A stretch of 61,365 nt of DNA, counting the filler, from Rhabdomonas costata (lineage: Eukaryota), in assembly GCA_019059605.1 (NCBI GenBank). It is 22 parts of 22 records of this genome, joined end to end, with 100 filler letters (N's around TTAATTAATTAA, not from the genome) between each part and the next. Parts side by side here need not be neighbours in the genome. Positions count along the whole stretch, not along the records: positions 1 to 2,698 come from JAHMHO010002323.1; 21 more parts are not named here. One strand, written 5' to 3'. The translations under genes were made by a program, and so were the position numbers. A model generated the notes under the pieces. It was not told the origin of the DNA, searched no databases, and saw only the letters and a list, made by a program, of their open reading frames with translations. Below, in pieces: positions 1-61,365 of the stretch (positions are counted from its first letter, which is position 1; each line of letters opens with the position of its first letter).

Positions 1-88
1 GTGGTGGGGTAGCTGTCGTGGCGGTGGGGGAATCGGTACACGCTGTTTTGGTTGGACATATTACGTGAATCGTTACTCTGTGCTACAG

Positions 89-2471
89 GTGATCGGTTTT
101 GCCAATCGGCTCAAGGCATTCCCGAACGTGGCGGGCTACAGCGTCATGGAATTTTTGGACGAGGTCTAACCTTCTCTTCTTATCCCTTTCCTGTATGTAC
201 CGTTTTCTGCGTCTCCACTCGCTAAACATTGTTTTTTTTCTGTGCCAGTGGTGGAAAGTCTCTGTAGACTACCAAAACCCGGAGTGCCCCAACCGCCGCG
301 CCGACCTCCACACCATGTGTGCAAACTGGATTCAGAAGGGAGGAGCAAAGCAGGAGGACATTGCCATTCACGAGCGTTGGCTCGGGATGTTTGGCCAGAC
401 CCTGCCGCAGAAGCTGCGCAGTTCGACCCAATACTGCATCCAGCCCAAGAAGCTGTACTACGCCCTGGCCAAGCTGTGGGGCGGAGACACCATCAGCGGC
501 GAGCGCTGCGCCTATCAACGTTACCCTGACCCTCTCGTTTTCATGGTAAGAGCCCTTTCCGCTAAAATCCCACAGTTGCATCTTCTGGCGGGTATCGGAA
601 GCAAGTCTGGTTGCGTCCTTTTCAGGTGGGGCCCATGTTCTTTGCCGTGGTGTGTGAACTGCTCTACTTGATATATTTCAAGCTCATGGGAAAGAAGCCC
701 GCTGACGCGAAGCTGGACCTTCGGCAACGACTCACTTCTGAAGAGCCCGCCGAAAGCACAATTGCGGTTGCTCCTTACCCACTTCTTTTCTCCTTTCCTT
801 TTCTCGTGACAGCCCTTTCTGTCACATCTTCTCTGGCGTTTTTGTTGTCTTGGTATTTCCAACCATGTTTTAGGGTACTGAGGGCCGTGCTCAAGAGGGA
901 ATGTCTGATGCGGAACTGTGGAAAGACATTCCCGGGCGGGACATCATGGGCCGCTTCCAAGCCATTCAGGACCGGGTCAAGGCCGCCTTCGAGCCCTACC
1001 AGCCCCTCGTGGTCCCTGACGGCGAGTCCGGTGATATATATGGGTGCTGCATCCGGCGCATGGCACAGGCTATTTGGGACACGATGCTGGCGATGGATCC
1101 GGACAAGAACAGCGACGTCTCCTCTGAAGAGCTGGAAAACCGGAGCATTCGCCTCGTTTACGTGAGGTGCGTGCGCGCTGCCGCAACGCCACACAGCGGC
1201 TGGGGTGCAGCACCAAGAAAAATTTTACAAGAAGGAGCGCGCGAGAGGGGGGAAAACAAAAGACAATAGAGTGAGAAGGGGGGGGGCAAATAATGCGATG
1301 GTGGAAGAACGTCAAAACGTCATGGGGCGAAACATAAGGAGTGGGAAACCAAAATGGGAAGAACTGGAGGACAACAGAGGGGGCAGACCGATCAGAGCCC
1401 GGGGGGGGAAATCGAAGTTGAAAAATGACAGCAAACGTGCCAAAGAAGGGACATAGTGAAGGGGTGCAAGAATTTGGCGGAGGGGGGGACCAGCAGGAAT
1501 GGGATCTGTGAATAAAATCTCCTTTTCTCTCTCTCTTTTTTTTTAGGTTTGTTTCCTGTGCTGAACAGCTCGCCCTTTACCATCTCGCGCAGGCAAATGG
1601 AGGGTTTCTACGTGTGGAAGCAGCAAGGGGTTCCGCGGACGGATCACGCTGTGCAGGCCACCGGGATTGGCCACGAGGAGCCTCCCACTGCCGAGGGCAT
1701 GCTGGACGACCTCAGCCTGTACGAGATCGTGCGGCTGTACGCCGGAACGATCAACCACTGCCCCGAGAGGACCATGGAAGTGCTGTACTACACCCAACAG
1801 TACCTCCAGAACTGCCGCGGCTCTGCCCTGAACACCACCCGCAGAAACCTGCACTGCCTTCTTCGCGAGCTCTTCAGGATTCTCTACTGCTACATAGCTG
1901 CCCGGGTTTGTGTTGAACTTTGTTCCAGGAAGCAAGGGGGGCCATGATAATGTTGTCGTTTGTTCCTTTGCCCTCCCTTTCCCCTTCATCGGTTCCTTTC
2001 CTGCCCCCTTGTACACCCACGTATGTTCTAGTCATTGCCTCGTTTCCCTCCATTGTCGTTTGCTCCCCACGGCTTTCTCTCGTCACTTGCTTCCTAATTC
2101 CACGCCAATCGAATGTGTGCACAGAAGGACGACACTCGTGCGGTGCTTGCGCAGGTTACTTTGGACGACATCAACGCCGACTCTGTGGTGTTCCGCTCAA
2201 ACCCCATCCCATTCGAGTTGGACTCCCCCCTTCAGCCCCACGAGGAGGATCAGCTCCGGCACTCCTTCACCCCAGAGGTGTACAAGAAGGTCCTGAAGCA
2301 GGTCCAGATCCACCGCTACGTCAGCGACCCCCCTCTGACGGGGTTCACTTCGACCTACCTGGCCTGGACGGACCCCGCCGTGGCCCGGGCCGGGCCCGGA
2401 GTGGACCGTAGCCAGCCCCGCAAGATCATCGCTGAACCCCAAATGCACGAGTACAGGACGCCAACCACGCG
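89..2471 (+). CDS. Internal exons of a large membrane protein: glycoside-hydrolase-like C-terminus, TM helix, then an FKS1/callose-synthase domain-1-like region (candidate beta-1,3-glucan/paramylon synthase)
   Basis: Six phase-compatible GT-AG exons: 89-163, 249-545, 626-766, 874-1166, 1593-1905, 2125-2471. The spliced protein contains GYSVMEFLDEWWKV...HERWLGMFG...PKKLYYALAKLW, a hydrophobic helix (LVFMVGPMFFAVVCELLYLIYF), and DLSLYEIVRLYAGTINHCPERTMEVLYY...LFRILYCYIAAR...VTLDDIN, which resembles FKS1_dom1. The exon structure is well supported; the product is inferred. Confidence 0.55.
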
Positions 2472-2698
2472 GTATGAAGTATAAACGTGTGTTTTGGACT
2501 GCCTTCAGCTCATTCGGACCCACTTAAAAGGCTCTTTGGCCCTCACCGATGTGTGTTCTGCAGAATATCTGGACGTGACGTCACAAAGTTTTATCATCAA
2601 AATTTTGCGGCCAGATGTGAGAGCTGTAGTCGTGGACACTCCCAGCGATAGTATTAGTTATGTGTGTGCCTTCCCCTGTGCCTTTGGGTTCCAACACC

Positions 2699-2798
2699 NN
2701 NNNNNNNNNNNNNNNNNNNNNNNNNNNNNNNNNNNNNNNNNNTTAATTAATTAANNNNNNNNNNNNNNNNNNNNNNNNNNNNNNNNNNNNNNNNNNNN
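2699..2798. other. Artificial contig linker (N44-TTAATTAATTAA-N44), first of 21 identical linkers
   Basis: The same 100-nt spacer, with stops in all six frames, recurs at 5497, 8294, 11089, 13886, 16682, 19474, 22269, 25064, 27856, 30649, 33442, 36236, 39030, 41824, 44615, 47409, 50203, 52994, 55785 and 58575. Contigs are 2690-2698 nt long. Confidence 0.99.
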
Positions 2799-3975
2799 GG
2801 GGGTTTGGTGAAAAGCCGCCGGATGTTCCTGTTTGAGATTAGTTGTGCGACTGGCTTTTTTATGCCTTTTTTTTTACGTCTTTGTTTTTCGACGTCGTCA
2901 TTCACGTCCAGTGGCGGTTTGCCGGAGTCTCTGTTGCCTTGGCTTTTCATGGGCATGGATTGGGTCCATCAAGGAATACTCCAGAGAGGATGAACTTAAT
3001 TTACTTCAACGCCACAGAGTTCTCGGAAGGTCTATCTGCAAAAATAAGACGTGCAGAGGCTATTTTCAACATATGCGTCTGATGAAGAAAGGTTCCCGTA
3101 GGTCAAACCGGTCTGCGTGCTGTCGGCATGGTTTTCGAAGCCGTGCTTCTTTCAGAACGTGATTCCTCTTTTAGTTGAGAATTATTGCCAAACTTTTTTC
3201 CTCTTTTGCGCTTTGCAGTTTTCGAAGTTTTCCCTCAAGGGCGCAGCTGCTCTCAATCAATCAAACAGAAGCTCTCTCCATTCTCCTGTTCATCGTACTG
3301 CATCTCTATGCGTGGTGATGAACAACAAACAAGTGAAAAAACAGAGGGCGTCTTGGTGGCTGCTCCTGGAACTCGTGTTAAATGGGGCAAAACAATCGTG
3401 CGGGCGAAAATGAAGTACAACCGTGGCCAGAAATACGTCCAGAAAGGCATGGCCTTTTGGTGGTGTGAAGTTCTTTCTCTAAAATGCAGTGTTGTTGGTT
3501 GCGGAATACGTGCCAAGAAGGTTGAAAGAAAAATCCGTGGGGCATTTCAAATGCTGCCGCTGGGAAATGGCCGCAGGAGTTCTCTTGTCATTCCGCAGTC
3601 TTTCAACCACATGTTAACAAATGTTATTATGTTGTTAAAAATAACAGCATAATACCATGGAAACCCTTCGTCGGAAAAAGTTGACGGTGACAATTGAGGG
3701 CGACAATTGAGGGGGTGCCGGAAAAAAGGGGGGGGTGTCGTGTGCTGCTTTATCCTACACGAAGTGCTGTGCTCTCTTACACAGAGACCGATGCCAATGT
3801 GCACAAGTTATTTACCTATTAACAAACGCTTGTATCAGGAAGATCTAAACACCTACAGATGCTCTCAAAAGAGGGTTGGACAGAGCAAAAAGAGCGACAA
3901 ACGTCAAGCCCCACTTCAGTCACCACCGCCCTTGAGGAACTGAGAGAACAAGCGACAAAAAGAGAGCAGCGAGAC

Positions 3976-5303
3976 CTCTCCAGGATGGGGGCCACGATAA
4001 CCATCCTGTACTTTGCAGCGTGGGTCTTCAGGAACTCCACCGTGGGCCCATTCTGTATGAGCAAAAGAAGAAAAAGAATTGCTCCCAATCCTCTTCGGAA
4101 GCAGTGGAGTCGGCCAAGAAGCGGCCGTGTCGCTCTGGCACCGTGGCGGACGTGATGTGAACCCGGCATCCCGCTAGGGACCTACGGCCGATGGTGCAAG
4201 GGGGGCCGTGGAAGCACAGACCTCCGCGTCCTCGGACGGAATCCTATGGTCGAAGTATATCTTTCTCAAACATATTTTTCAGCGTCCCTTGCGAGAACCA
4301 GTCCCAACTTCAGCAAAAACTCCTGCATATATATGCCGATTTTACCCCCCGTAGGCAAACGCATTCCCTTACACCCTACACCTCACTGACACCCACACCT
4401 CCGCGTCCTCCGCGAACTCGCACCACGGCGCCTTCTCCCGGGTGCACATCACGAAGGGCATTGCTAGGCACTCCTGCAGCCCCAGCACCTGCACCCCAAG
4501 CGCCCCCGCCGCGTCCAAGATGGGCCCCAGCTTGGCGTAGATCGCCTCGCGCTGCGCTCGGATGGGCTCCGTGGTGGGCACAGCTATGCTATGCTGCACC
4601 GCAGCTACCCTGCACACACCACACGCACAAACAGTCAAAAGGGCAGAGAGCCAGAGGGTGGCCATGTGAGAGCCCGTAATGGGGTTCCGATTCCCATGAG
4701 GACGGAGATCGGAACTTTCTTGAGACGTGAAATATTCGCGTCTTCAGCGATGAACACCCCAGATGCGAATCTTCAGACCAGAAACATGGGTACTGGGTGA
4801 GCGCGCTATATGACAGGAGGGCGGAAAGCATGCTGACGCTTCCGGGCCCCGTTCAGCTGACTTCATCGAGGTAGTGGAGGGGTGGGGGCAGAAATTCAGA
4901 AGCAGTTTTCAAGCCCAAGGGATGGACGTGCATCCAAACATGGCTTGCGGTACACAGGGGTGCCCGTGGTATACATGTGAACATGGGTGCCCGTGGGCAT
5001 GTGTCTGGGTGCATCTGAGTGCGCTTGTGGCACATATGAGGCAAGGCAACGTGAGGACCTGATTACCCGAGGCGGCCTGGTCTGCGGGGTGGTCATCGCG
5101 CTGACTCGGTAGCCCTGCACCTCGAACTGCCCCACAGAGGAGGCCTGCCGCACCCCCGCGGGGATCTCCAGCGCCGCCGCGTTGCCGCCGTATAGCAGCG
5201 CCTCGGCCCGCGCCCTCTTCGCCTCCGGCAGCCCCGACAGCACCTCCTCAAGGCTCTCCAGCGGGGCAACAGGAGCCTGCGGCGGCAGAGCCACTCCCGC
5301 CAT
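3976..5303 (-). CDS. UPB1: Beta-ureidopropionase (nitrilase superfamily), first three exons
   Basis: Exons 5303-5059, 4609-4399 and 4052-3976 splice in frame at GT-AG sites: ...QTRPPRVIRVAAVQHSI...LGLQECLAMPFVMCTREKAPWCEFAEDAENGPTVEFLKTHAAKYRMVIVAPILER. These match the UPB1 motifs QExWxMPFAFCTREKxPWxEFAE and MVIVSPILER. Confidence 0.93.
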
Positions 5304-5597
5304 TGTTTTGTTTTGCTTTGCTCTCTAGTGTGACAGTGGCGCCAAGTGAAGAAGGGGGGAAAAACAGACGCAGATCGCAAGAGTCCGGAATGTCCGAGTC
5401 GGCAACTCAGTGTCTGCTAGTGGGCTGTTGTACAGTCACTCAGCGGAGGAAGGAAGGGAGAAAAAGGATCCGAGGTGACTGGATGACAAACCGCATNNNN
5501 NNNNNNNNNNNNNNNNNNNNNNNNNNNNNNNNNNNNNNNNTTAATTAATTAANNNNNNNNNNNNNNNNNNNNNNNNNNNNNNNNNNNNNNNNNNNNG

Positions 5598-8231
5598 GGT
5601 GGTGTTACTGCAGCTCAGGTTGTGTTTCGGTCCTGCGAGGACATCGCCTTGGCGATGTTTGCCAGGGGGCGAACCTATCTATCTATGGGTGACGTCCGGG
5701 ATGCCTTTGTTCGAAGTCTGCAGTGGCTCACGACCCGCTCCTCTGGCGAAGGGCTGGCCAGCAATGCTGCAGAACGGCCCGAAGAGAAGGAGTTGGTTGA
5801 CGATTTTCTGGTATGCGCGCCTCTGAGGGTTGGCCGGCTTCGGGAGCTAAAGGCCGCGGTGTCGTTCTCCCACCTGAGTATTCAGGAATTCTTCGCGGCC
5901 CATCGCCTCGTAGAGGAGCCCTCCGTGCTGTGCGGCGAGCCAGCTTGCGTTGGCCTGGACCTCCGCATCTGCCCAAGCATCCGCGGCTTCGTCAGGGACT
6001 TGTTTGTGCACCGCACGCCGGAGGAGCAGGCGCGGTGGGTATCCAGCTTGCGTGGGATTGTGGAAGCCACCCGCGGAGACAAGCACTGTGCTGGAGAATC
6101 GCTGAGTAGTTTATGGGGCACGGATGCCGAAGGACGGAAGTGTCGCTCCGCTGCCAATGCAATGACCCTTATTGCAGCTGTGGACCACATCGTCCAGGGT
6201 TGGGACCTGTCAAGGTGCCGCTTTCCCGGTGCCCATCTGGATGGTTTGCAACTTTTGCACAGCAAGTTATGCGGGGCAGACCTTAGCCACTGCGTGCTCA
6301 CCCGGCCTCGTTTCGTGGACGTGGACCTGAGGGATGCTGCACTGGGGGAGGTGTTTTGTGGGGAAGAGGCTCCTCTGCTTGGCCATAACAGGGCTGTTCG
6401 GTCAGTAGCAGTCACACCCGACGGAACGCGCATCGTGAGCAGTGGCGAGGATAAGACAGTCATTTTATGGAACCCGAAAAAGAAGACAGGGGAGAGGAAC
6501 CTTCGGGGGCATGATGGCATAGTTCTGGCCCTGGCGGTGACACCCGATGGAGCTCGGGTTGTAGGTGGAGGCGACGATTGTTGGGTAATGATATGGAATC
6601 TGGAGAGTGGAAGAATGGAGCAGAGTCTCAGAGGCCACGAGGAGACAATCCGGGCTGTTGTGGTGACCGAGGATGGGACTCGCGTTGTGAGCGGCGGTGA
6701 TGATAAAGTGGTGAAGGTTTGGAACCTTCGCTCGGGGAAGGTGGAGCAAACTCTGAAGGGTCACAAAAGTTCCGTGACTGCCTTGGCTGCCTCTGGAACT
6801 CGCATTTTCAGCGGGGACGGGGGTAATCTGATAAAAGTGTGGCTCACAAGCAGCTGGAAGGAGGAACGAAACCTAAAGGGTCACAAGGGAGCCGTAAGGT
6901 CAATGGCAGTGACACCGAATGGTGCTCACCTTGTGAGCTGCGGAGATGACGGTCATATCAAGGTATGGGACTTGAACAGTGGGAAAGAGCAGCGCAGTGT
7001 GTTGGCCCACACCGACATCATCTGGTCGGTGAAGCTCACACCTGATGGCGCCAACGTTTTAAGCGGAAGCTCTGACACCTTGGTCAAGGTTTGGAACTTT
7101 GAGAGTGGCAGAGAAGTGCAATGCTGCCGGGGCCATGATGGTGCTGTTTTTACGGTTAATGTCACCCCAGATGGGGCCCTGCTACTGAGCGGAAGCGAGG
7201 ATAAGTCGGTCAAGCTATGGAGTCTGCAGCGCAGCGAGGAGGAACGTTGCCTTGATGGCCACAAGAGTGCCGTCAATGCAGTTGCCATCACGCCAGACGG
7301 GGTGCGGGGGGTAAGTTGTGGGGATGATGCCACAGTCAAGGTATGGAATCTACAAAGTGGGAGAGCAGAGCGGAACTTTGCAGGCCACACGGGTCACGTG
7401 AAAGCTGTCGTTGTGATGCCAAGTGGCGAGCAAGCGGTAAGCGCCAGCGAGGATAAAACTGTCCGGATTTGGAACTTGAAAAGCGGTGTTGAGGAGCTGA
7501 ACTACCAAGGGCACACCTCGCCGGTTTTAACCTTGGCTACAACACCTAATGGAACGCGTGTGGTCAGTGGAAGCGAAGATGGGACTATTAAGATTTGGAA
7601 CCCTGCGGGTGGCGCGGAGGAGCGAACCCTCACCGCTGGGGATGGGAGCGTTATGGCCCTGGCAGTGTCACCCAATGGGACGCACATTCTCAGCGGAAGT
7701 GGCAACGTGATTAAAATCTGGAGCCTAGCTAGTGGGGAAGAGGTGCAAACCCTTTTGGGGCATACCGATCGTATCTGCTCACTCACACCCACCCCTGACG
7801 GAGCCCGGCTTGTCAGCTGTGGCCAGGACGCGTCGGTCAGGGTATGGAATCTGGATACGTGGGCAGAAGAGAACTGTCTCCGAAGCTCGAATGCCTGGGT
7901 TCTTGGGGTGACTGTGACTGCAGATGGTTCGCAAGCAATAAGCTGTGGCTGCGACGGGTCGGTGAACGTGTGGAACCTTAAAACCAGGCTACTGGAGAGG
8001 ACCTTCCCAAGTCGCAAATGCTCTATAAATGGTGTGGCGGTCACCCCCGACGGCTCCCGAGTTGTGAGCTGTGGCGGGGATAAGACCATCCGCGTGGCTT
8101 CCCTGCATCCCGAAAGTAGTGACTTTCGAACACTGGGCTACGGTGCCCCTATCGTTGAGAGGGTCTTGCTGTCGGAGAACTGTGATGCCCCAACCCTTCT
8201 TCGCGCCGGTCAAGCTCCGCAAGCCGTCTAA
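5598..8231 (+). CDS. STAND (NACHT-type) C-terminal region + pentapeptide repeats + 14 WD40 repeats; 5'-truncated, intronless
   Basis: The frame is open from the contig start. It has the NACHT winged-helix motif SFSHLSIQEFFAA, then an AANAMTLI...DLSRCRFPGAHLDG...GADLSHC pentapeptide block, then 14 WD repeats of the form GHxxxVxxVAVTPDGxRVVSGSxDxTVKVWNL (about 6375-8110). Confidence 0.92.
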   Translation, partial: GGVTAAQVVFRSCEDIALAMFARGRTYLSMGDVRDAFVRSLQWLTTRSSGEGLASNAAERPEEKELVDDFLVCAPLRVGRLRELKAAVSFSHLSIQEFFAAHRLVEEPSVLCGEPACVGLDLRICPSIRGFVRDLFVHRTPEEQARWVSSLRGIVEATRGDKHCAGESLSSLWGTDAEGRKCRSAANAMTLIAAVDHIVQGWDLSRCRFPGAHLDGLQLLHSKLCGADLSHCVLTRPRFVDVDLRDAALGEVFCGEEAPLLGHNRAVRSVAVTPDGTRIVSSGEDKTVILWNPKKKTGERNLRGHDGIVLALAVTPDGARVVGGGDDCWVMIWNLESGRMEQSLRGHEETIRAVVVTEDGTRVVSGGDDKVVKVWNLRSGKVEQTLKGHKSSVTALAASGTRIFSGDGGNLIKVWLTSSWKEERNLKGHKGAVRSMAVTPNGAHLVSCGDDGHIKVWDLNSGKEQRSVLAHTDIIWSVKLTPDGANVLSGSSDTLVKVWNFESGREVQCCRGHDGAVFTVNVTPDGALLLSGSEDKSVKLWSLQRSEEERCLDGHKSAVNAVAITPDGVRGVSCGDDATVKVWNLQSGRAERNFAGHTGHVKAVVVMPSGEQAVSASEDKTVRIWNLKSGVEELNYQGHTSPVLTLATTPNGTRVVSGSEDGTIKIWNPAGGAEERTLTAGDGSVMALAVSPNGTHILSGSGNVIKIWSLASGEEVQTLLGHTDRICSLTPTPDGARLVSCGQDASVRVWNLDTWAEENCLRSSNAWVLGVTVTADGSQAISCGCDGSVNVWNLKTRLLERTFPSRKCSINGVAVTPDGSRVVSCGGDKTIRVASLHPESSDFRTLGYGAPIVERVLLSENCDAPTLLRAGQAPQAV

Positions 8232-8506
8232 CAAAACTGCTGCAGAACAACCAAAGGTGATCCGACAGTTCCCCCAGGGGTGCGCAGGCATGTNNNNNNN
8301 NNNNNNNNNNNNNNNNNNNNNNNNNNNNNNNNNNNNNTTAATTAATTAANNNNNNNNNNNNNNNNNNNNNNNNNNNNNNNNNNNNNNNNNNNNGGGGGGG
8401 GGGGAGGGCGGGCAGTTGAGAGTCAGCCGAGTGCTGCCAATTTATTCAATTTATTCAGGTGTGTTTGGAGATAGGGTTGTGGCGTTTACAGGTTTGTCCC
8501 TTACAG

Positions 8507-10292
8507 GCTTGCTCAGACTTTCGGGACCACAGTCGGACGTATCTCAACTTTGTCGCGCAGCTGACCAAAGACTACACAGAGGTTACGCTCTTGACCAGTT
8601 ACGTTTCCACAATCTAGCGATCTGTCTTGGGAGAACTTGTCATCTGCTTCCTTTGAGTGCATCCGCGCAAACGGTGGCAAGTGCATATGAATTATTCCGA
8701 ATGATTGTGCCCCCCTCCTTTTTTCTTTGCCTGGTTCAATTGTCATTGGCTCTTCACCTTCACTTTCCTGACCCCCTGCTTGTTTGTCTCCCTCCTCTCT
8801 TTGGTCTCTAAGTATTTCCTTCAGCTGTCAAGTGACAAATCTACCCCCCCCCTCTCCACACCATGCTTTTTGCTTTTGAACGTACAACCTCTCCCCTCAC
8901 CTTGCTTTTTGAATTTAAATTGAAATTGATTGTACGATGCTTACAAATTGAAATACCACCTTTGTCCCACATGCCTTTGGTCACATAAAATAAACTGCGG
9001 GCGGTTGAACTGCCTAAGTTCTCAGGAAGCTCATGGCGTGCATGTTTTTGCAGCGCCCCTGGCCCGCCACGGCGCTGCTTTTGCAGTTCTGCTTCCAGCT
9101 GCTCTGGTATCAGGCCAGCAGCCACCGGTGGCCTGCCCCGGTGTGAGTTGGTGTCGCGCATTCCGGTTCTGATTCCGTGCATTCCGGTTTCCGGTTTCTG
9201 GTATAATTCCTTCGGTGTCCAGCGGTCGGCCTTTTCAACTGTGTGTTGCTTGCAACCCGCTGCGTCCGCTTTTTGAATTCGCAGGTTACAAATTCTGTCA
9301 CGCAGGGCAAGGACACAATGAGAAAATGAGAACCACGCACTGGTGCGCACACGGTATCAGGTGGGGAGTGCTGGTTCCAGAGATATGGGGCTGCCCCTGC
9401 TGGATGCCGGGACGTTGAGGGGGGTTTTGGAAAGCGTTCACACGGAGCTGAATCCGATTTCGGTGTGCACACACCTCTTTGCCCTTGAGACTGTGTGTGT
9501 GGGACCTCTCCTATACCCGCGTGCATGTGGGGTGGGGGTGGGGTGCCAAAACCTTCCCACGGCTTCTCATGGTGTTTTCGGTTCGTTAAACGAACGATCC
9601 AAGTTAGCGAGAGCTGAACCTAAACTCCATCCTTCTACCTCTACTCATTTTTTCTCTTTTTTATGGGGATAGGGGTGCGTTCAGCTTTTCAACAGTAATA
9701 CACTGCCACACCTTTTCCGCGATATCTTCGGGGTATCATCACTTGTTATCCTGCGCGAAGCCGTATTTGAGTTTAACAATGAAAATCCCCTGCAGGTGCC
9801 CTCCGGGGTTCCCAGAACAGCACTGTTACGAAGGACAAAAGCTTTCCCTAAACTGGGTAAAGACCGATAAGGCCTTTCTCATTTCAACGTGGACCTTCAC
9901 TACCTAGTTACATCATCAGAGCACAGGATTCCAAATGGAATTTTCAAATGGAGGGTTCAGAGGAAATGAAAAGATTCCGTACTTTTTCGAACGCTGCGCC
10001 GAATAAGTGGTGCCTCACCAGGTGGTTCCCACCACTAACCAAAGTGCGTGTATCGCTGTAGCTGCGCTTATGCCCCGCGTGGTCGCCTTCCTCCCCTTCC
10101 AGGACTGTGTGTGGCGCTGTGGGGTGCCCCTGCTGAGCCTTCTGCAGCTGTGGAGCCGCAAGCGCTGCCCGCCTGCCATCTCGGCGGCGGTCCCCTCGGG
10201 TGCAGCGGCGACTCCGGACAACTTTGCTGCGACAGCAGAGAGCGAGGGCGACCTCTCTGACCTGGAGCCGGACGAGGAGGACCCTGCCTCTG
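8507..10292 (+). CDS. Probable exons of a hypothetical protein
   Basis: Short AG...GT-bounded GC-rich segments, e.g. ACSDFRDHSRTYLNFVAQLTKDYTE (about 8507-8581) and DCVWRCGVPLLSLLQLW...DLEPDEEDPAS (about 10103-10292). No family recognised and the exon chain was not verified. Confidence 0.3.
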
Positions 10293-11334
10293 GTTGGTTT
10301 CTGCCCCTGCATTTGCAATTGTGGGTTCCTTGTTAACGCCTCCTCCTCTCCCCATGGAAAATGCCGAACTGGCCGAACGGGCTGTAGGCACGAAAATTCT
10401 GATCCTTGGTGTTGTTTGGGCGCAGGGTTAGTGTATGCCCTGTTAAGCTGCCGATGCACAGAGTGGTGGCCAAGGCATATTTACCGGTACCCAACTGGCA
10501 TCTAGGGTGTTAGCTTCAGGGCGTTGATGTCCGTGGTGGCCGTCTAGCCTCACATCAAAACCACCCAAAATCCAACCCGCGAGACCAAAGCCTGAAACCA
10601 AACCCAAAACCCGAAGACCTGAAGGCGGACATCATGAAGGCCGGAATTGCTTACCCTCCTGGGGTTCCCCCGAGACTTGGAGTAGAGACCGAAACCAGAA
10701 GACCGAGCCGCAGCTCTCGAATCCACGACACCGAATAGCACCATCCATGGCAACATCCCAACATGAAGGCTCACGACACTGAGTAGCACGAAGGATCACG
10801 CCGAGCCCCACAGCTAAGAAACCAATACCCATATGCAGAAGCGAGAATCGAACCCCGAGACGCGAACCCGCACACCCACACAACACAGCACGCAGACCTA
10901 CAGAGACTGAGGAACACACCACCCACCAAACCGGAAGGCGAAAAACAAACCCCATATACCCACGCGAAGATTCACAGCCGGATGTCACGAAGGCCTCCAT
11001 CATGCCTCACGCGTAGAATGCATGCCCTACTCCCTACCGCTGCATGACCCCTTCGCAGTCATGCTGACCCTGACATCCACCCAACCCCNNNNNNNNNNNN
11101 NNNNNNNNNNNNNNNNNNNNNNNNNNNNNNNNTTAATTAATTAANNNNNNNNNNNNNNNNNNNNNNNNNNNNNNNNNNNNNNNNNNNNGTTTTGTGTAGA
11201 TACCGGCCGTATATCTCCAAAAGAGCTCTCGTCCTGCTAAAAAGTCCTCCCAAAGGGTTTCAGGATCGATACCAGAACCAGAACATACTTCGCGGGGTGT
11301 CAGAGAACAGCAACTAACGTGCTCAGCGAAGGAG

Positions 11335-12993
11335 TCAGCCATCCTCACATCCTTCTCCATGGTCGTCCAGAAAGCCGGGGGCCGGCTCTCCCTTTCCCCC
11401 GGAAGTCTTCAATGGGTCACAGTACTCTTCTCGAAGGAACCTGCGCGAGCCCGTGTCGGCGAGGCGGATGGGCTCCGGCACGCGGTGGCGGCAGCACGCT
11501 TGCACCACGGCCAGCGCAGTGGACAGAGAAAGCCGGTGGCCCTGGCTTACGAACACGGGGTTCACCGAGCCTGAACTGCCGCACATCGCGGCGCCCCATA
11601 CCCGGCCAGAGGACCCCACGAGTTCCAGCGCCGCCCCACTGTGGAATAGTGCAACGAACCACTCAGAAGGAGAGCATTCCAAATTTCCGGACACTAATAA
11701 AACGGTCGGAAGCGCCAACCAGGCATCCTGTCCCCATAAGCATGCGATGCTCCAGAGATTACAGAGGTTTCAGGTGAATACACAGGTTCCGTGCGTTTCG
11801 TCTTCGATACCCAAGAACCCGGGTGCTTTCCTGTTTCCACAACAAGAAACCGCTATATTAATGAAACTGGTTTGTGTGCAGCTGAACGAACTCTTTTGAT
11901 GTTCATACAGACTACGTGCTTTTGCAAAATCATACTCTTGCACGATGAAAAAGTGCAGGGATGGGATAACACTTAGTTAGACCCTAGAGCCCATTTGCTG
12001 AATTGAGGAGAAGGGGGGAGGATACAGATGCACACGAAGGCGGAGAGCGTAACTCAGCACCAGCGCCAAAACTCACCAGAAAAAATAGGCCCCCGCATCG
12101 GTTCCGGTACTCGAATAATGCATCACTAGTGCCGCCCATAAACGTAGACGCATTAACTCACCCGCACAGGCAAGGACGGGGCAGAAACGACTGACTTCTC
12201 CAGAAGTGCATTTGCGTGTCTGGCCACGACACATCCACGCTTTTGGGGAATCGAGCAGTGGCTCTCGATGCTGGGCTTGAAAAAAATTCACACATCGGCA
12301 GCCCACCTGGATGGATTTTCCGTTCGGAACTTCCGAAAGCTCTCTAGAACCTTAAACTTGGTCAGCCCGTCCACATTCAGGAACGTTTTCGCGACTCCGA
12401 TGGTGGGAAGCCCCGAGACCACTCCAAGGTGGCAGGCCTGCAATATTTCAACATCGCACTCAGCAGGTTCATTTTTGCAACAACCGTACACATACTAAAC
12501 AGAATGCACTGGTGTACGAGAGTAATGAAGAGCAGAGGTTCGCAGTGGCTGATTCGCGAGCGCAATGGTTGTAGGTGTTGCCTCTGCTGATTTAAGGCAG
12601 CAAAATATGGCTTGTGTTCTGGGAAAACCAGCTCTCAAATAACCACAATGAAAAGAAAGAGTGGCGAGAAGAGGTCCAGTATGCGGTATTTATCTCTCCC
12701 TGCCAAAAAATGCAAAACCACACTGCTTTCCATACTGAGTTGGGTGTAAAGGGTAAACACTCTGGTACGAACACTGTCAGGCATCGAAATCGGCTTGAAT
12801 CCATATCAAGGTCCATCATGCTGGTCTCGATTAGGCGTTAAGCTGAAGGCGACTCTGGCCCCTCCCCATCCAGGTCTTCATGGGGGCCAGCAGGCACCTG
12901 GTTGGGGTAGGGGTAGGGTGCCTGCAAAAACACGCTGTTTCCTCACAGAGAACATACCATTCCCATTCCTCGAGGGTGCAGCACCCCATTGCC
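11335..12993 (-). CDS. ENDOV: Endonuclease V, C-terminal half
   Basis: Exons ~12993-12958 (GNGVLHPRGMGM), 12437-12307 (ACHLGVVSGLPTIGVAKTFLNVDGL) and 11638-11335 (LVGSSGRVWGAA...PVFVSQGHRLSLSTA...CRHRVPEPIRLAD...stop) splice in frame. All are hallmark EndoV motifs. Confidence 0.92.
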
Positions 12994-14099
12994 GACCTCG
13001 GCCTCCTCTATGCCCCGAAGGTTTTCCAGCTCGGGGTCCCCGTTTTTCCCTCCCTGTTTGCCGCCCTATGCCCTGCCGGCGGCGCCCATGGAGACACCCA
13101 AAGGGACCACGTGCTTTGCCGCGCAGCACTGGACCTTTACGCGCGACACACGGCCCTGGTTGAAGCCAAAGCGGCGGGCTGCACATGCCACTGTCAAACA
13201 TCGATCATCACTGTCGACCACAAGCGCAGTAGGCGTGACATACTTTCCGGTTCGCAATCGTTGTGATGGAGGGATGTTGTCAACAAAGTATAATTGATTG
13301 CTGGAATTTGCGTGGAGTGAGATAGTGTGAAATGGCTTGATGTGTTTACTGGAGTCGTGCAGTTGGGGTGTGAAACAGCCGTTTGGAATGTTAGAGACTA
13401 ATTTCTCAGAGAAGAAAAAGCTTCAGTTCTCTGGGTGTGGAAGGTGTTAAATTACATTTTCAACTCCCATGTTCCATATTCTCCGCTTCCAAGTTCAAGT
13501 CAGCAGGTCATGAGAACTATGTCTTGGGTGCCATTACAGACTTGGTTTCAGAGTTGGAAAGTGAGGCAGGCATGTTTTCACGCCTTTCGGCTTTCTTGTA
13601 GCTCTTTTGTTCCGTTTCATTATCATTTTCTTGTAAAGGGAAGCCTGTGTGTCAGCATGCACCAAGCAAATACGCTGGGTGGCTTCCATGTGTTTCCTTT
13701 TTTAACCAGCTTTGGAAATGCACTGCTGAAATTTCGGCCATGTTGGCTGTAGCTGTGGCGGCTGCGGCCATTTCATCTGATGAATACTCGGAGATGCTTG
13801 CGGTAACAATGAAGACTTGAGTTATCATTAACACTCCACATGGACCTTCGGCGAGGTTAAACCCACCACCCAACACACCCACCACNNNNNNNNNNNNNNN
13901 NNNNNNNNNNNNNNNNNNNNNNNNNNNNNTTAATTAATTAANNNNNNNNNNNNNNNNNNNNNNNNNNNNNNNNNNNNNNNNNNNNGTGTTGGATGAAGAA
14001 TACGGGAATACAGGCGCCCATTTTCAAGGGCAGACAGCGGTGAGGGGAGCGGGAGACCGCGGGGGTCGGGGGACAATTAGCAAACCGTTGTGGGGCGCT

Positions 14100-16518
14100 T
14101 GCCATTTTCGGAGCCCAGGATGACATTGTACTCGGAGATGGTGTACTCCATGGGGTGGACCAGGCCCTGCAGGTGCGGGAAGAGCTTCTCGATGCGCTTC
14201 CACGTGCCCTGCCGCACCACGTCGTCGGAGATGTACAAGTCGTGCTCCAGTACGCAATCCTGTGGGTCCGAAGCCATGCGCAGACCTCGAGTGTGGGACA
14301 TCATTCAAAGTTGGAAAAGGAATACTCAGACGGCGGAGATGACAGAACACCAATTGACATGGTGTGTGAGTCCTATGAATAAAAAACCTGCGGGATGTAG
14401 AAAATTTGCCCTTGCAACAACCAGAGGACATGCACAGCGGCAGAATCCGAAACTCTTCGGCACTGCCCTCATTCTCACGCCAAACATTTGGGGCTTGACA
14501 GTGAGACGTAAAAAAAATAGTTTGGGACTCGCTCGAAAAGGTCGGGAAACGCCTGGAAAAGGCCACAACGTGTCTTAGAGCTGCACTCAGTTTTTCCAAC
14601 AGGCACTAATTCACACTTGCAGTTAGAGCACTATAGAGGTTGTTGACGCATTCAATTTTTTTTTCGACTCCAGTGACCAACTTACGAATAACCTGTACAG
14701 TTCGCGGCTTTTACCATCATGTCAGTATGTCTGAGAGGTGAGAGCTGTGATACCTGCTCAGGAGCATAGTACTCAGCCACATCGGGAGGGGCACGGCCCT
14801 GCAAGGTGACCTCCGCTGGAGACACTCCAGGGGGCTTCCCCACGACGTACCTCCCCGCGGGAATCTTGACAAACTTGAGCTCAGTGAACACTGTGGATCA
14901 AAAGACAGTGGTGTACCTTGGTATGCAAATAAAAAGTCAACATATATATTGCTTCGAGGCCATCTCATGTTCGGAACAATCAAAATACAGGTCGCGGTGA
15001 ACAGTATGAAGTAGGTGCATATGGTGTTCCCCCGGAGTCTGAAGGAACGTACCGTAGAAACCCTGAAAGCGAATGAAAGGGAGGTTGGGGCAGGTAGCCC
15101 GACCGAGTGGTAATGGGGCCCTATCATCTTACGAAGTTTTTCCGTTGGCAGGAGGACGTTAGCAAAAGGTAAGCGCGGTGCGGGAAGAACGCATGGGGGG
15201 AGGTCAGGCAGACTGCCCTCGATGGTTTTCATCACGTCCTCGCGGCGAGCAGCCAGCAGGCGGTCATCCTCGGCGATTCTCTTCCAGTCTCGGCACACCC
15301 GCATACAGGTTTGGCACAGTTCATGCTCAGTTAGAAACCGGAAGGCCTGTGAAGTAGAGAATGTGGGGGGTATCAGTGACACGAAAAGAAGGGACCCTCC
15401 ATCCCAGCTCGAGGGTGAGGCGCCGGAACTGTGTGCAGTCAGTGGCTGCGAGACTGAGGCAGTCTGTTTCGTGTTTCCTCCGTTATACTGACGGCCTTTT
15501 AATTCCCCACAGCGCTCGGAAGGTCGCTTTTCACTCCTTTAAGAATAACTCCAGTCAAGGTCAACGGGGCCGGATTAGGCACAGTCCTACCGAGGGCTGG
15601 AGTTCGTGGTTGTATCGGTTGGGTTTGAGATGGGCCTTCTGCCAAGTGAGTCATATAATGCAGTTTTGTGAGCAGTTTTGTGGGAATCGTCGCTGTCAGG
15701 ATACCTGCACGTGGCGATGAACTGACACCAACTCACAAAACCAACCATTCGCAGGGGACCTCCAAGGACCCGCCCGCCACTGCACCCCACTCAAGTTCGC
15801 TGAAACAAAGACACAAACCCCAAGCAGAGCGATCCTCAGCTCTACAGGGACGGAGGCCCTGTCCGTGCGCACCCTTAGGATGTCCTGAGCGCGCAGCACG
15901 GGACGCTGCGGCCCGCCAGAGGACGGCCGCCGCGCGGCGGACGCAGAGTAGCCTCTCCCTGGAGGCGGCGGGGAGCTCAAGTAGGCCAGGAGGCGAGCCA
16001 CCTCCCTAAAACGTGTCGCACAACGAATAATAGCACACGGAGAGCGTCAGCACTTGTCAGCTTCATGGCAGCCCAAATGAAATCTTCGGGTTGAAAGCTA
16101 CAGGACTGCGTGCATCTTGAAGGTATCGGAAACAACAACACTGACAGCAACACTGCACAGGGAATTGTTCACCAGAGCGGGCAAACAATCAGGGAAAAAA
16201 TGAGCATACATGCAGTGAGGGACAGAAAGACATCCAGTCCCACCTCGTCACTAGAAGCGGACTCCTCACGGTGCTCACGAAAAAGAACCAAACCAATTAC
16301 AGGGTGGCAAATCGAAGCCATGCCCATCCTCCAGTAACAGTCAGGGATAAAAAGAAGCTCACGTACTCTTTGCGGAGGCGCTCCTGCTCTTGGGCCTCCC
16401 GGAGCCTCAGCGCGGCGTCCAGCCTTTCAGCCTCTGCCGCCTGGGCGGCAGCCTCCGCATCGACACGCAGGCGCTCCTCGCGGGCCTCGACCTCCAAAAC
16501 CAGAGGGCTGGCATCCAT
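14100..16518 (-). CDS. F-box protein with N-terminal coiled coil and a downstream FGE/SUMF1-like segment (partial)
   Basis: ATG at 16518 starts MDASPLVLEVEAREERL. The spliced F-box reads FRRLTLELGWR|AFRFLTEHELCQTCMRVCRDWKRIAEDDRL (about 15430-15398 and 15347-15217). It is followed by FVKIPAGRYVVG (14891-14755) and PQDCVLEHDLYISDDVVRQGTW (about 14286-14100). Confidence 0.65.
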
Positions 16519-16928
16519 AAAGAAAACCCTCTGCTCGTAAACGCGATGGTTGGACCATCCACCCACCAAACCCAACTATCGCCTCAAATACAACAGGATA
16601 TTATTAGACGCACAGGGAAAAATATAAACTCTGAGGTTGCCAACATGCAACACTTCAAAAAGCTGCGCAAAACCCAAAACANNNNNNNNNNNNNNNNNNN
16701 NNNNNNNNNNNNNNNNNNNNNNNNNTTAATTAATTAANNNNNNNNNNNNNNNNNNNNNNNNNNNNNNNNNNNNNNNNNNNNTTTGTTTTGTTTCTTTTTC
16801 TCCCGCGCACAGCAAGACGAAATTATTCAGACGTTCTCGTCCTTACGTTGTTGTGGTGTTTATTCTCTTGTCTGACATGCGTTTTCGCTTGCGTTCTGAT
16901 GGGTCTCTGTCATTTTTTATGCGCAGCA

Positions 16929-19379
16929 CCCTGGTCTACTCCTTGTACGACCTCTCCAAAACCGTGCTGGTCGTTCATAAAGACGTGAAACACATTAAGA
17001 AGATCCGGCACAGGCTGGAGAACCGCTTCGAAGTAACACCTGTTTGTCGCATGCGCGGGCACCTCCCACCTCTTCTGGAATTGCTTCTTCCGAATGAAAC
17101 CTTTTTGTTGTCTCCAGAGTGCGCATTCGTACCGCTGCTTCCTTCCTATATGTGCGTATGGTGTGGCTTGGGGCCTCATAGGGGGTACAGGCGTCGAAAC
17201 GTCTATTACGACTACAGCATCCACACCACCACATACTGCCCGCACACTACCACGACACCCCATCGAATCCCATTTATTGCCCCTTCATTTTTGGCAAACT
17301 CGTTCACTCAAACAACTCACCACGGTTTAATTACCAACAATATGCCTTTGCTTGTTTGACTTAGGGACAGTTGTGTTTCTGCCTGCTTGTCCGCATTTCC
17401 TTAAAAAGCTCACCTAAACAAAGACAGGATTGCTTTCCGTTTTCAACTCAACCACACATCCTTTCACCTTCAGCATTTGGAACCACTGGAGCACACTTAT
17501 GCTTAGTACTAGTGGTCATGGCAGTCGGATCGGAAACGGTTTGCTTTGCGCAAAATCAGAGCATCTTGAATCTCGGGGAGTTCAAGGACGCCTTCGGAAA
17601 TGTGGACAAGGCTAAGGTTGTGGCGGAGCTGAAAACCCACCGCTATGTCATGGCAGACGTTAACACGCGGGGGTTGCCTCTCTACGTGAAACGGAGGTGG
17701 GTCCCCTCCCCCAATTAAATGGATGTGGCTCACTGTGGGTGCGCTGTTGTCCATTGGAATTGTCAATTTGTGGCTGTTTCATTTGTATGCACCTGTGTGT
17801 AGGATTGACGAGTCAGTCAACTATGCCCCGAATGGTTCCAGGACCAACGATGAGTACTTCCAGGACGTTTCACGGACAGTTGCTGTGCAGTGTTTCCGCG
17901 GCCGTGTAACGTGTGCCACCACCGTTCCCCGCTCTCATGTTGATTTTTCCAAGAGGATATATGGAAAGTACCGGGCCACCGAAAACCTAGTCCCTCAGTC
18001 CCTGTCAGTGATGCGGGTGATGCGGATTGGCCTGATCGGGTCCCCACTTGATCACCTTATCAGAGATCAGTGTCACTGTGCATCTCACTTCCGGAGGTTG
18101 TGAGACGAGGTTGTTATCGGTAAAGGCTGTGAAGTGCTGGCAGGTTGAGACTGAGTTTTGAACCGAAATGGGCCCTCCGCATTGTGTTCGGCCGGCATGC
18201 GGCGAGGGCCTGTTGGCGAGGGCGTTGGTCGGGGTGAACTATGATTAGGGCTGCATTTTGAAGGTGCTTGGCTGTTGTTCCCGGTTCTGTGTTGTCTGTT
18301 TTCAGTGGCTTAGACAGCACGAAACGGGTGTCAGCGCAGCTTTGCACTTACTGCCACTGACAGAATCTTCCCTGCACGAACTCTTTCAGGATTCGGGTGG
18401 GAAATTTGGCGTTTCCCGAAAAGAAGCTGATTACCAATGTCAGCAGACTGTGCTCCTTACTCCGGACAGATTACCCCGAACTTTGGCGGGACGTCAGACA
18501 GGCCTGGTGAGGCACTCCCCCCTCCTTTTTTGTGCACCATCTCGCGACCGACTTTGTATAGTTCATGACGTGGTCTGGGAATGTGCGCAGTAATTAAGGG
18601 ACTAAATGTGCCTGAGGTATGCTTAGGTCAAAGAACGGTCCATTTTGAGATGAAGAGATTAATTCGAATGTTTCGAACGATTCAGGAGCTCTTTACCTTC
18701 CAAAGGATTCCAACCGCGCAGTTGTGTGTGTTTTTACAGGATTATATCTCGAACGAAAATACTCTTTGCACTTCATTTTTCGCCTTTTTTTTATCCAATT
18801 CTCATTCCTTTGGGTTTTGATTTTGCGCAGGATTCAGTCGAAGGGGACAGTTCCGATTGAGGTGTACCAGAAGCCATGGGTGCCGCGGAAGTTGTACAAG
18901 AGTATGAAGAAAGTATGTGCACCAAACGGCGGGAGCCAGAGAAGAGACGGAGAATCGAAGCTAATAATGGAACATCTCACATTTTTGGCAGAATCTGCAA
19001 AATTTTTTGGGTCCATTGTCCGTACACGCGGAAGTGCTCTCGCTGTCCGTTTGCTTTCTTTGAAAGATGAAATCCGAGACCACTTCGGGCAGCGTTGCGT
19101 GGAGTGGTGCGGAAAATGGTTGTACCATTCCCAGAAGGGATCGGGTTGGATGGATTTCCCATTCCAACTTCACTTTCGAGAGGTAATGGCTTAGATGTTC
19201 TTTTCTTCAGGGCGAAACTGCTAACCCCGCTGCTAAGGGCCCTCCTGGGCCTCCTGAGGATGCTGAAGAAGAGCCTCGAAGCACACAGCAGCAGCCCATC
19301 AGAGCACCGGTTGAGACTGTGCCCGTGCTTCGCAGAAGCCCAAATCTGGCGCTTCTGTTTGGTCGGGCTGCGATCGCAG
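16929..19379 (+). CDS. Multi-exon hypothetical protein (internal exons)
   Basis: AG/GT-bounded coding-like segments: TLVYSLYDLSKTVLVVHKDVKHIKKIRHRLENRFE, VVMAVGSETVCFAQ...LPLYVKRR, IDESVNYAPNGSRTNDEYFQDV and IQSKGTVPIEVYQKPWVPRKLYK. No family recognised. Confidence 0.4.
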
Positions 19380-20010
19380 GTGCCGCACCCTCGTTTGCTT
19401 CGTAGGATCAGTATCCCCCTCCGATGCGCTGGTGGCAGGGGAGGACGTCAACGGGCTGTTTCGCCCAAAAAAANNNNNNNNNNNNNNNNNNNNNNNNNNN
19501 NNNNNNNNNNNNNNNNNTTAATTAATTAANNNNNNNNNNNNNNNNNNNNNNNNNNNNNNNNNNNNNNNNNNNNTTGTTTTTTTGCACTGGCACTTGTCAA
19601 AGAGGTGGGTGGGGTGCGGAAACCAACGTTGTCTTCTTGATGCTCGTCGCTTGCCTACACTCTGTTTTTTCTCTGTTTTCCGCTGTCCATTTTCGCTCAT
19701 TTTGTCTCTTCATCAAGTTCATCAATCTCTCATCTCTCGGATGCATTCTGACAACGACGCTCATTTCTCCCGTGGTGCAGTGTTTCATTGGATGACCCTT
19801 GTTGGATGTGATGTTTCACTGAGTGCAACCGTTTTTCGATTTGATACCTTGACGAAGCTCTGCTGTTGTTCTGCTGTTTTCTTGGGTTATGTGAAAACCG
19901 TCTAAGAAAAGGAAGCGCGTCAATCTATTCTTGGTTCGCGTTCCATTCCGTCTTTGTGGTCAGTCCTTCCCCTGCAGCCTCCACCATCACATCAACACCC
20001 GCTTCCACAG

Positions 20011-21784
20011 GTGATGGAGGAACTGGACCGCAGCTGCTGGGTGCTGGAGCCCTCTCCACCAAACCTCGCGGTGCCTTTCAGGCGGGTGCTGCTATTGCGG
20101 CAGTGCTGCCTCAGGGTGGAGGTGGGGGACCCCTTCCAGCCCGTGGCTGTGCCCCCCGCACTCGACCTCACAGGTCTCCATGTGGTTGCGTGCATTTATC
20201 AGCAGCATCGTTGATAGATACCCTTGCATTTCCCGCGGCCGGTGTGGTTGAAAACGTGCACAGGCACATCGATGCAATTGCACGCACATCCACAATGGAA
20301 TGGGACGACGAAGAAAGACATAGAGTGTTTGTTATCCCTATTCTTCTGATTTCTGGATTCCTGTTCAAATTTACTGGGTATTATTGCCCGCTGCCCGGTT
20401 GACACTTACTGGATGTGAAGGGTACAGTGAATTTTTAGGCAGAGTGATGGATGGCGTGTTGATGCGCAAGAGAAAAGGTAGTTTTCCCCGCTCCGGTGTG
20501 CCTTCCACCATAACATGGTTTGAGGGTATAAGAATTGGACATTTGGTGATGAGTTGGGCCCCTCCCTTTCCATCCCATCCCACAGGATGCTGATTCGTTT
20601 TGGGTCCGCTGAGGTGGCCCTGTACAATACCCTGCATCCTTCGGTTCACTCGCGGTTTGGATCTACGCGAAAGCCCTGAACGGAAGGATTGTAGTGAAAG
20701 TCTGGGGGTCCTCCATATCTCAGCCCTTCATTTTTTCAGGGCCGGATCTGGATGTTGCCCCTCTGAGGCAGAAGCTGGACTCTCAGGCGGTGGCTCAGCA
20801 GTGGAATCCCAGCCTGGGACTTGTGGAGAATCTGCTTCGCATCTTGGGTTTGCTGGCATTTCCCCAGCAGGAGCACCCCAGAGGCGGCGCGCCACCTTTT
20901 GGAGAAGCGGGGTCCATCGGCACAGGTTGTAGGGAGAGGGCACTTCTCCTTTTTTTTTCGCAACCCCCGTTGAGGGCAAGCCGCTGGTTTGAAATCATGC
21001 CATATCGATCTGAGTTGGCATAACAAACGAAAGGTGATCAATGAAAGGGTCTTTTTCTAGTCGCCCATCACACTCCTGCCATATCGACACAGCTTCGCGT
21101 TCAGGCTGAAATCCACCCCCTGAACCCAAACGCCAACCGTTGTGCGCAATGCAAAGGACAAAGTCGGGTGTAAAGACTGGTGGTTTGGTGGGTGGGTGGG
21201 TGCATATGCTTTCTGTCTGAAAGCGACGCAGTTGTCAGAATCCCGGATCCACAAATTCCAAATCATCCAAACAGGTGTGGCCTGAAACTGATCCACGTGG
21301 GGAAGAAACCCTACCCTCACCGTGGTTCGCATTTAGAAGCGGGCTTTGTGAAGTTTCAGCGTGATAGCTGTGTGGGTGTGCACCTTTCACACAATGAACA
21401 ATTCGATGCGAACACACCGAACACGCTCCTGAACCCAACTTTATCACACCCCTTGCACAGAAAATTTGCGCCAAAAACCCACGAACACGCACACGCACAC
21501 ACAGGCATGTTTTTGGCACCCTGGTTCCATTGGAAGGAGTCGGGGTGCTGGTTTTGTTCTCAGGTGCTGCCGTGGTCCGGGAGTGCGGGGTTTGTCACGT
21601 GGTGCAGTGCCCCGATGAGGCTGGGCCCCCCAGCGTGGCTTGTGGGGCGTGTGGGAGTGTCTTCCACGTTTGTTGTGCCGTGGACTGGCTGGCCCAGCTC
21701 TCCTCCACCCGTCATAGCTGCGGCATGCTGTACGGCGAGTGCCCGGCTTGCAACGCCACCCTGGCCTGCCGCGCCGACCGCTGA
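20011..21784 (+). CDS. FANCL: Fanconi anemia group L E3 ubiquitin ligase (last RWD domain + RING), 3' exons
   Basis: Exons 20011-20173, 20740-20925 and 21564-21784 splice in frame: MEELDRSCWVLEPSPP...RR...WNPSLGLVENLLRIL...FP...ECGVC...C..CGSVFHVCCAVDWLAQLSSTRHSCGMLYGECPAC. This is colinear with FANCL (WVLEP; FHxxCLxEWL...SF...GECPYC). Confidence 0.9.
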
Positions 21785-22631
21785 GCGTAAGCTCTGCGCC
21801 ACAGGCATCAGCGCTTTGCAGCAAACAGAGTCGCTTTACCGCTGTTTGATGCTCTGGGGTTGACCAGGGCTTTGGCTGCTGAATGTGAACACAGCAGGAC
21901 AGAAGGCCCTTCGGGCGGCGGAGATGCCTGACGGTTGGATTGATAGGCGGACGAATTTCTCAACTCTCGCATCCTCGTTGCTCCCGGTGGGGGAAACACC
22001 GGCCGACAAATGCCGAAGCATGGCAGCTTTATCTCACCCCATCTTCATGGCTTAGCCCTCTTCATGCTTTATCGCCCCATCTTTACGCTGGCGGGATGTT
22101 CCCTTGGCGGGACTGATGGTGTTCACCCTTGTTCTTTTTTCTCGCCTCACGCGCTTACTTAAATGAGCCGAAAGAGCAGCTACCACAGAAAAAGCATGGG
22201 CTCAGATGAGCACGCTATGAGTGGGTGCCCCTTGAGTCAGTTTCTTCCTCCTGCTGTCAATTCCAACCNNNNNNNNNNNNNNNNNNNNNNNNNNNNNNNN
22301 NNNNNNNNNNNNTTAATTAATTAANNNNNNNNNNNNNNNNNNNNNNNNNNNNNNNNNNNNNNNNNNNNGGTTGGTGTTCACATTACTCATTGTGACATCG
22401 ACCCTTGAAAGTAAAAAAAAGTTCTCGAAAGAAAACAATCAATAATGTGAACGGCAACCATACCCCAACCAATGCCTAAAACGAAAACAATTCTTCAACA
22501 AGCGAGATAATTTTTTCTTAAATTTTGTGACCACCCCGAATCTCATAGCAGCTTAGTATGGCGCCGCGTTTGCCATCGTTGGAGCCAGGTTTCCCAGCTC
22601 CCCTTTGTCTCATGCACGTGTACACCTCTGA

Positions 22632-25030
22632 TCAGGACTCCTTGATCGGGCCACTGCTCGTCGTCCGCGGCGTCCTGCACTGCATTCGAGAATTCAGAAA
22701 CCACAGCCCGCTCATCACGAACCGGGTTTTGTTGGCAGTGGTACCGTGTATCTGGTTGTTGTGGACAACAAAAGGTACCACCTGCGCGTGTTGCGGCGTC
22801 TGGGAGACGAAATAGTCTGATCCGCTTGGGAAGTGAGTCGGAGACTCCAGAAGGAGGCGCCGAAGGTTCATCTGAGGCAAATGCAATGCATGCGCAAAAA
22901 AATATTCTGCATTATAAAAAAGGCCTACAAATAACGTGAACGGAGAGAAAGACTCCACCACCCAATCCCATACTCACCCAATTGACCAATACGTAACCAG
23001 CTGTGCGAAACAGATTTCGAGGACGTTTAAAAGTTGTTTGTTGTTAAAAGGGAAAAGGTAAGAGGTAGTACTGTCGTAACCACACTTGCTGGGTACTCGA
23101 ACCTGCTTTTTCTCCGAAAACTTATGTGAACCTTCAAGAGAAGCAACGCTCACAACAGTACACCACGCATTCACACATACACACACTTACAGGGAGAACG
23201 GAATCGACGGGTTAGCGCTGTGGGGTCACTGGAAAAGAGCAAAACTAAGCCATTATTAAAAACGTGAATGGCATCGCAGGGGGTAAAGCGAACCCGCAGG
23301 CCGTGGCATGAGGCCACGACGCCGTAGGTTCTCAGGCGGTTCGCGCGCTGCCTGGTCAGGTGCAAGTCCACCAAACCATCAAATACGTCCTGGTCGTCGG
23401 CCTTGCTTCGGGTGACTTTCTCGATGCAGGTTACCCAGCGCGACATCAGCTCCACCGTTCGCGCATTCGACCTCATATAGTAAAATCCCGTGTTGTTGTG
23501 ATTCACTGTCGCCACAGATGCAATACAAAGCAAGATAAAAAATAATCCAAGACGCCTCTCATCCCTCTCATCCCCTCTCGCTTGTCTGTTTTTAGAACTC
23601 CCTCTCCTGTGCCATTAATTGCTCCAATTGTATGCAGCCCCCTTCGGTTTTTCTCCTTGCACGCACTTCTCCTTGTAAAGGAAGCGCCCCCGTTTCTCCC
23701 ACTCCCAGGGTTTCGTGGCGTTGTTTCGTGCACACCCACTCCTATTCTTCCTCTGCTACTCCCTCCCCTCTATTTTTCAGTTATTCCAATCTTCACCGCT
23801 CTTCGGTGCTGTGCCGGACTTTGGACGCCGAACTCCGTTGTACGTGGAGGTGAGATTTGATGAAGAAAAAATAGCTTCAATGTGCATAACACATATCTTG
23901 GCCACTTGTCAACCACGGAAAACTGGCACCACCAGTTTGAGCGAGCATGCTGTTGACGCGTGCCAAAATAACAACCAGGAAACGTGGGGTATGTAAAGGA
24001 AACAGGGGAGAGGCCAACTCTGTACAGAAGGACAAACCATAATAGTTGATCGCATAGTCCCAGCCAGTTTCAGTATGAGCAGACGGCGGATCCTCTATCC
24101 AACCAACAGTGTGGGGTCCATCCTGTATTGGATGACCCTTGACCCCAGCTTGGACAAGATATGGGGTCGGGTCCCGCAACACTACAATGTCTGTGTCGTA
24201 AAACACCACGTCGTACCCCTGTTGCAGAACTCGGGAAACCGTCTGAACCTAAACAAAAGCACGACGAGCACTACCACAAAAGAGAGAAGAAGAAAGAGAG
24301 ACCTTTGGTGCTACGTCAACATAACGCCGGAAAAAATGGCAGAGCTTCATGCCTCTGGAAGCTGGACACTGGAAGCTAGAAAGCCCACCACAACCCGGCA
24401 GAGTGTCCGGAACCCCAACCTTTGACAACCTCTATCACATATTTCGTTCGCCCTACCAACACTTGCGATCCAGAGGAGTTAACAAAAAGAACTGGCAAAG
24501 GGAGCGACGGTATGAAGCAGAGCCGGTGGTGAAAAGTTGAAAAGTGGGTAATACAGCACAGCACAAACCTTCTTTCGCGTCAGGGAGGCAAATCTTCGAC
24601 CACTGAACACTCCGATATCCGACCGCGCGGAGATAACCAGCGATGGCACGCCGTGCTGGGCCAACACCTCATGAGCCTCCTCATCTGCAAACAGCAGCAC
24701 ATTGCGGACTCCAAGCCGCCGAAGCGAGCACAGGAAGTTCAGCGTCATCTCCACGTAGGCCGAGTTGCACATAGCCACCACCACAGGCTGGGACCGAGAA
24801 AGATTTCCCAGCTGCAGCTGCAGGGCACCCTCGTCGGCCAACAGCGGTGGAGGTGGCGACTTGCCGGATCCTCCTCTTGGGCGGTGGTGGACAATGGGCT
24901 GCCGGGTGGGCCTGATCGCAGACCCAACCTCTGTAAACGCTGGAGGGAGGCTGGTGTTGATGGATGAGGGCTGCTGGGGATGGGGAGGGTCGGGTGCTGA
25001 AGGTGCTCCCAGCGGAACGGATGACTCCAT
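22632..25030 (-). CDS. Nucleotide-diphospho-sugar transferase (Nucleotid_trans/GT77-like), multi-exon, possibly 5'-truncated
   Basis: Successive GT-AG exons (ends at 24569, 24248-24038, from 23505, last exon to 22632) encode NSAYVEMTLNFLCSL, VLQQGYDVVFYDTDIVVLRDPTPYL (DxD), NTGFYYMRSNART, DDQDVF, FPSG..YF and VHNN...K..F..SGLW. Confidence 0.88.
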
Positions 25031-25384
25031 CGGCCGGAGGGAGCACCTTCAGCACCCAACCCCNNNNNNNNNNNNNNNNNNNNNNNNNNNNNNNNNNNNN
25101 NNNNNNNTTAATTAATTAANNNNNNNNNNNNNNNNNNNNNNNNNNNNNNNNNNNNNNNNNNNNGGGTGGGTGTTCAGTTTACATGAGATGATGAGCTCAG
25201 TGCCCGATGGTGGGCAGCAGTACTCTCGCGAAGGCATCTTCTTTCCCTGTCCCAACTTTTTCCGCGTCCTTTTCCGCGTCCGTACCTTGACAGTCTTCTT
25301 TCAATGTTTTCGCTTTGCATGTACAAGTGGAGTTCGTGATTCCTCTGTTCTCAAGTACAGGCTCGAGTCGGGGTTGAAGGACAG

Positions 25385-27797
25385 GCTGCGTGAGAAGAAT
25401 GGAGCTTGGGCCCAGTGCACCCGTTTTGAATGTGGTTCCGGTGGTGACGGAGGTCTGGGAGAGCTATGTGGTTCTGCGGCTTGCACGGTTTGCCACGGGC
25501 GTGTCCTTCAACACATACCATCTCAGCGTCACCGGGCCGGACTACAGGTACGTGTGTGTGTGGATAGGTGTGTTTGTGCTCCCGTCCGTCTCCATGGCTC
25601 ACCTTCCTGAGCATCCAATTGATTCAAGTAGTCCATAGTTAGGGGTCTGCTATAAAAGGGAACGAAGGACCTTTTTATTCGGTCGACCTGTCTGAAAAGC
25701 TGAATGATTGACATATTGGTTTTACGGTTTACAAGTTGTGGGCTTGTGACGGTTGGTCACAGTGTTGGAAACCTGGGTGAAATCGCGTTCCCACTTAGGA
25801 GGGCACCACTTATGAAAGAAAACATGCTCTCTCACACCCTCCCCACGCGTCGACACATGAAGGAGGATCTATGTCTGCTACAAGCCGTTTCGGTTTAGAC
25901 GTGCGGCAGGCACTCTGGTTTGGCTCAGGTATATGCCCTAAGTTTTTACAAAATAAAGCCATACGGCTGCCTCTTTAGCAGATTGGTAAGAACGGCATCC
26001 TTGAATAAAGATCCATTCCCCTTCCGTTCCACTTTTTCTCTGTTGTCATTGATCAGGTTTGACCAGCATCTGATCTCCACCGCGGATCCCGTGAAGGTCA
26101 CCGACCTCTCCGCCGGCACGGCGTACACGGTGGGCGTGCGTGGGCAGCTTTCCGATGGTCTGCGCATGTGTCTGCGTGGGCGAGCATGTATGTGGTCTGG
26201 CTGCTATCACTGCTTGTAACACTAGGAGTCCGCTTCTACCATTCTGATAGACACTTTCATAGCACCCACTGCCCACGCCTCATTTTTCGCTCTCCCCTCG
26301 TCGAACTCGGCACCATTACCCTCCTACCTTCCGATTGTCCGACTCGCATCACCTCACGAATCTCCCACCTTTTCCGATGCTGGTTTGTAATTCGCAATTC
26401 GTTTCCAGGGTCTGAAGGTATTCACTGTACCAATGTCCGATGGTATCTTGTTGAATAGAATCGGTGTGTCTCCTAAGTCTCCAGTGATTCTACTGTGCTG
26501 GTCTTTCGGGTATTTATGGTGGTGTCGGTGTCCTTGTTTGATTCCGACACCCATGCTGCTGCAGTTCGTGAGATGTCCTCTAAAACCAAAGCCAGCACGG
26601 AGGGTCACTGGTAGCAGTCTGACTATTTCCTCCAATTGTTGATTTTTCTGTGGTGGCGGCGCTTTGGTTTCCTTATTAGGTAATGTGCTGAGCTGTAACA
26701 GCTGATTAGAACCCAATGTCCAATTTTGTGTTTCCATGTTTTTTTCTCTCAACGACCTCTTGTCAAAAGGGGACGGAGAGAAACGTAGTTGGAGTGATGG
26801 TGGAGAGGTAAAAAAGGCATTTTCGCGACATCTGAGGGAATCCCAAAATGAATCTGCATATGTGTGTTGTATGCCTAGTGTCGGCAATGCACCTGAGTCG
26901 CTTATTCAGGGAAGATCACTGCAGTTTGTCGGTGGGGGCTTCACAGGGTGCTCGTGGACCGCCTTCACGGAGCTTTCCGTCACTACGGCCTTCCCAATGA
27001 AGATCGAAGCGGCCAAGGCTCTTTTTTCTTTGCCTATTGGCTTTGCCGTCATCATTTCCGCTTTTCCATCTCTGTAAAAGAGAAGAGCCTCCTTGGGGAC
27101 GCAGACAGTAATATTAGAGCAAGCCCTAATTTATATAGATGAACATTTTTTTTTACGAACGATGTACTTTTGCCAAAACGCGAACACTTTTCCACTTAAT
27201 AACGATTTGGAGGGTATAAAAGGGTATAAAGTTAAGTTTTAAAAAAGGGAAAATTAAAAAAGGGAATAATTTTTTTTCGTAGGAATTTCATCCAATCCGT
27301 AGTAGAATGAAAGGTTTCTGAACTTGTGTGGACTCTGGAATCCTTTTATTTTGGACAAAGTATCAAGCATAATTGTGGTATCTAGACAGCAGTTCGCAGA
27401 ATTGAGATGTTCTTGATCTGTTTTCAATGATTTTGTCTCACCCTTTGTGTTGCCATTGCGCGTTTCATTAAGATTTATTAGTTCATGAAATAAGAACGTC
27501 CATAGCGATATTATAATTGTAAATTTGGATATGCGTCGATGATGCTCTGGACACAACATGAGTTCGAGCGTAAGGTCATCGGACGTTTTCCTGTGCTCAA
27601 ACGCGATTGGACAGTGAGAAACGTTTTCCCGGGGCAGTGAGCGAGTCGATGTCCGTTTTGAAACCTTCATTATGCTATTCAGCACTCAAGAGCGAAACCG
27701 CCCGTTCCGCACCACGTCAGTGAGTCTCTTTGCAAAAACCGCGCAGGTCGGGGAGACCTTCCTTCAAGTAAGGTGGCTGCATGGTGCCAGCACGGAG
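25385..27797 (+). CDS. Fibronectin type III repeat protein (internal exons)
   Basis: Exons ~25385-25547, 26057-26157, 26947-27017 and 27747-27797 give VTEVWESYVVLRL...YHLSV...VKVTDLSAGTAYTVGVRG...W..FTELSVTT...VGETFLQVRW. This fits the FN3 pattern L.pGT.Y.V.V. Confidence 0.65.
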
Positions 27798-27853
27798 GTC
27801 CTGGCCCCCGTGCTGGCACCATGCAGCCACCTTACTTGAAGGAAGGTCTCCCC
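27750..27853. repeat. Perfect 46-bp inverted repeat at contig end (probable fold-back artefact)
   Basis: 27750-27795 is the exact reverse complement of 27808-27853, with a 12-nt loop. The left arm lies in a coding exon. Confidence 0.9.
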
Positions 27854-28836
27854 AANNNNNNNNNNNNNNNNNNNNNNNNNNNNNNNNNNNNNNNNNNNNT
27901 TAATTAATTAANNNNNNNNNNNNNNNNNNNNNNNNNNNNNNNNNNNNNNNNNNNNTCTTCCTGGTTAAAGCGCAGTTAAGGGAAGACAGAAGGAAGTGTG
28001 AGAGAGAAGCCGACAAACGGAACCCCACAACAGAAACCACAAAAAGTTGCGAAAGGCAGACGTTGATTGCTTGCTGACTCCGATTGTATCAAATTCTGCC
28101 TAAACCGGACTTGATGAAAATAGGTCTGCTCTGATTTTGGAGTTCACGTCCCGGTCCCCCGACCTTTCTCAGTTGTTTCCCCAAGGACTGAAGCACACCG
28201 GAACAGCGGCCACGGCTGGCATGCGGCCGACTTCAAAAAGCTTCGAGCACGAACAGGGCAAACGAAACACAAAACAAACACAAGAGCTAAAAGCTAAAAC
28301 GTGAAAGCCCTGTAAGGAAATGCGAAACACTCGCGTACGGTGGCCACATGAATCGTTACAAACGCAGAAGTTTGGGTGACACTTGGTTAAGCTTTCAAAT
28401 GTTACCGGTGTTTGTGAGGCTGTCTGATCTGATCTTCTGCAGAAAACTGCACCTTGGACAAGACATCCAACCGCCCAAAGAGTAGTGGGGCCTATCAGCC
28501 TGCAGTCCATCTGTCTTGCGCCTTTTCCCTTTCTGTTTCTTGAGGGACACTCCAACGGCAACTCGACAAGTGACGAAGCGATGAAAAGTCAGTTGCAACA
28601 AAAACGGAACAAGATGCTGAGTCAGGGCGACGTTTTTGACTGGTTCGAGCAAAAGGTATAAAACGGAAGCAACTTGTGGGAAACGAAGATAAGGAGGCCC
28701 CAAATCCTTCCTTCCATAGCTGCGCCGCAGAGAAAAAGAATTGCTGAGCTTTGAAAACGGCCACACCTCACAAAGTCCATACCATACGAACGTGCGAAAA
28801 AACTGCAAGTCCAAAGTGAAATTCCAGTTTTATGTC

Positions 28837-29454
28837 TCATGCTTGGTCATGGACACTTTTTACTGCAGAGGAGGAAGAAACCGGTGACTTGTTCGCGGCA
28901 TTGGAGAGGTAGATGCTCCAGAAAAACCCAACCACGTTGGCCCACAGCACTCGAAGCTCCGGGGGAACGACCTTGAAGTTGATGAGTTGGGCAGGAATCC
29001 ACACCGAGTAATTGGTGAGCAGGGTGGGCAGCCAGTCCTTTCTGAGTTTGTCGTGGGTTTGGTCAAGCTTGCCCTCCATGCACAGGGTTGCACTGAAGAA
29101 GACGACCACAAAGACCGGAGCAAAGAGAGCCTGATCCAAACCAACACGCTGAACTGCAGCGCCGAAGCCTGGACCAGCGATCCTCGTAGAAAGCAGCCCA
29201 TACCACCAGTGAACAATGGGCGGAACAAACACAGTGTTCAACGCGGCGAAGTTCGTCGTGCGCTGCCACTGGATTCGCTGAAGGACAGGCAACTGGAGCG
29301 CTTTCCTGTCCAAAGGGAAGTTGATCTGGCAAACAATGTCCGCGGCAGTGGCGATAAGGCCGGCAGTGATGCATTTAGTGAGAATAGGCCTGGCCTCCAG
29401 AAGCTGATTGTATCGTTGCCAAAGGAAAACCAGGAAAGGAAAGGCTCGCCGCAT
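28837..29454 (-). CDS. Mpv17/PMP22 family membrane protein, single exon
   Basis: YNQLLEARPILTKCITAG..ADIVCQ, RT..F, HWWYGLL, VGLDQALFAP and NYSVWIPAQLINFKVVPPELRVLWANVVGFFWSIYLS are canonical Mpv17/PMP22 motifs. ATG at 29454. Confidence 0.95.
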   Translation of the reverse strand: MRRAFPFLVFLWQRYNQLLEARPILTKCITAGLIATAADIVCQINFPLDRKALQLPVLQRIQWQRTTNFAALNTVFVPPIVHWWYGLLSTRIAGPGFGAAVQRVGLDQALFAPVFVVVFFSATLCMEGKLDQTHDKLRKDWLPTLLTNYSVWIPAQLINFKVVPPELRVLWANVVGFFWSIYLSNAANKSPVSSSSAVKSVHDQA

Positions 29455-30834
29455 CTTAGTAAATTTCTTGTGGAGAAATAAGAGCAGATCCAAAACTGCA
29501 TGGAAAAACAAGTGTACCCTTGGGGTGGGGGAAGTAGGGTAGGCGGCGCAGGCCATTTTGCTCCAACTATATCGAACCAGGTTAAGAAGGTTGGGTTTCC
29601 ATCACTGAAAAAAAGGATATTCACCGGAGGTATCCCCACTGCTCTGGCGGGAAGGTGCCCGCAACGGGTTTGTAGCTACCAAAGACGTCCTGCCCAAAAG
29701 AATCAGCAAGACCCATATGCAGCAAACAAAACTGATGTGAGAGATAAGATACGCGCTACAATTACGCTGAAAATGCTGTCCATTGCAGTGAAACATCCCA
29801 TCCACTGACGTGGCCACTAGAACCCGACCTTTCAATTTCTTGCGGATGGGCTGTTCGGCGAATGAACACACCCCCACCACACATTCACTCACTCAATCAC
29901 TGTGAACGTAGCAGCTGGTTTCCGTGTAAGCATTCGTCGGGTGCCAAACTTAAGTGAAACGCCTGCGTTGGGGAGGGGGGGCTTCCGTGGTACGCGTAGT
30001 ATCGCAGCGGCCGTGGGGGCAGCGTGCGTCCGCGTCTCTCTGCACGAACGTTATCCTCGACGAGAGGAGCGCGTCTTTGCTGTTCAGGACCTGCGCGAGC
30101 GTGCAATATACTCCATCTGGATCGCGTCGAGTGGGTGACCAGCGAGGTTTCAGGGCTTTTGCCCGCTCGTGGCGGTGCGTGAAGCCGCCGTTCTCGGGAG
30201 CGAGCGCATTCCCCTTTCGGAGGAAAAACTCTCACTTTCTTTGGAAATGGACCGGACAAACCTGCACGCGTCAGAACCAATCCCAATCTTCGCCTATCGT
30301 GTGCATTGCAGTACCCCAGGCTGTGCGTACAGAAGACGCTGAGAATGTTCAGCTGTATTCATGCAATCCAAAACGACCATAAGAGTAAATCCGGCCACGG
30401 AGCATGCGAACGCCGCAATGGCATGGCACCACCCGCTCCCTCTGTCCCTCTGTCTCTGGGGAACGCCAACTCCGGGTAATTGAGGCGTACCCGTGTCATA
30501 CGCGGGCACGCCGTGGGAGCGGGACCCCGTCACGAATTGCGACACGAAGTTAGGTGGATGGACACGGGATCACTGAAACGCACATCTGAAGCAAAAAAAA
30601 AGGACATGTCTCTGTTGCAGCACAACATACGCAAAAGACTATAATCTTNNNNNNNNNNNNNNNNNNNNNNNNNNNNNNNNNNNNNNNNNNNNTTAATTAA
30701 TTAANNNNNNNNNNNNNNNNNNNNNNNNNNNNNNNNNNNNNNNNNNNNCCCCATTTCCCTCCTGCCTCGAGTTACTAGGAAAATGTTGGGTCTTAACATG
30801 TAACTTTGAATGAAGAGTCTCTGACTTCCCGCAG

Positions 30835-32917
30835 GCATCCGGACAAGAATCCCCATGGCGACGCCGCCCGGAGGGCGGAGTATGACCTCAGGCACGCAGA
30901 GCGGGGTGTTAGCCCGGTTTGGGTGGGCTCCCACTCCCGGCGTCGGCAAGGTCACCGTGCACACCTTTTTGTCTGCTTTGGAATGGGTCATCTCTTTACC
31001 TAGTTAAAAAGTTTCTCACTTTTTTTTGGCTGTACCCTCCCTGGGGAAAGAAAATTGCTTAAGTATGATTGATCTTTCAACCCCTTTGTGAGTTACCGGT
31101 ATCTGGACCAATAATAATTCAGTGGATCAAGGTTGGATTGGCTCCCCCACCCGCACCCGCACCAAAAACCAGTCAAAACTGGTCACGTACAAAGGCTTGC
31201 CCGCACAAACGGGGTGACGGTCGGCAGCAGTGGGCTATGCTGCTGCCTATACAGGCCCTCACTCCTATCTGGGGAGGGAGTAAACAACTGACGAAAGGGG
31301 ACAAACAAGGGGGCGCTGTATACAATTGTACAATGCAGGTGGCGGGAAGAGCCACCTAGTAAGGCTGAGGAGAAAATAAGCGAGAGAAGAATAAAATCAT
31401 CCTGGTTGACCCTTTGTGCAGACCATTTTCAAACAGAGAACGGAACTGCATGAGAGGAGGGGGAACCCGCCCTGCAATTGGGGGAGGGGGCGGGGCACCG
31501 ACCGACCGGTCGGCCGGCGTCAGGATCAATTTCGGAATACTAATTTGGGATCAACGTCCTAGGCGCAAGGTTTTGGGTTGCTTAACCAGGCGGTTTCCTC
31601 ACACGGGGGAACTCCACGGGCGAACAAAAATCGCAAAAGAAAATGCATGTTGTAGAATGGATTATGAACGTTTAATACGCAAGTGGCATGCGACTGCGTA
31701 CCGTGACCCAGTCGTTGATGCCGGCGCTGAAGAGACTGCCCATTCATCCGTAATGCATGGGACAGGTTGTGATCACAAATCTCTGAAGCCCTCTTTACCT
31801 CGTCCAGATAGATCCAAGATCCACTGAAGTGTACTTCGCGGTGAAAACATTGCAAATTTCCTGACTGCAGCCATACTCCCGAGCTGGGAGGACCTGGCCG
31901 AACCTTTTTTGTCCTCTCCCACCGCTGAATTTGCTTCTGCAATTGCCTTGTTCTGTCGGGTCTGCGGCTTCGGCAGGATTCGGCAAAAATTGGCTTTCTG
32001 GCTTCTGCGGTGAAGCAACTTGTCCTACACGCCTCAGGGGAATCTGCACGGGGCTTCGCCATGGCCGCGGCGGTGGAGAAGGATTTGGACGAGAGCCTTC
32101 GAAGGGAGCAGAGTGACCTCCGACAGCGCAGCTCGTGGCCGATTAGCTCCGATTTCGGATCGTGGTATGAGCGTGGTGTGTGTGCTCCTTTTAAGCTCCA
32201 TCTGCCGCCATTATCTAGCGTCATCTTGAGCGAAACGTTTTCAAAGCCCCACATCGGCAGCTGCTGAAACGCCATCTGCCGCCAACCAGCGAAATTCGTT
32301 GCCATCTAAAGTAGGTCGCTTGAAACTGCCGCCTGTTTCCCTGCGCAAGTGTTTTGTTTATCGTGTCCCTTTCTGAAAGGTACCGAATGAAGACTAAGGA
32401 GCTCGAGGAAGTTGGGGAGGCTGCACGGAAGCAGTCTGAGGAGAAGAGGCAGGAGCAAGAGCAGCAGGTTTTGCATTCACTTTTGCGTGTGCACCACCGC
32501 GCTCGCTTTTCAGACACACAATGCGTCTTGTTGTTTAGTTGTGTTAGTTGTCGTTGGCTTAGCCTTCCTTCGTGGTTGTGCAAGTGTTTCGTGCACTGTG
32601 TTCTCTCGAATTCTGCGGGACATTCATCATTCAATCATTTTGGCGGCTTCTGACTGTGTTGGGGTTGAGCAATGCATGTATGCATGCATGTGCACACCAG
32701 TGAGGATGCATTGGTTTTGTTGCGGGTAATAGAAAACCATTTCGTGTCCACATAGCTGCAAGAGGAGCGGAAGCTCAGCGAGGTGAAGGCCGCACAGCGG
32801 CGGCAAAGGATTCTGGCGGAGCAACGGCAGTTGGCGCAGCAGGTCGTGGAGGAGGAGCTGCGGCAGCAGGAGGCCCGCAAGCTTGAGCAGGAACGGCTGC
32901 AGAAGGAGGCCGCTGAG
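30835..32917 (+). CDS. DnaJ-like (HPD) protein with coiled-coil tail, partial
   Basis: The exon from 30835 reads HPDKNPHGDAARRAEYDLRH. Later E/Q/R-rich exons at about 32038-32133, 32380-32467 and 32755-32917 include EERKLSEVKAAQRRQRILAEQRQLAQQVVEEELRQQEARK. That these exons belong to one gene is inferred. Confidence 0.5.
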
Positions 32918-34760
32918 GTTGGTTGAGTGCCCTTTTTTATTTGCTTGCGTGGGTTAGAAGCAAGGTTAGCCGGTACCCCACGGCGTCGTTCGCTCCGAAG
33001 TTGCCTCTCGCGGTCACCCGTTGTCAACTGCCCGAACTGCCTGTGTCCTTCAGTCCACAGAGGTCATGCGCCATGTGCCCAACCACACACGGGCATACCG
33101 TGACGCCGTTACAGAAGGTTTTGGAGGTTTGGGGTGAAAATGGCGCTTGGGCTACACGACCCACCTGGACACTTTGGACACTGGTGAACATTCTGTTTGA
33201 CGTGTATCGCTACCCCAAGGGAACGTCCCCCACCTCAGCTCCGGCCGCGCCGCGGACTGGCTTCCACCCCTAAACTATTCGCATTCCTTTGTTGGCTAAA
33301 GCCCAGCAAGGAATGAGTTCATATCACCAATACTGACAAAGACAACGGAAGGGCCAAAAGATCATTTTCATACACCGCCCCATGACTGAAAAACGCCATA
33401 CAATATCAGTGTGGTGCCGTTTAACGTCCGCCCACCCCACCNNNNNNNNNNNNNNNNNNNNNNNNNNNNNNNNNNNNNNNNNNNNTTAATTAATTAANNN
33501 NNNNNNNNNNNNNNNNNNNNNNNNNNNNNNNNNNNNNNNNNGGTTTGGTTTTTCTTTTTTGTGGTCCCATGCGGCTGTGCTGTAGTGGACCGTGGCAGCC
33601 CCTCTCGCCACCCAGTGTTTCTTTGCTCCGTGCGTCCGGCACTCTGCACTGACCTTTCAGGTTCGGTGCCTTTTTGGGTTGGAGGGATGAGATGTCGAGA
33701 GGGTGAGATCTGGTTGTCTACATGAACCATGTTTGCAGTTGAATGGTGAATATTCTTCATTTCAGTCCGTTTTTCCACCCCAGAGGAATTGCCGATTGTT
33801 CGGTAATATTTCGTCCACTTAACTGTACTTGGAGGGGGGGTGACTTTGGCGGATTTACCCAGCTGTGGTGACGCGAGAAGAAGTGTGGTCTCTGCGAGCC
33901 GCCATAATTCTTTAGCACTCACCTCTTATGCACGTGGCAAAACCTCTTCCGTCCAAAAGCGGGGGGTGGGGGGTAGGAAGCTGAGGCGAGTGGCCCAGCC
34001 CTTTCTGGTTGAGTAACCGTGCCCCCTGTGTTTCTATACCTTCGCCCTGAGCCTCGCGGATCAACAAAAGGCAAACAAGTTGAAATGATAAAACACTGCA
34101 GACACAGGCGGGAATGCAACGACATTTCATAACGAAATGGAGATGGAAACAGGATGCAGCTCGGGCCGGACATATACAAACCTGAAACTTGTGTGTGTTC
34201 CTAAAAACCAAGAGCCAACCGAAAAATGGCAGCCACAACCCCCGTTAAGGCTTCACCCTTCGAAGTCACTCCCTTTGCTTTGAACATTTCTTTAATTGGT
34301 GAAATAATCACCCACTAAATCTGCAGCGCCCTACAGATCACCGCAAAATTCAAAAATAATCTCCACCCCCAAATTGCAATTGAAAGAAACGATCACTGAG
34401 AAGAGTGTGAAACTTTTCCATGAAAAACATGTGGCTGCGCGCGAATCCCAGGGTGGATTTTGTGATAGGCGTGCTATCATATTTGACAATTATTTTGCCA
34501 CGTTCATAATTAACGTGACAACAACGCTTCCACAGCGAAAGAAAATCTGCGAAAACCTGCAAAATTCAAAGAGGCACAAAGCAACCCAAGCCACCCACTT
34601 GAAAGACATTCTGTTTGTACAGTGACAATTGCGTTATTCCCGCTTGACATGTAGCGGCAATTACAGAATCGGCACACCCCCACACCGTACACCCGCAACA
34701 AACACAAACCAGGCACAAGGGGCCCACCTCTCGTCCTCCTGTGTGTGTGTACCCCGCACG

Positions 34761-35010
34761 CTACGCCCCTGCCAGCTCGTGCTCCATGAAGGACTGGGCG
34801 TCGCGGTTCCCACCCAGTGCGGACAGCGCCATCCACCGCACGGCCAGCTCGCGGTCCAAGGGAACCCCCTCCCCCTGCAGGTAGGCCTGCGCGACGTAAC
34901 GCTGGGCCGAGGCCAGGCCAGCTCGAGCTGCCCGCAGGGCCCACCGGAACGCCATGGTGAGGTCCCTGTCCACTCCCTTGCCATCCCGGTAGAGGAAGCA
35001 CACGTCACTT
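34761..35010 (-). CDS. Sel1-like repeat protein, terminal exon
   Basis: LYRDGKGVDRDLTMAFRWALRAARAGLASAQRYVAQAYLQGEGVPLDRELAVRWMALSALGGNRDAQ gives two SLR repeats, followed by a stop. Confidence 0.88.
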
Positions 35011-35670
35011 TGGGAGAAGTGGCGCACGGGGAAGAAAGAAGACGCCGGCAGAAGGCTACGTCGGAGAGAATTCCTCTTAGAATTCATTGGGCGGGAAGGT
35101 ACGTATTGGATACATCCGTGACTTTGAAAAAAATATCACATGAACAAATATATGCAAACAAAAATAAATACAACAAACATATGACACGAAAGTGATCGGC
35201 AAGCTTACGATTGGCTAAGGGGTGAAGGCTTGAGAACATGAGGAGAGTCTTTGCTGTCACTGAACTTGGGCATATAGCAGTAGCATGGCCAAGCGCCTCC
35301 GGGTGGTGTGTGGATTTCTAACCACCGTATCCCCCTCTGGCAAACAAGCCGCTTCCTGAGGAGCAACCCACAATTAACCAATCTGAAGAAAATTTTTCTT
35401 CCGGGAAAGTGACGACCCAGCTGAGTGGCCCATTTTTTTTTAAAAAAAAGCGGAAAGCCGGATGGAATGCCCATTGCCATATACTGTCAAAATCAGAAGC
35501 ATTCATATATGGGTAGAAGAAGGGAAGTCACCGAACCAACTCCGACGAAGGCCCCCCACCCCCCCCCCCCTCCCCACAATGTGTACAAACAAACCCGGGG
35601 GGGAGGGGGGCGGGGTGCTGGAGCTGCAGGGTGGTGTTTCTGCCACACGGGTTCTGACGCTTCTGGTTAG

Positions 35671-36066
35671 GATCGTGATGGTGTCCAGCATGGCAGGGCA
35701 GGCCGGGATGGTGGGCTACTGCTGCTACGCCCCCACGAAGTTCGCGCTGCGAGGGCTGGCGGAGTGCCTCAACATGGAGCTGTGCCCGTATCGCATCGGG
35801 GTGTCGGTGGTGAACCCCCCTAACGGTAAGCCAATGCGAGGAGAGAGAAAGCCGGTGACTTGGTGCCTGATAGCGCGGCTGCCTGTGAGTTTCCTCGTGG
35901 TGGTTGTGCTGGCGGTTGCTTCGTTCTCTTTTTTTCTTATGGGTGCGTTGCCGCTCTTTTTGGCCCCGTGGAGTTTTGTGGTTCAGCCGTTTGCTTTTAT
36001 GTGTGCTCAGTGGATACCCCGATGTACGCCGAGGAGATGAAGGCCAAGCCTTTGGCGACCAAGCTG
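35671..36066 (+). CDS. KDSR: Short-chain dehydrogenase, 3-ketodihydrosphingosine reductase-like (internal exons)
   Basis: Exons 35671-35825 and 36011-36066 give IVMVSSMAGQAGMVGYCCYAPTKFALRGLAECLNMEL...VNPPNVDTPMYAEEMKAKP. The YxxxK motif and the PPxxDTP...EExxxKP motif are typical of KDSR/TSC10. Confidence 0.8.
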
Positions 36067-36870
36067 GTTCGTGTTGGTGGTTAGAGAATGGAAAGCCGCT
36101 ATCCTGGGCACAAGGAGGCAAAGGGAAGGCTGAACCCGGTGCTGACCCATCCCATACAAATGGGCTTCCTCTTAACTCTGTTCCATGCTGGCGTGCTGCT
36201 GCTGCTGGGTGGTGTCTCAAGTTTTAACAAACCACNNNNNNNNNNNNNNNNNNNNNNNNNNNNNNNNNNNNNNNNNNNNTTAATTAATTAANNNNNNNNN
36301 NNNNNNNNNNNNNNNNNNNNNNNNNNNNNNNNNNNTTGTGGGGGGGGTATTAGGTTCGAAAATTTAAAGCGTCGAATTTTTGCCCCGGAATTTTTCCATC
36401 GGATAGCCCACCCCGACAAACCTGGGCTTGAAACGCCGACTACTTCGCGCAAAAAAAAAAGCGCAAAAAAGTCTACATACAGACAGACACACATGGACAT
36501 TTTCCCGGTTTTCTCGTATCAAAACCCTACACTACGTTTGGCACACTAGCATTGCCTTTCAGCACAATCCACTTAGGCTCGTGCCTGGTGCTTCGCAATA
36601 TGGTAACGAATCTTATGCCTGCCAATACCGAGAATTGTTTTTTGTGATTTCTTGGCCCGAAATTTATTTTTACATTTTTCAATTTATTCAATTTATTTTT
36701 ACAATTTTCCCACCCTGATTCGCCCCGGGTCCAGAAAAAGAAAGGGTCAACAAAGCAGATGATAGTCGTATGGAAGCACAAAAAGGTCCAAAGGTAAACC
36801 AACAACAAAAGAAGAGCAATGCAGTTAAAAAGGAGCACAAAGCTCAGCCAAAGGACTACCACCCTGAAAG

Positions 36871-38964
36871 CTACCTCCAGTACACCGACAGAGGTGAGGC
36901 AGCGTCGGGCTGGTTTTGTGGGAGGCACTGAAGTTGGACCACCTTCTCCCACACCCGAACAAATGCGTTGTCGAAATTGGCCTTCATCCACCGCGGCGAC
37001 CCCAGCAGCACGAAGAACTTCCTGTGACGGGTGCATGCCCCCTTGACCCGCTCCGCGGTCCACCACTGGGACCCCTGGGGCTTCCCCCGCTCGTCCAGCG
37101 CGGTGCGTGTGGAGGAGAGGATCACAATGTCTGCCTCCAGAGAGTTTACGGCGTCAACAATGACAATTTCAACGCTTTTGAAGGAGCGCAAAAGAAAAAG
37201 GTAGGGCGCGTTGCTTACACTAATCAGGTGCTTGAAGTAGCAGATGTCCCCTTCGTAGGCCGACGAGAGAAGAACACTGAACTGGCTTGCGTCGGCCCCC
37301 TTACAGTTGAGATGGTCCAAGGTGCGAACCAATACCTGGACCCCTTGTTCACACATCGCTGGGTTGTGCCGAGTTTGAGGAATGGGGCGGAACTTCCTCA
37401 GCAGCTCAAACGGGAGCCGACTGCTCGGTTGATCCACTGCGTGAAACAGAACCGGGGGGAGCTCTGGGGTTTCCGTTGCTGCCGCTTCATCGGTGCCCTC
37501 TGCCGGAGTTGCAGCGTTCTCAAAGATGGAAGCCAGCTCCACGTGCGCAGGGTTGCTCTGGCGGTACAGCCTGCAAAAAATCCACACGTTGCGAAAGGCT
37601 ACGCCTGGTCCGGCTTGGACACGGCGGACATGGCCCTTTTTCTGAGACCTCTCGGCCCGCCCATTGGTGATGAAGCTGCGCTGCATCGGGTCCCCCGCGC
37701 AGACGTGCACAAACGGGACCGTAGGCAGGGCAAATTGCTTCGCCTTGGACAGCGTAGCGAGCATCAAAACGTCTGGCACACTCTGGCCTTCGTCCATGAC
37801 AACCGTAATTAGGGGTAGGGTGTCCGGCCACCTAACTCCTAAGAACTTGTCCACTGTCATGGCTACCATCCGGCTGGTCACCCTGTCTGTGGTCGTGACA
37901 TACTCGAAGGAACTGTGCAGTCGTCGCCGCAGCTGCTGCTCGTAAGCTCTGGAGCTCAGGCGGTCCACCTCCATGTTCCGGTTCTGGACTACCACAAACC
38001 GATCCAAGGGGGCGTTGCTCTGAGTGAGGTAGAGCTGCACCCCGCGGGAGTACTGGTGATTCCGAAGCTGCAGCGCGGCGCTAATGACCGCGGTCTTTCC
38101 TACCCCTGCAGTGCCAATAATAGTGATCGGTCGGTTCTCCACCACAATTGCCCGCAATGCATTAAGCTGCTGCTCATCAAACTGAGCAATAGATGGGTAC
38201 TGCTCCTGCAGCTCTCCCACACACAGATGCCGAAACATCGCAAGGTCCTGCAGGCAGTTATCGCGGGGCACCAGCTCATTATCTGCACCCTCAGGTATTG
38301 GTTGAGGGTTTATGACATGCGCAAACTCCCAATGTATTCTGGCAGTACAGTTTGGATCCCGTAGGAACTTAAGAACCTCCAGGATACACAAACTCACAGG
38401 ATACAGCACTGCCTCGGCACAAAGAGCCTCAGTCGGGTTCACCCCATTGCATCCAAGGTCGATCACTTCCCAGTTGGGGCGGTTCCCACTCGTTCCGTTC
38501 CCACTCGGCGGCAAAACGATCCCAAACCACTGCTGCAAGTCCCTGCTTTCACTACGCATGTACGCAAAAGAAGCGACGTAACCGGCATCGTTGCAGGGCT
38601 TCCAATTCTCGTACGCACGTATCGCCTCAGGGTGCCAGTGCTCCCTTCCGCATGCACTGCCGTCACACCTCGGGTGGAGGTCACAGGTATCATCGCCCAA
38701 AACTTCGCTCAACCACGCCAGGCAACACCGCGCAGGAAAGCGGAAGTACTTGCAGTCCATCCCATCAGTGCAGCCGCCCAACACCTGTTCGTGGCAAATG
38801 TGGCGGGATGGATCTGTGCGAGTGCACCACTCCTCAAATTCGGTGAAGACGCCAAGCCTCCACCCCTCACCGAAGTGAAACCTTCCAATTTTTGGGCTCA
38901 TGCAGCGAACCTGGAAACGGGTAGGGACTCCAAAAACATCACGCTCAGCTTCCGAAGGGTCCAT
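36871..38964 (-). CDS. Divergent Upf1/DNA2/NAM7-like SF1 helicase with Cys/His-rich N-terminus, intronless, 697 aa
   Basis: Q motif (FDEQQLNAL), Walker A (IIGTAGVGKT), Ia (TQSNAPLD), Walker B (VVMDEGQ), III (GDPMQ), IV (LYRQ), V (VDAVNSLEADIVILS) and VI (RVKGACTRHRK), all in the expected order. Confidence 0.85.
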   Translation of the reverse strand: MDPSEAERDVFGVPTRFQVRCMSPKIGRFHFGEGWRLGVFTEFEEWCTRTDPSRHICHEQVLGGCTDGMDCKYFRFPARCCLAWLSEVLGDDTCDLHPRCDGSACGREHWHPEAIRAYENWKPCNDAGYVASFAYMRSESRDLQQWFGIVLPPSGNGTSGNRPNWEVIDLGCNGVNPTEALCAEAVLYPVSLCILEVLKFLRDPNCTARIHWEFAHVINPQPIPEGADNELVPRDNCLQDLAMFRHLCVGELQEQYPSIAQFDEQQLNALRAIVVENRPITIIGTAGVGKTAVISAALQLRNHQYSRGVQLYLTQSNAPLDRFVVVQNRNMEVDRLSSRAYEQQLRRRLHSSFEYVTTTDRVTSRMVAMTVDKFLGVRWPDTLPLITVVMDEGQSVPDVLMLATLSKAKQFALPTVPFVHVCAGDPMQRSFITNGRAERSQKKGHVRRVQAGPGVAFRNVWIFCRLYRQSNPAHVELASIFENAATPAEGTDEAAATETPELPPVLFHAVDQPSSRLPFELLRKFRPIPQTRHNPAMCEQGVQVLVRTLDHLNCKGADASQFSVLLSSAYEGDICYFKHLISVSNAPYLFLLRSFKSVEIVIVDAVNSLEADIVILSSTRTALDERGKPQGSQWWTAERVKGACTRHRKFFVLLGSPRWMKANFDNAFVRVWEKVVQLQCLPQNQPDAASPLSVYWR

Positions 38965-39357
38965 CGGAGGACACTTGCACGCAACCGCGCTAGAGGCGAG
39001 GTAATGAAGAGAGGCAGGAAGGGCACACCNNNNNNNNNNNNNNNNNNNNNNNNNNNNNNNNNNNNNNNNNNNNTTAATTAATTAANNNNNNNNNNNNNNN
39101 NNNNNNNNNNNNNNNNNNNNNNNNNNNNNGTTTTGTTGTCGCTTCCTTGTTTTTCACCTCTACTTAAATAGGTTTGTACTTTGTCCCAGCAAATTCTAAA
39201 ATTGCATTTTCGTTGTGTAAACGCACCACCGATCAATAAAAATAGGGTATCCAAAACAGCGATACAAGAATCAGTGATTCTCTTTGGTTTTGAATTATGC
39301 CTTATGAGTTCCAACCGTTTCCTTTTCATTTCTAAGGCTAAACTTTCGTGTATTTTC

Positions 39358-39431
39358 TGCCCAGAGCAGGGTTTGAACCACGTGAACTATGCAACCATAA
39401 GCGATTTTAATAACCACTGCGCCACGCTAGA
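39358..39431 (-). pseudogene. Degenerate tRNA-like sequence (tRNA pseudogene or SINE head)
   Basis: The minus strand has an A-box (TGGCGCAGTGG) and a B-box (GGTTCAAACCC) at tRNA spacing. The acceptor and T stems are imperfect and there is no clean D or anticodon arm. Confidence 0.5.
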
Positions 39432-41923
39432 GCCTTTAGTAAATAAAATGGGGTCTCCCAACATAACCATTACATCAATGTAACCACATTTTTCTTGTCT
39501 AAATGTTTTTAAAATATCGCGGTGGACACTTTTATTTGGCGAACTCAAAAAGTAGGATTGTGAGCGATCTAGTGCACACAAAAACAAGTTTCTCCAATGT
39601 AAAACTCCTGAAAACAAAACTTCAGACCAAAAAGTGCTATAACTGGTTTTGAAAAGAGACTCAAATTAAGACAAGGACAAAATTTATGTGCTTGCGGACA
39701 CCAACGAGCTCGGATGACAATGTTCTTGGGGGTATGCTTTTCAGAAAAAAAAAAGAGTGGTCACCGCATCTTTGTATCTAAATGTAGATTTTTCTCCACC
39801 TAAAAACATTCAATCAGGAAGTGTCTCATTTTTACAAAAAGGCACACGAAACGAGAGTCTCATAAGTTTGCCAAATAAAAGTGTCCACCGCGGTATGTGC
39901 CATTTGTAAATACACTGGTACACTTGCACACAAATATGGTGGAATTCACAATGCAGAATGACGCTAGAGAAAAATAAACTGTATAAAATGTGATCTAGCA
40001 TATATTCTGTTGATAAAATGTTGTAATGGTTCAACGGTAAACACTTAGCATGCGTTGGACACTATTAATACTTCATGATTATACATCACTTTGCCACAAC
40101 TCACCATAAGAAGTAATGAAGTGTGTATACGAAGTAATGAGGGTTTTGGTGTATTTGGATAACTTTAGTCAATGTGATGAATGTATGAAAGTAAACGTTT
40201 TGGTTTTTGAGCAAATTTGTGTTTTTGGTCCGAGATTTTAAGCTCTCAGCAAATTAGTTGGCCACTGCAGATGTGCAATTTGGATCCAGATGTTTACTGC
40301 CAAAAATGTTGTAACATAATTTGTATCTCTTTTTATGTTATCAGCGGAATCTAAACTCTATAATTAACTTTGCTTAAACTTAGACTCATAAACATAAAGT
40401 TTCATTGCAATGTTGTTCTTGCCCACTTTTCGCTAATTTACGACATCAGGAGGAATTAACACCATTTGGTGAATGCATTACCAACGCATGAGGCATCATC
40501 ACACATTCCTACTGCTGTTAGATTTTGTCACAAGACACAAAAACAACAGAACCAGATCAAAATATCCTACACAACAACACATCACAAGACGTCATTAAAA
40601 CAAGACACAGCAATGCCCACATAACAAAAAGCATCGCACAAAATTACCACAATACCACATACATATAAAACAAACATACAACAAAGAATAAGACACGCAA
40701 AAATCCCTACAGCGCTGGATACGAACGACAATACGACTAAGAAGAGCAACAACTAAAGCTAATACATTTCCTAAATAAACACCCATAAACCAACTCCAAA
40801 ATTTCCAGAAAAAACACACCGCGGAATCTCGTAACCGAAGCATTTAAGCGCACCCGTGTCCAGCGCGAATTTAAAATGAGCTCTAAAATTGGGTGTGCTA
40901 AGCATTATTGGCATAAAACATAGGCTCTTCATGCATTCCGGTTAAGGTTGAAAAAGTACATCACGGGCACGCCAAATTGTTTGCGCAAAAATATCATTAA
41001 AGCAAAAAGAGGCGCCGCTTTAATTCAACATCAATGAATGGCACCATTTTATTGAGAGATCGAAGAAAGCCAGCACGCTTACTTGTCCAGGACGCAAATG
41101 ATAGATGTGCTCGTTTTTGATACTTGAAATAGATCATATGGGTGGAGGGCAAAAAAGACAAGATCAAGCGACACGGACATGCAAATCATTAAAAACAAGG
41201 CAAGAACAACGGCAAAGCCCATGACAACGTCGACAATCTGCACAACAACCACACCAAACTCCTACACACAAAGCCGGCCACTTCCCAAAGCACTACCAAC
41301 ACCCCGCGAAAACTAATCAAACCATACAATCCACTTTTGAACGCACACAGGAGAATTTAACACGGCATCCAGAAAACAACGACACAACGCAGGACAAACA
41401 GCACAAAATTGCACCTACCTTTGACAACATCCACATAGACAACAACACACAATACACCTACGCCGCACAACCAATGCAAGCAATGGATGAAACTGCTCTC
41501 CCGGCGGGAAAAAAGGGCCGGAACAAGAAATTCCGGCACAAGGCGCCTTCGGTGTATGGTTTGGCGCAGGGCAGGCGTTTTGATTTCGTCAAAAACCAAT
41601 TCTTTTAACTTTGATTGGTAACCTTTCGTTATATTACCCCGATCCCAAATCCAAAACGTCGGCCGTGTACCCGTCAATGGTACGATACCTTGACCTTTGC
41701 AGAACATCTTTCTGTTGAAAAGGGTATGGGCGCAAAAACAGGGGAAATGGACCCACAGTAAATACACCTTAATAACACACCGGCTGTTGACGCCTACATA
41801 AACCGGGTCTCTCCCCACACCCCNNNNNNNNNNNNNNNNNNNNNNNNNNNNNNNNNNNNNNNNNNNNTTAATTAATTAANNNNNNNNNNNNNNNNNNNNN
41901 NNNNNNNNNNNNNNNNNNNNNNN

Positions 41924-44217
41924 GCTCGCATCGTGAGTTGGCGGAAGAACCGCCCCAGGCCAGGGAACCCCGCGTCCTTCCACATGAAGCACAGCGCGTT
42001 CTCCACGTTGAAGTACAGCTGGAGACAACGGGAACAAACGGATATCAAATTGCACCACCACAAGGGACTTCAACCTTCAGCCTTCGACCTTCCACCACAC
42101 GGTGACAGTGCGTCCCATGAATGCCTTTATGGGGTCTTTTTACGTGACCTTTATGGGATCAGAGAGCGACGCTCGCTGTGTTGGCGGATTTGTAGCCAAG
42201 CTGCATTTGAGAACGGCAGTAAGGGAATAAAGTCAGAAAATACCCTAAAATGGATGTTGTGGGGACAAAGCGAACGATGCAGAAACCATTCATCGTTCTC
42301 CTCAACCATTAATTAGGAAGGTTCTTTTCATACGACAAAAGTACGGGCACCAAAATTCGACATAAAATCCGACAGTTTCAGTTTTTGAGCTGACCTTCGG
42401 ACTGACACCAAACACTCTTCGGGATGGTCTCTATGGGATCTCACAGTCCCAGTGTTCAGAGTCCAACACCTCTCCCTCCCTCTCCCTCCCTCTCTCCAAA
42501 AATACCGGAAAACTACCCAATAAGCATCCCCTGAGCATCCCCTTTCCCTACTCACACAGATGCGGATGCTAGCAGTCCCACCACGGCGCCCGCAGAATCC
42601 CAAGCTAGGACATCTTTCTATATACGGCGGGGCATTGCCTAACCCAGGCCATCTCAAAAGAGGGGAAACATGGGAAACAGAAAGTAAGGGGTGCGGGCAC
42701 GGGTGGTATGATTAAAAGCCCGATTGCCTGTACACTCATCAAAGCACACGCAAAGGCAAACACAGGCACACAGGCAGGGACAACACCGGTGTAGCGACGA
42801 ACATCATCGTCGCGACTTTGGACGCGACCGTGGCGAGATCGGCTCCTTCCCCGAAGACCACGGCTTGCAAGTGGTAGAACAGCGCGAACTGTGCCCAAAT
42901 TAAAGGAAACCAGTCCCCAGTCCTCAACATTCAACAAAACCCACGTCTCCCTCCCTCGAGAAGCTCCTCTTCTTCCTGCTCCACGCGAGCACCGCTATGT
43001 CAATCTCCTCTTCCCCTTCTCTGTTTCGGCCCCCCACTCCCCTTACTGTATAATTTTTCACGACGTGCTTTTGCTTCTGTGCATGTACCCTTTGCTCTTT
43101 TTAGCTCTCGGTCTTCATGCTGTCTTTTTCTGAACCTTTGCTCACCTGCGTAACATTGTTGGTTGTGGTTGTCTTTCACCCCGACAATGAACACTCTGTC
43201 ACAATGCCATGGCCCACCCAAAACAAAAACACCTGACCCACGATGAAATTCCCAAAATCTTCGATACGATCGATCATACATAAAGTTCTGTTGTCGAGCC
43301 ACGTTCTGACCGACACCATGAACCCACCCACCAGCATCCTGCCTCATCCTCGATTGCGAAATTCACCGTGAGCATTCACACACATGCACCTCAAAGCCCT
43401 TCCAGGCCCAGAATACCACCGCAAAGACCCCTTCCTTCACCCCACCCCAGAGGCCTCCAGGAACCCTTCGCATCACCAGCAGAACAGCAAATGGGATCGC
43501 GCCCCCAAAGAGGGACGTGCCCATTATCGAGAACGCAATCCCGAGCTGAGTGCCAAGATCTGTGATGAAGTCAAAGGCAGCTCGGCTGGCGGGCACCAGG
43601 AAGTACAGCAGCACCACCACAAAAGCGATGGCCTGTGCAAACATATCCAGGCACACACACTTCAGAGGAGGGGGGTGCATAAGTACCTGCATAGCGCACA
43701 AGTACAGGTACAGAGCATGCATCTTTCAATAGAGTCTAAAAAAAAGTCTACACGCCCCCCACCCCGGAAGCTGATCTTCTTGCTGACACCGTGAGTGATT
43801 TTACGAGAAAAGTTTCACAGCAGAGCAGCGCAGTATGAGGTTTTGCTGACAACCTAATGTTGACAAACGAAGCGATACAAGACATTGTAGCCTCCAAGGA
43901 TCAAACTCACCACCCTCCCCTTCCACACCCCGCCGCATCACCAAAATTCTGCCCTGAGCATCCATCCTGCTATCCTGAGGTCCTGCTGAAGGTGAAATGT
44001 TAATCCTTGCCCCTTGCTTGAACGCTTCCGCTAGCAAAATAAAACGCGAACATACATACATACACATAAACAGAGACACGCGCAAGCAGACAGGCACCTG
44101 CACGAACAGCGCGGGAAGAAAGTTTGCCCGCACCGCCTTCACGTTGGCCGCCCAGACCTGCCGCCAGAACGGCCCACTATCATCGCAGCAGCTCAAGGAG
44201 CACTTGAAGCAAGACAT
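41924..44217 (-). CDS. Multi-pass membrane protein resembling bacterial-type Mpv17/PMP22-like proteins, 5' exons
   Basis: Exons 44217-44098, 43632-43390, 42888-42787 and 42018 to the contig edge splice in frame at GT-AG sites: AVRANFLPALFVQAIAFVVVLLYF...TSLFGGAIPF...FWAWKGFEFALFYHLQAVVFGEG...KV...FMWKDAGF. Confidence 0.7.
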
Positions 44218-44753
44218 AAGGATAAATTCACGGAGAAGGATAGCGCTCCGGGAAAAACGGTGAAAACCAGGGGGGGAGTGTTCAACACAGCCTCAGAGCG
44301 AAAAAAAACGTGTGAGGGTGTGTGGAGCAAAAAAAAACACTTCAAAGCCCCTGGAACTGCGACCAAAAAGAGCACCCGGTTAGCAGAGGGGAAATCGGGC
44401 TCGGAACTCAGAGGACCGGGGGGACCTGACATTGATATATTAAATAGTTTTGCTCTAATGTGCTCTATTTGGCTTCATCGTTCTCGTTCACTCCTCTCTC
44501 CCCAAGAAGGACATAGAAGAGTTGGGATACCATCTCCAAATCGTGCAGAAAAACACATTGGTCCAGAACCCCCCCCCCCCGATGCAGGCAGGGGTCGGCA
44601 AGTTACCACCCACANNNNNNNNNNNNNNNNNNNNNNNNNNNNNNNNNNNNNNNNNNNNTTAATTAATTAANNNNNNNNNNNNNNNNNNNNNNNNNNNNNN
44701 NNNNNNNNNNNNNNGTGGGTGGTGGGAGAACGGAAAGTGGACTGTCGCTGCAG

Positions 44754-46088
44754 GGGTCCGTTGTGCGCATCGGGATTGCCTCGTCTTTGGCGCGGTATGG
44801 GTACATGGGCAGCGAGCGGCTGCGGATGTTTGTGGTGGTGGGGGAAGCCGTGGGTCAGGCTGTGCTCCTGCAGAGGCTGGCCTGCCGGGTGCTTGGGGTG
44901 GCCATCCTGGTCACCGAGAGTGTGGCCCGACAGGTTTGTGACTTCTTTCGCTTTGGATGGCTAATCCTTTTCCTATGACTGCTGGTGTTCGGGGCGGGAA
45001 AGCGTTTGAAATGGAGAAGTGCTCAAAAAGCATTTCGCCTAGCACGCCAGAGCTAGAAATTGATTCGATGCGTGAGGTGTTTGAGGTGCCGGCTTCTGCA
45101 ACCACTGGCTCAGGCTTCCGCCTGATCCGGTCCTTTCCGATCCTAATTCCATTCCGAGCCTAATACGCGGTCATATACAGTCTCATGATTCGGCTGGTAC
45201 CCAAAAAATAGATGGAAATTCCCGGCGTGTTGCTGGGCTTTCATGGATGAGTGGGATTGGGTTCTCGGCGGATGCCTGCGCTGCCTCACGACAGGAGCTA
45301 ACAACTCAGGCTGTGCTGGCCTGTGACGAGGCAGGACCTTCTTTTTACAGTATAAAGAATCGGGTTTGGAAACGAGGGACTCGCCTCCTTAGGTGGAGAT
45401 TCATTTTACCCTGGCCCCTGCTGCCGTGGTGATGGTTTCCGGGGTGTGCATCGAGTGCTATGAGCCTCTGCGCGAAGGTCGCGATGATGCTGGACCTACT
45501 GACGAGTGGATGTATGTGTTAGTGGGTCTTTGCAACCCGGCGTTTGCGCCCCAATTTTCTTTCTCGCGACTCCTGACTCAAACCGCATGATGCAGGATCT
45601 CGGTAGCTGGCATGTTGTTTGGCCTTTGAATGGCATTCGGCATTAGTCTGAGGAAGTAAAGGTTTTTAGTAATTGCCTATTCGTTTATGAACAGTTTCTT
45701 TGTGGTTTGGCACTTCACTGATTACAAATGGGGGTGATTGAGTGTGCCTGAATATCCAGCAAGGGTTTTTCAGGCGCTTGGAGTTTCATGGTTCATTGTA
45801 TTCTGCGAACCTCACGGTGATAGGTACGAGCTCCAACAGAAGGCGTCCCCCGCTGCAGCGCTTCGGCGGCTGTTTGACGCCTACCGTGACACTGCAAAGC
45901 AGGGCGTTGCTCTCGCCCCGGAGGCACTGCTGCTTGTCGGGGACAGCTTTGGACCCGACGCGTTGGCCGGAGACTCGAGCAGCCCCCCTGATAGCGAGGG
46001 AGGGGCTCCCGGGGACTTTCTTCTGCAGCGGCTCACTGCAATTGTGCGGGCACACCCCCTGGGCATTTGCGCCCCGTGCTGGCTTTGA
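44754..46088 (+). CDS. Degenerate class III nucleotide cyclase-like protein, last exons
   Basis: Exons 44754-44933, 45393-45511 and 45824-46088 splice in frame: VRIGIASS..YGYMGSERLRMFVVVGEAVGQA..LQ......ILVTESVARQV...DEWMYELQ. Confidence 0.75.
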
Positions 46089-48548
46089 CACAATCTCGGC
46101 TGACCGCAACTCCTCAACCGCTTGCCTGGGTTGATCTAGATCGTGCTCGGTGCTACTTGTTGATGCTGCAGCCCGGCGTTCCGCCCGGATGCCATTTCCA
46201 TCCTCTTTCCGTGGCTGGTCATTGGGCCGAAGGAGAGGATAGCCTTCCTTTATTTTTTGTTCACGGTGGTCTTCTCTTCAAGCAAGCAAAATGCTCATGA
46301 AAGACTCTTGTACCGCCTGTATTGAAGAGTTACTTGTTTAGTTGCTTCTGTGTGCCACACTGTGACGCTGTGATGGTTTCTGTGGCGAGCAGCCTGGCAA
46401 GCTCGTTTGCCTGTGGTTTTTTTCTCGCCCGCTGGGGCTGGGTTGAGCATCCGTCTTATTTAACCTCCTTCGCCTTTTGATAGAGCTCACACACAGTATT
46501 ACAAAACACACTGGGTTGATTTGTCTGTACCCCTTTTTATTTTTCTTCTCCTTCAATTTCATCATATGCCCCATGACGGCATGCCACAGCAACCACCACT
46601 TAGCGGCATTGACACAACATCTCACACTGGGCCAAAAAGGCTATTACCCCTATGACTAAGTGTGACAGAATGCCAACCACCACCAGGCAGCAGTCAACGC
46701 TATGAAACAACACCACACAGTGGGCTTATGAGGCTATGCACCTATGCCACCAATGTGTGCCAAGGCAGACGACAACACGACACCGCCACCACTGGGCGTA
46801 CAAGGCCTTATACGAACTATGCCATCAGAGATGACACCATGTCATAGGTGACCACCACCTTTTAGGTTGGCTTCGCAGCACACAGTCGCATTGCACTACA
46901 ACATACAATATGCCATAACACACTAATACTAGAAAACATACTATAAAACACGAACAACATACTATAACACACGAACGTATATAACTACTATAGCCCCTAC
47001 GTTGGCTGCAAACACATATATGCTATGGTGACTTGGTCATATAGCAGCGGCATACCACCCTGCTATGACTATGTGGCTCATACGCTGCCAGGCCAGTTTT
47101 GGTTTTACCATACCACGCGCTACCCTGGTGGGTGTGGAACCAAAACTTAACCAATGGCTACACGTGGGATTCTGGATGGTGGCGCATACGTCTCGCGGCC
47201 GACTACCGTCAATTCTTATCCCCCCACTCATAATTTCGTAGATGAGGTCATACCACCTTGGACAACCTGTGACGTGATGACATTACTCGCCTCACCCTAC
47301 CCTGGTGTGCATCTTATTTAGTGACATGGATTGAGCTACTACTTCGAGCTACAGCCATAACCTTCCAGCGCGTCCAACTTCACAGCTATGATCCACACGC
47401 TTCACCGGNNNNNNNNNNNNNNNNNNNNNNNNNNNNNNNNNNNNNNNNNNNNTTAATTAATTAANNNNNNNNNNNNNNNNNNNNNNNNNNNNNNNNNNNN
47501 NNNNNNNNGGGGGTGGGTGTAATTCATATTGGGATAAGCATACACCCTCGTTTCGTTACGGGACCCCTTAGCGCGGCGCGCGGCGCGCAGCGCCCTTACT
47601 TGTCGCATTTTTGGTCTCCGCATTTTTCTAAAGTCCAGACCACTGCTCAACGCGTGGGGAGTAGAACCCTGGGGGACAGTTTTAATAGAATTGCCTGCTC
47701 TGGTTCCTGGCTGGTTGGAAATGGTGTCAACGACAGACATAGGGTATCTGCCGAAAAGCGGCCCAAGTTCCAAGTTTTGTTAATGGCGCTGGATGGCGGT
47801 TGCTGCAGATACCCTAAGGGAGCTGGGGCGGTGGTGTCGAACGGCCATCCCGAGTTTGAGATGTAGAAAGTGCGGCTCCCCCTCTTTACCGTGGTGATAT
47901 AGGTATAGCACGTTACACCGTAAACTCAGAACACGTGCTTTTCAGCCTCAGTAGCATGAAAACATTTAGAACATATATCGTATGCATCCATACCAGCCGA
48001 GCGGCATTTTATAGCGTTCCCAGGACTTCAATTGGAAACTCGTAACATACTAAATTCTGAGTTTCGGGATGTAACTTACCTTATATTTGCAGCATTATAA
48101 AAATTCCCAAAGTTACAAAAATGTTGCAGTGACCAATAATTCCCTCGTTTTTTAAAAGCATCGCAAAAAAATAACATGACCCAATGACAGGCACAAGAGT
48201 TCGTGAAGCATCTGGGAATCAGCACCAAAAGCAAACAAGTTACATGAAGGGACTGCTGTAGCAGCGGGGCGGGTTCGTCGGGCCCAAGGGGAGGAAGGTA
48301 TCCCAATACCAGCCACTTGCGGAGGGTCTCCGAGGATGGGTGGAGATCGAAAAAATGATTATACTCAGTAATGCAGTAATGCGTCAGCATTTTTTATAGC
48401 GTTGCTGTAAAAAAAGGGCTAAAATGGGCCAAGTTATTCTTTGCATGGTACCTGACTTGAATGTGGGCCGTGCAACAAAGTTGGCCTCCAATAGCTGCAA
48501 AACGGACATGGCCTCACTCTTCCACTGCAGTTTTCAATGGTGATTTGA

Positions 48549-49624
48549 TGCGCATGGCATCCAAAATGATAGTTTCTGCTCGCACGTTCTGTTTTTTCCT
48601 GTGCGCTGTTCTGGTTGTTTTTGTTGCTTCGATTCGCTACTCTTTCGGGGACTCTGCCTCTAGGATTCAGCTTTCAAGGATCATCAGTTCCTTCGACCCC
48701 TCACTCAAGAACCCGTGCGATGTGGTTTCGGTTCACCACGGTCATGATCCCGCTCTGGTTGTGGCCACTTCCAATTCTGTTGAATTGGCTCTGGACTTGC
48801 AGCAGTTTGGTGGCTTGGCAGATTTTCCTGATGACCATTCCCCTACCCTCTCCGATTTCACAGCATTATGGACCATTGGCTGGCGGACCTTCCTTTCGCT
48901 AAACAGGAGCTGCATTCTTCCTGCGCTAACTGCCGTGGGTAATGATCATCCCTGGCCGCATTCCCCGATCGTTCCGCTCCGTGATCTGCCTCCTTTGCTG
49001 CCACATCGGCAGTGGGTCTGGGGACACCACCACCATGCCCACGCGCTGCATGGGTTTTACGACTCGCCTTTTTCAGCTGCTGTCATCGTCACCGTGGACG
49101 GCGGTGGGGATGACGGGACATTCAACCTTTGGAAGGGTTCTCGTGAAGCTCCTCAGCTGCTGCACCTGAGAAGTATCCCCCTCAATCTCGGGCGAGCCTT
49201 TGGCAACTTGGCCAGCCTGCAGAACATTCCCATCCCTTCCTTCACAGACCTTGCGGAATTCGGGAATCCCAACCTTGTGTGGAAGCGGAAGCTTCTCACG
49301 GGCTTCGATGGAGGTGCCTTCATTCATGTGTGAATCGCCTTTGATGATACGCCATGGAACTTGGTTTGGGTGACTGGGACAGTGTATAAGTTTTCGTTCC
49401 CCACTTGCCCAAATCAACAGTGAATCAACGGGCCGCCTTGATGAACGTGAATAAAGCAATCCACTTTACTGTTGTCCATGTGGTTTTTCCAATTGAAAGG
49501 CCGAGACCAGTGGAAGCGGCTGGCGAAGCTGGAGAAGGAGGTTCGAAGGTGGCACTTGCAACCCTCGCAGGTCGCCCACTTTGCTTCCACCGTGCAACAA
49601 GTTTTGGAGAACGCTGTTTTTCAG
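48549..49624 (+). CDS. NodU/CmcH-family carbamoyltransferase N-terminal domain with N-terminal signal anchor (partial)
   Basis: TM segment FCFFLCAVLVVFVASI, then GHDPALVV, HHHAHALHGFYDSPFSAAVIVTVDGGGDDG and NLGRAF. A second exon (49500-49624) encodes AHFASTVQQVLE. The start codon is uncertain. Confidence 0.82.
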
Positions 49625-50414
49625 GTGTGTTTCCATAAACTCCTGGTTATGTTAGGTGTGAGTTGAACGCCTGTCTTTTTCTCGGACTCTCCTTGGACGA
49701 CCTACCCAAGAATTGCTGTAATACTCTGTTGTTGCTATAGTCCCGATACGACTTACGTTGTATATTGGTTGTGAAGCACTAATTCCATCTTGCACTGGAA
49801 CAACCGCGGTCGCAGAAGCATGAGAAACATCTGTGCCCAGGTTTAATTTTGGTCTTCTTCAACGTTCGAAACCTTCCCTCCTCGCAATTAGCTGCTATGA
49901 TATTGTCTGCTTCACCTCAAAAAGGCACAACGGAAAAATGTGCACTTTAAGTCACTTTAAATCATTTTCGGACTTAAAAACGCTGATAAAGGGGTGGTGA
50001 AAAACTGGCCTTGACCTTCTTTTCGGCCTGTACTTTGTCTTCCCCTACCTTACTTTGAGTTGACGGGGGTCTTATATGCAAACTTCAGGAAACCCTGATC
50101 AAACGCCTTAGCAAAGCTGTGGCAGAAAATATAGCTCGACTCATTTTCGCTTGAACAGTGTCATTCAGTGTTGTTTTTCAGGATCGGCCCCACTCCCACC
50201 ACNNNNNNNNNNNNNNNNNNNNNNNNNNNNNNNNNNNNNNNNNNNNTTAATTAATTAANNNNNNNNNNNNNNNNNNNNNNNNNNNNNNNNNNNNNNNNNN
50301 NNTCATCACTGCTCTCAGTGTGCCTCGAAGATACAATGCTGAAGATGCGATTTTTTCTCACGATTTTGGGAGTTACCAGACGAAGGTGTAAGCGGGGAGG
50401 ATGTGGGGGGACCT

Positions 50415-52399
50415 CGTTGCCCAGCTTGCGGGGGTAGTCCCTCAGGAGCTTCATGCCGCAGTAGTACACCAACGCCGGCTTGCGAGCAGGGTTTTCTCGG
50501 AGGTCCCGCAGAATCGCCTTCATCTATCAGCCCATAGATGGGAAGGGTGGGCTGGGCATTGGTTCAAAATTTTGCTGCGAGATCCCTGAAAATCGTTCTA
50601 TCGGTGAAAAACGCAGCACTATCTTGGGGTCACATCGGGGTGCCAGAACGCCGAGGACACAAGTAGCGTTCTATGACGTTCTATGACGTTCTGTGAAGTT
50701 TGTAAGGAAGGCTTCAACGTGAACCCGGACCCTATTTTTCAGCCCTGACCACGCTCCAGCGAGTGGAAAAACACCTGATGTGCATATGAATGCGCCTCCG
50801 CATTTCGGAACGTTCCCAGGACTTCACATGGAAACTTGTAACGTGTGTTGAAGTGCGCCCTCGTGAGGTTGACCCCTCCACTAAATCAGCATGAAAACAA
50901 CCATACCATGATTGATTTGTATTCCAAAGATGATGGAATGGATGCGTTAATCACCTTGTCCTTACAAGGGCAGGTGGAATCAATTCTGATCCAACAACAA
51001 ACCCTTTCGACCATAGGTAATCAAGTTACATCGCTCCCCATACTCCCTCCCTCCCAAACATGCCAGTTGCTATCTATCTAGTGTGGACACCACTGTGTGA
51101 GCGCGTGCATCCCACCTGGGTTGAGGTGAGAGCAGCGTACTCTTCGGGGTACTGTGGATGAACCACAGCCTCTTTGGTGGAGGACATCTCTCGAGAGTAG
51201 CACTGCTTTTTTCACATGTCAGGTGAGAAAACGGTGAGCGGACAGCGCGTTACAATCAACCTGCGGCGCCCCGGGACAAAAAGGAAGATCCCAAGAATAC
51301 AACGCAAAAAAAAAAAAGGAAGAATTGTCACTAGGCGATACTCTCATGGCAATAGGCTTGGTAACCACCACCACTCTGCCTTTATACCGCGAAATTTCTC
51401 TGGTGATCTGGATTGGATCAATATACTCGGGGGTAATCCAGGTCCGGAGAGACACCTGAGTCCCAGAGGATCTGCCTACTTCACAGAATTCAGAGTCACA
51501 AATGGGCAAAGGCGAAACGTGCGGCGTGGGGAGATACCTCCCTTTTTGCCTGGCCTTCTTGGCCCACTTTCCATGAAAAAACGGGAAAACATTCATGACA
51601 TCCGCGACAACCTTTCAACACAACAACTTGTGAAACACAAAAGCGTCTTTCAACGAAGGATGAATTGGAAATTGCATCAATCAGAAGCAGACCAGAGGCG
51701 GCAAAACAGAGGAGTGCCTGACCCAGCCAGCCAGCCAGCCAGCGCGCGGAATGTGACAACGACAATTGCACCAATGTGAGACAAGAGCCGCACACTGAAG
51801 AAGAGGAACCGCGTGCTCCCAGCGTGCAAAACATTCTGAACTTGTCCGGATGGTGGAGATCACTGAATGTACCCCCAATTTTTTTGGTTGGTTTCAGTAG
51901 TCGAACACCTTCACCAGAGGCAGCTGCTGTCAGCCCCTGTACATGCAACCCAGTATCTTCCCATAAGAGTTCACGTGGAACGGGCTAAACGATCGCCGCG
52001 TCATCATTACTGCGGCAAAGTGTTCTTTGACTGCAGTGCGCTGATCACCACCACCCCACATCACCTCTGCGGAGCACCAGCTCCGGATGAGCGGCAAGAG
52101 GAAAAGTGACGGGGGCCAGGGCCCTCTCACGGTGGCTCATTCTGCCCCTGCTCCAGACCGAAGTCGCACAGCAGCGCTCCCCAGCAGCGGGGGTCGATGC
52201 TCCTCCAAACACCCGGCGACGGCAGGCCCCACCTTTGGAAGGGCGTCGCCTTTCCACCACCGTCGCTTGCCGGAGCGTCGGTGAAAGGGGGAGGCAGTGG
52301 CCCTCGGGTATAGAGCCCGACATAGAGCCAAGGCCGCAGTACAAGGACCCCCACAAGAGCGCCGAGTCCAAGAAGGCAGACGGGCCAGCGGATCGCCAT
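50415..52399 (-). CDS. Hypothetical type II membrane or secretory protein (multi-exon, partial)
   Basis: ATG at 52399 starts MAIRWPVCLLGLGALVGVLVLRPWLY (signal anchor), with a GT donor at 52130. A later exon-like segment reads AILRDLRENPARKPALVYYCGMKLLRDYPRKLGNE. The exons in between are unresolved. Confidence 0.35.
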
Positions 52400-53464
52400 G
52401 GGATGACCCACCTCAGACGTCTACCAAAAACTCGCAACAGGCGGTATAACGCAAAGTTTCAAATGAATAACCCACGCACAACCCCCTCAAAACCCTAAAG
52501 TAAGTGGTAAGTGTGTATGTGTGGTGGGGTTGCCCTGCGAGACCAACTCCCAGGGATCTCTGCTGACAAGCTGCAAGGAATATCACTTTGAAATCTCTGG
52601 TAACTCCACACATCCCCACAAAAGCGAAAATTTGGGGGTTACACCAAAAACAAACGAAAAATCCAGACAGCGATTTGCAGAGGGCTCAGCCGATGCAGGC
52701 CCGGGATGTTCTGCAAACCTAATCCTCCACCAAACCACCAAATGTTGTCTATCAAATTTTTCATTCACTGGTGGTGATCGTTCTGACTTCCCGGAAGAGG
52801 CACAAATGAGGGACCCTATTTTGAGTGATTCAACAGCTACAGCACGAGCTTTTCCCTCTCTCCCTCACCAAATGACCATCGCTTTTCAAAAAAAAAGCAT
52901 CTTCCATCTTGAACTTGGAATTGCACGGTAAGAAGAAAGGAATGCTGGCATGTCAGTAAGCACCTCGCTGGTTTCTTCGGACAACAAACACCCNNNNNNN
53001 NNNNNNNNNNNNNNNNNNNNNNNNNNNNNNNNNNNNNTTAATTAATTAANNNNNNNNNNNNNNNNNNNNNNNNNNNNNNNNNNNNNNNNNNNNTTTGTGT
53101 TTGTGGCAAAAATGTATAATAGGGTTTGGAAAAAAGAGGGGAAAGCGCAAGAGGGAGGGAAACCAGGAAGGGAGGAAGAGGAAAAAAAAATCCAGAAGCG
53201 AGAGGGACGGCGCGGAAAAAGAGAGGTGGCCGAGGTGGTTGAGTAATAAAACAGGCGAAATTGTGACGACAGTGTAACGATTGCCTATGTGTCCTCAGGA
53301 TCAAGTTATGTATCCGTACGGCGGGGTGACGCCTCTGAATAAAGGGAAACAAAGGAGGGCCGATTTCCGAGCCTCACGTATCCACAATCGCTGCTTGCGT
53401 TTCCTCACCCCTCCGCCGTTACCCACAGATCCGCAGTTCACATATGTATCTACAAATACAAACC

Positions 53465-55367
53465 GCGGTCCCAGAGGCGCTCCTGCGGGGGCCAGTAGCT
53501 GCGCGTTGAGCTGTATCGAGTCCAGCCGGTTCCGCAGGTGGCAAAGCTCGAGCTCCAGCTTGCGAAACTCAGTCCCTCTTGGAAAGTCACAGGTGCGTGC
53601 GCGGGCAGGAAAACTCCTAGGCCGCAAACTTTTCGTTTTCTGCGCTTTTAAGGAAGAACAGCATTGACACAGCGAGTTTTTAATTGAAGCAGATGCGGTT
53701 TCCGCCCATGGGTCGATCGGTACGTGAGAAAGCCGGAGAACTCTCGCATACACACAGACAGAGAGTGCAATGTATTCGGATAAAGCACACCGTCTCCCTC
53801 CACCCTCCTTCATTTTCGAATTAAGGGATGGCAACACTTATCATCCGAGAATGACCTCCCAAACCTTCTTTAGCCGAGTGCCCTTCCTAGCGAGTGTCAT
53901 GTGCGTGTGTATTTACCGTGGGTCATGGCCCTTGCTCACCTCAGAAAGCCGCCGGTCAAGCTCGTCCTGCCTCGTGGCAACGTTTCGAATCTATGGCGCA
54001 CAGAATGAAGGGGGGTCAGCTTGCCAGGGTCCAGCTGCAGCAACCAGAGAAACCCACCATGCACACACACACGAGTGAAACCGTTAGAAATCTGAGATCT
54101 TCTGGCACAAGCGCACGCGCGGGTGTGTGTGTGTCTGTGCGTGTGTGTTGGGCGCATTGCGCGCTAGGTGTTGCCTGGCTGACTGGTTGCTTGGTTGGTT
54201 GTTGGTGACCACTGTGGGCTAACGGGCTCACGCGCTGCTCGCGAGAGGTGCCGTGGGAACTGGAACCGGCTCACCGCCAAACGTTCCACGTGTGATAACC
54301 TCCCTTCTGCCCCCCGGGTCCCGAGCCTTTGTCGCGCAGCTGCTCTTTTCCACCGGCAACCTGCATTGCTCCATTGCTGCTCAGGTCTCTGAGACTCCAC
54401 TCGCGAAAACGGCCCTTGGAGCTTTTCTTTCGGATGGGTGAACGGGCAGCACTGGTATCTACAGGCGTTGCCGTGCCAGCACACCACTACATGGTTGCGT
54501 TGCGGGGTATTCCTGCCACTTTCCGCTGAACTTCTTGTACCTCCGGGTTGCCTTATTGGCTCTTTGCCCTGGTACGTCTGCGAGTACTGTCGATTCTCGT
54601 TGGTGGTAGCATGACGGTTCTGAGTTCTCGCGATGCTCGATGTTGCGCTTGAACCTCTGCGCACTGGGTCCGTCTCTACGCGGGTTCGTTCTAGGCTTCT
54701 CCCTCGGGTGCACAAAGGGACACCGTTGACACTCGAGTTCTAGTTCCCACGGGTCTCAGCCATACGATCCTCTCCAGGTGTACACCGGGAAGCTGCCTGG
54801 TTCAAAGTATGGTTCGGCGGCTGCTGGGCTTCGTTCTGTTTTCGATACGATCCGTCGCGCGTCATATTGTTTTCACTTTGTTGGGTCCTCGAGGGTCTCT
54901 TGGGGCTGACGCACTGCCTTAAAAACCTGCGTGGGAAGTCCCTCATTGCCGGGGCGTTTGTCGGGGTGACACTCGAGGGCTGTTCTCCTCCCGGCAGCCC
55001 GCGTCGCCATAAGGAGGAGCCGGGTTGCAAGTTCAGGGCTTCGTACAGTGAACGGGAGAGTGCCTCACGTAGCCTCATCAGTGTGTGTGTGTGTGTGTGT
55101 GTGTTCACGCGCGAAGGTCTCGTCCTGTCGCTGGTATCCGTTTCACCATTTCACCACTGCTGTCACGACTAAATGGGCACGAGAAAGTGTTCGGGTCAAA
55201 AAGAAGGGGGGAAGGGGTGCGATATTTTGAGGTACCTGTGCCTGTAGCTGTGCCGCATTAGCGCTCACCAGCTGGTGTAACTCCGCCCGCAGCGGTTCCA
55301 CGCTGGTGCTGACGCACGTCTGCGCCCGCTGAACAGCTTCGACAGTGGCCTGAGAACTCGCCAGGCT
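53465..55367 (-). CDS. Coiled-coil hypothetical protein (internal exons)
   Basis: AG/GT-bounded segments LASSQATVEAVQRAQ...LQAQ, IRNVATRQDELDRRLSE and TEFRKLELELCHLRNRLDSIQLNAQLL. Confidence 0.45.
55081..55103. repeat. (GT)n microsatellite
   Basis: An uninterrupted GT run of about 11-12 units. Confidence 0.9.
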
Positions 55368-58300
55368 GCACATAAGTAGAGCAGCGTTCCGGTGAACCCA
55401 CCAGCAGCAACAACAACCACGACGGCTACGTCAACATTAAGATTGCCAAACCGCTTATTTTTAAGACTGCAGGAGGGCATTCTGCGAAAATCGACGATGA
55501 GCACAGTGATGCTGCGTTCTCAAACCGAACTACCCGTTCTTTTATAACAGGTTAACCGACCTACTGTCGGATGGTTCGCCATCCTCTTCTTGCTTTTTAG
55601 AACTTGGCAATCCCTGCTGGCTTCTAAAAGCATTAGTCCTTGAAGGGAATATAGGCCAACCTACACCGAAGGCACTGGAGCTCATCTTCAAGGCTCTTGT
55701 GGTGAATCTCCCAGGTGGCCCTCTCGTGCTCCCATTCCGCGCGGAGGGCGTGGAGCTCCCGGCAGCCCTGGGCCTCCCAAAAACNNNNNNNNNNNNNNNN
55801 NNNNNNNNNNNNNNNNNNNNNNNNNNNNTTAATTAATTAANNNNNNNNNNNNNNNNNNNNNNNNNNNNNNNNNNNNNNNNNNNNGATCATATCACGAGAA
55901 GAAGCTGCCCTGTTGGATGCTTTACGCACAAAGCGCGCGAGACGGAGTGGGGGTCACGTTTCTTTACTGCCGCTGTGTCTGGCCGCAGGTGTGACCAGTC
56001 TGCCCAGCGGGGCTCCGGGTTCCTGGCTGCTGAAATGGTTTGCTGGGATAAGGAACCTTTGGCTATTTTTTTTTTACGATCAAATATAATCCCGTTAGTC
56101 CCGTTAGTCACCTTTTTTGGTGCATCGATCTGCGCGAACAGGACAACTCATTGGTTCATGGGTGGTGTATTGTCCGTGAGCAGAAGAAATACGAAAATAC
56201 AATACACGGGCCCAAACGTTGACGTTGGATGGGGGCGAGACTGGTGATGGTTGCCGCAGATTGCCACGCCACAATGTTCCCAGTGGTAACAGAAAACTGA
56301 CCTCCTGAAGGCCGTCATCCTCGAAATTGTTTCCTTTAGTCTAAGGGTTGGTATACTGTGCCAAAGCTCACTAGAAGGCGTTTTCTAAGCATGGTCCAAG
56401 AGGAAGACCTTTTGCCACTGGTAAAAGATTGCCCTCCTCCCCACTGTCACTTGTTTCAAGGAATGGAGAGCAAAAGCTGCGCATTCGCCGCCCTTTCTGT
56501 TGGATCGAGATCGAGAAAGAGAGCATGCACCATCCACTCACCACACCTTCCACTTTCAGCACAAAAAGTCACTTCATTACTATATCGAATACAAAAGTGC
56601 AGCAAAGCGGACTCCCTCGCCGCAGCGGAAAGTCAAATTACACGACACAAAAACACACTCGCCGCCACATGCACGTACACATCCAACAACACACAACTAG
56701 CTCTCACAGCGAGGGGCTTTGGGCCTCCGCTTTACCCGAGCACTGCAGGAAAAGGGTACAGCTTCCGCAGCACACAGCTGGGGCCGGAGGTCCTCCGCTT
56801 TGCCTTTGCGGGCGAGACAGCTTCCACCACCTTTGCATGTCCAGCATAGGGCGCACAAGAAAGGGTGGGCTTCACGTTGCCAAGAGATTTTCCTCCAAGG
56901 AGGTGAATTTCCAAAGCAATGAAAAGACGAAAAAAAGAAAAGCAAGGACTCGTTCGGTTTCTACAGGGTGAATCCCGCAGGTCGAGGGGTCAGATTATTC
57001 GGTCAAAAGAACAAAGAGGAGGTTGCTGAAGCAATACTACAAAGAACAAAGCACCAAAACAGCTGTGAAACACATTGGCAGAGCCGTATCTATATTCAAG
57101 GCCCATATTTAATTAGAACACCCAGTGAATTGATGTTCCTTTCTACTTACATCAATGCGAACATTCTTCTGAACTTCTGAATTAAAGGGCACTCTTCCCC
57201 CTATTAGGGAGACAGTGGTGGAATGACCTGCCTCTGGGGGTTCCATTCGGCGAGCGATGCGCTGCCCTGCAGAGCTCCACCTGGCGGCGTTGCGGGCTCG
57301 GGCCATGTCCACAGTCAACTTTTTCAAAAACAAGCGAATGATCGACAAGAGACACATTAGCATTGCAAAAACAGAAACTGAAACGAAGACATCACAAGAA
57401 GACCGAGGTCGTTAACAGCCATGGGGAGGTCGAAATCTTATATGATTGCAGTATAATTGCGGTATGATTGCGCCAACGGAGACTCCCGTTAGTGAAAGCT
57501 TTGCATACGCTCATACAGATCGCGCTTCCGCAAGTTCGCAAGGTCAGTTTCACAAGTTGTGCAAAAGCTACTCCAAATACTTCAGGTCCTTATTATCAGG
57601 AACATATAACAATGGCGCTCAACGAACTGCGAGCAACCTGCAAGTTTCCCTAAGACATCACAACTCCAAAGTGTGTGCGCCGCAAGAAAACACACCTGGA
57701 CAGCGTGGGTAGATGCAGCAGAAGATGGCCGCGACAAGGGTGCCGAGTGCTCCGTGCTTGCCGTTCCAGGCCTCACCCTCTGCAGAAAAAAGAAGCTGCT
57801 GGAAAATACCCTCACTCCATCACTTTCGTCGCTTGAAGCACTTTTTCCAGTTTGTCACTCAAGACAAAGCTCCAATCACAATCATCTCATAAAGGACCAG
57901 AGGCAGGCTTATCAACTTTTCGTAACAGGAACCCTATAGGGAGTGCCGCGGACGCTAGCAGCGGATGCGCAAAGCTGTGTCGTGACTTGTGGCGCGCACT
58001 GAAGATTTGCAGATTGTCCATCCTCGCCTGTCCCGCAGCAACGGCTGAATTACATAAACTCACACACCCTTGGCTTGGAGGTCACCTTCACAGAGCTGAC
58101 TGCACCTGCAAAGACACACCAGCACCAGCGCGAGAAAAGAGAAGCAAACCTTTCGAAATAACTTTACTGTGTGAGACGCAACGCCCGGCCACTCGATGAA
58201 TGTGATCACGGTGAATGGTGGAAGCAAATCACCACAAGCAATGCTCGTCACGGAGGAGGAGGAGGCTCATCCCTCGGACCGAACGTAACAGATGACAGAC

Positions 58301-60330
58301 AGGCAGAAAGTTGGGGCATATTAGGCTGAAACCTGGCTTGTCCTCCTCCTCCTTGCAGTTTACAGCGTGCGGCGATTGCCGGCTGTACCTAAGGACTTCG
58401 CGGAGGCATTCCAGCCACGAGCGCTCGTTCATCTGCGCCTGAAATGAATGTGTTTTGGAGAGTGGGTGTTATTGGCTGGACGCGGGCAGGACCATTGAGG
58501 ACCACGTGAAAATTACTTGAAAAATACCAAGCGATGTGCATGCGCAAGGGCTGATCCTGAGCAAAAGGGAATGGNNNNNNNNNNNNNNNNNNNNNNNNNN
58601 NNNNNNNNNNNNNNNNNNTTAATTAATTAANNNNNNNNNNNNNNNNNNNNNNNNNNNNNNNNNNNNNNNNNNNNTGATGAAAGTAGTGGTTTTGTGGTAG
58701 TTTGTAGTGTCTTCCGCATTTCCGAGAGTGTTCTTTGGCATTCTTGCCGCTTGTGAAAACGTTGGAATACTGGATTCTGGTTTCCAACCATTTGCTTCCT
58801 CTTTGTGTGTGTGAGTTGATCTGGGTCTCCCGACCTGTGAGGAAGCTTCCAGGGCCCTTGGGTTAAGTTTTTCATTTGGAAATACGTGCTGAGAGTCATT
58901 TGAGTGGGCAAAGGTCGGAAACGCCCTTAATTGGGCCTGCATTGGACCTTGAGGGGCCCTATCTCGGCGTAGAGAAGGAGTCCGAGACGGGGAAGCGGCC
59001 AACCAACGCATTGCAGAAGTGCTGCCATGCTACTAAATATGAGCCCCAACCCGTCACTCTGGCTCGAGTTCTTGAGGTCAATGTTAGTTCTCCGGTAAGG
59101 TCCGGTCCGGGAGTGGCGATAGCGGATGTCACCCAGCGAATAGGGTGAGGTTTTGGGCCGAAATAAGTGTCCCCCCGCGCACACACAAATTTCCGATGAG
59201 GCCCCCGACGATTGGTGAGGTTCCGGAGGCTGGCTGAAGAGGCCAGATAGGCAGGCCTGGTAGAACGCCCAGAACAGCGAAAAGTCGTGTGCGTAGACAG
59301 GTACATGTGTAGACATGTGTACATGTCTACACATAGGAATTTTCCTAGTGGCTCACCGTTTAGCAGCGCTAAACTGTTTAACACCCAAATGCATCGGACG
59401 GTCTCTGGTCTGCTTTTAGCCGTCCGCAAATCTTCGAGCACGAACTCTGACCACTCTTTCCCTCGGTAGCCTTTGCTATCGGGGGGGGGGGTCTATAACG
59501 GATCTCACCCAAAGAGTTCCGTAAAGTCGCCCGAAATGCCTGAATTGAATTGAATTGAATTGACCCTTTTCCTGTTGACCCTTTTCCTGCTGTTTTATAG
59601 CATTGAAGTCTGAATTGAACTTTGAACTGGTGGCATTGAAGGTGGAGGCATAACTGCATTTATGCCCCAGGTTTCAGACACGCCCCCCCCCCTCGCCACG
59701 TACCTTCGCCCCCAAAAAGGGAACCGGAAACCTTGCATCGCCACCTAACCTCCTGCAAATTCCTACACTAGAATCCCAGGGAACACGCGCATCACCTCCT
59801 AACCCCCTACAAGCTCAGAAAGGTACCCAAAAAACTTCGCAGTTCTCCTACCGGGGGGGGGGGCATAAATGCACGTGATAGGCCCATAAATGCACTAGCA
59901 CCAAGTTGAACTGTTGACATTAAATGGAATTGAACCTTGAGTACCCCCGCGTGAATTTTTTCTCGGAAGGTCTTGCTTGTAGCGCGAGTTCCAGGTTCAA
60001 AACATTCTCTTTCGACCAGCGGAGCCAGGTGCATTAGAATAGCTGGACGAGCCCAACCGGAGGCTCACTTCCATCCCTGGTCTTCGTGGCCGTCACGACG
60101 ACTACCACAAATTCACACCAGATCGCACACAGACTAAAGGGCAACAACAATGGCATTATCTTTTTTCTGTTGTGATGCTTCTTGCTTTTATGGTAATTCA
60201 ACAACAAACCCCAGACCAAACAGAAGGCCCTTTACGCCCAGAAACTGAGAAAGCCTCCTTCGTTTTGGTGACTGCTGCGCTCATTTAATATTGCCTTCAG
60301 GTCGGCAGTTTTCCCCCCTTGTTTGATAAA

Positions 60331-61059
60331 ATGTACGGAATGGTCAGTTATGGCGGGTATGGTGGGTATGGTATGGGGAGGTACGGAGGTGGCTGGGGAA
60401 TGACTCCGACCGAGAGGCTCGACGCCATGGACGGACGCATGGACGGCCGTTACTTTGGTGCCCCCATTGTCAACTCGTGTGTTCCCCACACATTCTTTTT
60501 CTTCCTCGCTCGCTTGTCCGCAGCATCTTCTTTTGCACCCTTTCTTTTCATCGAAATCAGCTGTATTGAGGCCTGCCAAATCTCCAATTGATTTCATCGA
60601 CACCAGGGTGAGAAACGATGGTTTTTCGCCAATCGCCTTTGCGTTGGTGGCCCCTGGAAACGTCCTGAAATGACGGCAATGATTGAGAATCTCGGGAATA
60701 CTTGGTTGTTCCTTGACCAAAAGTGAAGCCTCCTACCAAACAAGGTTCCGACAGTACCCTTCGTCCCCGTCTGCCAAAACGCTAACCGAGGGTTTTCAGA
60801 TGGAATTGGATGGCATTCTTTGCAGCACAAACACCCACACCGACACACATCTATTGCCTCCCGATCTTTGCACACGCACACACATACCTCCTGCATTCTC
60901 TCAATTTTTCCTGGGTATGACTTGTTTTTCTGTCCTAGGCACCTATTCGTGCGGGTGGGCTTTGTATCATTTGGTTTCATCACTCAGGAATCCCTTCGCG
61001 CACATGCTTGATGCCATGGACGGGCGCATCGACGGTCGCTTCTTCGGTGCCCCGATTGG
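60331..61059 (+). CDS. Gly/Tyr-rich protein with LDAMDGRxDGRxFGAPI repeats (euglenid-type), 5' exons
   Basis: Exon 1 (60331-~60477) reads MYGMVSYGGYGGYG...LDAMDGRMDGRYFGAPIVNS. Exon 2 (60988-61059) reads NPFAHMLDAMDGRIDGRFFGAPIG. The GT-AG junction is phase compatible. Confidence 0.75.
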
Positions 61060-61067
61060 GTATTGGC

Positions 61068-61355
61068 ATACGTTGTGGTGTCACGTTGACCGTTGAGTAG
61101 TTCCGACTTACGTCCCCCTTTCCGCCACTTCTTCCTTTTTCGTTGGGGTTGCTTTTCCGTGGCACCGTTTGTCTCCATTTGTGATTCTCGTAAAATGTTC
61201 TGTGAATGAAATTGTCGCATGTTTTCGAACAGGTTCATGGCTCTCTGGGGTCCCGATGTGCTTTTTCTGATGCAACCTGGGTAAAAGAAAGGCAGTGGCG
61301 GAAAGGGGGACGTAAGTCGGAACTACTCAACGGTCAACGTGACACCACAACGTAT
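61068..61355. repeat. 62-bp perfect inverted repeat with imperfect inner extension, at contig end
   Basis: 61068-61129 is the reverse complement of 61294-61355. Partial pairing continues inward (61130-61152 with 61272-61293). Confidence 0.9.
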
Positions 61356-61365
61356 ACCAACAACC

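Follow-up and report, generated by a model that had tools for sequence, protein, structure and literature searches.

A glucan synthase-like gene fragment of Rhabdomonas costata and its euglenozoan relatives, in which a predicted clan GH-A domain precedes the GT48 synthase

Introduction

Paramylon is a commercial β-1,3-glucan, and knowledge of its synthase comes from genetics alone. In fungi, the N-terminus of the glucan synthase FKS1 is cytosolic, and we know of no signal peptide, extracytoplasmic glycoside hydrolase (GH) domain or extra transmembrane (TM) helix in this protein. The GH72 β-1,3-glucanosyltransferases of fungi are separate, GPI-anchored wall proteins. GH72 is called fungi-only, or discussed for fungi only, in the available text of two papers (PMC6882867, PMC10783099). 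The Ghs2-Bgs3 module of Schizosaccharomyces pombe, as described in the available part of PMC13612389, is a glycoside-hydrolase-family protein in strict partnership with a GT48 synthase. In Euglena gracilis, knockout of EgGSL2 leads to the loss of paramylon granules (PMC12501133, available text), and EgGSL1 is listed as seqid 4050 in the plastid proteome of this organism (bioRxiv 10.1101/573709, available text). Three transcripts of Rhabdomonas costata are given as EgGSL2 orthologues in the accessible portion of PMC8219788. In the literature that we searched, whose scope stopped short of Tanaka et al. (2017, FEBS Lett), no description of a euglenozoan GT48 synthase bearing a GH domain was found, and the layout may already be published. 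The same search found no literature linking Euglena with GH72, and for paramylon together with glucanosyltransferase it gave only a fungal glucan synthase paper, judged from its available text.

We analyzed a 61,365-nucleotide stretch of R. costata DNA (assembly GCA_019059605.1), termed here the window, in which a sequence-only reading had proposed a GH-like domain, a TM helix and an FKS1-like synthase region joined in one product. It was built artificially from 22 contigs, each about 2.7 kb long, with N44-TTAATTAATTAA-N44 linkers between them. The first contig occupies positions 1-2698, with the linker starting at 2699, and it holds the locus described below.

Results

Six exons encode an internal fragment of a larger protein

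The exon boundaries were set by tblastn of the homologue P0001, the Eutreptiella gymnastica "Glycosyl transferase 48 domain-containing protein", and the exon 3 donor was placed by homology and frame only. The resulting model on the + strand (89-2471) has six exons of 1466 nt in all, with 488 complete codons, zero stops and GT-AG borders at five of five introns, and tblastn shows all of them in colinear order along P0001 212-698.

Exon 1 (89..163, 25 codons; tblastn to P0001 212-241) encodes a helix and a strand that lie close to where the GH-A-like domain ends (VIGFANRL...AGYSVMEFLDE). Exon 2 (249..545, 99 codons; P0001 241-339, 54% identity) continues with WWK, a four-cysteine segment (CPN...HTxC...C...C), HExWLG and the start of a TM helix. 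The remainder of this single helix, to which 534-545 also belong, lies in exon 3 (626..766, 47 codons), where it aligns with the TM helix of P0001 at 334-360 and is followed by a basic/acidic linker. A cytosolic region conserved in euglenids (FEPYQP..PDGES.DIY...WD) is encoded by exon 4 (874..1166, about 98 codons; P0001 393-480, 38% identity). Exon 5 (1593..1905, about 104 codons) matches P0001 483-584 with 57% identity (phmmer, E 1.6e-31) and from 1699 onwards carries the candidate divergent FKS1_dom1-like core (MLDDLSLYEIVRLYAGTINHCPERTMEVLY...ELFRILYCYI). That stretch ends within exon 6, at 2125-2193; exon 6 itself (2125..2471, about 116 codons; P0001 586-698, 31% identity) opens with TLDDIN and runs on through a variable cytosolic linker to RTPTTR.

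The boundary of exon 3 is the least certain, because its donor, GTTGCT, is weak. The donors of exon 4 (GTGCGT) and exon 6 (G|GTATGA, at 2472) each leave 2 nt of a codon, an Arg codon in the latter case. For exon 5, a start at the pyrimidine-rich acceptor at 1546 was considered and rejected, since only the join at 1593 (acceptor cgcgcag) gives ...IRLVYV-R-QMEGFYVW, corresponding to IRVVYIKMMEGYYIW in P0001. The sequence-only reading had likewise spliced six exons in frame into one polypeptide; the uninterrupted codons, the five intact introns and the end-to-end homologue alignment bear this out, and every peptide that it quoted lies within the six exons.

The contig opens in an intron and closes after the donor at 2472, and the gene is thus cut at both ends. 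Positions 1..88 (+ strand) are the 3' part of an intron, without P0001 similarity upstream of the acceptor ctgtgctacag|G (88/89), and positions 2472..2698 (+ strand) are the first part of the next intron, running to the contig end, with the GT48 part of the gene outside the window. Across the whole window, tblastn of P0001 found no similarity below E 0.5 outside 77-2472 and no GT48 match elsewhere; LLYGSESL, with which the relatives continue, is absent from 2472-2698. The window covers about 488 of some 2200 codons, or 22% of the gene. Of the GH-like domain it holds only the last third, followed by the TM helix and the cytosolic region; neither the GT48 domain nor the catalytic Glu residues are on the 2.7-kb contig.

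Seven full-length relatives share one layout

The spliced product aligned end to end with three euglenid proteins, namely P0011 (EukProt EG_transcript_73, a 2254-aa E. gracilis transcript product) at 309-786 with 45% identity and E 3e-144, P0010 at 216-697 with E 1.5e-138, and P0001 at 216-678 with E 1.8e-137. All three carry the glucan synthase domain PF02364, at E <= 1e-100 in round terms, which by orthology makes the fragment a member of the euglenid glucan synthase-like (GSL) family. By itself, the window sequence matched no curated family significantly. Pfam recognized no relevant family in the six exon translations taken singly, and the only match listed, a PAAT-like one at E 0.12, was set aside as noise. 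Exons 2 and 5 matched nothing below E 0.9 among PDB sequences (phmmer), exon 2 found no match among longer proteins in a word-indexed search, and exon 5 gave no usable match in the ESM Atlas. Among the seven proteins listed by phmmer with exon 5, P0002, P0005 and P0006 were repeat-rich and unrelated by Pfam, and were dropped together with P0003, a 78-aa fragment.

Our set of full-length relatives comprised seven proteins, drawn from euglenids, Bodo saltans and metagenome contigs, of which P0001, P0010 and P0011 are euglenid and P0004, P0007, P0012 and P0013 are of kinetoplastid type (P0013 being the B. saltans "glucan synthase-like protein, putative"). Identity between the two groups is 27-31%. 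Every one of the seven has, in one polypeptide, a predicted clan GH-A domain followed by one TM helix, a cytosolic region and a multi-TM GT48 domain. PF02364 was found at E 8e-103 (P0001), 4.9e-105 (P0011) and 4.2e-100 (P0010) in the euglenid proteins and at E 4.8e-103 (P0013), 1.5e-102 (P0012), 1.8e-95 (P0004) and 8.4e-100 (P0007) in the kinetoplastid-type ones, and a profile of the seven sequences retrieved FKS1/GSC2 from the PDB at E 1e-75. The proposed fusion of GH-like domain, TM helix and GT48 synthase is thus upheld in the full-length relatives, and not from the window alone. The two halves are not separate genes in these proteins, but belong to one gene in seven independent full-length sequences.

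The N-terminal domain resembles clan GH-A enzymes

The Pfam cut-offs for the models considered were 25.9 bits for Glyco_hydro_72 (PF03198), 21 bits for the GH2 TIM-barrel model GH2_C and 27 bits for PF14288. PF03198 scored 51.5, 39.9, 37.3 and 32.9 bits in P0007, P0004, P0012 and P0013, respectively. In the euglenid P0001, P0010 and P0011, neither GH72 nor any other Pfam GH family exceeded its cut-off, and only GH2_C was seen, at 15.5-19.5 bits; the euglenid domain is linked to GH72 only through A1, the alignment of the seven relatives. The window exons themselves gave no match to Pfam GH models. Against the PDB, the profile of the seven relatives matched the GH72 enzyme Gas2 (E 2e-7, over about 210 residues), a GH2 catalytic domain (E 7e-7) and GH158 (E 5e-6).

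Two motifs, GNEL (P0001 90-93) and TEFG (P0001 186-189), are invariant in all seven relatives and lie upstream of P0001 residue 212. A single-sequence phmmer search of the PDB with the N-terminal part of P0011 had a GH2 glucuronidase as its best match (E 0.23, informative for the motif register only), and it pairs the two motifs with ANE and TEYG of that enzyme. We take motifs of the ANE/TEYG type to be the acid/base and nucleophile motifs of GH2; in clan GH-A, the acid/base Glu (NE) belongs to strand 4 and the nucleophile Glu to strand 7. The MEFLDE of exon 1 was considered as the catalytic nucleophile and rejected, because the nucleophile motif TEFG aligns about 50 residues upstream, off the contig. 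Within the window-encoded part, the M-E-x-x-D-E motif of the exon 1 region is invariant in 7/7 relatives, as are, in A1 and in P0001 numbering, W242, W243, K244, H280, W283, L284, G285 and four cysteines (C254, C265, C302 and C326). The window copy keeps the family-invariant motifs with one change, from HEEWLG to HERWLG.

An AF2 model of P0011 20-455 reached a mean pLDDT of only 51.6, and fell below 50 over most of its second half; its alternation of strands and helices fits a barrel. Foldseek placed GH2 and GH158 barrels on top for this low-confidence model (E 2e-7), with TM-scores of only 0.30-0.35. Read through the full-length relatives, the window fragment begins with what is predicted to be the final third of a GH72/GH2/GH158-like domain of clan GH-A, located at the N-terminus of the protein.

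A single TM helix separates this domain from a cytosolic region

Hydropathy of the spliced product (Kyte-Doolittle, 19-residue window) peaks at 2.23 over residues 122-140, across the join of exons 2 and 3. This stretch aligns with the single TM helix of the relatives, each of which has one hydrophobic segment after the GH-like domain, and it agrees with the one TM helix originally proposed at this place. P0011, P0013, P0004 and P0012 begin with a hydrophobic N-terminus followed by small residues, which by eye is signal-peptide-like. From these putative signal peptides, the four conserved cysteines and the topology, we infer that the GH-like domain is probably lumenal.

The cytosolic region contains a candidate FKS1 domain 1

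PF14288, the Pfam model of FKS1 domain 1, had no match at E <= 10 in the six window exons, and none in the relatives at E <= 1 (P0001, P0010-P0013) or E <= 0.01 (P0004, P0007). A further metagenomic protein, P0014, has two GH-like domains and a canonical PF14288 match (E 3.8e-14). In BLASTP, P0001 519-551 and a segment of P0013 at about 660-698 aligned with the beginning of this match (E 0.27 and 0.068). Positions 646-692 of the relatives' profile fell onto yeast GSC2 313-359 in a sub-significant HMMER stretch (score -0.6) that precedes the GT48 matches in colinear order. For seven of eight targets, the window product included, an HMM built from the canonical stretch scored best at the homologous site, and HMMER scores at this site ranged from about -4 to +4 bits. 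With hhalign, the region aligned to canonical domain 1 over 87 columns with a score of 26.8 and P 0.0068, at a probability of only 5.6% and with a thin template profile of three proteins; none of 200 column-shuffled templates reached that score (mean 13.8, sd 2.4, maximum 24.0). In the TLDDIN region, D591 and N593 (P0001 numbering) are invariant in A1. AF2 modelling of the cytosolic region (P0001 388-750, 7-row alignment) gave a poor model, with a mean pLDDT of 38.5.

The FKS1_dom1 resemblance fails at the Pfam level, where the sequence-only reading itself had proposed to judge it, but recurs in the same register by BLASTP, two HMMER runs and hhalign. By these weaker methods, the most conserved cytosolic stretch may be the equivalent of FKS1 domain 1, highly divergent and not matched by PF14288.

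Discussion

Read jointly, these results make it probable that positions 89-2471 are an internal fragment of a euglenid GSL (CAZy GT48) gene, from the family of the E. gracilis paramylon synthase, with GH-A, TM and cytosolic FKS1_dom1-like parts and a proposed lumenal remodelling role. In practical terms, the analysis attributes an unplaced 2.7-kb contig to a GSL gene and supplies its exon model and domain map. Since an E. gracilis protein, P0011, already has the same layout, the call stands but the locus is not new as a gene family. Likewise, transcripts have already revealed orthologues of GSL2 in Rhabdomonas, and the window gene is thus a member of a known family. The assignment of EgGSL1 to seqid 4050, as given in the available text, suggests by elimination that EG_transcript_73 (P0011) is EgGSL2.

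In the arrangement that we propose, a signal peptide would direct the GH-like domain into the lumen, from where the single TM helix would bring the chain back to the cytosol, where the FKS1_dom1-like region and the GT48 domain would use UDP-glucose and extrude β-1,3-glucan through the membrane, as FKS1 does. With a lumenal GH-like domain and a cytosolic synthase that exports its product, the GH-like domain would sit at the exit of the new chain; for euglenids, this site is presumably within the paramylon compartment, which is bounded by a membrane. Its motifs point most readily to a retaining transglycosylase or endoglucanase acting on the nascent glucan in chain transfer, trimming or release, and the outcome would be a covalently tethered synthase-remodeler pair.

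The GH-like domain could instead be a pseudo-glycosidase that binds glucan or serves as a scaffold, either to hold or orient the chain as it emerges or to fix the synthase to the granule. Divergence keeps the euglenid copies below every Pfam GH cut-off, the window motifs DEWWK, CPN..HT.C and HEEWLG are lineage-specific and could not be placed in a solved GH structure, and the model of the window-encoded part stays below pLDDT 50, all of which would suit a non-enzyme. However, dead enzyme domains usually lose their catalytic motifs, and GNEL and TEFG are invariant in all seven relatives despite the low identity between the groups; we regard a non-enzymatic domain as quite improbable, and as the least favored of the explanations weighed here. 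A chance or convergent likeness to FKS1 domain 1, with LSLYEIVRLYAGTINHCPE...TLDDIN being a lineage-specific cytosolic segment, appears unlikely to a slightly smaller degree. It would account for the absence of PF14288 from the exons and the seven relatives, for the near-zero HMMER scores and for the low hhalign probability obtained with a template profile of only three sequences; moreover, the seven targets are homologous to one another, so that their agreement is not independent evidence. Against chance stand the same register in four comparisons, colinear with the GT48 matches, the failure of every one of the 200 shuffled templates to reach the hhalign score, and the location of the segment, which is cytosolic and lies at the position of FKS1 domain 1, ahead of the TM block found before the GT domain.

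There is a comparably small chance that the window copy is not the paramylon synthase, being either a paralogue that serves another β-glucan or another compartment, or a copy in decay within an assembly that is fragmentary. Three similar transcripts exist in R. costata (available portion of PMC8219788), a second E. gracilis paralogue, EgGSL1, is in the plastid proteome (bioRxiv 10.1101/573709, available text), Bodo has the same layout, and the window holds no more than 22% of the gene. The 488 codons contain no stop or frameshift, the splice sites are all intact and the family-invariant motifs are kept save HERWLG, which argues against decay and does not tell paralogues apart. Bodo saltans shares the layout of these proteins and is not known to make paramylon, so that the family need not be tied to paramylon.

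Should the synthase indeed have a glucan-processing domain of its own in the lumen, a single polypeptide may determine chain length, release and crystallization, and this could be tested with the genome-editing tools already used on EgGSL2, among them Cas9 RNP/ssODN knock-in. GH72-type domains would then extend beyond fungi. We add a tentative and rather doubtful extension, that these proteins are self-contained synthase-remodeler machines in which the nascent β-1,3-glucan would be bound to a lumenal retaining GH-A domain in a covalent glycosyl-enzyme intermediate and passed on to other chains, a step that would fix chain length and initiate the crystalline packing of paramylon. The domain would then be a GH72-related glucanosyltransferase outside fungi, in a fusion older than paramylon because Bodo has it. 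Such an intermediate could explain the "protein-glucan intermediate" of paramylon synthesis that was reportedly described in 1978, going by the title of that report.

Of the known systems, the E. gracilis GSL protein P0011 has the same layout and is 45% identical to the window product over all 488 residues. The GT48 core of the relatives matches fungal FKS1/GSC2 (GT48; PDB 7xe4, 7yuy, 9wzs) at E 1e-75 in two long stretches, and in both the FKS1_dom1 site lies upstream of GT48; domain 1 of FKS1 is recognized by PF14288, whereas its candidate euglenozoan counterpart is not. P0014-type proteins from metagenomes have the order of the relatives, with one or more GH72/GH2-like domains and then FKS1 domain 1, and P0014 shares the motifs DEWWKG and EEWFG with the window, but its GH-like domain is duplicated, its domain 1 is canonical and it ends at 1546 aa before any GT48. 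The GH72 β-1,3-glucanosyltransferases (Gas/Gel/Phr; Gas2, PDB 2w62) are the Pfam family whose cut-off is exceeded in four relatives, and they act on β-1,3-glucan outside the cytosol, as the relatives' domain would; in contrast to GH72 enzymes, that domain is fused to the synthase, and in euglenids GH2 and GH158 score about equally. Ghs2-Bgs3, as far as the available text describes it, consists of separate proteins with a GH16 partner, whereas the euglenozoan relatives have a GH-A domain in one polypeptide with the synthase, which, if the proposed remodelling role is true, would be a covalent version of the fission yeast synthase-remodeler partnership.

Exon structure of the glucan-synthase-like gene fragment

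The window (1-61365) was put together artificially from 22 contigs of about 2.69-2.70 kb, which decrease slowly in size along its length. They are joined by 21 linkers, each made of TTAATTAATTAA with 44 N on either side, so that adjoining pieces do not lie side by side in the genome. The R. costata draft assembly is reported as very fragmented, with an N50 of 1194 bp, a longest contig of 8093 bp and 51.6% GC (PMC8219788). The glucan-synthase-like (GSL) gene fragment sits on the first contig (1-2698). Its exon model was built from plus-strand open frames and tblastn of the homologous protein P0001, which gave six plus-strand exons: 89-163 (exon 1), 249-545 (exon 2), 626-766 (exon 3), 874-1166 (exon 4), 1593-1905 (exon 5) and 2125-2471 (exon 6). 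All five introns are GT-AG, with sizes of 85, 80, 107, 426 and 219 nt. The start of exon 5 was fixed at 1593 because no other join matches the homologue across the junction, and the weak donor of exon 3 (GTTGCT) was placed by frame and homology only. The joined exons give 488 complete codons without a stop and align end-to-end with homologues, confirming the six-exon in-frame reading of 89-2471 made earlier from sequence alone. Positions 1-88 and 2472-2698 fall in introns, so that the gene is truncated on either side, and tblastn of P0001 found no further parts of it in the window (nothing below E 0.5 outside 77-2472). Intron 4 (1167-1592) is far longer, at 426 nt, than the other four (80-219 nt), and is purine-rich with several G runs of 6-10.

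Relatives and family assignment

Searches with single exons were largely silent: Pfam gave no relevant match to any of the six exon translations, PDB sequences gave nothing below E 0.9 to exon 2 or exon 5, and neither a word-indexed protein search with exon 2 nor the ESM Atlas returned a match. Exhaustive phmmer with exon 5 recovered P0001 (E 1.6e-31, 57% identity), named in its source as an Eutreptiella gymnastica 'Glycosyl transferase 48 domain-containing protein', together with P0004 and P0007; three repeat proteins unrelated to these, and a fragment of 78 aa, were also retrieved and dropped. A second protein search brought in P0010, P0011 (EukProt EG_transcript_73, from Euglena gracilis), P0012, P0013 (Bodo saltans 'glucan synthase-like protein, putative') and P0014. 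The spliced product aligns end-to-end with residues 309-786 of P0011 (45% identity, E 3e-144), 216-697 of P0010 (E 1.5e-138) and 216-678 of P0001 (E 1.8e-137); these euglenid proteins are its closest relatives, at just 43-45% identity. Identity to the four longer relatives is 23-28% (E 1e-39 to 2e-26). Pfam Glucan_synthase is present in all seven full-length relatives (2172-2780 aa; E 1.8e-95 to 4.9e-105), the seven-sequence profile matches yeast FKS1/GSC2 at E 1e-75, and the Bodo entry in the protein collection is already annotated with the Pfam pair PF03198 and PF02364. The gene at 89-2471 belongs to a family that is already known.

The glycoside hydrolase-like domain and transmembrane helix

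Pfam detects Glyco_hydro_72 at the N-terminus of the four kinetoplastid-type relatives (32.9-51.5 bits against a cut-off of 25.9), and the three euglenid relatives show nothing beyond a GH2 TIM-barrel match below threshold (15.5-19.5 bits; threshold 21). Against the PDB, the seven-sequence profile matches Gas2 (GH72; 2e-7), a GH2 catalytic domain (7e-7) and GH158 (5e-6). The motifs G-N-E-L and T-E-F-G are invariant (7/7 relatives), and in P0011 they align to ANE and TEYG of a GH2 glucuronidase, a match of E 0.23 used for register only. In GH2 enzymes, ANE and TEYG hold the acid/base residue and the nucleophile. Because the window starts about 25 residues past TEFG, it covers just the final third of the glycoside hydrolase (GH)-like domain, comprising the invariant strand M-E-x-x-D-E-W-W-K, a segment with four invariant cysteines, and H-E-x-W-L-G. 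The proposed 'end of a clan-A barrel' was thus right, and the GH-like catalytic residues are absent from this contig. MEFLDE was rejected as the nucleophile motif, which by alignment is the upstream TEFG. AF2 modelled P0011 20-455 poorly (mean pLDDT 51.6, most of the second half < 50). The alternation of strands and helices in this model fits a barrel, and its best Foldseek matches were GH2 and GH158 barrels (E 2e-7, TM only 0.30-0.35), which lends weak support to such a fold.

Hydropathy of the product peaks at 2.23 (19-residue window) at residues 122-140, across the exon 2/3 join, and this segment aligns with the sole hydrophobic segment after the GH-like domain in every relative, in agreement with the transmembrane (TM) helix called there earlier. 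P0011, P0013, P0004 and P0012 begin with a short hydrophobic stretch, signal-peptide-like by eye; P0001 is 5'-truncated and begins within the GH-like domain. From these putative signal peptides, the four conserved cysteines and the one TM helix, we infer that the GH-like domain would lie outside the cytosol, which, with a single helix, would place the following region in the cytosol. FKS1, too, has its N-terminal region and GT domain in the cytosol.

A probable diverged counterpart of FKS1 domain 1

The sequence-only reading had assigned the stretch after the TM helix to FKS1_dom1. PF14288 matches neither the exons nor, at E <= 1, the relatives, but the same register was reproduced unguided by BLASTP, HMMER and hhalign. 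In P0014, a 1546-aa metagenome protein, residues 1419-1529 are a canonical match to PF14288 (E 3.8e-14), and BLASTP aligns the first 33 of them with P0001 519-551 (E 0.27) and with Bodo P0013 ~660-698 (E 0.068). HMMER places profile positions 646-692 on yeast GSC2 313-359, at -0.6 bits not significant alone, in a stretch colinear with, and upstream of, two GT48 stretches. Comparing the euglenozoan slice with a canonical slice of three sequences, hhalign gave a score of 26.8 (P 0.0068, 87 columns, probability only 5.6%), which was reached by 0/200 column-shuffled templates (mean 13.8, sd 2.4, maximum 24.0). For 7/8 targets, which are mutually related, the stretch that best fits the canonical-slice HMM lies at the homologous site, with scores of -4 to +4 bits; in the window product this is residues 306-340. 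An AF2 model of the cytosolic region was unusable (pLDDT 38.5). The stretch probably, though not provably, corresponds to FKS1 domain 1 in a strongly diverged form. In P0014, two tandem GH72/GH2-like domains, both with DEWWKG and EEWFG motifs, precede the canonical FKS1_dom1, which suggests that GH-plus-GT48 fusions also occur outside Euglenozoa.

Open frames on other contigs

An uninterrupted 877-codon frame with WD40 repeats fills the contig at 5598-8228 (+), matching Pfam WD40 (E 9.5e-121, 12 stretches) and many beta-propeller families; it is intronless, in contrast to the intron-bearing GSL gene. The 718-codon frame at 36874-39027 (-), covering most of its contig, has a sub-threshold AAA_30 match as its sole hit (E 3e-4, 21 bits against 27) and could represent a mobile-element helicase. 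Frames for Mpv17/PMP22 (28840-29601, -; Pfam E 1.3e-24), an F-box-like protein (14720-15538, -; E 2.8e-6) and a short-chain dehydrogenase fragment (35444-36037, +; E 8.7e-11) are ordinary gene fragments.

Discussion

Seven independent sequences carry, in one polypeptide, a GH-like domain, TM helix, cytosolic region, TM block and GT48 domain, and the contig studied here physically joins the first three. The GH and GT48 fusion is real and conserved. The proposed fusion of a hydrolase, TM helix and FKS1-like synthase thus holds for its fusion, GH and TM parts; the FKS1_dom1 part is plausible but fails PF14288, and the GT48 domain and catalytic glutamates lie off the window. The GT48 part would make beta-1,3-glucan from UDP-glucose at the cytosolic face and thread it across the membrane, where the GH-like domain could process the newly made chain, working as a retaining transglycosylase or an endoglucanase. 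Both glutamates are conserved across ~30% identity, which speaks for an active enzyme rather than a binding module. Bodo, which is not known to make paramylon, shares the GH-like and GT48 layout; the fusion would thus have arisen before paramylon, and may serve different roles in different lineages.

Three R. costata transcripts are reported as orthologous to EgGSL2 (Soukal et al. 2021, PMC8219788), whose knockout is described as causing loss of paramylon granules (PMC12501133). P0011 is probably EgGSL2, by elimination only, because EgGSL1 is given as seqid 4050 in a plastid-proteome preprint (bioRxiv 10.1101/573709) and two glucan-synthase transcripts are reported for E. gracilis (PMC8227486). 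The literature searched, with supplements and Tanaka et al. 2017 outside its scope, yielded no mention of a GH domain on euglenozoan GT48 synthases and nothing joining Euglena with GH72. The layout seems to have received little description so far, and Euglena offers a direct way to test it. Its nearest functional parallel is the fission yeast Ghs2 (GH16)-Bgs3 module, reported there as two separate proteins (PMC13612389).
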